Positions 1 to 64,000 of a stretch of 64,000 bases of DNA are shown in pieces. The number at the start of each line of letters is the position of its first letter. Position 1 is the first letter of the stretch. The stretch comes from Entomortierella parvispora E1425 (Eukaryota > Fungi > Mortierellomycota): NCBI GenBank assembly GCA_020891255.1, contig BQFW01000015.1:186001-250000 (forward strand), read 5' to 3'. The translations under genes were made by a program, and so were the position numbers. The notes beneath the pieces are model-generated. The model was given only the letters and a program-made list of their open reading frames with translations. It was not told the DNA's origin and searched no databases.

Positions 1-88
1 GCGCAACTGCACACCCCACGACAAGCTTTCAGCACTGCACACTGGCTCGCTTTCGGCCAATTTTTTTTTTCTCTCTTTTTTCAGGCTC

Positions 89-170
89 CTCTCACACAAC
101 CTCTCACAACCTCTCACACCCTCTCACACCCTCTCACACCCTCTCACACCCTCTCACACCCTCTCACGCC
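89..170. repeat. 10-bp minisatellite (CCTCTCACAC)n, about 8 copies
   Basis: Direct reading of tandem CTCTCACACC/CTCTCACAAC units upstream of the first gene. Confidence 0.9.
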
Positions 171-416
171 TCCCACTCACTCGTCCACCTGTCCCAGTCC
201 GTCCGTCTCTCCTTCTCTCCACACTTGGCCCATCCATCACATCATCTTCATCTATCCATCCATCCATCCATCCATCCTTCACCAGAGCTTGCAGTCCTCC
301 ACTACTGCAATCCACAACCACTCCCCTAGCCTGCCTCCCCCGCCACACAGACCCCGAAACTGCTGATCTCACAAGACCTGTCCCCTTCCCCCGACAAGAC
401 GGGATAGAAGATTGAA

Positions 417-2632
417 ATGTCCTCCTCCCAACAAGCATCATCCCAGGCTGGCGCCCCGTCCTCCGCCCCCGGTGCTGCTGCTGCTGGCACTGTTCAGGAC
501 AGTAACCTCCATATTGGCCTCAATCCCATGCTGCAGCATCGGCCCCATACCCCGCTACGCTCATCCTTCCAGCTCTCATCGGATCATCCCTCGGATCCCG
601 TCTCATCCTCTGCCTCCTCCTCGTCTTCGTCGCTCCTCAATACCTCCTCAAACTCTGGACCAACGCTAAGCACAGGAGCGACCTCTATCGGCATTGGAAA
701 CACTGGAAGCCCTCTCTCGTCATTATCCAATAGCTCATCAGGAAGCGGGCTTGGCAGTGGAGGAGTCACCTTTGAGTCTCTCTCGACCGCCCCCACGCCA
801 TCGCTTCTCAAGTCCTTCTCGACAAAGAAAGGCCGGAGGAGCTTTATGGACAATGAGAAATACGTTGGATCGCTGCCAACGATACATCACCAGAACGGTC
901 GTGGAAGACGTAAGTTTAGCCAGGAAGGGAAAACAAGGCTCTCGAACGACGCTTGTTGTTTTTGTGTTTGCATACAACAGGGAGTGCCAAAACGGCAGCA
1001 TGAGTGGACAGATCCCCTGCCTCTTGCCTGGAAACAGTTGCAAAATATATCCGTGCGTGTGCGTGAGAGCGAAAGTGCCGTGTGTCCCCCCTACCCATCC
1101 TCCTCCTCCTTCTCTCCTGCGGCAGAAGAAAAAAGGACTGTCGTCTGCCAACCTGCCGTTGTCAGTTCATTTAGTGCTTGTGCGTGGGATCGAGTAGTAA
1201 AAGGGGGCGTCTTATGTCGTCAAGGATGGATGCACGATCGCTAGCCCATGGAAACTGGAGACAGACTAAAAGACTAAAAGAGACAGCCTCGCATTGGCTT
1301 GTTGAAGAGCTAGCTAGCCCCTCCTGATGAGCGACAGACCAACAGAACGGACAGTGAAAAAAACAGTTCAGGATCAACCGCTAGCTGACGACGGACGGGA
1401 CGGCAGGGAGACTAAGAAAAGCATGGCGAGAAAAGCGAGATCAGGCTCTAACTCTCTTTCTTGCGTCCTTTCTTTTGATGAATACCACAACAGATGAAGG
1501 AGCGACTTTTCTTGGCGTGTCTTTGAAGCATTTGTCTTTGCTGGTACTTCTCCTGCAGAACAGTGTCCTGGTGTTGATGATGCGGTACTCGCGCGTGTCT
1601 GTGGATCCGGATCAGCCCATGTACTTGGCCTCAACTGCAGTCTTTCTGGCCGAAATCATCAAGCTCTTCACTTGCTTCTGGATTCTTGTCTACAGGAATG
1701 GATCCATTGGTCGTGCCCTTTACATTATCCGGACAGAGATCATTCAACAGCCTCAGGAAATTCTCAAGATGCTTGTGCCCTCGAGTCTCTATGCCCTCCA
1801 GAACAACCTACTCTATATTGCACTCTCCAACCTGGAGGCAGCGACCTTCCAGGTCACATACCAGCTCAAGATCCTATCAACCGCCATCTTTTCCGTCGTG
1901 ATGTTGAACAAGCGGTTGACGAAACAAAAATGGCTGTCGTTGTGTCTGTTGATGCTGGGCGTCACTTTGGTACAGCTGCAGAACGTTGGAACACCCAAGA
2001 GCCCCATATCGCTGGATTCAGGAGAAGATGGCGACGAGTTGGATTACGTGGATGCGGCCGTGAGTGAACGTGTGGCCGAAGCCGAGACACAGATGAACGG
2101 AGGCGCAGAGGACAGCGATAGCGGATCGTCATTGCAGAACCCGATCATTGGACTGCTGGCAGTCCTGACTTCGTGTGTCTCTTCAGGATTTGCAGGCTGT
2201 TACTTCGAAAAGATTCTCAAGGGAACTGAAGCAGACATGTGGGTCAGGAATCTGCAGCTGGGCATCTCTGGATCTCTTTTCAGCTTTTTGGCCATGTTTT
2301 ACGACCGTCATGCCATCTATGAGGGTGGTATGTTCCAGGGTTACTCTTGGGTGACTTGGTTTGTGATCACCAACCAGGCACTTGGAGGACTTCTGGTGGC
2401 GGTTGTGGTCAAGTATGCCGACAATATCCTCAAGGGCTTTGCAACATCACTGTCCATCATCATCTCGGGCATGATCTCGGTTTACTTTTTCGACTTTGAG
2501 CCATCGATTCAATTCCAGCTTGGAACCCTGGTGGTCATTCTGTCTACATTCCTGTACGGTCGACCGGATGCACCCGTCCCGGGATTTATCCGGCGGGAAA
2601 AGAAGTATGTACCATCCAATTTCGATGTTTGA
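417..2632 (+). CDS. Nucleotide-sugar transporter (SLC35A / UDP-galactose transporter family), 2 exons: 417-909, 1494-2632
   Basis: Family motifs ALQNNLLYIALSNL, FQVTYQLKILSTAIFSV, GFAGCYFEKILK, VVKYADNILKGFATSLSII. Intron 910-1493 has a GTAAGT donor, CTAAC branch and CAG acceptor; the phase-1 join (C+AT) links the two ORFs in frame. Confidence 0.9.
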
Positions 2633-3202
2633 TCGGCCATCACGGTCTTTGTGGCCAGGGAGGCTAACCGACATCTATGATTTACGATTAGGAGACAAAG
2701 CATGCCGCCACCGTTGAAGTATGCATCCTAAAAATCCGCCTTTGTTCGTCCTACTCGTTTTTTTGTTACTCTGTCCTCTTTTTTTTTGTTGCCGTTCGAA
2801 CGTTATAGACAGGCAACCTTGTACAGTTTCTCTTCTCCTCTCCCCTCCTCCCTCCTATCCTCTTACTCTCTCTCTCACACACACACTCAGCGTAATAAAA
2901 CTTTCCTCCTCATGTCGTCTTGTCTCTACTTCTTATTGTGGTACTGCGATCCAAGCAAATGTCATGGACCCAACTTCAAAACTTTGATGACTTCCACTGC
3001 CAGGAGGTTGAAAACTTTAAAAGAAAAACCAGTCCCTTCCCTCTGCGCCCTCTGCGCCCTCAGTGTTTTTTTTTTGTTACTTCTGTTAGCATGGCGTAGA
3101 AGCCCCCCAGGGATTTTCAAACACAGTGGACGACTCCGATTGAAAGTATTTTACCAAAACTGCACCTAGTTCCATAATGTTTGACTGTCCAGAGAAGACC
3201 TG

Positions 3203-3210
3203 TATAAATA
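3203..3210 (+). promoter_or_regulatory. TATA box of the U6 gene
   Basis: TATAAATA about 30 nt upstream of the predicted U6 start (3234), the expected position for an upstream Pol III promoter element. Confidence 0.7.
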
Positions 3211-3233
3211 CAGCGGAAGTCCCGTTGATTTTT

Positions 3234-3355
3234 GTAGACTCTTCGGAGCTACATACTTTAAAAATGGAACGATACAGAGAAGATTAGCATGGCCCCTGCA
3301 CAAGGATGACACGTATATCTATGAGTGGAATGCCCTTCGGGGCAAATTATTTTTT
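3234..3355 (+). ncRNA. U6: U6 spliceosomal snRNA with an atypical 3' end
   Basis: Contains the conserved core GGAACGATACAGAGAAGATTAGCATGGCCCCTGCACAAGGATGACACG (ACAGAGA box 3274-3280, AGC triad, ISL), a 5' stem-loop GTAG-A-CTC-TTCG-GAG-CTAC and a T6 Pol III terminator at 3350-3355. Confidence 0.95.
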
Positions 3356-3464
3356 GCTCCTTTTTACTGGTAGGGCCATCCTTTTGGTCTTGTCGAGGGA
3401 TTGCAGAAGAGGGCGAGCCAAAGAGGAAGAGTGCAAGATAGGTAGAAGGAGGACAATGAGACCA

Positions 3465-5448
3465 TCAGTACTCTGGATCAGAAATACGAGTGACCTCAAG
3501 AGAAGGGACAATTGATTGATCATACCATTGAAACCCTGCAGCAGAGCATCCGTGGTGCGGCTGGTGTCGCTGAGCCATTAGAGCTGCTAGCCTCCCCGTT
3601 GCCCTATGTCTTCTGTGCCCCTAGGCTTCATTTTCTTGCGTTGATCACCAGTTGTCACAGGCGACAGCAATGCCCCCATATCAGATCCCCACACGACCAT
3701 TGTAGCTTTGTCCTGTGCAGACTTTAATTTATTAATATAGACTATTTCCAGTTGGTCGCACAAAAATGTTCTGCATGCAGAAGGGAAGCTGCCAACTATT
3801 GTGCAGTTGCCGCACCGCCTTAAAAGCCTTCCTGTCGTCCAAAGCCAGCCGCCAAAAGTGCTTCAGCGAGTGCGCGTTGAGTGGTTCTTTACAGGTTGTT
3901 TATCAAAAGGATGTATTCTCGCAGTGCTCTCACTTGAGGCTATTTTGATCCACGTAGTGCTCGAGTTGAGGTAAGTCAGGAACGACCCCTGTTTCCAATT
4001 GCAGACATTCTTTCGTTAATGGTGGCGGCGAATCTGTAAGCGTGCTCTCGTTAAAGGACGTACGTTCTATGTTTCTATGTTGTGTGAGTGAGGCAGTTTT
4101 CATTTGTCTTTCAAGATTTCTAGCTAGGCGTTTTTCCAGCCCTTCGGAAATGGTCTACTTGGCCAAGAGTTGGTACAGGTATTTTTCGGCATCACGCCGC
4201 CTTGGCAAGACAATTGTTTGTACGACCTCTTGCCATTTCATCCACCAAAAAAAAAAAAAAAAAAAAACATAAGAAAAAAAAAGAGAAATGACTATGCCGA
4301 ACGTAAAAATCGTCGAGTCTGTGCCCATGAAACAAATGGGTTGCTTCGCCTCACCTTTGCCTTTCTTGCTTTACTATTGTGCCTTGCTTTGCCTTCCGGT
4401 TCGCCCTCATCCCTTATCAAGCTATTTCCTATGCAACGATGGTGCCCTTTAAGTGTCACAGACATATGATCAGAGAAAAAGTAGATTGTCGTTCACTTTG
4501 CGTGACTAATGGTCAAGTCTTGCAAAGCGGATCACCAAGACTGGTTTGCCGTTTGACGTTGGCTCTCTGTTTCAAAACAGAGCAACATGGCTACAGGAAA
4601 AGTGAGCTATAAACATACAAGCAGGGAGATTTGGCGAAGTGAAAAGGTCAAGCATGAAGTGGTCAGTATTCAGTAAAATCCAACATGATCTTCTTGCCTT
4701 TGCCATTATTTTCTTTGCCAGTTTCTCGCTGGAGATGGCCACGGACCATTGGCCATCTACAGTGAAGACTATGCACAGACCATTGCAGTTTTCCGCGCGC
4801 AACGGTTATCACACATGGAGCAGGTAGCGATCGATAGAAGCTAACCTCAGAGATGATATTGGCAACGGAGAATTTTTTTTTATGTTGGCAGGCAAGCAGT
4901 TTAACATTGCCACGCTTTGAGAGATCAGTACGGGTGCTATACTGTACATGTACATGCAATTCCAATGAGTAGAGTCCATTGATTGATGCTTTGTTGTTCA
5001 GTTGATGGTAATAGGGGCTAATAATCTCTTTACGCACTTCGCAGCTGTCTTCGGCGTCTCTCAAAAGGGGTGCGGGCGGGATATGATCTCCTGAAATCTC
5101 TGAATATACTCACCCCTCCCCCTAATTGCCTTCGGCAAAGGGTCAGAGGCTGAGTAGAAGTGAGTTCAATACTCTCCTATCCTAAGGTTTTCTGAGGAGG
5201 ACATGCCTCAAGGTTATTTTTAGTAGCTCATTGTGCATTCGATATTGTGTGGCTGGAAAGGTGCTTTCAATGAGTGACCTCAGTCGTATGGTCCTCGGCG
5301 AGAAGTAAACCACCCATATATTTTCTATGATCCAATGACTTCTATTTAGCAAAATGGAGTCTTGGAAACGTAACGATATCATTGTCCATGACTGATGTTT
5401 GCTGGCAAAGTCGATCGCCTCTAGGGCTCTAAGGGTAGGCGGCGCCAT
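3465..5448 (-). pseudogene. Decayed multi-exon ORF remnants of an uncharacterised Mucoromycota repeat-associated gene family
   Basis: A protein-like reading runs through several in-frame stops (DAEKYLYQLLAK*TISEGLEKRLARNL...SLK*...KHFWRLALDDRKAFKAVRQLHNSWQLP), with fragment ORFs at 4663-5064 and 5182-5448. Family assignment is by recall only. Confidence 0.35.
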
Positions 5449-5652
5449 GTAACGTGTGGAACAGGCAGGACCTTAGCCTCTCTGTGGTGGATTTGAACTT
5501 GGTTGGATACAGCCAAACTCTGCCATGCATCATGGGCTTTGCCTTGCTTTGCCACGGGCACATATTTCTTTCATTGCTTCCGCGGACAGGTTGCAGAAAT
5601 TTTCCCCACTTTCACACACTTGGCTGCACTACACCAGATATCTCGCTCATTC

Positions 5653-8600
5653 ATGACGGTATGTACAATTCGAACGAGCGTATCGAGCCACTGCGATCTT
5701 GGGACTAACTCACCTCCCCCCACCCCCCTGAAACCCCACCCCTGATCATACCTCAGTCCTTGATCGCATCCAGCACTCAGCTCTTGTCGACACCATCTTT
5801 GTCGCGGCCTCGGTCGTTATTGGTTTCCAAAGTCCCTGAAGGCGACTGGTTCTCGTCGCGAAAGCAGCAGTTAAAATCTAGGAATCAGTCTGTGCCCCAC
5901 GATATCCTAGCAAAGAGAGAAAAGAACCTAGTTGACTCTCCCCTTTCGAGATGCCCAGTGGAAGTGGGATACCAGATCCGCCTGTACTTGGATGGTGTCG
6001 ATCTTTTCCAGTTATCCCATGCTTGCCACGCTTTCCTAAACTTTTATTCCTTCAAGGAATGGTATGGAAGATACGTGAGCCGATTCCCTTCTTGGTCTTG
6101 CGGAGGCCTCCTGGGCAATGACCCTGATCAAGGATGCCTTTCCTCATACAAAAAAGAATTCACTTCTGATGCTTTCCTGAGAAGACGCCTCGGCTATCCA
6201 TCTCCACTTTCACTGTCGTCTCCCCTGATGTCCTTGCCCCTGTCTTTTCCTTTGATCCTGCCCCTGCCCCCTTCCAATGAGCCCTTCTCGACATCCAATG
6301 TCACCGGATCAACTGTCGAGCCCATGGACATTTGCATGCCTTACGATTCCCAAGCCCCCAAAGAGGTGATTGATGACAAGGAGTACCTCCACGAACATGA
6401 ACAAAGTAACATTCGCGTCAAGCTCGACGAGGGCAAGTACTATCCCTCAGACTCCGAGACTGACTCTGGACGGTTTAACAGGGTTGCATCTCCTGTCTAC
6501 AGCACAGATCTCAAGTCGAGATCCACTTTTGCTGGATCATTGGTAGCACGGCCCTCCGTGATCGATCACAACAACTCGACCTTGCCTGTCGGCTCTCCAA
6601 CCGAGCAGCTTTATGACTTCAGGGTCTTGCTCCATGCCACTCCTGATTTAACCCATCCCGTCGCTGTCCTGACGAGTGATTTGTGGACGACAAACACTGA
6701 TGGACCATGGTCTGGCCAGTTTGCTCCCCGAGACTTGCCTGTGGTCCAATTGGTCGAGCTGAAGCATTTCCCGATGTACGAACCGACTTCTCCTGGATCT
6801 AAAAGAAGACGATCATCCCGCCTTCAAGAAATGCGATTTCTGGTAACCCTTGCCTTCGGTCAGAACGTTGGCGAGCAAGACATGCTCTTGCTCGATGTCT
6901 GGCGTCTGGTCAAGGTGATCGAGGTCTTTATCCCAATGTCTACTACGGCCGCTCCAGGTCTCGGATCGACTTCCTTGTCGTCATCGTCATTGTCCTCATC
7001 CTGGCCTTCCTCTTCTGTGGCCCAGACTCATGGCAATGTCCGTCTAGGCCGCATCGAGACAATCAAAATTAGCGCAAATGACGACATGAGATGTCGGGTG
7101 GTCAAGATATACTCGACCGTGGTTTCCATCGATTGGGCCTACCGCATCCAAAAGGAGTTGATCCGTGTGCAGTCTGCTTCGCCTTCCGTGACTGCCACCT
7201 CTAGCTCGGCCTCGACCGCCTGTTCACCGCAGACCGATGTCGATGAGGACCACGACATGTCCCTTACCGAGAACTACGGCTACACCCATGATAGCTTTGA
7301 GAAGGGCACCCATGGTAACTCTGGGATAGGCAAGAGCCCCCTTGGGACCGTCAAGGACAAGATGGTGACGGTCGAATGCATAGCCATATTTGGTATACAA
7401 AACTCGGACACTTCCTCTGCCATGGTGGCTCGCAAGATCTTGTTTACGGCCGACCGAAAGAGGAAGCACGCCCAAGCCAAGACTCTAGGCGACGCGAGTT
7501 GGGAGAAGCGGGTGCTCAGCCGGGGAGTCAGTTGCATGACTCTCTTCCCCTGCTACAGCGGGTATGAGCGATACCTGGTCATGTTCAACCGGTATGGCCG
7601 CGGTATGATATGGGACTGGGTTGAAGAGCGCCAAGTCACCCAGCTGCGGATGGAAAGTGACAAGGGTCTCAAGGACGGCAAGATCCAGAGACCCACTGGT
7701 CAGAATGAAGGCAATCAGTCTTCTTCTGAGGCTGGTCCTTCCAGCGGAGCCCTCGATTCTCAGACTCAGGGGCAAGCAGTTTCTGCTACCAATGCCGGTA
7801 ACGGTGGTGGTACTGCTGAAGAGAATGCACCTGTGGCCAATCCAAATCGTTGGTTGTCCTACTGGGGTGCACAGGTCAGTTTTACAGAGACGCCTGATCC
7901 ATTCGAGATGGATGTCAAGAAGGGTCGGTCCTTCCGGATCGTGATCTTGGCTGACGGTAGGGATGACGAATGGGAGAGCACATGGTGGCATGTGGACGAG
8001 TCCTCACTGGGAGCTATGGACCATACTCTGGATCAATGGCGCTTTCTCCCTACTGGTTCCAAAGCCAACCCGCAAAAGACGGACGCTCCCGTTATTTACG
8101 CCCATGGCAAGAGACACGAAGAACAGACTATTGGAGTCGAGTTCATTTCCAAGAAGCGTCAACTCGAGATGTTGAGCAAAGGCCAGAAAGAGATGACTTT
8201 GGCCACAGCCCCACTACGATTCAACGCCTACGTAGTGTGGAACCGGTATCGGATCAGCTTGACCGCTGATCGAGGCCTTGTCATGGTGGATTTGGAGAAG
8301 AAGAGCTCCAAGGAGCGTAACGACGCGTCGTCAAAGGGTGAGCAGGATAGCGAGTGGGTCACTTACCTTGAGAATTCTCTGGGTAAGACCTTGGTGGATA
8401 TCGCTACGGTGAACAATAGTCTGATTGTGACATTGAAAGACGGGCACCTTGTTTGGTCCTTCTATCCGGCACGAAAGGAGGTCCTCCCTACAGAGTCTGA
8501 GAAAGTCAATGAGGTAGTGGAGACCTTGGATACGAAGATGTCTACCAAAGAGAGGGCAAAGAGACCAGCCAAGCGCAGTAAGCCGCACACCCCCAGGGAT

Positions 8601-8846
8601 CCCCCGACCGTGGACCCGAAAGCATCTGCCAAAGCTAACGCGATTGAAAGGAGAACAAAGTCGAGCAAGTCCACTACATGCAGGGACTCGAAGGACCAGC
8701 AGCCGAAAAAGAAGCAGAGTAGGCGTCGCACTCCCCGGTCTCTGGGAGACGGCGAGGGGCGCATCTACAAAGACGATCCTGGTGTGGATCCATATAGCCG
8801 CGAGTTTCACTATGGGCCGCTCGGGGGAGAACATATTCATTACTAG
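5653..8846 (+). CDS. Large F-box-like protein (about 1030 aa); 2-codon first exon 5653-5658, exon 2 5757-8846
   Basis: F-box-like segment LSRCPVEVGYQIRLYLDGVDLFQLSHAC...W. ATG ACG is followed by a GTATGT donor, an ACTAAC branch (5704-5709) and a CAG acceptor at 5756, in frame with the 1028-aa ORF. A branch/acceptor at 8851-8884 hints at a possible extra 3' exon. Confidence 0.7.
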
Positions 8847-10562
8847 TTTAGCTAACCCATATTTCGATTGTGTTCCTTCTCCAGCGCGTTCGAATCTCTG
8901 CCCTCTCTCTTCCTCCTCCATCGCCGCCAGTACCTGAACTTAGGTTGAGTTTTTCAGTCCAAGAGCAGAGCGAGCGCAAGCTAAAGCGGCCATCTTTTGC
9001 AAGATCTCTAGATCTCAGCTCACCGATGACTGCAAAGGCAGAATGGAACTGAGCAACGGCTCCCCCTTCACAAAAAAAAAAAAAAAAAGGAAAAGAAAAG
9101 AAAAGAAAAAAAAAGAGAGAAAAAAAAATAAAGGTAGCAAAAGAAATAAATACGTGATTTTCACGCGGAACGAGAAGAAAGGGCTCCAGTGAGATGGTAG
9201 TGTCGACGGTGGTAGTGGTGGTAGTGGTGACGATCGGTTGTTAACAAAAGTTCCCCTCGTCGACAAGAGGTCTCCCCTGCCGATCAGTAGACCAGCTGCC
9301 CTCGTCACTTCGCCACAACCTGCCTGTTGCCACCATTCAGTTCAAGGGGGATCTTTGCCGCAGTCCAATCAAAAATCTGTGCTTACAACATACGTTACAT
9401 ACCTCTCTTTCCTAAGCCTTAAGGTCGACCATGTTTCGCGTTCCTCCAACACCCGACGTCCCATTGACTCTCTGCAGAAAGAGAAGCAAGGCATTTCCCG
9501 AAGCCCCCCCCCCCCAAAAAAAAAGAGAGAGAGAAAAAAAAAAAGGGTGCACAGAGAACTGATCGCCCTATTCGCCAGAAGGAGACACAAACAGAGCGAT
9601 GGACACCAACGACAGAAAAGTGAGCATGGCGAGCGACATGAAAGCGGTTGCAAACAGTAACCCGGTTGTGTTACGAATTAGACAGAGTCGACAAAAAAAT
9701 GGCAAAGCCGTCGGAGTCAGGCCTTGGTGGCGTAGAGAGCGAGAGCAAGCACAGCTGTAGTTGGGGAACAGAAGAAAGACCAAGAAGGACAGAGTGAGGG
9801 TAACGGCAGTGCTCGACCGTGAAGACGAATAAAATGAGTGGGGTGAAGGAAGAGAGTCCGTGAGAAGGGTGGCGACAAATGAAGGGACAGAAAGAGGGAG
9901 CAGGAGCAGAATGCAGGTGATCGGCAAGGGAAAGGTAGGGTGTAAAAGAGAAATGGAAGGAGGGAGGTAAAAAGAACGACGTCCCTTTCCGCGTAGCCTT
10001 GCACGCTTCGCCTCGCATTGAAATAGACAATGGTTGTCATGGCGAAGCCATTTTAATGGGAAGAAGAGGGGTGAAGCAGGAGACAGCAACGACAACGATG
10101 ATCCTGACGGACCTGAGAAGAGGAGAAGGGAACCAGAGACGCGTTTGCAGCAGCAGACAGACAGACAGAGGGACAAAGACAAACAAGACAAGACAGACCT
10201 GCAAAAGGGACAAGGAAAGGGCAATTGACAATTGACAGACAGACAGAGAAAGATGGCCATGTCACGGTGACATATCTCTTTCTCTTTTATCTCTTCCCTT
10301 CCCGCGCACGGCCCCTTTGTTCGTCTCTTCCTTCCCTCCCTTTTCGTCCTTTTGTCTCCTCCCAACGACGCGCACATTGAATGCATTCGTTGCCATTCCT
10401 TGCCTTGCTTGCATTTCCTCTTCATTGATTGCTCATTGCATGTCGGTCTGTCTGTCTGTTGTTGCATCGCTGCACATTCTTTTTCCTTTTCACCCCTCGC
10501 CCTCCTTCTCTCCGTCCCACCCTGCTCCACCTACCACAACGGTCCCCGGATAGTGAAACACC

Positions 10563-13097
10563 ATGGCCGCTTCCTCTTCTTCGTCTCCTGATTTTGAGTC
10601 GGTCATCACCCAGGTCCCTGAGTCGTTTCCACCGGCGCCTCCCCCGCTCGCCTCTCAGTACTACATTCCTTCTTCTCGCAGGAGCCACCTCCTCCACAGC
10701 CAGACCGTCATCCTCGATCTCCACGGGACTCGATTTGAACTTGAGCGTGACACGCTGATCAACCTGCCCGAGTCCATTCTTGTCGTCATGTTCCCTAACG
10801 GCCTCCTTCTTCGTCCACCAGCAGCGCATCCACCCCTACCGACACCCGCGACTGCTGCTTTGTCATCCTCGTCGACAGCAGCTTCCCCCTCTTCTGCGAT
10901 GCAACCCGTCAGCTCTGCAGATGCAGCGGCCGTCGGTGCAGCAGTCGCGGTCGCAGGTGCGGGCGCAGGTGGTACAGGGGCAGTTGCAGGAACGAGAGCA
11001 GTGACGGGGTCAAGATCAGGGTCAGGAGAGACGACAATCTCTGGCCACACTGCAGAAGAGGGCGACCACAGCAATGTTACAACCACACCCGTCGATCCAG
11101 ACCCAGCTACGCCGAATACCACAGACATCTATTCAACCACAGCCGGACCACTCGTTACGACGGCCTCCTCGGCTGCTTCAAACGCCCCCATTCCGATTCA
11201 GGGGGACGGGTCGCGCGCAGTCGCTGGGTTGTCTGATAATGGTGGCATTGCATCCATTGGGTTATCGCCCGTTGTGGCTCCTCTATTGCGCAGTGGACAA
11301 CATCATCATCATCCTTCTGAGAGCACTTCTTACACGGATTACAGTGACTATAGCGATTACAGTTATGACGATTACGACGACGACGAAGAATACGATGAAG
11401 AGGAGGACGAAGACGGAGGCACCCGATACCAAGTGCGTGATGATCTGGATGAGGAGTATGATGAAGATGAGGACAATGAGATTTTGCAGCAGCATCTTCA
11501 AGAACCTGAAGTTATCCCCGTGGATTTTGATCCTGACTGTCTACAATACATCCTGGGATTTTATGATGCGGCAAAAAAGGCGGGAGACCGAATTCGGCTT
11601 CAGCGACTGCAGGCCGAGCGAGCTAAGCAATTGCAAAGGCTACAGCGACAACAACTATTGCAGAATACTCTAGAGGCACGCATGGGCGACCACACGAGGG
11701 ATCTAGGAGGGGCATCTACATCTTCAACACCGGTTCCATCACAAAAAAATCCAATGCTCTCCTATTCGTCGTCCTCATCTTCGGCGACTTCCTCTTCAGA
11801 GGTTCTTCCAGCGGCACTCAACTCGCTTACACCCCAGGACCCGCTGCAGGACAAACAAGCCATTATCGTTTTACGGGAGGAACTGGACTACTTTGCTATC
11901 CCACCGCCCTCCCCTGTCACCACCACTGCCCAACAGGACGCACCCAAACCTACACCCGCACGTACACCAGATGTTGTTCTCAAAAGTGCAATTACAACAC
12001 AAGCAAAGACTGAATCCGAAAAGGGCACTAGAGATGACAGCGCGTCTTCGTCAAGACAGTCAGTTGAAGAAGAGCCGCCATTATTAGGGAGGACGCCTTC
12101 AATGACAGCAGTCTCTGTCGCGGCAACATTAAAGGCCAAAATGTTTGCAGGCAGAAAAGGAAAAGAGAAGGGCAAAGGAGCAGCACAACCGCCACACGAC
12201 ACCAAGGTGGCAGCTCCGAGAGCACCCTCGCCTCTACCGCCACCACCGCCTCCAAAGGACTATATAATCTCGTCGTCGCCCTTACTACTGTCGTCTGGAT
12301 CAACATCTGCAAGTAAACGCGTACCGTCGCCTCCACTACCGCCACCACCCCCTTCCAGTCCACTTTTGATCAAGACAGAGTGCGGCCGGCATTTGGTGAA
12401 CGAGCGCAGGATCTTTGCGGCGTTGCAAAGGAACATTGAAAAGGCAAAGAACAAAGCAGAGCAGCATCTGATGGACATGCTCTGTGTCTCGGGATTCGAT
12501 CGACTGGGTGAATGGGGGTATCGGCAATTGCAACCGCAAAGGACCACGGTGATCAGTGTAGCGATGGTCTCCCTCAAAACCACGGCCTCTAGTCCGACCT
12601 TGCCAATTTCCGCCACCTTTAGCGCCTCAAGCGACCCAAATCCCTCCACTTCTGCTTCAGCTTCTTCATCAACAAAAGGAGCTCAGACAGAGAGCGAGAT
12701 CTTGGAACAGTTGCGTGTGAAGGAAGAGCTGGATAGGAACCAAATGGCGATAGCTCAAAAGTTGCTTCTGTTTTGGCGCAAACCCGCAGTAAGTTGTGTA
12801 TTTTTTTCTCTTCTTTCTTATAACCCTTCACAACCGTCTGAGTACCTCGTTTAATGATACTAATGCTTTGTTCTTGCACTCTACTAGAGAAAATGCTGGT
12901 GGGATAGAATCGAAGTAGAGGTTGATCAAGACCCAGTGTCGGGCAATAGAAAGGACAGAGGCGTTTCGACGGCTACAACGGTGGCTACATCAGCAGTAGA
13001 GACAACAACAGAGGCGGGTCTATCTGATTCCTCAACTAAAGTACCAGTCAAACTTTGGGCTCGGCGAACATGGACCTTAGAGTTAGTTCTTGTCTGA
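10563..13097 (+). CDS. WHI2: Whi2-like BTB/POZ growth and stress regulator (811 aa), exons 10563-12788 and 12888-13097
   Basis: Whi2 blocks LDLHGTRFELERDTLINLPESIL, DFDPDCLQYIL, IIVLREELDYFAIP, AEQHLMDMLCVSGF, KLLLFWRKPA|RKCWWD and the C-terminus KLWARRTWTLELVLV*. The GTAAGT...TAG intron is phase 0. Confidence 0.9.
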
Positions 13098-13763
13098 GAG
13101 ATGTCGAGTCCCCACACTACGGGCATCCCAGAGATGCAAAGGATTAAAACAATAAACGCCGCATCAAGAACCTCCTTTCTTGAACTATTGGCAAGCCTCG
13201 AAATATACGTCCTGTTTGCCATGTTTTCTTTATCTTTAGATCCCTTGACTTGCAGAACCTCAAGGTCAATTGTCCTCGGAGCAACAGGGATGGAACGTAA
13301 GCTTGAGAGAGATGTGAGGGGCCGAGAAAGACGGCCAACGGTCGTTGTCTCCTGGGGCCACCACAACCATCTCGTCTCCTCAAGGGGATCTCCATCTCTC
13401 AATCCCGCTTTTTTTTCTTTTTATTTTCTTTTTAAAAAAAAACGCTCCGTCACACCGACTTCCTTCCTTGAGAAAGAACATCATGAAAACGGGCATCCCA
13501 AGTTCTCCAGCGCACCATCTTCCATGCGCGCTCTTCTTTGCCTTCAGCTTGTTGATGCTTGTCACACGAGAGAGGGCGCAGCAGATAAGGCTCCTTTCCT
13601 AATACATTGACTTTCTCAACTCTTGAGTATGGATTTGGCGGGCAAAAGAGAATCAAGGGAGCCATATTTATTGTTTTTGTTTCGATTTTGCTTCAATCAA
13701 GACAATAAGCAGAGTAGAAGGCGAAGGAAAAAAAGAGAAAGAGAAAGAGAGACAAAAGGGAAA

Positions 13764-15246
13764 TCAACAACTAATCCTTGCGGACAGAGGCAAGTCAGCA
13801 AGTCTTTGACCTTTCGCCTTCATTTGGAGCTGCTGTTCTCTCAGATAATCCCTGGAGGGTACCCTTAGTAGAGGCCAATTGTCCAAAACCCACCGAATGT
13901 CGACTGCGTCCCAATACAGTGGAAAGGTTCCGTATATCCATCGCATGTGCCGGAGACCCTTCAGTTGACTTAGACTGCTCTCAGTGGCCACAAGATAGTT
14001 ATCATAAATGATCTTTTCGAGTCTTGTCAGCTTTGAAAGGCGAGATAGAATCAAGGCATCCCCGGTCTGTGTCGTTGCCATGAGTGATACACTCAGTTTC
14101 TGCATGCCTAAACAGATCCATTCGCGGTCATCCTCTGAAATGTCGATATCCCTGAGCTTCCCAGCCATCAAGTCCGTTAGCTGGGGCATCGTGCAGAGAA
14201 TGTCGTGGACCGCACTTCTTTCCAGCCATGATGGGAGATGCAATATCTTTATCGCCGCCAGATGACGACGCATTGATCGTAAAGCCTTCCAGTCCTTCAT
14301 ATGAAACATAGACATACCTAAGTCTAGCCGGACAAGGGGGCGCCATACATTTGATCAAGCCCGCAAACTCCTTTAAGGGGAATGTGTCCGAGTTGCCTAG
14401 ATAAGGAAGTGAAAGATCCTCCAGTCGTTGACAGGATTGTCCTGACTGAATCATGTTGCAAAGATCCTGCAGCATTTGCTTGTGGTGTCGATGGTTGCAT
14501 TTCCAATATAGGCTAGTGACGTTCGTGCATTGTCGCAAGATCCAGAGATGGACGGGGTACAAACCTCTGTCCTGGTGGTAGCTTAAGGTAAGGTGCTGGA
14601 TCCTGTTGGGTTCTCTGGAATCTGGCCATAGGGCTGTTGATATTTCTGTCGTGGTTTCTACTTTGTCAATATTCCAGAACTCAAAAGTCTCCAAGTGCGA
14701 ACACAAGCTCTCAAACACGCTGACCCACCGCGTTGGATTGCGAATCACAAGGTCGTGGGCAATGCTCAATCGTCTCAAACGACGGCAAAAAACAAGAGCG
14801 TCCAAGAGTTGATCCAAAGCTGGGCCGTGGTTGTAACCGAATGCCAGTGAAACGTCTTGCAAGGTTTGACAATGTCTCCGTACAAAGTTGTGCAGCGACA
14901 GAGAATCCAGATCGAGGTGATTCATCGCAATATTGTCTTTGGACCATTCCAGCGTCAGTCGATTCAGGTTGGTGCAAGTGAGTTGTTCACCCTCAGAATA
15001 GTCCATGCTGTTCCTGTAGACCAACGTGAGCTTGCGGATATGGGCTGAATTCTTTTGCACTGTGGCCCGCGTTGGGCGGAAGCTTTTGTCGTCCGGCTGA
15101 AGATCTGCCTCCATCCACAAAGAGGGTAGGAGCGTGTCGTGCCAGAGGCGGCAGATGCAAAGACACGCCGCCAGAGACGAATGGTCCAAATATTGTCCCA
15201 CCATGGAGAGTATCTCCGGCATGGCAAGAGGATTGGGTCTGTCCAT
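13764..15246 (-). pseudogene. F-box/LRR (RNI-like) gene with one frameshift near 14336-14340 (pseudogene or assembly error)
   Basis: F-box start NPLAMPEILSMVGQYLDHSSLAACLCICRLWHDTLLPSLW, LRR-like body, and the C-terminal WVLDNWPLL motif in a second frame. Removing one C from the C5 run gives the continuous MAPLVRLDLGMSMF. Confidence 0.7.
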
Positions 15247-15628
15247 TAGCAGCACTGATGTCTTGATGTCCTCCTGATTGTTATGACCATCCTGTGCTCC
15301 TGAATGCATGACAACTTCGACGGCAGTGATGACAATGCAGCCTTGCAGAGTTGCCCTCGCCTTGAATGAATGATGGCAATTCGTTGAAGAGGGGAGAGCG
15401 GGGGGAAGAGAGAGATGTGCGCAGTTGCATGCTCTTTTTCTCGAAATGTTGCCTGTCTGCTGGGGGGAAAGTCAAAAAAATAATAATTAAAGTTTGTTCG
15501 CAACGTGCTGGATAGACGACTCGGACGAGATGGATCGCGGCTCCAGTACGGTACGAGTCATGGCGGGACCCAAAACAGACCAAAAAGCCCCGCCTCAAAG
15601 TCAGGGGCACGTTCTGTTGTACGTGGGT

Positions 15629-16389
15629 ACGTTTTCCCAATTGGGCCCAATTGCGCTGGGATCAAAATTCTTCAAAAGGGATGTCGTGCCCACCTTGATT
15701 TGGAAAACGGAGCCTTCCTCCTTCCTTTACTGGCGAAACGAACCGTTCCACATAAACATAAAAACGTTCCAGCAAAAAAACTTAGAAGACCCGCAGCTTC
15801 GCGAGCACGCATCAGAAAGGGACAGGAGTCCCCCATGAGGTGTATTTTTTTGTCTTTGGTTGAAAGTTAGCAACTGGCAGCGAAAACACGAACGAGAAAC
15901 TCTTTTGTCTGCCATCCATGGGATGAAGGCGAGGTTGGGGGGTGAGGATGGAGCGAGGTCGGGGACGAGGATGAAAACGAGACTGAGGACCCGGGACGAG
16001 GCGAAAGATGAAAGATGGGAGGCAGTACATGTACATTAATTTTTCACACTGCGCGCTCTTCACCGAGCGGTATCGCACCATCTTCTTTTGTAGTGCATGA
16101 ATGGCTGGGCTTTGCTAACTTTCAACCAAAGACAAAAAAAAAAACACTTCATGGGGAAGCCCTGGCCAAGCCCAATCCAGCGCGACGACTCCTGTCCCTC
16201 TCTGGTGCGTGCTCGCGAAGCTGCGGGTCTTCTAAGTTTTTTTGCTGGAACGTTTTTATGTTTATGTGGAACGGTTCGTTTCGCCTGTAAAGGAAGGAGG
16301 AAGGCTCCGTTTTCCAAATCAAGGTGGGCACGAAATCCCTTTTGAAGAAATTTTGATCCCAGCGCAGTTGGGCCCAATTGGGAAAACGT
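15629..16389. repeat. Long inverted repeat: arms 15629-15873 and 16112-16389, spacer about 240 bp
   Basis: The arms are reverse complements with about 8 substitutions, small homopolymer indels and one ~30-bp insertion in the right arm. The two mirror ORFs in the track encode near-identical peptides. Confidence 0.95.
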
Positions 16390-16710
16390 GCCAAGCGGAG
16401 GACCATGTTTCGCTCGATGCTACTCCGTTCATCATGCCATCACCACTAGGGCCTCTAACCCTAGACACAACTTTGACTTGTAAGGCGCGTGTCTCTGAAG
16501 GCTCATACTATTGAATCCTCGATGATGGATCCCCCAATCATCGGACTGGCTAGTTAATGGTTAAGTATCGAGCTTAGCCTCTAAGTAATGGCTAAGCAAA
16601 ATGCAAAACCGAATGCATCGAAATCTCTTGATCACCTGACTGGCTAGGTAGAGTGGTTTTGGCAACCCTCTCCTGAACAGCAACCCATCCAAGTATCATC
16701 TAGGCGATAT

Positions 16711-16741
16711 CGCGGGGCGGCCCCGCGTTTTTATTTATTTT
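16711..16741 (+). other. GC-rich 7-bp hairpin followed by a T-rich tract
   Basis: CGCGGGG-CGG-CCCCGCG then TTTTTATTTATTTT; on the minus strand it sits directly after the stop codon and AATAAA of the 16740 gene. Confidence 0.6.
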
Positions 16742-19700
16742 ACAACGCAACACTCTTCGGAAGATGGTCCATCAGCGTCTCTGAGAGTCGACTCCAGAAC
16801 TGAGGCGAGTTGGGCGGTGGATACGAGTCATGAGGCGACCGGATCCGGTCCTCGCCCGCGGTCGCGCCAGACAAGAGCGAGCCCTCGGAGGCTATCTGTT
16901 CCTGGAGACACATGGCCGTTGGGTACAACATTTGGGGTGCCCGCCTCTCGCCACTACCACAATTGCTGGAGAAAGCTGAGGTGGGGGGCGAGGGACCGCT
17001 CAGATTGAATTGGTCGATGGTAGGCGTCGTGGGCGATTGAGAGAAGGACGCGTATGGATCCGAAGCGCTGATGGAGGTGTAGGCAGAAATGACCTGAGGA
17101 GACCTGGGATGAATCGAGGGTGAAGAGTTGTAGAATACAGGACGTGCAAGGGCATCGTTGGCCTGCTTGGGGGGCGGCGGCAGCACCCAGGAAGCGGCGG
17201 GAAGGTGTTCTGTCGGGGCTGAGAACGGACCACCAAAATCAATCCCATAGTCCTCCTCGAAATTCCATTCAGCCTTATATCCCTCCCAGTCGTCAAAGAG
17301 TTCTGTCTTTTGTCCATTGGGCTCTGTCGTGAGATGCATGTTCGAGAGCTCAATCTTGACATCCATCACATCAGATCCAAACGCGTCCTGTAGATATTGC
17401 ATAGCCGACGGGTCAACAGAGGTTTCCTGCAAGTTGAGCTTTTTCAATGAGGTCTGTGCAGCCCATTCCAAGATTGTCGCCTTTGGTACATTGGATCCTG
17501 ACAAATCCAGTTCCGCCAAAACTTTAGGCGCCAGACGCCCTAGGAACCTCTCCCAATATACATCATCCATGGTCCAGTTCTTCAAATGAATGGTTTCCAA
17601 CTCTCGAAGTGAATCGACGTGTCGGACGATGGAAGTCACCCAATCTGTCTCGTGCGTGTCTATGGGATTGCTGTCCGACCGGATCTTGAGTTTTGTAAGC
17701 AACGGAAGATAGGCTCGAGTTGGCATGTGGCATGCAAGTCTCCGCAACCAGGATCGAATCTCAGATCCAGTCACCACGAGCTCGGTCACGATCTTTCGGT
17801 TCCTGACCAACATCTCAAGAGCTGCTTCAGACATTGTGTAAGCAAAATCGCAGCCACAAACAAATGCAAATTCTCTGAGCCCAGGCGATCGATGGATGAC
17901 CTCTTGCAACCCCTCAAACCCCTTCTTGAAGAGGTGCGCAGATGAGAGTCGAAGGGAGGTCAGTCTAGATTGACTGCCAATCTCCAGACTCAAAAAGGCC
18001 ACGTCCTGATCCAAAAAAAGATGAGCGATTCCATGTCCAGATGCACCAGATTCGATCCTACTGACAGAATCGTGTTCCCGAGCTCGTCCCAGTTGTCTTC
18101 CAGCACTCCATGCTCTCCAACGTAATAAACGCCTCTCTTGCCCCGCAGATCCAGAATCGGAGGAATATTACATCCAGGTGACGCCAAATACCGATCTCCA
18201 TCGCAGAGATACCATGAGAGGACTCCATATGCTTCTGGTGTATTGCCCTGGATGAACATTCGCATCTCTGCAAACTCGTGAACGCGGCACTCGACATACA
18301 AATAGGCACCACCCAAGCAGGGCATCACTTCTTCCAGGAATCCATTCCTTCGCGCCCTTTCCACTGGCTGGCCGTCGGAGCAATAAACCCGAAGGGTTGT
18401 CAGCTTGGATTTTGAGATCACAGCGACCATGTCCCGGATCCCGCTATCGCCCAGTATTGTTGTGTCCACACGAAAGTCGGTATGATGAGGGGTAAAGCTG
18501 TCTGACCATCGATTCAACTTTTCGGCGATTGCACAGGTGATCCGATGCGTGTATCCAATATCAGAGGGTAGAATCTCAAATACACCCCAAGAAAATTCCA
18601 CCACATCTGGCGTGTTGTTGTTGATGTGTATCGTCTTGAAAATCGGATTCAGAATGTCCTCAAAGACGATAGTGCAGGCGTTGTCCACAAGCTTCAATCG
18701 GCGGATGTCGGCATTGACAAAAGTGGACCCCACCAGCCGCTGATAGACCTGAATGAACTCGTTCACTTTGCAGTGGATAATCAGCTCTGTCTGATTCAGA
18801 CACGACGCGGCTTTGACAAGAAAGTCCAAACATTCATCCGGGTAGCGAACCGTGAGTTCGGAGAGCATGCATCGGTTAATCACCTCCAGGATGCATTGCT
18901 GCGCATTCTCCGTCAAGATCTTGGGGTCCACAATAAGCCTTTTGAGACAGCTCTCGCCCGGGGCGACGATCCGGCTTAGAAATGAAGCAACCGAGTTCAA
19001 GATTTCGACGGTCTGACCCAAAAACGAGGGCAGGGATCCAAACATGCCATAAAAGTCCTCCAGGTCCACTCCGAGGTCATCGCACTGCATCGACACGTTG
19101 GCTACCCGGCTGTCATGTACGTTATCGAGAATTACCATGTTGTAGTTGTCGCCATGGGTGAGCTGACACTGCGAATCGACAGCGAACAGATCGCGTATTT
19201 CGGAATAATACCGAAAGATGTAGGCGGGTAGGCATCGAACAAGAACTCGAGTTCCTCGAAGGGTCGGTATCACTTCACGAATCAATGATCAGCCCAGAGT
19301 CGCCTCAGATGGAGGATTTTCGAGCATCAAATCGTCGTTGTTCCAAATAAAAAGATCCTTGAGGTTCGATCTCTGAATGATGGCGATGGCATTCTCGATT
19401 CCTCTTCCATCCAGTAAGGAAATGTCAATCCAAAGGCCTTCCAGTCGCGACTCCTTTTGGGTGCGCTCTTCCAAAATGGCCACCACCTCGTTCGTCATGA
19501 CTAAATTAGAGCCGCAGTTACGGGGAAGTGCTCCAAAGATGCTGAAGAGTCTGTCAAAATCAACAGAGTCATTCAATAGGTCCACCTCAGCCGTCGTTGG
19601 ATCCCGAATATCACTCATCCTCAATGTGTTGTCTTTATCATGGAAGTAGACGGTACGGATCCCTTTGTTCTTTTGGAGAAGGGTGCTGTAGACGTCGAAA

Positions 19701-21901
19701 AACATGGCCACTGCGACCTCAACATCAATCTCCTTGAGGCGCGAGTCTTTGCCGCTGAACTGTCCAAGGTAGTGAAGGTCGGTTTCGCTGTGGACGGATG
19801 TTGTCATTTTGGTAACAAAAGGAAGGATCGGCATCTGCTTACTGCAGTCCATGGCCACAAGATGGATACTCGAAAACTCGTGATTCTGGATGCATCCTGT
19901 CAGATTCTCTCCGGTATCCAGTTGTACCTCCAAAACGGAATAGCCTCTGAATTGATATGGTTTTGCATTGGCAAAAAGGGTTCGTACTGCATGCAGATCT
20001 GGCAGCTGGATGGTCAAATGTCGCAAACGAGGGCTTTTCTTCACAAGGGATGAGATGAGGCCCACCTGAGAGCGTCCTTCGATGCCGGTCCCGAGATGTA
20101 TCCGTCGCAGCTACATGTGTTATCACAGTCAGAGTGGTGAGGGACCATACCATATCGCAGTAAGCCGTCCTTTTTTTTTTCCCTTTTTTGTTGCTGTTGG
20201 CCAACTTTACCTGATTTGTTATATGCAGTTTTTCGGCCTGGACCAAAAATTCGCCACAGTTCCTGATTGTAAATGATTGAAGCTCATGGCCGGCCATGAC
20301 CTTTGCGAGAACTGTTGAAGGTGTCCCTCTGGAGACCAAGTCCCGAATTCTGGACTGGGTATCGCAGCAATCAACCGTTAGACTGAGAATAGTAGTCAGG
20401 GAGACCATGGCTGCCTTGAGATCCCTAAAGTCGTCAAGAGTCGTCCGCCAGTCCAAAGTGATGACCAGTTCGTGGATAAACTTTGCCTTTTCCAGTTGTT
20501 GATAAAACTGTTTCGCCATGTCCCTCGAACTCAGTCGTATTTCTACCTTTCCTTCGTGGATGTGGTACGTTCCCTGGTTGGCAGTGATGAATTCTGTGAA
20601 GTGGACCCTGTCAATCATCTTTTACTCGTCGCGATAATGATCCAGGCAGACCCATTTGATGGTGCCATTCGGTCTAGCCAAACGGTAGAGGTTCCCCAGA
20701 ACTTGTGTCGTGTCTCGGTTCTTCAGAAACGAGGCTAGGTGTCGCAGGTCCGCTCCTTCTAATGCCTCAATCTGCTCTACTTCTAAAGTCTCGTCCTCTG
20801 CATCCTCCGCTGAGTTTATCCGGTCCTTGGACGGCATATCCTTCAAGAATCCAATGGCTTCGTCTACTTTTTGAGTGAGTTGTTTCCTAGTCGCATTCTC
20901 AATCTCCTCAATCCCGTCCTGGAGTCCCTGACCTACACCTGCTATCTGAGAGACGACAAAACCGACAGCGAGGACAGAATATCGAAGAAGTTGAAGGAGC
21001 GTCAGGATGTAAGGGCCGTACTTTTGAAAAAACTCTGAAGGTCGATCAATGTCATAGCCGTCATGCTTTGCAAAGTGGATGTGAGGTCGCGACTTGTTGC
21101 TGTCGCCAGAAGATGAAGTGTCGCATTCGCAGAGAAAGTACAGTCGATACTTGTCAACCAAAGGGTTGATCCTATCCCTAAACGAGTTGCGTGCTGGAAG
21201 AACGACAAAGAGTCGCGGGATTGGGTATTCGTGCAGCTCGTAGGTCAGTCGAAAGATAGAGTTGGCTCGTTCGAGGATCAAGGCGAGCCAGTTGTGGGTG
21301 GTCTTCATCATATCAACCAGCCCTTCTTGGTTCCTTTGCTGAATATCTCGGACTTCTTCCACTGTGTGTGCAATCTCGGAGATTCCTGTCAAGAGCTGTC
21401 CTGCCAAACGCCTATTGACGCCGCCAAGCGATTCGATAGAGACCTCGAGAGAATCGATGTCGTGGTTGTTGAGGTCACTGACGTTGAAGTTTGAGATGCA
21501 GAACTTGAGGATGGACGTTCATCCACCGGGACGATCTTAAAGGTGACGCCCGGCTTATATTCCATCCTCCTTGGCTCTAAGCTTTGTTCGTTTGAAAAGT
21601 TCAAAGGTCAGCATAAACAGCAAACCAAACGGCAGACTCGTTTAGTAAAACAAAGAAACGTCGGTGGGTTGACTTACTACTTTCGACTCTTGTCTTTTAA
21701 AGAAGGCACGACCATGATGCCATTTTTGATGAAAAACTCTCCGCGGAAGACCTCCTGGATATCGGACAAGTAGACGACCTTTTTGCCAGAGTCAGGGTCC
21801 ATCTCGGCAAGGATGCCGTGAACATCGCCGCCAGCACTCCATTCAAAATACTGACAGTCGTCTAAGTCGTTGGTGATGTTCTCCTCTTGTATCAATGTCA
21901 T
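16740..21901 (-). pseudogene. Copy A of a Mortierellaceae-type large LRR/RNI-like gene, inactivated
   Basis: Collinear with intact copy B. Lesions: TAA at 20622-20624 where B has Tyr, TGA at 19289-19291 where B has Trp, a +1 frameshift in the A7 run at 18013-18019, and a frame change at about 21410-21480 (71-nt intron or -1 frameshift). Introns at 21677-21582 and 20210-20111. Confidence 0.85.
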
Positions 21902-22201
21902 GAATGGGCGAGTGTTTTTTCTGCTGCTTTGGCTGGACGATGAAGGGCGAGGAGGGAGAGGGGGCTGGGTGGGAATGGGGATGTGAGCACACGGGAGAGA
22001 AGAAGGGGGGAGAGAGTCGAGGATGGGCACTGCCAGTGGGTTTCTTGTGGCATAAACAGATGAAGAGCCCTTTTCTCTGTGTTCCCGCTAGACGACCCGA
22101 GGCTGCATGTCCCTGTTGGACAGACGCCGCTCAGGGCAGACACAAGGGTCTTCAGTAGCCCATTCGACTCTTTCCGTCCTTTTGTTTCCCACAATCCAGA
22201 C

Positions 22202-22379
22202 TTGATTGACCCGACAGACTGTCTGTGCATCCGTGCATTAGTCCCAGCCCATCTGCAGGAACAAGAGCATGGTCACATGGATGGCCAAGATGGATCAGAC
22301 GGTGACATTGTCACATTGTCCATTGGAGTGCATTGAAGACGAGAGCTGAGCAATGCGGGTGTCCTTCTCGGAAGACAGC
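22202..22379. repeat. 178-bp dispersed duplication, copy 1 (same orientation as 40076-40253)
   Basis: 177/178 identical to 40076-40253 by direct comparison; the single difference is ggatggcc versus ggagggcc. Confidence 0.95.
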
Positions 22380-24015
22380 CTCCGTTTATCGTTCTACTGT
22401 TGGCGGATGATGTTGATGCTGTTGCTGTGAAGGCAGGGTGCGGCGAAGGTGGAAGAAGTGAAAGAAGAGAGTGAGCAGCAGGAGGAGGGCCGGTAAGTCG
22501 AGAAGATAAAGAAGGGCACCGCCGGACAACAAAAGATCCACGACAAGGAAAGAAAGCCAGGCGCGAGCAGGACGCGCTCCGCCCATTTCAGCCTGGCTCC
22601 CTTTTCCCTCTTGGACCGAGAGCATCTTTCCACGCCGATCAAAAAATCAATATTTCATCCAGAAACAAAAATGTCACATGACTGACTCTTTTTTTTTTTT
22701 CTTTCTTTTTTTTTTTGAATGTGCTTGGACCACCCTTGACCACGAACGCGTGCTGACTCCATGCTGGTCAACGGTCAACAGACAACAGTCCAACTTTCCG
22801 CCCGATTGAAATCATTTTACCATTTTCACTCCTGGTCCCACAAATGTGAATTGTCCAGAGACGTCCCGTATAAATATGAACAAGATGTCCGCAATAAAAA
22901 TTGCCAAGCTTGGGTCCGACTGATGGTGTACATGGTGGACTAGCCAGTGATGACAAAGTCGGACACAGTGCGAGTGGTGCCTGCCTGTAAAGCTACAGCG
23001 AGTTCATGGTGAAAATGGACAGTTGTGGAGTCGGATGATGGGTCATCGACTGCCTGATGATTGCTAGGTCGCCTTGGGGGGTAAGCGGATTGAATAGGCT
23101 TATGTGCGCCAGCAACACAGGACGCCCTTTTGACCCCGGGGCCAAGAAGGGTCCCCTTCCCCCCCGTTTTTTGTCATTCACTTCCCTTTGTTCGCAGCAG
23201 TGGGCTTCTCGCCATCCATTACCTGCTTCACTGTCGTCTTCATTTGTCTCTTGTCCCATGTTCTTGTCTCTTCCTCCATTGGCGATTGGGTCGCCATCTC
23301 TTTTCCCGACGAACAGACCAGGACACGTCCCTGTCACACACAGCGTCGTCCCAGGGTCTTCTGTCTTCTCATTGATTCATTCATTCAGTCCTCTGCATTG
23401 ACCAGCCATGTTATGTTCTCTCTTCTTTCATCCTCCCCCTTGGGCTCTGATGGACTTCGCCCACAAATCGACACACGCCACCAAAATTCATGCACGCCTC
23501 TACTGGTAGGTACGGTCTCCAGCTTCGCTCTCTCACCTTTTGGACCCCCGCCCTGTTTTCGCTCCTCTCTTTCCTTCTCTCTTTACTCCTCTGTATTCCT
23601 GCGTCCCATGTGGAGTCTAATCACTACCCATTCTCTTTTCTTTTCTTTTCTTTTCTCCAAAGTATCCTCGACTTGAGAATCACCTCTGGGGACCATCACG
23701 TAACACAAACTGTTGACTTGTAAGAGTGTTGTCGTGTGAGTCAAAATTGAGTATGGCCATAGTGCTCTGGATTAATGTGCGTCTCTGCGCACTCCTCCTT
23801 CAGCAATACGTTGCCTCCCTCATCCCGTTCACTTGCCTTTACATCTTGGGCTGTACTGATACCCTTGAATCTTCCCCTCTCCAGTTTGTTAGCTCTTTTT
23901 CATCATCGCACGAATCACTCAACATACAAATCATATTTTCATATTTTGCTACGTTCAACCGATTCCGACCACCACAGGTAATGTCTTCGCTTCCTTACAC
24001 GTTTTAATCCTGCCC

Positions 24016-24322
24016 AAACGTCTTGCCAAAGCATTGCCTTCTCGACATGGGCGATTTACAAGTAAAGTTGGGTCGCCCGTGCAGCTGGGGTGTGGCCTGA
24101 TGGTCAACCTTCGTCTGGCCCAGTCAAGTGCATTGCACCCTGGGAATTTCGTTGTTTGATTGAGGCAGGGTCGGCTTAAACATCTTGCCAAAGCATTGCC
24201 TTCTCGACATGGGCGATTTACAAGCAAAGTTGGGTCGCCCGTGCAGCTGGGGTGTGGCCTGATGGTCAATCTTCGTCTGGCCCAGTCAAGTGCATTGCAC
24301 CCTGGGAATTTCGATGTTTGAT
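24016..24322. repeat. Tandem duplication, period 162 bp (24016-24160 vs 24178-24322)
   Basis: 145-bp matching blocks with 4 mismatches; the period is a multiple of 3. Confidence 0.95.
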
Positions 24323-24818
24323 GTAGCTTTCGACAAAGTTAGTATAATGTTCCTCCATGTATATTGAGTCGTTAACTTTTTGGTCCTGAGTTTTTCATAG
24401 AGTCCAGATGGAGATCCCAAAGCACATTAACTGAGCCTTAAACGAAGGCACCGATGGCACCGGTGAGCATGTTTCGGTTAGAGCTTTTGCCGGGAAGTTC
24501 AACTACACGGACAGGCAGTCAGCCGAGGAGGCGTATTTGAGCATCATACGCAGCACGAAACTTGACAGATTTCGCAGACAACGATTGCACACCAACTTTG
24601 CGACATTTGAAGCGAACTCAGCAGAGGCATATTGGACCAAACATCGTTGCATCGATCAAGTGGGCATCATCACCACTAAAGCGGCAATGGACTCTGTGGA
24701 GGCTGGTCATCGGCAGTCCAAGAATTTATACAAAAGCCACTTCGATATGATTGAATGGACTTCCTCAGCCGCACCTTCAAAAGCGAATGGTAGGAGTACG
24801 ATAACTTCATGGTGTTGA
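24016..24818 (+). pseudogene. Decayed ORF of an uncharacterised Mucoromycota family
   Basis: One frame reads through several stops (...SIAFSTWAIYKQSW...EIPKHIN*ALNEG...RQSAEEAYLSIIRSTKLDRFRRQRLHTNFATFEANSAEAYW). One stop (TAA) is CAA in the second tandem copy. Confidence 0.5.
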
Positions 24819-25377
24819 ATGAACCTGGATAGATGCTAATGGCCAACATGTGGGCTTGGGCTTGTATCCTCATTAGTTGTAGAGGGGTCGGCAAGACTGT
24901 GGCTAGTCTTGTCAAACGTTTACAGTTGCTGTATCCAGAGATCTTCGGCCATCAAACGCAAGACGAGAATAATGAGCATGATGAAAATGGATGAATAAAT
25001 GAGGTTTTTTTTAATGTTCAAGTGGGTTAGTGGGTCAAGTGTGGTACAGATGCTCTCGTGACGCGTCCCTGGACTCTGTTCTTGGAGACGCACTGTCACC
25101 ATATCTCTGGTGACCTTTGAGGATTCCCTTGGCGACCAATAGGCGGCACTACCGGGGGGTCTTTTACCCATAGTTCTATCTCGCCATCATGGTCTTCCTT
25201 GCCTCTGTCTGCCCGCCTGAGCCGAAACTGTTGTGCTCTCATGCCGTGGAAACAATTTGCTTCACAAGATGTCTGAAACTGCCCAGCTGGGGTTCGACTG
25301 ATGGTGTACCTGGTGGACTGGCCAGTCAGATGACAGTTTTTTTTATTTTTTTTATGTCAGAGTCATTGGGGAAGAAG

Positions 25378-28300
25378 TCAGAACGAAGCATTTGATGAGG
25401 TAGACGAAATAGCTCCACTCAAGTCGCCCTGCCGAGTTGTAGGAACAACGGTGGCAGCTGTCTGATCTGAGGGTGGAGGACAATACGTCGAAGACGGTGG
25501 AGGGATGTATGTCATATCGAGATATGGAGCAGGTTTGATTGCAGTGTGAAAGGCCGAGAGACGGGATGTCGGAGATGCGAGTGTACGGGTAGATTGCACG
25601 GGTGTAGAGGGCCCATATTTAGGAACGTGCGGGGGTAACGGGATTGATCGAAGCTTGGGCGCCCAGGTGGGATTAGTGAGCGGGTTCGTATGGATGTAAA
25701 TGGACTCGGTGTCATCCTTCCCACTGCTATTATCTCCGCCCTTTTCCTCGTCCTTGGCGGTGGCTGCGCCAATCTGCGGCTCAAAAATACGGGCTTTCTC
25801 GACAGGAGCTTCTTCGGGAGAGTCCAGCAGGATCTGCAAGGGTCTGCCATGCGTGATAGCGTGGAACATGTAGAGTGACGAAGGGTGGACCTTGGTTCGC
25901 TTCAGATTAAGGACCTTCAACGGCGCGTCTAGAGTGTAGCTTGCAGCAAAAATATCGAGCTCAGAAACATTTGATCCGCATAGATCCAATTCCTCCAGAC
26001 ACGTCTTGTCCAGACATTGAAAAAACAGGGTCCAAGATGTGCTCGGCTGGTTGACATCACCAAGATGGATCTTGTTCAACCCTCGTACACCTGCACCCCC
26101 TTGTGTCATTGAGAATATCCAAGAACAGGACACATCGTCCAGAAATTCGTTGTTCAAATTAACCTCGAGCGAGGAAATACGGAGAAGTGAATCCCGATCT
26201 GGCAGAGCAGTGGACATTTTGTGGATCCAGTTTTGAACTTCAGGCCCTCGAAGTATCAGTTCGCGGATGATTGTCTTGTTCCGGTCCAGTATATTTATAA
26301 TCTCCGCGGGAAAAGGTTGATTGCACTCGCAAATGAGGGTAAAGTACGCCAAGGGGTGCGCCAAGGCATGAGATCGATCAATTACTTTTTGCAGGTAGAT
26401 GAGACCCTCAGCTGTAAGGCGCGCTGTCGAGAGTCGCAAGTTTGACAGTCTCGGTCTGGGCATGTATGGAGTCGACATGAACCACTGTATGGCGTCTTTA
26501 TCCGAGAAGGAAATATCCTCCATGTTGAGATGCTCCACGTAAGCTCCTAGATGGAGCATTGTGTCGCCAAGTTCATCTTCACTGTCTAATGGAGTATCCT
26601 CATAGTGGATGGCCCCTGTGCCGTGTACGACTAGTTTTGGAGGGTCATAAGGTAGCGTAACAAACCCCCTGTCTCCATCACAGAGATGGTGCTCCCAATT
26701 GGGTTGATCTGGCGGTTCGTGAAGCTTCAAGAGTTCCCACATCTCTGCAAATTCCTTGATGGGGCAGTGAACGTAGAGCTCCGATTCGGTCAAGTCAGTC
26801 AAAACACGAGACAAAAATCGGTTCCGTTTATCCAATTCTGTTTCTTTGCCTTTGGAAGAAAGGACCGTCAGAGATAATAGCTGCGACCGGGAAATGACAC
26901 GGGCCATGTTTTGAATACCATCCGCGTTGAGTTTCGAGGTGTCCACCCGTATCTTCTTGTATGGCGAAGGAAAAGACCGAGTCCATTGTTCCAACATTGC
27001 AGCTGAGGTGGGTGTAATAGCAGAGGAGAATCCATGAGTTGAAGATAGTATTTCGTGAACACTGAATAGTTCCTCGCTGGCGAAGATGTCTCCTTTGCTG
27101 ACCATCCTGAACTGTGCCAAGAAGACATTGTCAAAGATGATGGTGCTCAGTCCATCAGTCAATCGAAGACTGCGTTCAGATCCATCTGATGACAGAACTC
27201 CTCTAAGATAATCCATATTGCCTGGAATGAATTCAGTTGTGCAATGTAGCGTGAGTTTTCCTCCACCTAGGACCTTCGCCATTTGTACGATCAGATCCAT
27301 AGCATCTCCGCTGTGGTGGACATCCAAGGATTCGAGGCTGCATCGACTGACGACATCCAGAAGGAGATTCCTTGCGTCTCGGCTAAGAACCCTTGGGTCT
27401 AAAGTCAGCCGCTTGAGGGTCGTGTCTTTTGGTTGGATAGCCTTTTCCAGGAAAGAGACAACCGAGTCCGAGATCAGAGTATTTACACCGAGTACACTTG
27501 GCAAGGTCCCAAACATCTCGTAGAACTCCTCCAAGGGTATATTGAGGTTATCGTTGTCCATAAAAACAGATGCTGTCCTGCTATCCTGAATGTTTCCCAG
27601 AGATATCGTGCTCTGGCTGTCGTAAAGACTAAGTTGACCGTTCATGTTGACAGGTATATGGCTGCGGATGAGTTTGTACAAGCGACAAATCTGATCATCT
27701 GGACACTGGACACGCAGCAGTGCATCATTGAGGCTCGATGCCACTTCTCGGATCAACTTCCAGAGCAAGCTCGTTTCCAGGGAAGTTGCTTGATTCAGAG
27801 TGCTGGCACAAAGGGAAAGTTCCTTGAGGGCTGATCTTTGGATAACCATAATAGCGCTATCGATACCCGTGTCGTCCAAGAGGACTATATCCAGCTTCAT
27901 GTTGCTGATGCGCGATTGTTTCCTGGTGTTCGCCTCAAGTTTGGCCAGGATGTCGTTCGTTAGACCGACGTGGTTTCCGCATGAACGCGGAGCGGCTCCA
28001 AGATGAGTGAGGAGGCGTTCAAAGTCAGAAGACTCATCCAATAGGTCAATTTCGGCCGTAGATGGATCCCGAATATCGGTCATGGTCAAGATATTGTCCT
28101 TGCTCCTGTCATGAAAATATGCAGACCGTATCTTCTTCCCTCGCTGAATAATAAATCCACGAACTTCGAAAAATAGATTTGCGTCGACTTGGACGATGAT
28201 CTCCTTCAATCCTTTAGCCTTGAGGAGAAACTGACCAAGGTGGTCGATATCAGACGGGATGTTGATGGCCGTAGCAAGCTTGGTGACAAACGAAAATGCC

Positions 28301-30372
28301 AAAATCTCCTTGGTGCAATCCATGGCTAAAAGTGAAATGTCGGTAAAGTTGTTTCCTCGAATCTCGGCGGTCAAAACCTCGCCAGTTCCCACTCGCGCCT
28401 CCAATATTGAGGTTCCTTTGAACTGATATTTTTCTGGTTTGATGTAGAGTAAAAGTGCCGACGGTAGGTCTGGTGCCTGGATAGTCAGGTGTCGCAAGCG
28501 AGGACTTTTCTTGACGAGAGATGAGATGAGATTAACTTGAGTCCGTCCTTCAATGCCGGTGCCTAGATCAATCTTCCGGAGCTATGATATAGTGTTATAC
28601 AAGGTGTTTAGTGGTCCACATGAACGAGTGGGAGCCATTGTTCAATCAATGTTCAATTCGGGCTGACCCTTTCAGCATACTTGGTTGTTAAGGTTCAGTT
28701 TTTCGACTTGGTTCAGGAACTCGTTGCAATTCCGGATAGAGAAAGATTGGAGACCGTGACCTGCCATGACCTTGTTCAAAATCGAGGATGGAGTACCTCG
28801 AGCTGCAAAGTCACGGAGCCTGGACTGAGTATTGCAGCAGTCGACTGTCAGACTGAGAATCGTTGGTAGAGAGTCCATCACAACTCGAAGTTCCTTGAAA
28901 TCATCCAGGGTCGTGTACCAGTCCAAGGTCAATACCAGCTCATGAATAAACCGCGCCTTGATCAATTGCTGATAAAACTGAGTCGCCATCTGTTTTGAAA
29001 TAAGACGCATCTCAACTTTGCCCTCGTTGGGGTAATATGTTCCGTTGTTGGCGTCGACAAACTCCATAAAGTGCTTCCGGTCAATCGCTTTGTATTCCTC
29101 GCGGTAATGGTCCAGACAAACCCACTTGATGGTTCCATCTGGTCGTGCTAGTCTATAGAGATTGCCGAGCACTTGGGTTTCATCGCGGTTTTTCAAGAAC
29201 GAGGCTAGATGCCGCAAGTCGGCTCCCTCCAAAGCTTCAATCTTTTCGATATCGTAATCCAGAGCATCCATACTGTTTCCTGTTTCGACTTGTTCTCTGG
29301 TTGGTAAATCCTTCAAGAATCCAATAGCCTCGTCCACCTTCTGCCTCAGTTGATCCTTGGCTGCACTTTCGACTTCCTCGATTCCTTTTTCGAGTCCTTT
29401 GCCAATGCCAGCAATATGGGGCACAGCGAAAGAGGCTGCGGCGACTGAGAAACGGAGAAGTTGAAGTAGGGTTAAGATGTAAGAGCCATATTTTTTGAAG
29501 AACTCTGTCGGCCGCTCCAAGTCGTATCCATCGTGCTTGGCAAAATGGATATGGGGTTGTGATCTACCTCCATCTCCTGACGCCGAGAGATCGCATTCGC
29601 ACAGAAAGTAGAGCCGGTACTTGTCGACAAGTGGGTTGAGTCTGTCCTTGAACGAACTGCGACCCGGAAGGATGACGAAGAGGCGTGGGATCGGATACTC
29701 GTGGAGTTCATACGTGAGTCGGAAGATGGCATTGGCTCTGTCGAGAATGAGGGCGAGCCAGTTATGAGTTGTTTTCATCATGTCTACGATTTCTGCATGG
29801 TTCCTGTGTTGAGTGTCGATGACTTCCTCCACCCTATGAGCAATATCAACCAAAAGCTGCCCATTCATGGGCACCTGCACGGTTTGCGTGGTGGATTCCG
29901 CTGCAGTGAGACCGAGAACGTCCTGGTTTGATGGCGTTACAACAAGGGCCATGGAGTCTGCTGCTGAATATTCCACAACAGGACGTTCAAAGGGAACAAC
30001 GTGCAGGACTTTGTTTGGCAGATATTCAATGCGTGGTGGATCAAAGCTATGAGGATGAAAGAATAGAAAGAACTCAGCAATGGTTCTCTTTCAGAAACAA
30101 AAAAAAAAAAAAGAAAAAAAAAAGACATAACCAAAAAGTGCAAGACTTAACTGTTTCCGGCTCTTGTCTTTCAGGTATGGAACAACCTTAATGTCGTCCT
30201 TGATGAAGAAGGTACCGGGGTAGGCAATCTGGATGTCTTGTAGAAAGACCACGTTCTTGCCCGTTTCGGGATCAAACTCGGCCTGAACGGCATTGAGATC
30301 GCCCCCTGCCTGCCATCGGAAGAGCTGTTGAAGGTCCTCAGCGGTATCGCCGTCTTGTGCGACCACTGCCAT
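25378..30372 (-). CDS. Copy B: intact large LRR/RNI-like protein (1596 aa), exons 30372-30152, 30046-28681, 28581-25378
   Basis: Manual splicing gives one open frame (221+1366+3204 nt). It has an N-terminal header, the YELHEYPIPRLF/RLYFLCEC/ALEGADLR/LGNLYRL...KWVCLDHY core, a long repeat region, an LRR-like segment (LEELDLCGSNV, LKVLNLKRTKV) and a Pro/Ser tail. Confidence 0.85.
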
Positions 30373-31030
30373 CACAGAGGGTTCGCTGGGGGGTGGGGCT
30401 GGGAAATGAGAGCGAGAGACGAAGGTGAGGTGGAGTTGAGAGAGGAGAAGAAAGAAAGCGGGCAGGGGATGCGGCGTTGGCTTTTTGATTTTTGGCAAAG
30501 CCAAACGAGCACCAGAGCCCGACTTTGTGCTTCTATTGCTCAGCACGGCAAGCGCAACATGGTCCTCCGTTGGCACGTTCGCTTGTTGACAGGGTCAAAG
30601 GCGCGGTGGGGCGGTGCATTCGCTCCATTGATGCCATCTACCTGCACTTGGTTCATTCATCTCGTCCATTAGCTTTTCGCAAATAGAAGCTGGCTCGACC
30701 TTCATTCCGTCCGAGGATTAGTTGCAGCAGATGTGCATGAGCTTGAATTCGACTGGATGGATTGTATTCTTGTCCTCGTGCAACAAAAGAGGGGGGATAA
30801 GGACGGCAGTGGAGAAAGAGGGCACTCCAGGAAGGCTGAAGGCAAAGGACAAGAAGGCCCTCCCTTCGAGGGAGAAGAAAGACAAAGACGCGCAGTGTGA
30901 CTGGATCTTTTCTTTTGTTGTTCCTGGGGGAATAGAGACACGGGCCAGCATGGACGCGCCCTGCCTTGTGCTCCTCCACGCCGCTTTTTCGTCCCTTCTT
31001 CCCTTCTTCTTTTCCCTCATTCCTCTGCTC

Positions 31031-33298
31031 ATGACCAACTCGTTGGTCGAATCAGCACTCGCGATCTGGCTCATTCAAGATGCCATTGCAGCCACCTTCC
31101 ACTTGAGCGACCTATACAACTGTGCACTCGTCTCCAGGGCCTGGAATAGGATCTTTACCCCGTCCCTCTGGAGGGTAGTCGACTGTCCCAATACCCCGAA
31201 GGTTCCCCAGGATCGGTTCTTGCTAGACCCCGATTCGATCTTGCATCAACCAAAGTTTTGTCGCCTAGTCCGAGAGTTGACAATCATGAACTATGGATAT
31301 CTGCCCTTCTTCCAGCCACTGCCACCAGCATCCGCTTCTCCTCCTCTCTCACCCATCAAGGAAGCCGGCGAAAAATCACCAGACCAACAAGGGTGCCGGC
31401 AATGGATCAATGGACCAGATCCTGCTTTCCCAAACCTTCAAGTTCTTGGATGGTTTCTCCCTTTGCTGGAGACATGGCCCCCAGTTGTCGAATATAATTT
31501 GTTACAGTTCCTGCAAGTTCATCAGGCTTCACTCCACAGTCTGTCGCTGGAGCTTTGGGGTCTGAACGATACCATCTTTGAGAACCTATGTTCTATCCTC
31601 GAGAACATGCCAAGCCTGCAGAGGGTTGCACTCGCCGGGTCCTGGATCCAGACCTCAAAACAGGTACAGCGGTTCTTTTGGGCATGTCGACATCTGAAAT
31701 CCACATGTCTGCCCCAAGAGAGCCATTCAACCGGTTGCATCGACAAGTATGGTAGAAGACGAGGCAGAGGACTAAGCACAAATGCAGCCGTTCGACTTTG
31801 CGTGTACTACAACTACAACAACCAGGAGCCCGAAGGTTTGTTTCCAGAGGAAGAGCCCGTCTGGACCCCAATCTTTGAGCCAACCCAGATTCGGTCTCTG
31901 AATCTGACGCATGAAGTAGAGCGCAAATTTTGGATCTACGTACCCGTGTTCAGAATGTGTCCATTTTTGGAGCGACTAGAACTGGAGGTCGAGGAGCTGG
32001 AAGGGATGACTCTGGTCCTGAGAGAATGCCTTCACTCATCTTGTCCACTGCTAAAGTTTCTCAAGATTACAAGGGAGCGCCAAGCTGAGCAGGCTGACCA
32101 AATTCCGTTGCACTGGTCTCTTGGACTGTTGTGTCCCAGTATTGCTGAGCAAAGAGGGAATGGAAAAACAAGTGCCATGGCGACGTTCAAGCCCAGCTCT
32201 CCAATCTATTGGGACGAGGATGTTGAAGTCAACCGAGATCTTATCTATGGAACGGGAACGACAGCATCCTTGACAACATCTACATCAAACTGGACCCTCA
32301 GCCAGCACATCTGTTCTGGATTTCGATTGAAGTCCTTTCTCTTAGATGGAAAGAGCCCCAGTAGAAACAAGATGGCCCACCCACGGTACGGTCGACCTTG
32401 GAACTATCTTTTGGATCATCACAGACAAACGCTGACAAACCTGGATGTTTCAGCGATAGTGATGCCGTTCCAGGAATTTGTCCACTTGGCCAGTGCAGAT
32501 GTCCAGATGCCTCATCTCCTGTCCCTGAGAGCTTTCATGGTCTTGACGCGTCATGAATGGAAATCCCTGGCAAGTGCAATTTTGGCGGAAGAGCGAGGTG
32601 GGGTCCTCTCTGGTCAACCAGAAGATCAAGATCCACAAGGTCTTTTACGACAAAGTCAGCGTAAAACAAAGCAAGCTCGGAAAGATGCCATACTGGAGAC
32701 TGTGAGGTTCCGACCCTGGACTGCGTGCCGAGGGCTTTTGAACCTGGACATGAAGATCGATCTGCAGGAGCCGAGGAGTAAGATGCAAAACTTGGAGTGG
32801 AACTACAAGACCTGCGACATGGTTCCCGAAAGGGCCGTGCTAGAATATATCGTGCACGAGATCAACCAGGCGGGCTCATTAGAGAAGCTGACCATGAAAT
32901 CTCGTGACATGCCATGGTCTCCAGTTTTAACCCTACCTGTCCCAGCCAGAAGGGCCACCACCACTACCACCACGCCTGCTGCTTCCTTTGCCGAAGGTGT
33001 TCAGATCGAGGACGAGTCTGATAGTGAGGACGACGAGCTCGACATTCTAGGGTACAGAAACCAGGCTAGAGCTGGTGGGTATTTGGATCAGTTTTCGAAC
33101 CTCCGATGGCTAAAAGAGGTGACTTGGCATCAGTACGAGATGACAGATTTGACTGTTCAGGACGCAGAGTGGATATTAGAGCATTGGCCACGCTTGTATC
33201 TTCTAGATGTTTCGCCCGAAATAGGTGCCACTGGAGCCGGCTTTGACCTGCTCGGAAAGAGAAGACCACTGTTGATGCAAAACTCTAATTGGTTTTAA
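31031..33298 (+). CDS. F-box/LRR (RNI-like) protein, single exon
   Basis: F-box-like ALAIWLIQDAIAATFHLSDLYNCALVSRAWNRIFTPSLW after ATG 31031, LRR-like repeats (PFLERLEL, LTNLDV) and the terminal WILEHWPRL motif typical of Mortierella F-box genes. Confidence 0.8.
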   Translation: MTNSLVESALAIWLIQDAIAATFHLSDLYNCALVSRAWNRIFTPSLWRVVDCPNTPKVPQDRFLLDPDSILHQPKFCRLVRELTIMNYGYLPFFQPLPPASASPPLSPIKEAGEKSPDQQGCRQWINGPDPAFPNLQVLGWFLPLLETWPPVVEYNLLQFLQVHQASLHSLSLELWGLNDTIFENLCSILENMPSLQRVALAGSWIQTSKQVQRFFWACRHLKSTCLPQESHSTGCIDKYGRRRGRGLSTNAAVRLCVYYNYNNQEPEGLFPEEEPVWTPIFEPTQIRSLNLTHEVERKFWIYVPVFRMCPFLERLELEVEELEGMTLVLRECLHSSCPLLKFLKITRERQAEQADQIPLHWSLGLLCPSIAEQRGNGKTSAMATFKPSSPIYWDEDVEVNRDLIYGTGTTASLTTSTSNWTLSQHICSGFRLKSFLLDGKSPSRNKMAHPRYGRPWNYLLDHHRQTLTNLDVSAIVMPFQEFVHLASADVQMPHLLSLRAFMVLTRHEWKSLASAILAEERGGVLSGQPEDQDPQGLLRQSQRKTKQARKDAILETVRFRPWTACRGLLNLDMKIDLQEPRSKMQNLEWNYKTCDMVPERAVLEYIVHEINQAGSLEKLTMKSRDMPWSPVLTLPVPARRATTTTTTPAASFAEGVQIEDESDSEDDELDILGYRNQARAGGYLDQFSNLRWLKEVTWHQYEMTDLTVQDAEWILEHWPRLYLLDVSPEIGATGAGFDLLGKRRPLLMQNSNWF

Positions 33299-33577
33299 CG
33301 GCTGGCAGCTCAAAACTAAACCGCGTTGGTGGTCACCAACCCGGTGTCTTGTTGTTTATTCGGTCCCAAGTATGGAAGAGTGGCGACAGAGAACATCGCA
33401 TCGCATCGTAGACATACACTCAGATACTCTCTATTCGTCCTAGCGACATTATGGAAGATATAGGCAATGGTTTGAATCCACAGAAGCAAAGAGCAAAAGC
33501 AGCATTCAGGATCACTTTAACCGACCATGAAACTGAAACAGGAACTTGTGGTTTTATTATGGACAAAGACAGAACAG

Positions 33578-33580
<3 letters not shown>

Positions 33581-33612
<32 letters not shown>
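33581..33612. repeat. A32 homopolymer
   Basis: Direct count; it lies between the F-box gene and the Crypton 3' end. Confidence 0.9.
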
Positions 33613-33616
<4 letters not shown>

Positions 33617-34059
33617 GAGTGCCCGGCTTCACTTTGACAACAAAAATCAGCTTAACTGGCTTACCGTGTTTTCAGTCCCTATCCTCGTTCCTCAGAGGGG
33701 GCACTATAGTCAACTCTAGTGAGTTATCCTATTCCTTGCGATCCAACCCACCAAATTAGCTAAGAGTACACACTAGTCTGCAATGAAGGATACAGCAACC
33801 GCATGACAGTTTAAGGTTGTTCAACGTGCCCCTGCTCGCTTGCATGTTGTTCACACGTCCGCCATACCATGCCCTCGTCCTCATCAAATTACCGGCTTCC
33901 TTCCTCTGTCTCCCACATTCCTAACAACTTCGCGTCTTTCTCTCTCTTTTTTCTCTTTCCATTTTTTGTTCATTTCAGTGGTTCAGCAGCAACCAGCCAG
34001 CTCCATGCCTCCATGCCAAGTTTCCAATTATTATCAATAAACCAACAAAATGAGACTAT

Positions 34060-37000
34060 CTATGACTCCCTCTCCTCTCTTGCAGCCTTCCGATCTCTGC
34101 AGTAGTTGACCAATTGGTTCACAGTCCAAGAATGTTTCTTGAAAAGTGCTTCGAGCTCCATCATAGCATCTTGGAGGGCATCCTCGTGACTCTGGCCGCC
34201 GTCCTTTGCTCTGTTTTGGCTGGCAAGGTACTCGACCTCCTCGATAATCCGCCTTTTGTTGTTGAGCTGTTTCTGATGTTTCCTGGAGATTCCCAATGGT
34301 CTTTTCCCAGCCTTTTGACGCTCCCGCTCAAATTCCTGGTACTCTTCCCAGATTGCAGCCACGCTTCCAAGTCTGTAATTGACAGTAACGCCACCAGTTG
34401 TTACACTGGTGGTGGTCGTAGGAGCCGTGGTGGTAGTTGTGGTTGCGGTGCCGGTTGTTGTCGTGGACACAGTTGTCTCTGTCTGCACGGCAGGCATTGA
34501 CTTGAATGGCACGGGTTGACACTGTGGTTGAGACTGGGGCTGATGTTCGGCAGCTTGAGACCATCTCGGAACCCCAATTGCCAGTACTGGCGGCGCTTGT
34601 GCAAGTCTTCGAGGACTTGCAGGGATAGATTGCTCAGATTGGGCATCAATGGGAGGGCGCACCGGCAGAGAAGGAGTGAATCCTAAACCGGGTTGCCACG
34701 ATGGCGCTAGATATGGTTGCTGCCAGAAATTGCCAGCAAAGCCAGACGTATTGTGGCCAAGCTGGCTGATTATATAATCCAACTTGGATTCAATACGGGA
34801 AATGGTCTCCTTGAAATTATGGACGCCACAATCGACGACGGCATCCAGGTGCAGCATGGCTTGATCTAGATGCTCAGCTGCTGCCCACCGAAGCCCTTGT
34901 ATTTCACGCTTCATGATTTCGAAGCTCCCTGGTAGCCGTGTCATTATTTCGCCTTGGCGAGCGATAAGGCGTTGCTGGTCTTGAAGGACCATCTTCACAT
35001 TGGGGTGCATGTCTGTTGGCAGTACTGCCTCCTTTGTGCTCAATACTGTCGCCACCTGCTCCTTGAAGGCCAGAAAGGCCGGAGTCTCAAAAACCCCGAA
35101 AGCCAGCAACGGCGATTTCACGTTCGAGTGCTTGCACAGGTACTCAGCTGCGTCTTGAAGGATTACCCGTCGGAGGCGAAGTAGTGCCTTCAAAAAACAC
35201 TTTTTCGCCATTTCGGATTGTTGAGTATTGGCTGATACCATGCCTCGAATGCTTGAATCATACCGCAGAGGAGCAACATTTTGGGGCTGAGATGCTTCAT
35301 TGGCGTTTCTCTCCTCCATTTCTTGTATGCACTCCGCTTGCCATTCATTATAGTCGGGGGTGCCTGGAGGTCCGCATGCTGTCTCGATAAAGGGGAAAAT
35401 TTGTTGCTGCAGGTCGAGGCTCGGTGAGACCTCGTTTCGCTTGAGATGGAATGGAACCTCTCCACCAAGGAATCCAGCCAACTGAACTGCAAAATGGTAC
35501 GAGGGATCATCACCGTAGTGCTGGTCCAGTTTGGGAGTGTTTTGTTGCCAAGGGCCTGCCTTCCGGATTTCATCTCGTGCAACGAGCATCATCCTGGCCT
35601 CACTTGAACCACTATGACGGCCAGAATGAGTAATGTGACGGCACGTTACGCGTTGACGTTGGAAACACTTCCTCATGTTTTCCTCTTGAATCTCACAAGA
35701 GCCTTCATCATGTACGTTGGGCCAAGTGTGGATGAGCTTAACATCGAGCCAACTGGGGTCATCAAAGTCCGGCAGCGTTTCATGCTTAACCTGAAACAAT
35801 CGAGCAGGACATTAATAAGTAGAAATAGTGTCGATCTTGTCAGGGCTTCAACAATTCAAGCCAGAGCTGCAATATAACAGGGGAAATAGGGAAACAGAGG
35901 AGTCGGACAACCTACATGAAACAGGTCATAAAAGTAAAATCCAAGCGCACCAACACTGCAGCGGCGTACATCGGTGTGTCTGCATGATACACCATACAGC
36001 ATCTTGCCTCCTTGGTTGTTTTTGCCCTTGTGGAAGTTTGCCATCAAGAATACTAGGTTCTGAGTGCCTCCGATCCGACTGATAGAAGGATCCATGAAAA
36101 TATCCGAGTAATTCAAGCCTTGAAGGTCCTCGTCCCTCAGGAGCAATGCATGCCTTATTGCTAGCGAGAGGTGTAATCTCATCGAGGAAGAAGTTTCTGA
36201 CACGGGCTGTTGCCATGCATCCAAAAGACATCTATCAGTACAAGGATATGTAGGTGTGCATGTCAATATTCTTCAGCGTATGTTGCTTTTGCGCTTTTGC
36301 GTGGTCCTCTCTCTCTCTTTCTTCCTTTCTCTAGCACATACCTAATATGCTCCTCGATCGTGTATGTATTTCTTATTCCACAGGACGCAGACGAATTGCG
36401 ATGGTTGACGAGCTCACCGATTACAAGATCGTTGTTGTATTTTGAAAGAGTCTCCTTGATCGCCTTACTCTTTCGTAAATGCTCTGCTTTGTTAGGATCA
36501 GTGATACGATTGCTTTGCCGTCTTTGCAAATGGACGATTGCTTTAAGTGCTTGATCCATTGTTGCACTTTCGCAGAGCACCTGCAGGACCTTCGAGCCAT
36601 CCTCTGCTGCTGGAATAGATTCCAGCACTAGTGGCCGAGTCCAAAAAGATGATGCATAGAGCATAGACGGTAACAAGACAGCAAGACGATATGTTAGAGT
36701 GAGGTAGGCTTGCCAAGGTTAGTACTGGTTCTAATGCAACCAATTCCCATAACACTCACCCTGACGCAAATCAACTGGTCGACGTTTTGCCTTCGATTCA
36801 GACGCCACCAACGCAAGGGCTACCCTCACATCCTTCGTTTCGTTTGCTCTGAAGATCTTTGGGATTCTCCTCTTGAACATGAAATCCTTGAAAAATAAAA
36901 GGACCTTCTCTTCGTAGACCTCATACCGGGCGTCCTGTTCAGTCATGTAAGTCTTGTCGCAAAACTCCTATACGAAATGAGAACCGGTACATGTTCGGCC

Positions 37001-37839
37001 AACGAGAATTATTTTATAATAACCACGACCAGATATTAATTCCGGATCTGCAGATCTGCATTTTTTTTACTGCATTATACCCTGCGTTTTTACCTTGAAG
37101 AACTTGAGGTAAGTCAAGTACGCTTCCTTGGTGTTCCGTGCCAAGTTTTCGTGCTCGTAAGCCATGCCCTGAAGGCGGAGTGCCGTTGCTCGCTGATGTA
37201 ATTCGCGTGCTGTTGAACTACTACCGTCTTGAGAAACTTCCTCTTCCACCACAAAATGGCTGATGGCAAGTGTCGACAGCTCCTTCATCAACGCACAAAA
37301 CTCTTCTGGAAAATGGCGTCAGATGTCAACGTGCTGAGACGCAAACAGTCCACCTCAATTTCTTGTTTAATTTGATACATACGTGCAACCTTGGCCTTGA
37401 GGGATGACTTTGGACGTCCTCGCGTTCTTTTTGGGGGCCTTTCCGTTCTTTCTGCGGACCAAGCCTGCACTTGCAGAGCCTGATCTGATTCCGATTCGGA
37501 TGCCGTTTCTTCTTGCAGAGGTAATGCATCAGGCCCTCGCCTTCTCTTCGGCGGCCGATTCTGAGGCGATTGATCCTGTTTTGATTCAGAGGACGATGAA
37601 GAATTTTCTGCATCTTCTGCATCTTCCGTCAGATGTTCTTCAAAAGTCGATACTGCACTAGGAGGCACGTGAAGCTTGAACCACTTTTGTGAAGGCGCTG
37701 TCCGCTGGGTCCTTTCAGGTGCTAATTGTAAGGATGTCAGTCCCACTGCTGGTTCGAGTGATTGTCGAGATAATGGTGCTTGTTGGATAGGTCCTTTCTG
37801 TGGCGGTTGTTCAAAGGGCCGCGCTTGCGACATTGACAT
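34060..37839 (-). mobile_element. Crypton-type (CryptonF / Ndc10-domain) tyrosine recombinase gene, 6 exons, about 1069 aa, no lesions
   Basis: Exons 37839-37383, 37305-37094, 36967-36760, 36627-36342, 36231-35916 and 35790-34060, all GT-AG with consistent phases (3210 nt). Motifs LLLRDEDL, GKNNQGGK, RHTDVRRCSVGALGFY, ITHSGRH, AGPW, QHYG, LAGF, QQQIFPFIE, RRVILQDAA and a GCR1_C-like tail (SVAAIWEEY...KRRIIEEV). Confidence 0.85.
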
Positions 37840-38548
37840 GGCTCTCTTCTCAGTTGTCTGATCTCGAATTGATAGGACGGGGCCTCTAGGTTGAGTGTGG
37901 TGTGTTATGATGGTATGATGTGTGTGGTTTGTGCAGGGAAGTGGGGAGAGGGAAGTGAAGTGCATGCGCGAATGTTCGCGTGCCTGGGAACTTGGGAATT
38001 ATCGTTGCACGTGACAAAAAAAAAGTGAATCGCCAGCGCGTCTGCCCCGGGCCCGTGAAGCGACAGCAAGGATTTTTTTTGTTTTACAGTACTGTCAAGG
38101 TCGTCGTCCCTGGCGACTTGGTCGCTTGTGTCAGTCCGCATGGACAAGAATTGGTAATTACTGATTACTTCTGTGGGTAACTCCACATCAGTGCCAACGT
38201 CCTGAGCTCTATTGGTCTTTGAAGCTTCATTCACTTGGATTCCGAGCCCTTCGAAAGCGGCGAATCACGAGGAAGTGGTTGTCCCTTGGTGGGGCAGAAT
38301 GGTCGAAGGGAGACAAAAAAAGCACATCGAGTAAGATCGTGTGCAAATATATAATGGATTCACGTTTTTGAAATGCGAAGCAGGAGCGTGTTGGTAGGAG
38401 GGAGAAAGGGCGCTTCACATCAATTAGCCTATGTCAACAAGGATGCTCGTCTGGGTAGCTCAGTACGGTTTTATTATCAGATATTCATTTCAAGTAAACA
38501 TTCCTGCATAGGACAGTGTCGCAAAACACAATGATGCGAATAAACCAA

Positions 38549-38940
38549 GCCTGTGAAGACAGTGTCGATCCTGATTGAAGATCATGTCTTGTTTTCATGC
38601 AGCGTACAAGTTTGTCACTTTGACTATGACACGTCCAGTCTTTCCCTTCTACCCTGATAGTGCCTTCAAGCCGAGCCTGCTGTCTATTGTTTAAAGCGCC
38701 ATGATCACGGAATTGTAAACCCTACGCGTATTTGTGTCTTCCATTAAGAGTCCATCGCCTGTGAAGACAGCGTCGATCCTGCTTGAATCCATGTCTTGTC
38801 TCCATACAGCATACAAGTTTATCACTTGAATATGACATGTCCAGTCTTTTTCCTGATAGTGCCTTCAGGCCAAAGTCTGCTGTCTATTGCTTTGGCGCAC
38901 CCTGATAACGGAGTTTTACATCCTGTGCGTGTCTGTGTCG
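38549..38940. repeat. Diverged tandem duplication, period about 208 bp
   Basis: Both units begin GCCTGTGAAGACAG(T/C)GTCGATCCTG (38549, 38757) and share TACAAGTTT, GTCCAGTCTTT, CCTGATAGTGCCTTCA and CTGCTGTCTATTG; identity is roughly 75-80% by eye. Confidence 0.85.
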
Positions 38941-39799
38941 TCAAAAATCCACAAAAAATACCTAAATGACAACTGCAAAAGGAATGTAATGGTCAGCAAA
39001 GCCTGCAAAGGAGACGCACAACAGCACAATCCCTCCACGACCCCATACCCCAGACACAGCTTTTTTAGCTCCACAAGGTGCTTTCCACTAGCTCAGACCC
39101 CCCATGAGAAAGAGCCATCTGGTTTCCGCACAGCGACGAGTGCCATACGAGAGCCAGATCCTAGAGTGGGCAGCATGAACAGCTTCAGTACCCTCAGGTT
39201 TTGAGAACAAAAGCCGGTGGGCCAGAAACCATTCCCAAGCTTTACCACGACGAAGTTGCGATCCGCTTTTAAGAAACTACAACAACCGCCGAGAGTGTCC
39301 ACAGATGGTGGGGGCAAGGAAACTCACAAGGCCAGTGCCTCCGGTTCGAACAATTCAAAGCAGGGCCAGAGCCTCCGGTCCGAAAAATTCAAAGCAGGGC
39401 ATGCAATGAAGGTGCGTTCCGTCAAGGAAAGGACCCCCATTACACAAGGAGCGCACCAGTTCGGTAAAGCCAATGCTTTCGCAGAGGCCAAGAACTGGAA
39501 ACACTCTATCGGCCAAACCCGTGCCCCGAAAGGGTGGGTAGCAGACTTGTAGAGCCTCCCATGAGAGAGAAGACTCGCGCTGTACCCGTGTTTCACGCCA
39601 TGCAATCACCATCTACAACCCTACTGCCATTACCTTGAGAGTGCTACCAATGCTTCCAGTATGTCCAGATGTTCTGCGCGAAAGGCACCATGACAAGAGC
39701 TGTGGAAGAGGATGTAGAAGTGAGAGAGTCAGAAGTGATTGGAGGGGGATCTGAAAGGGATGTTCAATTGAGATTAAATGAAAAGGTGGGAGAGAAAAA

Positions 39800-41285
39800 C
39801 AAAAAGGAAAATCACCCGCTGCAGAAATAGGGGGGACAAAAATTTCGTGTGGCAAATGCACCCTTGCACAGTGGCCATGGACACAGGCGCATTTAACCGC
39901 CAGCACCCCATTGAGATGATCCTTCCGCCCTCATCGTGATCTTCATCTGCATATCTGTAGTTGATGCCTTAAAGCTCTCCAGGTATTTAAATCCGTATCC
40001 TAACCGTGTTTGAGTGCTATTTTGTCAAGCCACTGACGGTGCCTGAGTTGATATTGGTGCTGACTGACCGATCCTTTGATTGACCCGACAGACTGTCTGT
40101 GCATCCGTGCATTAGTCCCAGCCCATCTGCAGGAACAAGAGCATGGTCACATGGAGGGCCAAGATGGATCAGACGGTGACATTGTCACATTGTCCATTGG
40201 AGTGCATTGAAGACGAGAGCTGAGCAATGCGGGTGTCCTTCTCGGAAGACAGCGTCATTAAATGATTGGCTGATTCAGTAATTTTCTCAACTAGTTGGTC
40301 CTTGAGGAGATTCCCAACCGCCTTGATTCCATCTTGAACAAGTCCTTCACCAATACCCGCAATGTGAGGCACGACGAAAGAGGTGGCCCCCATTGCGATG
40401 CGGACAAGCTGAAGCATAGCCAGCATGTAAGGACCATATTTTTTACAGAATTCGGTTGCACGCTGCAAATCGTATCCTTTGTGATCTGTGAAGTGAAGAG
40501 GCTGTTTTTCATTTCCGTCTTCCCCAAGATCACATTCGCAGAGGAAGTAGAGCCGATAATTCTTGGAAATGGGATCGCATTTGTCCTTGAGCGAACGTCG
40601 ACCCGGCAGGATGACAAAGAGACGTGGAATTGGATATTCATGGATTTCGACTGTAAGCCGGAAGAGATAGTTGGCTTTCGCATCAAGCCTAGAGAGCATC
40701 TCAACCATCGCCGCATGGTTCTTTTTCTGGTTGTCTATGACAATGTATTGAGCTTCCTTGACTTCCTTCACATCGTGTGCGAGGTTGGCGAGTTGCGTGC
40801 TCACGAACACCTGAAGGAACTGGGTGACCGAATCCGTCGTCATCAAGGTAGACTGGTCGGACTGAGACGCAACAAGGGCCGTAGAGTCTGTTGCGCAATG
40901 CTCCACAGCGAGATGTTGGACTATGGGAGAGATCTTCAAGATTGTATTTGGTAGATATTCGAAGCGCGCTGGATCAAGTCTATTCGTTTGAAGGAAGAGT
41001 TTAGCAAACTCACTTTCTCAAAACAGAGAAAGGCGGCCAAGTAGCAATAGGATCGTCATACTCTTTTTGGTTTTCGTCTTCTAGCAACTCAATAACCACA
41101 TCGTTGTCGTCTTGGATATAAACCTGACCGAAGGAGGATGACCGTAGAATTTTTCGCAGGTAAACAACGTGCTTGCCAGTTTCGGGATCAAACACGGCAC
41201 GAGCTTTTCTGATGCCGCCTGTTGGCCATTGGAACGACTGGAGAAGTTCCGTGGTACCACTGGGAACAAGTTTGACCATCGCCAT
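39800..41285 (-). pseudogene. Copy C of the LRR/RNI-like family, truncated
   Basis: Header exon 41285-41062 and the same phase-2 intron (41061-40980). The core VEIHEYPIPRLFVILP...RLYFLCEC...KKYGPY ends at a stop (40169-40171), with frameshifted remnants (YLESF, DEGGRI) beyond. No LRR exon follows. Confidence 0.8.
40076..40253. repeat. 178-bp dispersed duplication, copy 2
   Basis: 177/178 identical to 22202-22379; overlaps the end of the copy C ORF. Confidence 0.95.
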
Positions 41286-41657
41286 CGGAAGAGGAATGGG
41301 TGAGAAGGAGAAGGGATGAGGACTGAGGAAGAAGTGAGAATGATGGGGACAAGAGAGGAAAAGAGAGAATCGAGCAGAAAAGCAAAGAAAAGGTGCAGTT
41401 TGCCCATTTTATGGCAAAGCAGGTTGAGCCCGTTCTTTGTGCTCTCCTTTGACTTTGCCATCAAGAGGTGTTTCGCAGCTCGTGTCTGGACAAGCAAAAC
41501 TGTCGGGTCAAGTTGATTGAAAAAGTGTTTTATTGTTCTTGGGTACAAAAGGGGGGCGATCCGGGTCATCCATTCGCTTCTTTTTCTGTGTGAGTTGTTG
41601 TTTGGTGGTATACAATGCTGCTGCTGCTTCTGCTGTTTGTTGCTGCTAACTGGCTGC

Positions 41658-42458
41658 TTATTGGGTCTTGTCCTTCTTGGCCTGAGCACGCTTGGCCTGG
41701 AAGGCAGCGACGTCGGCCTTGATCATCACATCGAGCTCCGCCTTGAGCTGGGGACGGTAACCAAAGAAGAACATGACCTCATAGACGACAAAGTAAGGCG
41801 CCAAGACCACAGCCTGCAACAAGTTGTCCAAGAGCTTGGGTGCACGCTTCTCATAGACACCATGACCGATAAATTGGGCAATCCAAGCGACGACATGAAC
41901 GTAGAGTGCAATCTTGTTGGCGTTGGGGTTGGTCTGGTAAAAGTGAGTGGCGTGCTTGGCGAGTCCGAGGAACAAAGGTGCGGTCAAGAGCTATTTTTTT
42001 TTTATTGTTCATTCAGAACAGAAAACAAAGAAAAGTTAGACACACGGAAACATTCAGGTCGAGACTATGACAGCATCCTTGCGAGAACAAGATAGACAAG
42101 TCCAGCGTGGGAAGAGCAAATAGGAAAAAAAAAGGGAGAGACAGAAAAAAAAACTTACGCCTGCAACTTTGTCGAGCTTGATATAGTAGGAAACATAGGC
42201 AGTCATGAGGGCGAGGGAAACGTTAGGGGTGCAGAACTTGAAGAGCTTGGACAGAGCCACGGCGACGGGAGCACCAGAGGCAACGGCGGCAGCCGAGGGA
42301 GCGGCGATCAAGGGGCCAGAGTTTGCGCCCCAGACGAGTCCGGACCAGAGGATGAGGGGAATGCAGGTCAGATGGATGCCGACATTCCAGATGTTGTGGT
42401 GATGGGATCCGTACTGGAACAGCTGGTACTTGAGGTCAAAGACCTTGGACTGGGACAT
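41658..42458 (-). CDS. MPO1: Mpo1-like (DUF962) membrane protein / 2-hydroxy fatty acid dioxygenase, exons 42458-42159 and 41990-41658
   Basis: Motifs YGSHHHNIWNVGIHLTCIP, WIAQFIGHGVYEKRAPKLLDNL and APYFVVYE; GTAAGT...TAG phase-0 intron. Confidence 0.9.
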
Positions 42459-43179
42459 TATGATGAAGGCGAGGAGGAAGGAATGATGGCGATGGGGATG
42501 ACAAAGAGACAAAGAGACAAAGAGACGAACGCTGACGAAGGAAATAAATAAAAACCAGAAAAGAAGAGAGGAGGGGGGACGTCCTTGACCAAACGACCAA
42601 CTGATGGACGGACGGACGGACGGACGAACTGTTCACGCGCAGTCATCCAAGGGCGCACATGCACACTTGCACACTGGCACACTTGCACGTACTGTGCACA
42701 CACAAAGAGACTCTTCTCGGACACGGACAAGCCGGCGATCGGATCGGGCTGTTCTTGTCTTGGGGCGTGTGGGGCAGGAAAGTCTCTTTTCCCTGTGTGT
42801 GTTCGAATTGGCAATTATTTTCCCGAGGCGTGCGAGGCTCTCTCTCGTCGGACTTTGATGGGACGCGTCTGTTCTGTCTGTCCATCGGCTGGTCGGTCTG
42901 TTCGTCGGTCTGTTGGTCTTTGTTAGCCTGTTCTCAGCCTCTTGGCTTCAGTCTCTCTCTCTCTCTGTCTCTCCCTCTCTCTGACCAAGCGGGCCGCTCG
43001 ATCATCCATCTTCTTGCGCCGGAATGGCTGCCTGCTCGAAGCAGTGCTCTTCCAGTCTACTCACCACATCCGACCACATGTGGACACCAGTCTTCACTCC
43101 CACCAACCGTGGCCAAGACAAAATATTGTTCTCACGCTGGGACGTGTATTTATTATACAGTAGTTGTTTTGCTTTCTTG

Positions 43180-44174
43180 TTATGATGGGTTGTCGATAGC
43201 TTGCCAAGTGTCTGCAAGAATATGGAGGTGCTGAGTCCGGTCATATGAACTGCGTAGGATACAATCTGCAGTTGCGTCGCTTCGAGTGAAAAATTGACAG
43301 TAAACAAGACTGTCCTTATAGGTCTGGAACAGCGTTGATATGCTTCCTGCGATGCTACACATACACCCTCTCCTCGATGATCCTAACGTCTGTTGACTTT
43401 GTTGCCTGAGTTGCAAGTACATAACAGCCCGCCGAGCCATCATCACTGTTTGGTAATCGATGGGACAAACGATTTTCTTTTGTCCGTACTCGTCCTCCAT
43501 GACACCCCACATAACTAAAAGAGCACAAGAGTCACAGAACAAAGGTCAGAACGGCAGAACATGGAGGACATGGTATCGATATACAGCCATAGCATCAGTC
43601 TTACGTTTTGTTCATGTCAGCAACAAGCAACGCGTTGCAAGAGAAGATTGTCCCTGGCCTGATCACTTTGCTGGTTCCGCTTGGAGGATGGTCCACGGAA
43701 AAGGGTTTGTTGGAACAGGTCTTTCTTGTGGTCGACTGGAATCCTCCCTGTGCTGTGGACTCGTTATGACACATTCTAGTAGTTGTTTGCTTAAACGCCA
43801 CATCCCTGAAAAGCCATAGGCCGTGTTCTCCTCGACTTCGAAGGGTAGCTTCACGTCCTTGTAGCCTTTCAAGCAAAATGCCCCCAAGATAAATGCAATT
43901 GAATTATCGGTCTGTTGTCGCTGTTGCGTTTGATCCATGTTCGTCGGTCAAAACTAGAGAGGCCTCTCATTACCTTCCATTTCGTCAGCCATACTGTGTA
44001 TGAGCGTTGGACACTTTCAGCTGTTGGGTATCTTTTCATCACGATCCCTATGAAGGTATCACGCTCTTGCAGCCGTGATCGGTACTCTTGTTCAAAGGCT
44101 CTAAGCTCGTCAAAAACAGCTTTGGTGTCCGTAGGGCTAGATTCTGAGCCCGGGATGGCAACCAGTTCAAGCAT
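43180..44174 (-). pseudogene. Decayed, frameshifted remnant of a Mucoromycota-expanded uncharacterised family
   Basis: Overlapping fragment ORFs in three frames with protein-like content (VFDELRAFEQEYRSRL, FEVEENTAYG, IDYQTVMMA); no intact frame. Confidence 0.4.
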
Positions 44175-44737
44175 CAGGTTGGCGAACGAAGGAGCTATTC
44201 AATACAACAAAGTACTCACTTTTCGTGCGCTGGCAAATTCAATTACGTTGGGTATTCTTGACAGACATCACTTCGCGAATTTTATCTCCTCCAGTAATGA
44301 TCCTCGCAGTCTTGTCATCTGCAGTCTGATCTAGTCTCCCTCGTTATCGGAGTCGCTGTCATTGAGGTTATCGTCCGCAGGATCGTGTTCTTGCGCGGGA
44401 ACAGGCTCCCTTTGGGTTTCTGTGGCAAGGCCGCAGAAATGGGGTCGGGAAGTAGTTTGTTTATAACGTGTTTTTTATTTTGCGGCTGTTGTGCAATGCA
44501 TGTTCAGAGGAGCAAAAGAGAATGAAATGAACAAATGGTCGTGAGCAAGCCCCACTGGATCCTGCTGTCTTTCTTTCTTTCCAGGTGCGAGAACACAACA
44601 GTCACGTTTTTTTGGTGGCAAATCAGGGCAACGACCAGACGCGACATCGCACAAACATAAAAGTTCACGTCGGTCATTTCCTTCCTCTTCATCAACATCC
44701 GTCCATCCTTCCACAACCTACATATTTCAGGACCACC

Positions 44738-46431
44738 ATGGAACACGCTCAGGAAGAACACCAGCTTGAGTTGGAAGAAGAGGAGGAGGCTTATGCCAGC
44801 CACATGCCCAGTACGTTATGCGGTCTTATTGCTGCATTGCAATTCTCAGAGGTTCGGGGCACCGACGCTTTCATTGGACCAGAATGGCTAACATTTGCGT
44901 TTCTTCTTTTCCTCTTCCCGATCCTCTGCATTGTTCAAAGTTGAAAAGCTCGAGGTAGGTCCTCATGATTCCAGCTCTCTGCTTTGCCTCAAGTGAATGA
45001 GCAAATCTCGTCCTAACTTTTTTTTATTTGTTTGAATTCTCGCAGGAATGTGGCATTCAGGCTGCTGACATCAAGAAACTCAGGGATGGAGGATACTACA
45101 CAGTAGAGGCGATTGCTTATACCCCAAAGAAGGCTATTCTTACTATCAAGGGAATTTCAGATGCCAAGGCTGACAAGATTATCACAGAAGGTACATAGTG
45201 GATGGATGATTGTACTTGTTACGCGTGCAGCACCGGTACTATTTTGCTGACTCTCCCCCTCATGCTCTGCCTTGTAGCCTCAAAACTAGTGCCCATGGGA
45301 TTTACTACTGCGACAGAATTTCATCAGCGCAGGAGCGGGTTGCTACAGATCACCACTGGATCGGGCGAGCTGGATAAGTTGTTGGGAGGAGGCATCGAAA
45401 CGGGCGCCATCACGGAGCTGTTTGGAGAGTTCAGAACCGGAAAGAGTCAAATCTGTCACATGTTGGCTGTGACCTGCCAGGTGAAGATACAACCATGGAA
45501 GAGATAATGCAGTTTTCATGCGTTAGTAGGACTCTTGGGAAAATATCTAACCCAATCTCTTGACATATCTAGTTGCCAACGGCCATGAATGGTGGAGAGG
45601 GCAAATGCCTCTATATTGATACTGAGGGAACTTTCCGCCCTGAGCGCCTGCTCTCTATTGCCGAAAGGTGAGGAACCCTGGAGTGCAATTGGATGGCATG
45701 TATTTAAACAAGGGCTCTACTAAAACAGCCCCTACGCATTTTGTAGATATGGAATGAACGGAGAGGAGGTCTTGGAGAATGTCGCTTATGCCCGTGCCTA
45801 CAACACAGATCATCAGATGAACCTCTTGGTCCAGGCTGCTGCCATGATGTCGGAAAGTCGGTTTGCATTGTTGATTGTTGACAGTGCCACATCCTTGTAC
45901 AGAACCGACTTTTCAGGCAGAGGCGAGTTGTCCGCTCGACAAATGCATATGGCTCGATTCCTCCGAAACCTTCAGCGCCTTGCTGATGAGGTATGATGAC
46001 CGGATCCTAACGACTCATCGACAGCAAATATCCTGGACAGTTGAGCACATCATCCTAATCAACACTTGTTTATTTGTTCATAGTTTGGTGTCGCAGTTGT
46101 TATCACAAATCAGGTTGTTGCTCAGGTGGATGGCATGGCCATGTTCAGTGCAGACAGCAAAAAGCCTATCGGCGGTAACATCATGGCCCATTCTTCAACC
46201 ACAAGGTAGGCATTGGTTCTAGGCAATACCTTCATTATCGATGGAGACTGGTTTTCAAGGACTTACTTTTTATTTTTTATTTTTTATCTCGATGAAATGA
46301 CTAGACTTTCTTTGCGCAAGGCTCGAGGAGAGAACCGTATTTGCAAGGTCTATGACTCACCCTGCTTGCCTGAGGCAGAAGCCCAGTTCTCAATCGGAAC
46401 CCATGGCATTGCCGATGCTGTTGAAGCTTAA
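44738..46431 (+). CDS. RAD51: Rad51 recombinase (340 aa), 8 exons: 44738-44810, 44941-44954, 45046-45190, 45278-45480, 45573-45667, 45747-45990, 46084-46205, 46305-46431
   Basis: [13 protein letters not shown], Walker [10 protein letters not shown], Walker [24 protein letters not shown] and [15 protein letters not shown]. All introns are GT-AG and phases are consistent (1023 nt). Confidence 0.97.
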
Positions 46432-46596
46432 AGAAACAACCTTCATCCCCAGGAGCTGTTCTCTGTCGTATTTGACAATGAACCCACCAACCCTCTGTAT
46501 ATTAAACGATAAAGCACTGTCTTTCGATGGTACTCTAAGCACTAGTCTATTGAAAACAAAAAATACACTTTGAAAAAATATTCCCAACCTCCCCAC

Positions 46597-48463
46597 TCAA
46601 ACGGCTACAAACACCTCTCGATTTGTTCTAAAGCGGATGGCAACCAAGAGAGCTAAACAAAGAAAATCAATGGTGCCCACAAAAATAGCCGCGCCCCTGT
46701 TCCCGCCATTCTCGTGGTTGACAATGACCGACGTCAAGGGCGATCCAAGAATGTAACCTAAACTGGTGGAAAAAATGACAAAGCTCATGGCCGAAGGCAT
46801 CCTATCGAGCGTGACGGTCTTGCTGGCCGCCACCATGAACAACAGGGAGAGGACGCCCTGGAATCCTCCAAAGAGGGCCATGAACGCGGCCAGGACCGCG
46901 AACGAATGGGCCATCATCCAGAGCACCAAGCAGGATGTACCGGCGACAAGGGCACTCAGGATCATGGTGTTCAAGGCCCCGACACGATCGGCCACAAGGC
47001 CCATGATGGGTCTGAGGATGACGGTCGTGCCTGTCGAGACACTGATCAACGAAGCCGCTTGTCCGCTCGTGAGGCCAATGGAAGTCGCGTAGGTGGGCAC
47101 GAGTACGATGGGTGCGTAATAGGCCAAGGCGAAAAGCATGGCTGCAATGACCAAGAGTGTGTAGTTGACGCTTTGAAAGACGGAAAAGCCGAGGTGAATC
47201 CTGGGGGCTTCCCGTTTGGCGGGGGAGGGTGAAAGTGGCAGGGGAGGGGTGGCAATCCTGATCTCATCTGCATCCTGCTGCTGTTGTTGCTGTCGAGGTT
47301 GTTGAGATTGAGGTTGAGGTTGAGGTTGAGGTTGGGGTGGTTGCTCCAAGTCGAACTTTCGCAAAGGGGCAGGGGCTGAGAAAGAGAACAAGGGGCGAAT
47401 ACAACCTATTGCGATGGCGACGCACGCGATCAAGATACCACCTATGATTCGGATCGTGGAGCGGTATCCATATCGGTCAAGCATGTAGCCCATCAATGGC
47501 GTGAGCGTTGCACCTCCAATGCTGGAGCCGGCAGAGGCGATTCCACAAGTGAAGGCACGCTTCTTGAAAAAGTACTGATTCAAGGCCGCACATGAGGTGA
47601 TGTAGAGGAAACAAGTACCCAATCCAAATGGGATGGCCTAGAAGAGAAGGAAGAGAATGGAGCGTGGAGGGGATCGGGGGGAGCAAAAAATGGTTAAGAA
47701 CACCAACAGGTTGAGAATCAAAACAAACCCTTTTTTTGATGGGATCTGCATCGTGCAGGGGGGTCAGCATTGTTGTTGTCGGCGGCTGTGCATCGTGGGG
47801 GGCGGCAGGCGTTGTCTCCTTATGTTGTAGATTTACCAAACTGAAGTAAAGATGCCAGGCCTGAGTCGCGAAACTACCGCCGATAAAGCCAATGCTTCCC
47901 AGGATGAGGCCAAAGGACAGGACGAGCTTGGTGCCCAGGATACTGTTCAAGAGCACGACCATGGGAGCGGCCACATAGACAGAAGCGCAACCGATGGAGC
48001 CGATCCAGGTCAATTGCTGGCTGTCGGTGTCGGGAAACGTTTGGTTGGCAAGGAAATATTCTTGAAGAATGCCCCAGACAGCGTTCATGCCCAACATCCT
48101 AAAAGCGAATAAAGAGGGGTCAGGGAAAACTTCCTCCTCCTTCCTTCCATCATCAAGAATCTCCCTCTCTGAGGTGGGACAGGGAGGTTCATGTCTTGGG
48201 GCTCCCAGTCTGCTTGTTGCGAGCTCTTGACTTGTAGTTCCTTCTTTTTTTTCGATCTTGATTTACCAATAGGTAATGACAAATGTTCCGCCGAGAACAA
48301 ACCATCCAAAGCCACCTTCAGGATAGTACTCCTGACTGGGATTATAGTCTTCTTGTTGGGGTTTTGAGGAGGAAGGCATGGATATTTGTGTAGCGTGGGT
48401 GTCTTGGGTGAGTTGTTGTTGATCCGTAAAGCTGGATTTGTCGGACGGTTCACTGGTAGCCAT
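46597..48463 (-). CDS. MFS monocarboxylate-porter (MCH-like) transporter, exons 48463-48267, 48098-47837, 47637-46597
   Basis: YPEGGFGWFV, WGILQEYF, QYFFKKRAFTCGIASAGSSIGG and GLVADRVG motifs; GT-AG introns join in frame. Confidence 0.88.
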
Positions 48464-50822
48464 TGCAAAATGAATAGAAGGCGAGGAAATAGTAGATGTA
48501 TGTGTTTGTGTTTTTGATGGGAGTCTGAGGAGTCAAGAGGATTGGAATCAAGCTTCTTTTAAAGGGGACTTTCTGGTACCATGAGCAGCCGTTGCTGTCA
48601 TGGGTATGAGCGGTTTTTTTTCATCTCCTCTCTTTGTTGACCGCCATGACGGTGCGGGTACCTAGTCAAGGTTTGGGTGTGGATAGAAAGAGCTAAACAC
48701 AGTGGCGTATTCCCATGGGCCACACCAACTCGCCCTGTTAGCAAAGCTGGGCTGACTTCATTCAATTGTCATTCATTTTGGGTAAGACTCAGCATCCACA
48801 TAGACGATCATTCAGCCCCGATCGAGGATAGGATGACTCAGTCCCCCGTCTTTTATTCTCGTTGTGGCAGTTGTGTCTTGTGGCCCTCCTGTCTGTGCAA
48901 CAGAGTTGCCGAGGTTGTTTATTTTGGACAACACTGGGAACGCTGTGGGGATCATTATTGGTGCTCATGCTCTCTCTCGTGTGGGCAACAAGGCGGATAA
49001 ATGGTAAGTCATCCTCGCCCAGACGGCTGAGTCTTCGGCAATCAGCTTCTTGTAAAGAGGAATGTCAAAAAACGCACGGTGCATGCAATGTTGCGACGCT
49101 ACTCTTGGCCCATTCTCCTTTCTGGGCTTGGATCACCCCCCTCTTCCTTCCGAAAACCGACAAAAAAAAATTATTCGTTTTTCTGGACTTGAACTCTCTT
49201 TCCCTCTTCTGACTTCTGATGACAGCAGGACGCCCTCTCTCCATTCGAGGGAGTTTCTCCGCTCGGCAAGCTGCAGCTGTCAGCGCCGCTCTCGTTTCGT
49301 CACCTTTTTGGGCCCTTTCAAAGAAAGCCCTGACAACCGCTCAGGACAAGGGCTAGAATCGCGTGCGAGAGATCTACGGACGTGGGTAAATATAGGCAGC
49401 GCTACCAGCAAACAAACAAACAACAAATAAGCAGCAAACAAAGTAACAAACAAACAAGCACGCGAATGCTGTTTTGGAGGTGGTTTGCCGCCCAACGGTG
49501 AGCTGTGTGAATGAATGGTCGGCTGTTCTTCTTCCTGGCGAAAGGCGTCTACCGACAATCAATCCTACGTTTCGCGATCCTTCAGGGACAGGTCGTTGCA
49601 TAGTCTCAAGGCACTTTTTGCCCTGGGGAAGAAAAACAAGTCAATGGTCAAAGTGTGGATTCCGAGAACACACATTGGCATCTTCAAAAATGCAGAGCCT
49701 TATTTAGTAGCATTAGTAGCACAAGGACGCAAGAATGACGGGTGTTACTTCCTTTATCCTCCTCAAGTTGCTTTAGTCTTCCTCAATGGTCTCCGTCCTA
49801 AGTGGATGGCAGAACAGTGCCACTCGCGTTGATCAGCCTGTATCCATAGCTGCTTCTATAGAAAGACTGCACGGATCGAATTGCAAGTGAATGAGCAAGT
49901 GCATGTATGCGAAAATGAATGAGAGAATGAATGAAAAGCGAACGCGGAGTTGACAGGTGTGATGATGCGCAGTCTGCAGGGACACGCCTAGTTGCCTAGT
50001 TTGCGGCTATTGCTGTGCGCAAGATTTTTTCTTTCTTTCTTTGATCTATTCTTCTAGCTACAGTTCCTTGTGTTTTCCGATCTGGAGCATAGAGAAATAG
50101 GGGATATTGACGCGCCTTTTGTCTCATTAGGCCATAAGGGATCAGCGGCATTCCACTGTTCTCGCTTTGAAGGCGCAATGCTATCGCCTATGATGCGGTA
50201 AATGATGTCCGAGTTGGGCTATCCATCTACGGCTCAAATCCTCGGAGGTCCACTCTTTGTTAGTGTCGGTATCCCTTCCTACTTTGCCCCGCGTTCTATT
50301 CTCTAGACCTGCTCCAACAAAAAAAGTGTCAGGAAAAGGGACAGAAAACAAAGACGAAGAGGGCTGCGAAACTCCCAAAGATTCTTGGCCACTTCTCAGG
50401 ACCATTCCCACGGGACCATTTCTTAGCCACCTCTCAGCCACTTCCCTGCCCAAATCTACTTCGCCACATCCCACAGGACCATTTTATGGCCACACTTGCT
50501 TCCGTGCACTCCCTCGGACTCGACTTCCGCTCGCTCTACTTTGACTTCCAGTCCATCCCCCCCAGTGCCACGATTTTTGCACCCCACGTTGTTCTTGTTT
50601 CCATTTGTTTTCACACCCGTCTGTTTTTGCGACTTTTCTCCCTGTACTTGGTTCGACCTCCAACCACAGCGCGGGTGCCTTCTTCAATCTCTGTCTCGCA
50701 CTGTTGTGACCTTTTTCACTCTCGGTTCGACCTTTGTCTGGGATTTGCCCGTGCACGGATTTTCCCCTTCCCCCCCCCCCCCTTTTTTTTTGTGGTTTTG
50801 TTCGGCTTGTTTGCTGGTCGGA

Positions 50823-50858
50823 TTTGCTCTGCACTTTGCTCTGCACTTTGCTCTGCAC
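50823..50858. repeat. 12-bp tandem repeat (TTTGCTCTGCAC)x3
   Basis: Three perfect copies in the intergenic region between the divergent MFS genes. Confidence 0.9.
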
Positions 50859-51781
50859 CTTTTTCAATAAAGAAACGGTCCTCGGATCATTCCACCCATT
50901 AAAATGGTTTCAACAACGATGGACATCGTAAAGGAACGGCCCACCTTCCAGGGTGTTCCGAGCCTGTCTCCTGATAAAGACTTTGACGCCCATCGCACAC
51001 TCTTTGTAGCTATTCAGAGAGATAACAAGAAGCTTCAAAAAGCGAAGGGATCTTCGCAGACAGAGAAGCGAGAAACCCAAGAATCTCTTTGAGGAAAGGG
51101 GAACGCCGCCTGCCTTCTTTCTCTCTCTCTTCCTTGTGGACGAAAGCTGGTCCGCAGAGGGCAAATCGAGGGACGCCAGTTTAGTTGCCTTGCGCCACCA
51201 AAAAAAAAAAAAAAAAAAAACATGCCTTTTCCTTGTTCCCAGTGAACGAAGACACGTCTTCAACAGACGGTGGCTCAAAGCTTCCTGTAGTTTCCTTTCT
51301 TCCGTGTGGAGATGAAGAATGGGCGAGTGAATGAACACAAGAATGAATGAGAGGTGAATGCAGTGCTTACGTTCAAAAGAACCAAGAGCCAGGGTCAATG
51401 GCAGACACTCTGCGCTGCCTTACCGTGTCTGCTTGCCTATGCTTACCTCTGCAGGCAGTAAAAGTCCCCATGAGCAAGTTATATCGCGGGTGGTTTCCTG
51501 GGACAATGGTGCCTCCCCCCCTTTTCAAATTTTGTGATTGGTGTCCAGCTGCAGCTGGATGCGGGTATGAGTACCGACGCGCCGTGGTCCCTTAAAGCCA
51601 GGAGGACCATGGATAGATCCACTGTTTTCGTCATCCTCCCTCAGCACTTTTTTCTTCTTTTTTATCGCTTTACTTCTTTCCCTCAGAGCTGTTCCTTTCC
51701 TCATCCCTCTCCCTTGTTCAGTCCCCCATTTTTTTTTTTTTTTTTTTTTTTTGCCAAACTCCACACACTCGTACTTCAAAG

Positions 51782-53571
51782 ATGACAGGATCACAAGCCG
51801 CCTCGCCTTCTACTTCTTCACACCACACTAACCATACCGACCTCGTTCCTTCCACAGCACTCGACAACGACAGGCCTTTGGCAGATAGCCCAGATGATGG
51901 ACCTTCCGTAATCCAGAATGACGCTGAACAGGAAGAATACCCTGAAGGAGGATATGGATGGTTTGTACTTGCTGGATCCTTTGTCATGGCGTTCTGGTAA
52001 GTCTTTAAAGAAAGGATGGCCGATATCCGTCGCAGAGATGGAGGAATGGCCATCGATCTGCAGTCGGAGCTTGGACTGCAACCCTACCATTTTTTTAAGC
52101 TAAAAAATGGATATTCATATTATTACTACCTTAGGACCATTGGTGTTGCGCTTTGTTATGGCATCTTTGAGGAGTACTTTCTGGACAGCCAATACTTTCC
52201 AAACACGAGTGCCCAAAATCTTGCCTGGATGGGTTCCGTAGGGATGTTTAGCACATGGGTCGTGGCGCCTGTCATTGTAGTCCTGAATGCTCACCTGGGA
52301 ATCCGAAGAGTCCTTTGGATTGGTGTCTTCCTGACCACCTCTGGATTGGTCTGCAGCAGCTTCATTATTTCCTCTTGGCAGCTCTATTTCACTCTGGTAA
52401 CGGGAGGGATCGGACAGTTGGGGTGCTATCTCTGTGGTGAATGAAAGAATGTTTGAAAGATGCGAATGTTGACAGTAGTTTGTTATTGGACAATTATAGT
52501 CGATCCCTATGGGACTAGGTGGTTGCATCCTCTATTTCACTTCAACGACAGTGATGTTGCAATACTTTTACAAGAGACGCGCCTTGGCTACGGGCATTGC
52601 TTCTGCAGGATCGAGTATCGGAGGCACAGTGTTATCGCCTTTAATGCGGTACATGATGACCGAGTTGGGTTATCCATCTACAGCCCGGATTCTTGGAGGC
52701 ATGCTGTTTATCAGCGTTGGTATCGCTTCTTGCTTTATCAAGCCTCTCGCTCCGCTTTCTGGGCCTAATCCGACCAGCGATACAGAGTCAGCAAACAGGA
52801 CAGACAACAAAGAAGAGGACGGGTTTACTACATCTCGTCCACCGATTATTGTGAGCCGCCCTGAACCAAAGATCAATCTTGACTTCAGTGTTTTCAAAAG
52901 TCTCGACTACGCTCTGTTGTTCGTTGCCACTTTTCGCGCTTGCATACATGTCCCCGCTTATCGTCATTCCCTCCTATGCGACCTCAATTGGCCTCACGTC
53001 GACTCAGTCCGCGTCATTGGTCAGCCTTTCTACGGTCACCACCATTGTTTCAAGAATTGGATTGGGTTACTTGGCTGACTCGTGGGGGACACTCAATACC
53101 ATTTTGATGTGTTCACTCGTTGCGGGGATTTCCTGTTTGGCCTTGTGGATGCCGGCTCACTCCTTTTCTGAATTGGCTGCTTTCATGGGAATCTTTGGTG
53201 GGTTTCAAGGAGCCTTGTTGTCACTGTTTCCGGTTGTTGCCAGCAAGACCGTGACTCTTGATCGCATGCCCTCGGCCATGAGCTTTATCTTTGTTGCAGT
53301 CAGCCTTGGTTTGTTCCTTGGATCACCCTTGACCTCTTTGATCGTAACGTCGCAACATGGGAGCAACCGCGGGGCGGCCATCTTTGTCGCCATTCTAGAT
53401 TTTCTGCTCTTTACGACTGTGGGCATCATTCGATTGAGGGCAGGGTCTCAAGCGTCCATAGCTGTGAACAGAGCAGAACTCAATAAATTTTCATTTGGCA
53501 ACATACTCGGGGCTCCTTGCCCCGAGCGGGATTTTTTTTTTCTTTTTCTTTTGGGTCCCTGCTGGTCCTAA
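51782..53571 (+). pseudogene. MFS monocarboxylate-porter paralogue with a frameshift at about 52931-52935; exons 51782-51996, 52135-52396, 52500-end
   Basis: Same motifs and the same two intron positions as the 46597-48463 gene. The reading frame switches at gccacttttcgcg (LFVAT / FALAYMSP), with no room for an intron. Confidence 0.75.
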
Positions 53572-56262
53572 AGGGGCTTTCTCTTTCTCCTTCCTCTGCA
53601 TTCAGATTCGATTCCTTCATCCAGTGGATCAGGTAGATGTGTTTGAGCGTCTTTTGTTGACGGATCCCTGCCGTTGTCAGGTTGGGTGCACCCCTTTTGT
53701 TTTCATCCTGCCACTGTAACTGCGGCTGCAGAAAAAAAAATACTCCAAGGGTCTGGCGCAGTAAACAATTCAATAGTTCGGGAACCCCCCCGTCCCCTGG
53801 TATCTCGGACAGCGTAGTTGACCCATCTTATTGGTTACATTTTCGACACGGACAATTGGTCTCCTCTTTTGGTCTTTGTTGGCCGAATGGCCCAACCGTA
53901 CTCGCACAACGTACCCAATTGTGTGTCATTCCTGCACACAAAAAGAGAAAACCACCCAAAGGCTCCCCCCAACAACGATCATAAAGGCAGGGCTACTGCA
54001 AATGCGATGAAGAGCGTGGAATTACTTTGTCACTCTGCTCAAGAAGGTTCATTGCACAATACGCGTTTATTTCACAGAGTTGATCATAGTCCATGTATCT
54101 TTTCTCTATCTCAAAAAGGTCCATTATCACCACCATCCTCAGCACTACGGATACTCTAAGGGCTTTAGCATCCATCTAGAAGAAGTGGGAGAGGTCTTTT
54201 GAGATCATCAGATCCAATGTATTCAGATGAAGGGTGAGGTATCCTTCCCTAGTCGACTCGGGAATGTCAATAAATCACTCCTTGTTGACATCCAGGGCTC
54301 ATCAGAACCTCCAACTAGGTTCGTATGCGAGCGTTCTCTTGATTTTGCCCGTGCTCCGTGTGCTGCTGTCGTTGACTTGTATGGGACTGTGTCCTAGTGG
54401 TGAGAAAGCGAACCGTTAGTGGTCCTACTAATTCTCGAGACTTAGAAGGTGTGTCGACTGCCCAACTTGCTTTATGGCTTCTGCTGAGGATGTTATTAAG
54501 CCCCAGCCTTAAGAGTCGATTTGGTCGGCCCTGTCATTGATAGCGCTGAGTACATTGTGATGGACCCATCAGGTTCAAGAAGAGGCTCAAGGCTGGTGCT
54601 ATTAATCAAGCGTATGTGTCGAAGGTGATGGATACTTGAGCTATATCGAGTTGTCCAGGCATTGAGCCCTGGGGTAGTGAAGAAGACAGCCGGTTGGCAT
54701 CGGGATGGGTTGTGACTTTTGCGGCTTTATTGCTATCGCTGGGTTTCCTGTAATTGTCCATGACAAGAGCGGGCAATTCGTTCGCCTCGTGGTAGCTCCA
54801 GTGGGAGTCGGGCTGAACACCGACAGTATCAATGGTGATCCCGATCAGCTGATCCATCGCTGGATATGAGATCAAAGAGACTTCATCTTTTTTTGTTCCT
54901 CTAGTCGTTGTCCCTTGTCTGAAGTACATCCCGCATGCGAAGACCAGTTTACACCTGCGCCATCCTCTCGTGGCAAAATAAGCTCAAGCAACTTGGCTTG
55001 TCTGTCTCATCCGCGTGGCGACAGTGGGCGTTTCAAATGGAGGTAATGAGCCATTATCGCAGTAGGAGGGAACCGTGATCGTTTGCGGTAAAATGGCTCC
55101 TCCGAATATCGGGTTCAATGGGTCTTTGTGTTGTCAGTGTGAAGAGAGATCTCACGGGATCTGCAGGTGCCCATGGCTCGTGTTTGTGAAATGGAAATCC
55201 ACGCGACAATAGCCACTTCATGGGCAGAAGTGAGATGAATGGAATGCATGTCAAGTTCACAGCAGACAGGAATGACGAACCACGAAACTAAAGGGATGCA
55301 GATGAAAGGACAAGAATGAATGCTAGGGATGAATGAGGAATGGAAAGAATGCAGCCCGCCAGAGGCACTCAAAAGCTTCTTTCTGGTGTGTGCACGTGTA
55401 ATTTTGATTCTCTCTCTTTCTCTCTCAACTTCAAACACCTTGCGTCCCTCTCTCTTCAAGAGCGTTTGATCGCTTTGGGGAGGAAAGGGCGTAAAGTGGA
55501 TCAATGGACCAGACGCCAGTAGAAGTTTAAGAGTGCTGCAGTTGGCGTCCTGAATGTAGCCGGGATCCAGGCCACAGATATTAAAAACGCGCAGAGGAAA
55601 AGGAGAGTCGCACAAGGTGGACAATGCTCCCCAAAACGGCCAAATCAAGGAGGGACCCAAGAGGAGAGAGGTAGAAGAGGAGAGGAACAATAGTAGAAAG
55701 AGGTCAGAGGAACCAGCCAGGGACGGGAGGGGTGCCTGCACCATACAAAAGGCACAAAACAGGAGACTGGAGACATACATATCAAGGAGCCAGTAGGCGG
55801 GCGGGGCGGGCCTGGGCTTCGGATCAAAAAAGGCCAAAGGGCATCGTGTGCCCCCAGGTGCACAAGGACAAAAGTATGTCCTCGCTCGTTCTCTGAGGAC
55901 CATAAGGAGATCTGTCCATGGCGGGATTGGGTTCGTTTCTGTCACTACAGCCGTGTGGCCGCCTAGATGGGCCAATGGGCGGGGTATGGCCCAGTGCGTC
56001 CTTCCGTTTATGGGCGACAAGTACCGTGGCCGTATTTGGTGCTTGTGGACCGGCGGCCAGTGGTTGGCTGCAAGGGTAGAGGGGAAGCGCGCGACCACCA
56101 ATATTGGCCAGTGCTTGTTGGCCATTGGCTATGTGGCAGCGGTACTTTGCTACCAGTAGCCCACGGATCTGGATTGCATGCTCCGGCTAAAGGTTCGGGG
56201 GTCCAGGCAGCAGCCCTGCACGAGATCGACACTGTGTGCTTGGATCAACCCATGGGACCTGG

Positions 56263-56269
56263 TATAAAA
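56263..56269 (+). promoter_or_regulatory. TATA box (TATAAAA) of the amino-acid permease gene; probable 5'UTR intron 56444-56737
   Basis: TATAAAA is followed by a CT-rich leader, then a GTAAGA donor, CTAAC branch and TAG acceptor 60 nt before the ATG. Confidence 0.55.
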
Positions 56270-56796
56270 GACTGCCCCCCGCTTTATTTTTACTTCTTCT
56301 CCATCTTTCTGATCAGCCTCTCTCTCTTCCTTCTTCGCTCTCCCTCATTCCTCGCTCGCCTCCTGTGCACAGCCTTGGCAGCCACTTCCCCACTCCTATC
56401 ACACACGCTTACTCCTGTGCCTGCTCTGCCTTCATCCCGTTAGGTAAGATTTGCTCGTCTTCTCACCAAAGAAAAAACATCCGATCATTCTGCATCTTGC
56501 CTGCATTCTCCCTTCAGCCCACTTGTCCCTTGACCCCCTGTCATTATCGTCACTCCTGTTCTATGGAGGACGATTTGCTATGCACCCGACATCTATCAAC
56601 GTCACAGGACAAAGGGGGTGGTCCACAAGAGCGGATCGCACATTCATAAAGTCAAAGCCCTGCCCATGACATCTGGCCTTTTTTCACTTCTAACCGTCTT
56701 TTTCCCCTTCTCGTTCTGTTCATTCAACTCTTTCTAGAATCAAAACCAACACCAAACAGCTAAATCGTCATCCTTAGTCGTCCTCACTTTTATCAC

Positions 56797-58796
56797 ATGG
56801 ACTCTTCAAAAGAAGCTGCCGGCGCCAGCACCGGTCTCCCCTATACCCCTCAGTCTTCAGGGTCTCAAGACACTGCCATTTCCCATAGCCAGCTCAACTC
56901 GATGGACAGCGAAGAAAAGATCGCCATGCCTACCGTCGAAGAGATGTCATCCATGGATGCCTCTGGACTGAAACGCGACCTGCGTTTGCGTCACATGGTC
57001 ATGATTGCCATCTCGGGAACTATTGGTACCGGACTTTTCTTGACCTCTGGAAAGACTATCGCCACGGCTGGACCTCTTGGCGCGCGTAAGTGCAGACAAA
57101 ATGGATACAAGAAGGAAGAAAAAAAAAAAAAAAAAAAAAAAGGCGAAAAGGCAGATCGATATACCTTCTCAAAAGTATACCTTATCTTTTCTAACCATTT
57201 TAACCTTTCGCTCACTTTTGGTACAACTTTTTAGTCTTGGCTTATATGCTGATCGGATGCTGGTTGGTCTTTGTCTGCCAGGCTATTGGAGAGATCGCAA
57301 CTTTGTTGCCCTTGCCCGGTGCCTTTACTGCTTGGGGTGCCCGTGTCTTTGACGAAGCTTTCTCGTTCCAGATGACCTGGGTTTACTTCACCAACTGGGC
57401 ATTGACCATCCCCGCAGAACTGTCGGCTTCGTCCTTGATCATCGCATTCTGGCTTCCAGAAGACTCAAAGTTCCCCACCTGGCTTGTTCCTGTCATCATC
57501 ATCGTCGGCTTGGTCATCATCAACTTGGCTGGAGTGGTAGGTTTTCTATCCTTTTCCGCCCAATCGAAACCTTCATATCACATGATCCATTTCCGAAAAT
57601 GGTTTTTCTGACTTGATTCTTTTTTTTTTTCGTCTTTGCAGAAAGTTTATGGTGAAATCGAGTACTGGTTCAGTATTCTCAAGGTCGTCACCATCATTGT
57701 CTTCATCATCTGCGGTATCCTTGTCGATGCAGGAGCCGTCGGTGGTCATACCTATGGTATTGAGAACTGGCAGATCCCTGGTGCCCCATTCAAGGGTGGT
57801 TTCCGCTCCTTCCTCTCTGTCCTGGTCTCGGTCGGTTTTGCCTACGGAGGCACGGAGCTTTCCGGTGTCACCGCCGCCGAATCGCGCAACCCTCACAAGC
57901 ACGTCCCCAAGGCCGTCAACACAGTCCTGGTCCGTATTGCCGTCTTTTATATCCTCTCGATCTTCTTCCTGGCCTCGATCGTCCCCAACAACGATCCTCG
58001 TCTGCTCAACGCCGATGGCACTGTCTTGAACGCTCCTTTCACCATTGTCTTCCTCCAAGCCGGTATGAAGGGCGGAGCTTCGTACATGAACGCTGTCATC
58101 TTTACCTCGGTCGTTTCAGCCGCCAACTCTGATTTCTATGTCGCCACCCGTATGCTGATGTCCCTCTCCCGCAACGGATGGGCCCCCAAGATGATTGGCA
58201 GGACTAACAAGCGCGGTGTGCCAGTGGTGGCGGTCATGATCACCACTGCCTTCTCTTGCATTGCCTTGGTGATGATCTATGCCGGTGCTTCGACCGTCTT
58301 CAACTGGTTGGTCTCGCTCATCGGTTCCATCATCTTCTTGACTTGGTGCGGTATTCTCTTCCTGCATTTCCGCTTCAGAGCCTGCTGGAAGGCGCAAGGC
58401 CATTCGCCCACCGAGTTGCCCTACAGGTCTTGGGGATACCCCTATGGCCATTACCTGGCCTCGTTCATTGCCGCCTGCTGTGTGATTGCGTCTTTTTACC
58501 TGTCGATCTACGACAAGCCCGATGTTTCAGACACCACCTTGTTCCCCTTGGGTAGCAAGGACCCAGCGTACAAGAGTGCCATTGACACTTGGGCCCAGGG
58601 TCTTTTGGGCGCTTGGTTCCCATGGGCCTTGGCCTTGTCCTTGTATTTCGGCTACAAATTCGCCAAGGGCACCAAGATTGTGAACCCCGCCGACGCCGAC
58701 TTGGATACCGGACGCTGGATCCCTCCTCCAAAAATCCTCGAGGAAGAGTCGAAGCCAGTTCCCAAATGGAAGCAATTCCTTTCAAAGTTCGTGTAA
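56797..58796 (+). CDS. Amino-acid permease (APC superfamily, YAT/LysP-like), 581 aa, exons 56797-57085, 57235-57536, 57642-58796
   Basis: LKRDLRLRHMVMIAISGTIGTGLF, YGEIEYWFSILKV, FAYGGTE and AESRNP motifs; introns are GT-AG and in phase. Confidence 0.93.
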
Positions 58797-59202
58797 AAAA
58801 AAAACAAACAAAAACAAACACAACTCACGATCTGTATTTCTATCCAAAACTATAAAAGACAATCCCCCCCCCTTCCTCTTTCAACTGCCCTCCCCACTCA
58901 AGCAGTATCTTGTATTTTGCCCCTACACTTGCCCCTACACTCGCCATATAATTGCAGCAATGCTCATTTTTCTGCACAATAAACCTTGTTGCTTCTCTTA
59001 CAATTTTACAAACAATCAAACCAACGAACGAAAACTTTTTTTCATGGATCATCACAGGTGTTGGTTTTCAACAAGGCGGAGGCCGTTCGTGCAAGAAAAC
59101 AGAAGCGGGGAAAAGGAAAAGGGGTTTTTTTTGTACGTGTACAATACTCTACAACTAAATTCAATTTTTTTTTTTTCGAAAACAAAAGTGTTGACTTGGG
59201 GT

Positions 59203-62200
59203 CTACGCGCCGCGAGGTCGGAACTCACGGTATGTGTAGCCACTGAACCCACCCCGACTTCCACGATGGCTGCCGCCACTGGTGCTGCTACTGCTGTGAC
59301 CACCCATTGGATGCTGTTGCTGATGGGGGTGCAGCGGGTGCGAATGTTGTTGGTGCGTATGTTGGTGAGAATGTTGGTGCACCAGATGTTGCTGTTGGTG
59401 ATGACGCGGGTGCTGGTGGTGCTGAGGTCGGAATTGTGGCTGGTGGTGGGGCTGATGGTGATGGGTCATGGGTGAAGAGGGTCCTGGGCTGGAGCTCCAT
59501 GATTCTGAGCCATGATGACTACTGACACCAGAGGACCGAGCCGTCCAATCTTCTCCACCATAGGGACGTGACTGAGGTGCACGATTGATCGAAGCTGCGG
59601 CGGCTGCAACATCCTGTGAGACAGGCACAGCTACGATGTGAGGTACTGGTGCCATGGTGGGAACGGGTGCATCACCAGCGGCCGAGAACCGTGGCAACCA
59701 GTGATGGCCCAGTTGCGCGTTTGTTGTGCCCGCGACACTCGAGTTTGCTGTCGATTCGCCTTCAGTTCCTGTCACCAAGGGAGAAGAGACCGGTAGAGAG
59801 GACAAAGATGGCATGGCCACTCCTGTAACTGGGAAAGGGGCCATTGGTGGGCCAATGGATCCATGAGGAGGTGGGTATACGAGATACATAGGAGGACCCT
59901 GCATGGGTTGAGGGCCACCTGCTGGAAATCCTTGGAAAAAGGGAGTCATCCAAGGGCTGCCCGTGCCTCCCATAGCTCCATACCGGAGGGATTGAGGGTC
60001 TGCAGAGCCCCATCCGACTTGGGGGGCGGGTGTTTCTTGTGCAGAGTCCCAAGCTCGCTTGGCATCACTTGCTGGCACCTGGGGATCGGACTGAGGATTA
60101 ATAACGGACGTACTTTCTGTCCATTCCAAAGTTGCCGTCGCTACCTCTGCTTGAGCTGGCGAGTCAATCTCCGAGTCGACCATAAAGCTCAAACTCCCTC
60201 TGTTCTTGGCTGCCCTTTCCACGTCTGTAGGAAAAATGGTGGCGACTGCCGAGTGCGAGAGAGATCCTCTTTTGGACGCGGTTCCTGAGGTAGAGGCAGC
60301 AAGTCCTGCTGGAGCACGTGCACGGCGAGTGCCATTAGGCTCCGAGGCTGGGGACGGTGCCTCCAGATCCATAGCGCCTGCGTGTTGCTTGGATAGACGG
60401 CTATGGATTTTGGAAATGTCATGGATCGTCACAGGCCCAGCCGCTCCGCAGAGTTTGGCAGGGTATTTGCCGGGTCCATATCGGTCCTCAGGTTGGTGAT
60501 GTCTGACTGCATCCTTCGAGGTCTTCGGTCCTGCATCCTGCATATTGTCTTGACCATCAGCCGTCTTTGCTAATACTGGGGTCTCCTCCTGTGCTCTATG
60601 TGTCTTCTCAGTTCGGCGTTTTTCCTTCAACTCTTCTCTAGATGCTACGGCATTCTGAGACCGAGTAGCTCGAGATCGTTGATAGGATTCAGTGTCCTGT
60701 TTAGCAGCCTCTGTTCTAGGCAAGGTTCCGGCGGAAACATCAGATTCTGTAGCATCGGTACGAGTGACAGACCCGGCATCCGTGGGTTCTGTCGCTGGTA
60801 CAGCCTCGTCCGTGACCTTGGGAGCCTCATTTGCCTGATCAGCCACTGATTCGCGAGGCTTATCCTCCTTTTTGGCCCAAGGCGCGTTGGATCTTCTCCA
60901 GGGCTCAGTCTTGTTTGCAGTTGCCGGCTGGTTCGCAGAGTTGGCAGTTCTAGAGGATGTGCTAACAGACGCCAGACCAGCAACACGTTCGTCTTCTACT
61001 CGTCTTGCTTCTCTGATCCTGGCCACTCGCTCTGCCTCCTCTTTAGCAATCTTTTGGGGTAGCATCTGCCATTGTGCGATAGCATCCTTCTTTTCGGCAT
61101 CATTCAAATCGCGCGTCGTAGGACGATCATGAGGGTCTCCAAATGCCTTGACATGTTCAGGAGCATCCTCCCTGATAGAGCGGGATTTCCTGTCATGAGA
61201 TGGTATAGCACTGGCTGAGGTGGTAGTTGACGTGCCCATGGATCCTGCTCCTGCAGCCTTCCGAGCAGCTTCTTGTTTTTCAGCATTTGCCTGTCGCTTC
61301 GCTTCGGCTTCCAGAGCCTCCCTTTCCTTTCTGGCAGCCTCTTTCGCAGCTTCCAACTCTGCTTGAATTTGCAATTTCTTTTTCTCCTCAGCTTCCTGTG
61401 CCTCCTTTGCCTCTCGGGCTTCCTTTTCTTTAGCCAACTTGGCCTCTTCCATCTTCTTGGCCAATTCGTCAGCGCGAGCGCGGGCACGGGCCTTGGCCTC
61501 CTCAAACTGTCTCTCTTCATCGGCACGGCGCTTCCTTGCTTCCTCTGCACTATGCTTCATTGCCTCCTGTTGATCTTCCGTTACTTGAGGAGGTCGGTCA
61601 AACTCAACAACTCCTGGTGGGATGAGGTGTGCATATCCTGGAATCCGATGAGCTACGTCATGTGGAGGCATAGATTCTTGGCGATCATGTCGACCGCTGC
61701 GAGGTGGAGGGAGAGAGCCAGAGGGAGAGGGTGGTTCACGAGGTGGGGCCATAGAATCCTTGGGTCGGCTGAGCACCTGGACATCCCGCTGGTAACGGTC
61801 TGGTGCATGATCCGTTGGGTGAGGTCGGTTATGCTCATATGGCACATCACGATCACGGCCATACTGTGGTTGACGGCTGAAGGATTCTCGGCGTTCATGC
61901 ACGTTGTCCCGAGAATCGCGGCGAGGTCCTGAATAAGGATCCTGATTTCGTCCCCCAGCCGACTCTCGGCGTGGAAAGCGGCGATCTTCATTTCCAAGTG
62001 ACTCTCGACGCTGACCGCCATAAGGACCTTGGCTACGGTCATAGCTGGGACGACGACCACCATGGTCTCCTTCGCGGTGGGGGCCAGGGGCACCCTGCCA
62101 AAGGGGTGGATGAGGTCGTTCATGTGGATGTCTACTGGCTAAGTCGGGGTTGGCCGGGTATGGACCTGCAGGCGAGGGTTGTCCACGATTTGGCCATGCC

Positions 62201-63417
62201 CTGTTGAAGTCTACTTCACCACGCTCGACCACACGTTCACGGTCACGTTCCCGTTCACGTTCCTTTTCCCGCTCCTTTTCCCGTTCGCGCTCCCGTTCAC
62301 GTTCCTGTTTCTGATGCCATACATTCACTGGGGGAGCTGCTGGTTCCCGACGTGGTTCAACGACTTCTGGCTGCGGTACCGCAGCGGTTACGATAACGGA
62401 TCCATCCGCGAACTCGATTGCTCCAGCATTCAAAAAGTCCATGCCTTCGTCATCATCAACCTATTGCCACAGATGTCATCGGTCAGTATTCGCTGAGCTA
62501 AAAGTGAAAATGAGTTCTCGTATCAAACATAGCGGTTTTTACCTCATCCCAATTGTTTTCTGTAGAAAGGGTTGAAATGGACTTTGACATGACTTCGCTT
62601 GTTGAAGTGGCAGGCGCGGATGTGGATGCGGGCGGCTAGAGGTAGATAATATGAGAGATATAAGAGATTCGCTAATCGTCAGTAACTGCACTTCAGAAGC
62701 ACTCGCACTGCATGCCAAGGAGAGATGACATACCGTTGACTTTTTGGCCGTTGTTGGGCTACTGTTCGTGGCTGTGGTTGAGTTTGTGGTTGTTGTACTT
62801 GAATGAGCGTGGTCTAGAAGTCAGGTGTCTCTATTAGTGGCGAAGTACAGAAAAGGTCCTTCGCCCTCTGTTGGAAAATCATGCACTTACCGTGATGTTC
62901 GTGGTTTGACACCTTCTTGGCAGCCTCGGCGGCAGTCGGGTAGTCCTCTACGTGCGTCTCTGTCGAGGGGGCGACGACACCCCACGCCCTGGGCGCTGCT
63001 TTGTGAAGTGGCGAGCCGCCGAGAGTCTCTGGTTGTGGAGAATCGCCCAGAGAGGCCGTGCCTAGCTGTGGGCTTGTGCCCTCCACAGCAGGTGACGAGG
63101 AGGCGGATGTGGTTGTCAGAACGGCTGAGGAGGCGACCGTGGGCGAGCCCCAGCTGGATGCGGGCGATACCAGCGAGAATTCATGGCCCTTTTCCTGACG
63201 ACGACTTGGCAGGTTCATCGGAACAGGGGCAGAGACCTTGGCAGGCGACGCCTTTGGTCGGCCTGTTGTTTTGCACGGGGGGGGGAAAAGTGTTAGCATT
63301 CTTGGGCTTGCATTATTTTCAGGCACGTCCACCAAGACGCGTTTCCCTTTCGAGCGGACAAACAAGGTGGATTCAAATGCGAATAGGGAACTTGCCTTGG
63401 CTCCGGAAACTCTTCAT
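59203..63417 (-). CDS. PRRC2/BAT2-like low-complexity protein, multi-exon (main exon 62469-59203)
   Basis: BAT2_N-like APVPMNLPSRRQEKG...LVSPASSWGS and DYPTA, then NNWDE|VDDDEGMDFLNAGAIEFADG, RE repeats, a coiled coil, and Pro/Gln/His and RGG-like tails. The 5' exons were spliced manually and the first exon is tentative. Confidence 0.65.
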
Positions 63418-64000
63418 GGGCGTGTGTGGATTGGCTGGACGAGAAAATGTAATGAGGTCGATGTGCGGGTTGTGAATGACAAAGAAATGGAAAGGAATGT
63501 CTTTTTGACAAAAAGAGGAGAGGATTCTCTTCCTTTGTTTGTGCTTTGCTTTTGTTTAGCTCCGCCAAGGATCCTTTTTTCTTTTAAAAAGAGAGAAAGA
63601 GGCTTTACAACACAAACAAGAAGATAAAAAGAGAAGGAAAGTCGGGGAGGTGTCGGGTGGAATGGGTGATGGAAGAAAAGGAGGATATGTACAAAGGGGT
63701 CGACTGGATGGATGGAGCGTCGAGAAGGCTTGCTGATGTGGAATCGGAGGGACGGGCGAAAGGGAGGAAGAGAGAATGGGAGGGGATGGTGTCTCGATTC
63801 GATCCGCCAAGGGTTGCCGTTGTGGAAGGAAGGAAGGTGTGGATGGATGAAGAAAGGGTAGATGGACTGGACGGATTGACGGATGGATGGATTGGGTGGA
63901 TGTGGATTTTTTGGCGTCGCGATTGGCGCGTGACTGCTGCGTTGATTTGTCGCGTTTGTTCTGTGGGGATGACTGGCTGGGTGTGGTTGGCTGCGTTGAC

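What the first reader, a model, noticed from the sequence alone, without database searches (positions are those of the whole stretch)
34060..37839. Apparently intact, intron-rich Crypton tyrosine recombinase with a full catalytic set
Six ORF-track fragments join through five canonical introns into one 1069-aa frame with no stop or frameshift. The putative catalytic residues are all present: Arg (LLLRDED), Lys (GKNNQ), His-x-x-Arg (THSGR, about 35617-35631), Trp (AGPW) and the Tyr nucleophile (QHYG, 35515-35517), followed by a GCR1_C-like domain. Cryptons are a poorly studied DNA transposon class, and yeast Ndc10, Gcr1, Msn1 and Hot1 are domesticated relatives. This copy is either potentially active or domesticated, and it sits amid recent rearrangements.
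Basis: partly seen in the sequence, partly recalled or inferred. Interest (0 to 1): 0.75.

Follow-up and report, generated by a model that had tools for sequence, protein, structure and literature searches.

The report
Intact low-copy Crypton recombinase gene
This is an intact six-exon gene for a Crypton-type tyrosine recombinase in the soil fungus Entomortierella parvispora; it is already in GenBank as a hypothetical protein, it has one diverged sister copy on another chromosome, and it is an ordinary member of a known transposon class with no sign of recent movement.

Summary
Six minus-strand exons join through five GT-AG introns into a 1069-aa frame. That frame is letter-for-letter GenBank GJJ78379.1 (EMPS_10738, Entomortierella parvispora E1425).

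- **Family and fold:** The protein passes Pfam NDC10_II (54.9 bits; cut-off 26.3). A model of its 92.6%-identical sister copy matches Ndc10, Flp, Cre, XerH and lambda integrase (Z 10-20).
- **Catalytic residues:** R420, K458, H548, R551, W574 and Y585 are all present. They are about 90% conserved across 150 family representatives.
- **C-terminal domain:** The GCR1_C assignment is only sub-threshold and rests on an intermediate homologue.
- **Copy structure:** The gene lies in a sharply bounded 4.2-kb unit (33819-38022). A second intact copy sits on contig C6 at 92% nucleotide identity, with unrelated flanks.
- **Selection:** The coding sequence has no indel, against 17 in non-coding parts, and dN/dS is 0.34. 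The window copy carries about four times more derived amino-acid changes, some at conserved positions.
- **Mobility:** I found no terminal direct repeats, young copies or empty site. A different Crypton family in the same genome shows all the marks of recent movement.

Verdict: a new member of a known kind. An old low-copy Crypton (about 0.5) and a host-retained recombinase (about 0.4) cannot be separated here. Interest is modest.

The parts
33819..38022 (-). 4.2-kb repeated unit: the gene plus 183 bp upstream and 241 bp downstream. This is the candidate Crypton element.
   Evidence: The only long match in the genome is G000:C6:101698-105936, at 91.8% identity. Its ends are sharp and its flanks are unrelated.
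37383..37839 (-). Exon 1 (aa 1-152). It is low-complexity and basic, with an AT-hook-like KRTRGRPK at 37408-37431.
   Evidence: Script splice check, motif search, pLDDT <50 in the model.
37094..37305 (-). Exon 2 (aa 153-223), the start of the N-terminal core-binding-type helical domain.
   Evidence: There is a weak Phage_int_SAM_4 hit at aa 201-257 (E=0.018 in P0011, 0.16 in P0158).
36760..36967 (-). Exon 3 (aa 224-292).
36342..36627 (-). Exon 4 (aa 293-387).
   Evidence: The long intron 3 (36759-36628) is supported by P0003 and P0008.
35916..36231 (-). Exon 5 (aa 388-493), the first half of the catalytic domain, with Arg420 (36137-36135) and Lys458 (36023-36021).
   Evidence: NDC10_II profile positions 25-115. 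Conservation: R 81/90, K 77/86.
34060..35790 (-). Exon 6 (aa 494-1069 plus stop). It holds the second half of the catalytic domain, a long coiled helix, a Thr-rich linker and the C-terminal helical domain.
35515..35631 (-). Active-site box: His548 and Arg551 (THSGR, 35631-35617), Trp574 (35550-35548) and the Tyr585 nucleophile (35517-35515).
   Evidence: Conservation: H 84/91, R 85/92, W 89/96, Y 95/104. In the Cre alignment, model residue 578 pairs with Cre 319, which puts W574 opposite Cre 315.
34063..34407 (-). C-terminal domain (aa 955-1069; two short hairpins plus four helices). It is distantly GCR1_C-like.
   Evidence: pLDDT about 90. GCR1_C E=0.035, profile 6-72/80. Homologue P0053 passes the GCR1_C cut-off in the aligned stretch.

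Best explanation
The locus is a CryptonF-lineage DNA element. It is a 4.2-kb unit whose single six-exon gene encodes a two-domain tyrosine recombinase: an N-terminal core-binding-type domain and a Cre/Flp-like catalytic domain. An AT-hook-bearing tail lies in front, and a coiled-coil and a small helical, GCR1_C-like DNA-binding domain follow. Inferred mechanism, by analogy with Cre/Flp and the Goodwin model for Cryptons: Tyr585, helped by Arg420, Lys458, His548, Arg551 and Trp574, forms a 3'-phosphotyrosyl link. The unit is excised as a circle and re-integrated by site-specific recombination at a short matching target. Shown here: the intact gene, the fold, the conserved active site, and two unlinked copies with sharp common ends, which means the unit moved as DNA at least once. 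Not shown here: any catalysis, excision or recent insertion. The family is old and low-copy in this genome. Both copies kept their reading frames under purifying selection, and the window copy is the more relaxed one.
For: - Gene model and identity to GJJ78379.1.
- NDC10_II 54.9 bits in P0158 and 66.3 bits in P0011, against a cut-off of 26.3.
- Catalytic hexad about 90% conserved in 150 representatives of a family of 973 clusters, and conserved in paralogues of this genome that are 28-45% identical.
- AlphaFold model of the sister copy, pLDDT 85-98 over residues 200-660. It matches Ndc10 (Z 19.9), Flp (Z 15.4, rmsd 3.8 over 232 residues), Cre (Z 13.7), the XerH catalytic domain (Z 12.4, rmsd 3.0) and the lambda integrase core (Z 9.8, rmsd 3.0).
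- A second copy on C6 with sharp ends and unrelated flanks, introns retained.
- The unit has the same size and layout as a demonstrably recent Crypton family in the same genome: 4,152 bp, at least 8 copies at 99.7-99.97% identity, TCATT terminal direct repeats, a head-to-tail dimer, and NDC10_II plus GCR1_C both above cut-off.
- Excess of derived changes in the window copy, 48 against 11, p = 1e-6.
- Crypton biology from PMC3212892 and PMC9977147.
Against: - There are only two copies, 8-10% apart at neutral sites. There are no young copies and no decayed fragments; the one 113-bp match on C16 is part of a 99% patch copied from the C6 locus, flank included.
- No 4-6-bp terminal direct repeat is visible at the shared boundaries.
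- Both copies lack any indel or stop in 3210 nt of coding sequence, against 17 indels in 950 non-coding nt (P about 1e-25), and dN/dS is 0.34. That is more than a dead-on-arrival transposon copy would show and fits host-level selection.
- Low-copy relatives with the same exon junctions occur in Podila, Linnemannia and Dissophora, which is compatible with vertical descent.
- GCR1_C is below threshold.
Confidence: 0.5

Rival explanations
1. Host-retained (domesticated or semi-domesticated) Crypton-derived recombinase. On this reading it is a cellular gene of Mortierellaceae that kept its active site. It was duplicated once in E. parvispora, and the window paralogue is now under relaxed constraint. 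It would act in trans on host DNA, in programmed recombination or chromatin/DNA binding, rather than move itself.
For: - No coding indels or stops in either copy, despite about 10% neutral divergence and 17 non-coding indels.
- dN/dS 0.34 overall and 0.23 in the recombinase domain. The C6 branch carries only 11 derived amino-acid changes.
- Low copy number with no decayed fragments.
- No terminal direct repeats.
- Relatives at 53-70% identity, about one per species, with identical exon junctions in four other genera.
- Precedent: Ndc10, Gcr1, Hot1 and Msn1 derive from CryptonF (PMC3212892).
Against: - The known domesticated relatives lost the catalytic residues (PMC3212892), whereas here all six are kept.
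- The duplicated segment is a tight 4.2-kb unit with unrelated flanks on another chromosome. That looks like transposition, not segmental duplication.
- The window copy's derived changes hit conserved columns.
Confidence: 0.4
2. Non-functional relic: a dead Crypton copy that merely happens to be still open.
For: - The window copy carries R573P next to the catalytic Trp, plus R425Q, M417L and Y525C at conserved columns.
- Its NDC10_II score is lower than that of the C6 copy, 54.9 against 66.3 bits.
Against: - The chance of no stop after about 75 neutral substitutions is about 0.05. The chance of no indel is far lower at the non-coding indel rate.
- All six catalytic residues are intact.
- The estimated branch-specific dN/dS is about 0.4-0.5, not 1 (derived).
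Confidence: 0.07

Closest known systems
CryptonF elements (Goodwin 2003; Kojima & Jurka 2011, PMC3212892; active CryptonF-1_cRei, PMC9977147)
   Same: A single intron-containing gene of about 4 kb that encodes a tyrosine recombinase with the R-H-R-Y core, followed by a C-terminal DNA-binding domain. There are no terminal inverted repeats. Copy number is low. The host is fungal, and 'Zygomycota' are among the known hosts.
   Different: The C-terminal domain does not reach the GCR1_C threshold. No 4-6-bp terminal direct repeats could be found. There are only two old copies and no evidence of movement.
Co-resident CryptonF family of E. parvispora (e.g. G000:C8:2273118-2281423, C12:208012-212165, C7:880685-884838)
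   Same: Same genome, same unit size (4.15 against 4.2 kb), the same NDC10_II recombinase with the same intron between the two catalytic halves, and the same catalytic motifs.
   Different: That family has at least 8 copies at 99.7-99.97% identity, TCATT direct repeats, a tandem dimer and a GCR1_C domain above threshold. Its protein is only about 28-33% identical to this one.
Budding-yeast Ndc10/Cbf2 domains 1-2 (PDB 4ACO, 3SQI, 6GYP)
   Same: It is the best structural match (Z 17.6-19.9) and belongs to the same Pfam family, NDC10_II.
   Different: Ndc10 is a single-copy kinetochore protein whose catalytic site is not preserved (PMC3212892). Here the full active site is present.
Cre, Flp, XerH and lambda integrase (prokaryotic, phage and 2-micron tyrosine recombinases)
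   Same: The two-domain fold. Also the order and spacing of R..K..HxxR..W..Y: R551 to W574 is 23 residues, as in Cre R292 to W315 (Cre numbering from my own knowledge), with the alignment offset.
   Different: There is no detectable sequence similarity by PDB sequence search. The protein also has about 190 extra N-terminal residues and about 360 extra C-terminal residues.

Membership tests
Pfam NDC10_II (PF16787) | Score above the curated gathering cut-off of 26.3 bits | tested here: met
   P0158 (identical to the window protein) scores 54.9 bits, E=9.4e-15, residues 402-708. Exon 6 alone scores 27.8 bits.
Tyrosine recombinase superfamily | Two-domain Cre/Flp/integrase fold | tested here: met
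   Model of the 92.6%-identical sister copy P0011: Flp Z 15.4 (rmsd 3.8 over 232 residues), Cre Z 13.7, XerH Z 12.4 (rmsd 3.0 over 168), lambda integrase core Z 9.8. The window protein itself was not folded.
Tyrosine recombinase superfamily | Catalytic Arg, Lys, His-x-x-Arg, His/Trp and Tyr nucleophile | tested here: met
   R420, K458, H548, R551, W574 and Y585 are present. Each is conserved in 90-93% of family representatives. Residue-by-residue superposition was not available.
Tyrosine recombinase superfamily | DNA cleavage and strand exchange through a phosphotyrosine intermediate | not testable with these tools
   Needs biochemistry.
CryptonF | C-terminal GCR1_C DNA-binding domain | tested here: inconclusive
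   E=0.035, 14.8 bits (cut-off 23) on the last 113 aa, covering profile 6-72/80. E=0.97 on the full protein. The locus is absent from the genome-wide GCR1_C hits. Homologue P0053 passes (24.7 bits) in the stretch that aligns to residues about 971-1035. The ESM Atlas gives only a lead, at 0.85.
CryptonF | Short (4-6 bp) terminal direct repeats and no terminal inverted repeats | tested here: not met
   I saw no shared 4-mer across the two junctions of the window copy, and only TTGG in the C6 copy, when I read the junction sequences printed. With two copies at 92% identity the ends are uncertain by a few bases, so this is weak negative evidence. No terminal inverted repeats are seen in the junction sequences.
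CryptonF | Mobility: several copies at unrelated sites, insertion polymorphism, excision | tested here: inconclusive
   There are two copies at unrelated sites. There is no empty site in this genome.
Domesticated Crypton-derived genes (Ndc10/Cbf2, Gcr1 type) | Catalytic site not preserved | tested here: not met
   All six catalytic residues are retained.
Domesticated Crypton-derived genes (Ndc10/Cbf2, Gcr1 type) | Single-copy syntenic orthologue across species | not testable with these tools
   No Mortierellaceae genome DNA other than G000 could be reached.

The most novel reading that the evidence does not exclude
This may be a Crypton-derived tyrosine recombinase that Mortierellaceae have kept as a host gene with its chemistry intact. 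It would be a eukaryotic cellular site-specific recombinase, conserved across genera and held under purifying selection in two paralogues, that performs programmed DNA rearrangement rather than self-mobilisation.
Probability: 0.25. Interest if true: 0.7.

Novelty: new member of a known kind. Interest (0 to 1): 0.3.

Why it matters
Cryptons are among the least studied DNA transposons, and activity has so far been seen directly only in Chlamydomonas (PMC9977147). This locus adds little new on its own. It is an already-annotated hypothetical protein that can now be named a CryptonF-lineage recombinase. Its value lies in the contrast inside one culturable fungus. One family is old and two-copy, selectively maintained, and has a full active site. 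Another family is clearly young, with TCATT target repeats and tandem dimers. That pair would make a practical system for asking what separates a mobile Crypton from one on the way to domestication, which is the route that produced yeast Ndc10 and Gcr1.

Tried and rejected
- **Short intron 3.** The 51-nt alternative (AAG acceptor, 1096 aa) was rejected because homologues lack the 27 extra residues.
- **'1 TAG' in the C6 copy.** This is not a lesion. It is the intron-5 acceptor read in frame, and the C6 copy is intact.
- **C16 113-bp match as a solo element end.** Rejected: it belongs to a 288-bp 99% patch that also includes C6 flank.
- **RIP-like mutation.** Rejected: 160 transitions against 83 transversions, with no C-to-T/G-to-A excess typical of RIP.
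- **PDB sequence searches.** Exon 6 and the family profile found nothing relevant.
- **First AlphaFold run.** With 32 rows, many of them exon fragments, it was too poor in the catalytic domain (pLDDT 40-58) and was not used.
- **Profile of the C-terminal domain.** It did not reach the bona fide GCR1_C domain of the co-resident family.
- **tRNA or Rfam feature as an integration target.** None found.
- **Empty-site search within the genome.** Negative.
- **NCBIfam.** No hit.
- **Earlier scan notes.** Nothing at this place. Only two unchecked first-reader titles were found elsewhere in the genome.
- **Tools and limits.** A Pfam scan of the whole 150-row alignment exceeded the size limit.
- **Joined model.** My own spliced translation was never sent to a search or fold tool. 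Exons were searched by reference. Full-length searches used the public proteins P0011 and P0158, which the tools returned and which turned out identical to the spliced models. The joined CDS was built only inside scripts, for the frame check, dN/dS and comparisons.
Full report
**Organism and public record.** The window is G000:C15:186001-250000 of a 38.9-Mb, 20-contig assembly. The closest full-length relative found by the word search, P0011, is 'hypothetical protein EMPS_04069 [Entomortierella parvispora]'. It lies on a contig of 2,436,474 nt, which is the length of C6. Its 90% cluster holds one more protein, P0158 = GJJ78379.1, 'EMPS_10738', which UniRef names 'Ndc10 domain-containing protein'. 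P0158 is 1069 aa long and lies on a contig of 2,802,632 nt. The genome announcement (PMC8759367) reports strain E1425, an N50 of 2,802,632 bp, and AUGUSTUS gene calls made with RNA-seq-derived transcripts.

- The six minus-strand ORF pieces are present.
- Joining 37839-37383, 37305-37094, 36967-36760, 36627-36342, 36231-35916 and 35790-34060 gives 3210 nt and 1069 codons with no internal stop.
- The five introns are 77, 126, 132, 110 and 125 nt long and all are GT..AG.
- The translation is identical to P0158.
- The same model applied to the C6 copy is identical to P0011.
- All five junctions are crossed without gaps by homologues from other genera: P0003 (Podila-like, 67% identity over 629 residues with no gap), P0008 (Dissophora ornata) and P0002 (Linnemannia elongata).
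- A shorter intron 3 would add 27 residues that these homologues lack, so it is rejected.
- All indels between the two genomic copies fall in introns 2, 4 and 5 or in the untranslated ends.

**What the protein is.**
- *Family.* P0158 passes Pfam NDC10_II at 54.9 bits (cut-off 26.3), residues 402-708. P0011 scores 66.3 bits. Exons 5 and 6 each hit their half of the profile. A weak Phage_int_SAM_4 signal lies at residues 201-257, where a core-binding domain would be expected.
- *Family size.* The exhaustive search with P0011 found 973 clusters at E<=1e-3, 392 at <=1e-10 and 47 at <=1e-30.
- *Active site.* In a 150-row alignment of the best hits (A2), conservation is: R420 81/90, K458 77/86, H548 84/91, R551 85/92, W574 89/96 and Y585 95/104. 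The same residues are kept in paralogues of this genome that are 28-45% identical. The intron between the two catalytic halves sits at the same place in those paralogues.
- *Fold.* An AlphaFold model of P0011 on that alignment has pLDDT 85-98 over most of residues 200-660. Foldseek and VIA-align 2 rank Ndc10 domains 1-2 first (4ACO, Z 19.9). Next come Flp (Z 15.4, rmsd 3.8 over 232 residues, model 375-706), Cre (Z 13.7, model 213-573 against Cre 43-314), the XerH catalytic domain (Z 12.4, rmsd 3.0) and the lambda integrase core (Z 9.8, rmsd 3.0). In the Cre alignments, model residue 578 pairs with Cre 319. That offset puts W574 opposite Cre residue 315, which I recall as the catalytic Trp of Cre (my own knowledge, not a tool result).
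- *Limits.* The window protein itself was not folded; P0011 is 92.6% identical, with no difference at the six catalytic residues. PDB sequence searches found nothing.

**The rest of the protein.**
- Residues 1-150 are disordered and basic, with an AT-hook-like KRTRGRPK.
- Residues 756-837 form a long helix.
- Residues 840-953 are low-complexity and rich in Thr and Gln.
- Residues 955-1069 form a confident small domain of two hairpins and four helices.
- That last domain is highly conserved among close homologues.
- It reaches only E=0.035 (14.8 bits; cut-off 23) against GCR1_C, although it covers profile positions 6-72 of 80.
- It is not among the 34 GCR1_C matches in the genome.
- An intermediate homologue, P0053, passes the cut-off (24.7 bits) in the stretch that aligns to residues about 971-1035. 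More distant relatives such as P0079 carry clear NDC10_II plus GCR1_C.
- I therefore call this domain GCR1_C-like and the membership inconclusive.

**Copies and boundaries.**
- The genome holds exactly one other long match: C6:101698-105936, at 91.8% identity over window 33819-38022, with sharp ends and unrelated flanks.
- A 113-bp match on C16 belongs to a 288-bp 99% patch that continues into the C6 flank. The next 129 bp of the C6 flank are 99% identical to C10. The C6 neighbourhood is therefore a mosaic of recent patches, and the C16 piece is not an element end.
- The unit retains its introns, so it moved as DNA.
- Reading the junctions, I found no convincing 4-6-bp direct repeat at the shared boundaries.
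- There is no tRNA gene or Rfam feature nearby.
- There is no empty site elsewhere in the genome.

**Selection.**
- Both copies are intact. The coding sequence differs at 150 of 3210 sites (4.7%) and non-coding parts at 93 of 950 (9.8%).
- There are 17 indel events in non-coding parts and none in coding sequence, where 57 would be expected (P about 1e-25).
- Nei-Gojobori estimates are dN 0.034 and dS 0.100, giving a ratio of 0.34, or 0.23 in the recombinase part. There is no RIP-like bias.
- I polarised the 79 amino-acid differences with close outgroups. This gives 48 window-derived, 11 C6-derived and 20 ambiguous changes (binomial p = 1.2e-6).
- The window-derived changes include R425Q (R in 76/90), M417L, Y525C and R573P (R in 69/95, next to W574).
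- The window copy is therefore the relaxed one, with a rough branch ratio of 0.4-0.5 against about 0.1-0.15 for C6 (my estimate). It has not been drifting freely, because about 75 neutral substitutions would leave it stop-free only about 5% of the time.

**Context in the genome.**
- NDC10_II matches at 49 or more exon-level places and GCR1_C at 34.
- One other family shows every mark of recent mobility. Its unit is 4,152 bp, with at least 8 copies at 99.7-99.97% identity on six contigs. Each full copy is flanked by TCATT, and a head-to-tail pair on C8 shares one TCATT. Both NDC10_II (E=2.7e-10) and GCR1_C (E=6.6e-9) are above cut-off.
- This matches the published picture of CryptonF: short terminal direct repeats and target-matched integration (PMC3212892; PMC9977147).
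- The unit studied here has the same size and layout but none of the signs of youth.

**Interpretation.**
- Firmly supported: an intact CryptonF-lineage tyrosine-recombinase gene with a complete, family-typical active site, in a 4.2-kb unit that was copied once to another chromosome.
- Open: whether it is still a transposon. The unit structure, the family it belongs to and the decaying window copy argue for an old low-copy Crypton (about 0.5). The long-term protection of both reading frames, the lack of end repeats and fragments, and low-copy relatives with identical exon structure in four other genera argue for a host-retained recombinase (about 0.4). A dead relic is unlikely (about 0.07).
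- The test that would separate the two leading readings is cross-species synteny and strain polymorphism.

**Novelty and procedure.**
- CryptonF elements in fungi, including 'Zygomycota', are described (PMC3212892). No paper in the searched library links Cryptons to Mortierella. The gene is publicly annotated only as hypothetical. The finding is a new member of a known kind and of modest interest.
- My own joined model was never sent to a search or fold tool. Exons were searched by reference, and full-length work used P0011 and P0158 as returned by the tools.

Noticed in passing
G000:C8:2273118-2281423 (L035/L036); also C12:208012-212165 (L037), C7:880685-884838 (L038), and C13, C14, C15:1.71 Mb: This is a young canonical CryptonF family. 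Its unit is 4,152 bp, with at least 8 copies at 99.7-99.97% identity. Each copy is flanked by the 5-bp direct repeat TCATT. A head-to-tail tandem pair on C8 shares one TCATT. NDC10_II and GCR1_C are both above the Pfam cut-off.
   Followed up: partly
G000:C6:101399-101816 (L026/L027): The flank of the C6 copy is a mosaic of 99% patches. C6:101529-101816 equals C16:108370-108657, and C6:101399-101527 equals C10:884360-884488. These look like recent small ectopic copies or conversions.
   Followed up: partly
window 38092-38287: A dispersed repeat of about 145-200 bp lies 70 bp outside the element's upstream end. At least 5 other copies (C9, C5, C1 x3) match at 74-82% identity. Its nature is unknown.
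   Followed up: no
G000:C5:1183534-1279614: A cluster of about 14 GCR1_C domain matches lies within about 100 kb, several per open frame and without NDC10_II. It may be an array of Crypton-derived DNA-binding genes.
   Followed up: no
G000:C6:90804-91772, C6:728959-729927, C9:540006-540974, C11:1250837-1251805: A further multi-copy NDC10_II family gives the best Pfam score in the genome (62.8 bits), with identical scores at four loci. Related copies lie on C1, C4, C5 and C7. One copy is only 10 kb from the C6 sister copy.
   Followed up: no
G000:C2:1583817-1587512 (L011) and C11:39512-43207 (L012); C1:1251816-1255502 (L009): A third Crypton-like family has two copies at 99.9% identity and a third at 91%. 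The third copy has Cys in place of the first catalytic Arg.
   Followed up: partly
window 24890-25216: A short repeat at about 90% identity is also present 4.4 kb from the C6 sister copy (C6:110351-111079). It is not collinear with the element.
   Followed up: no
window 30722-33298 (+): An 858-aa open frame with an F-box-like domain (E=7.9e-6) lies directly downstream of the element. It would be a useful marker for a synteny test.
   Followed up: no
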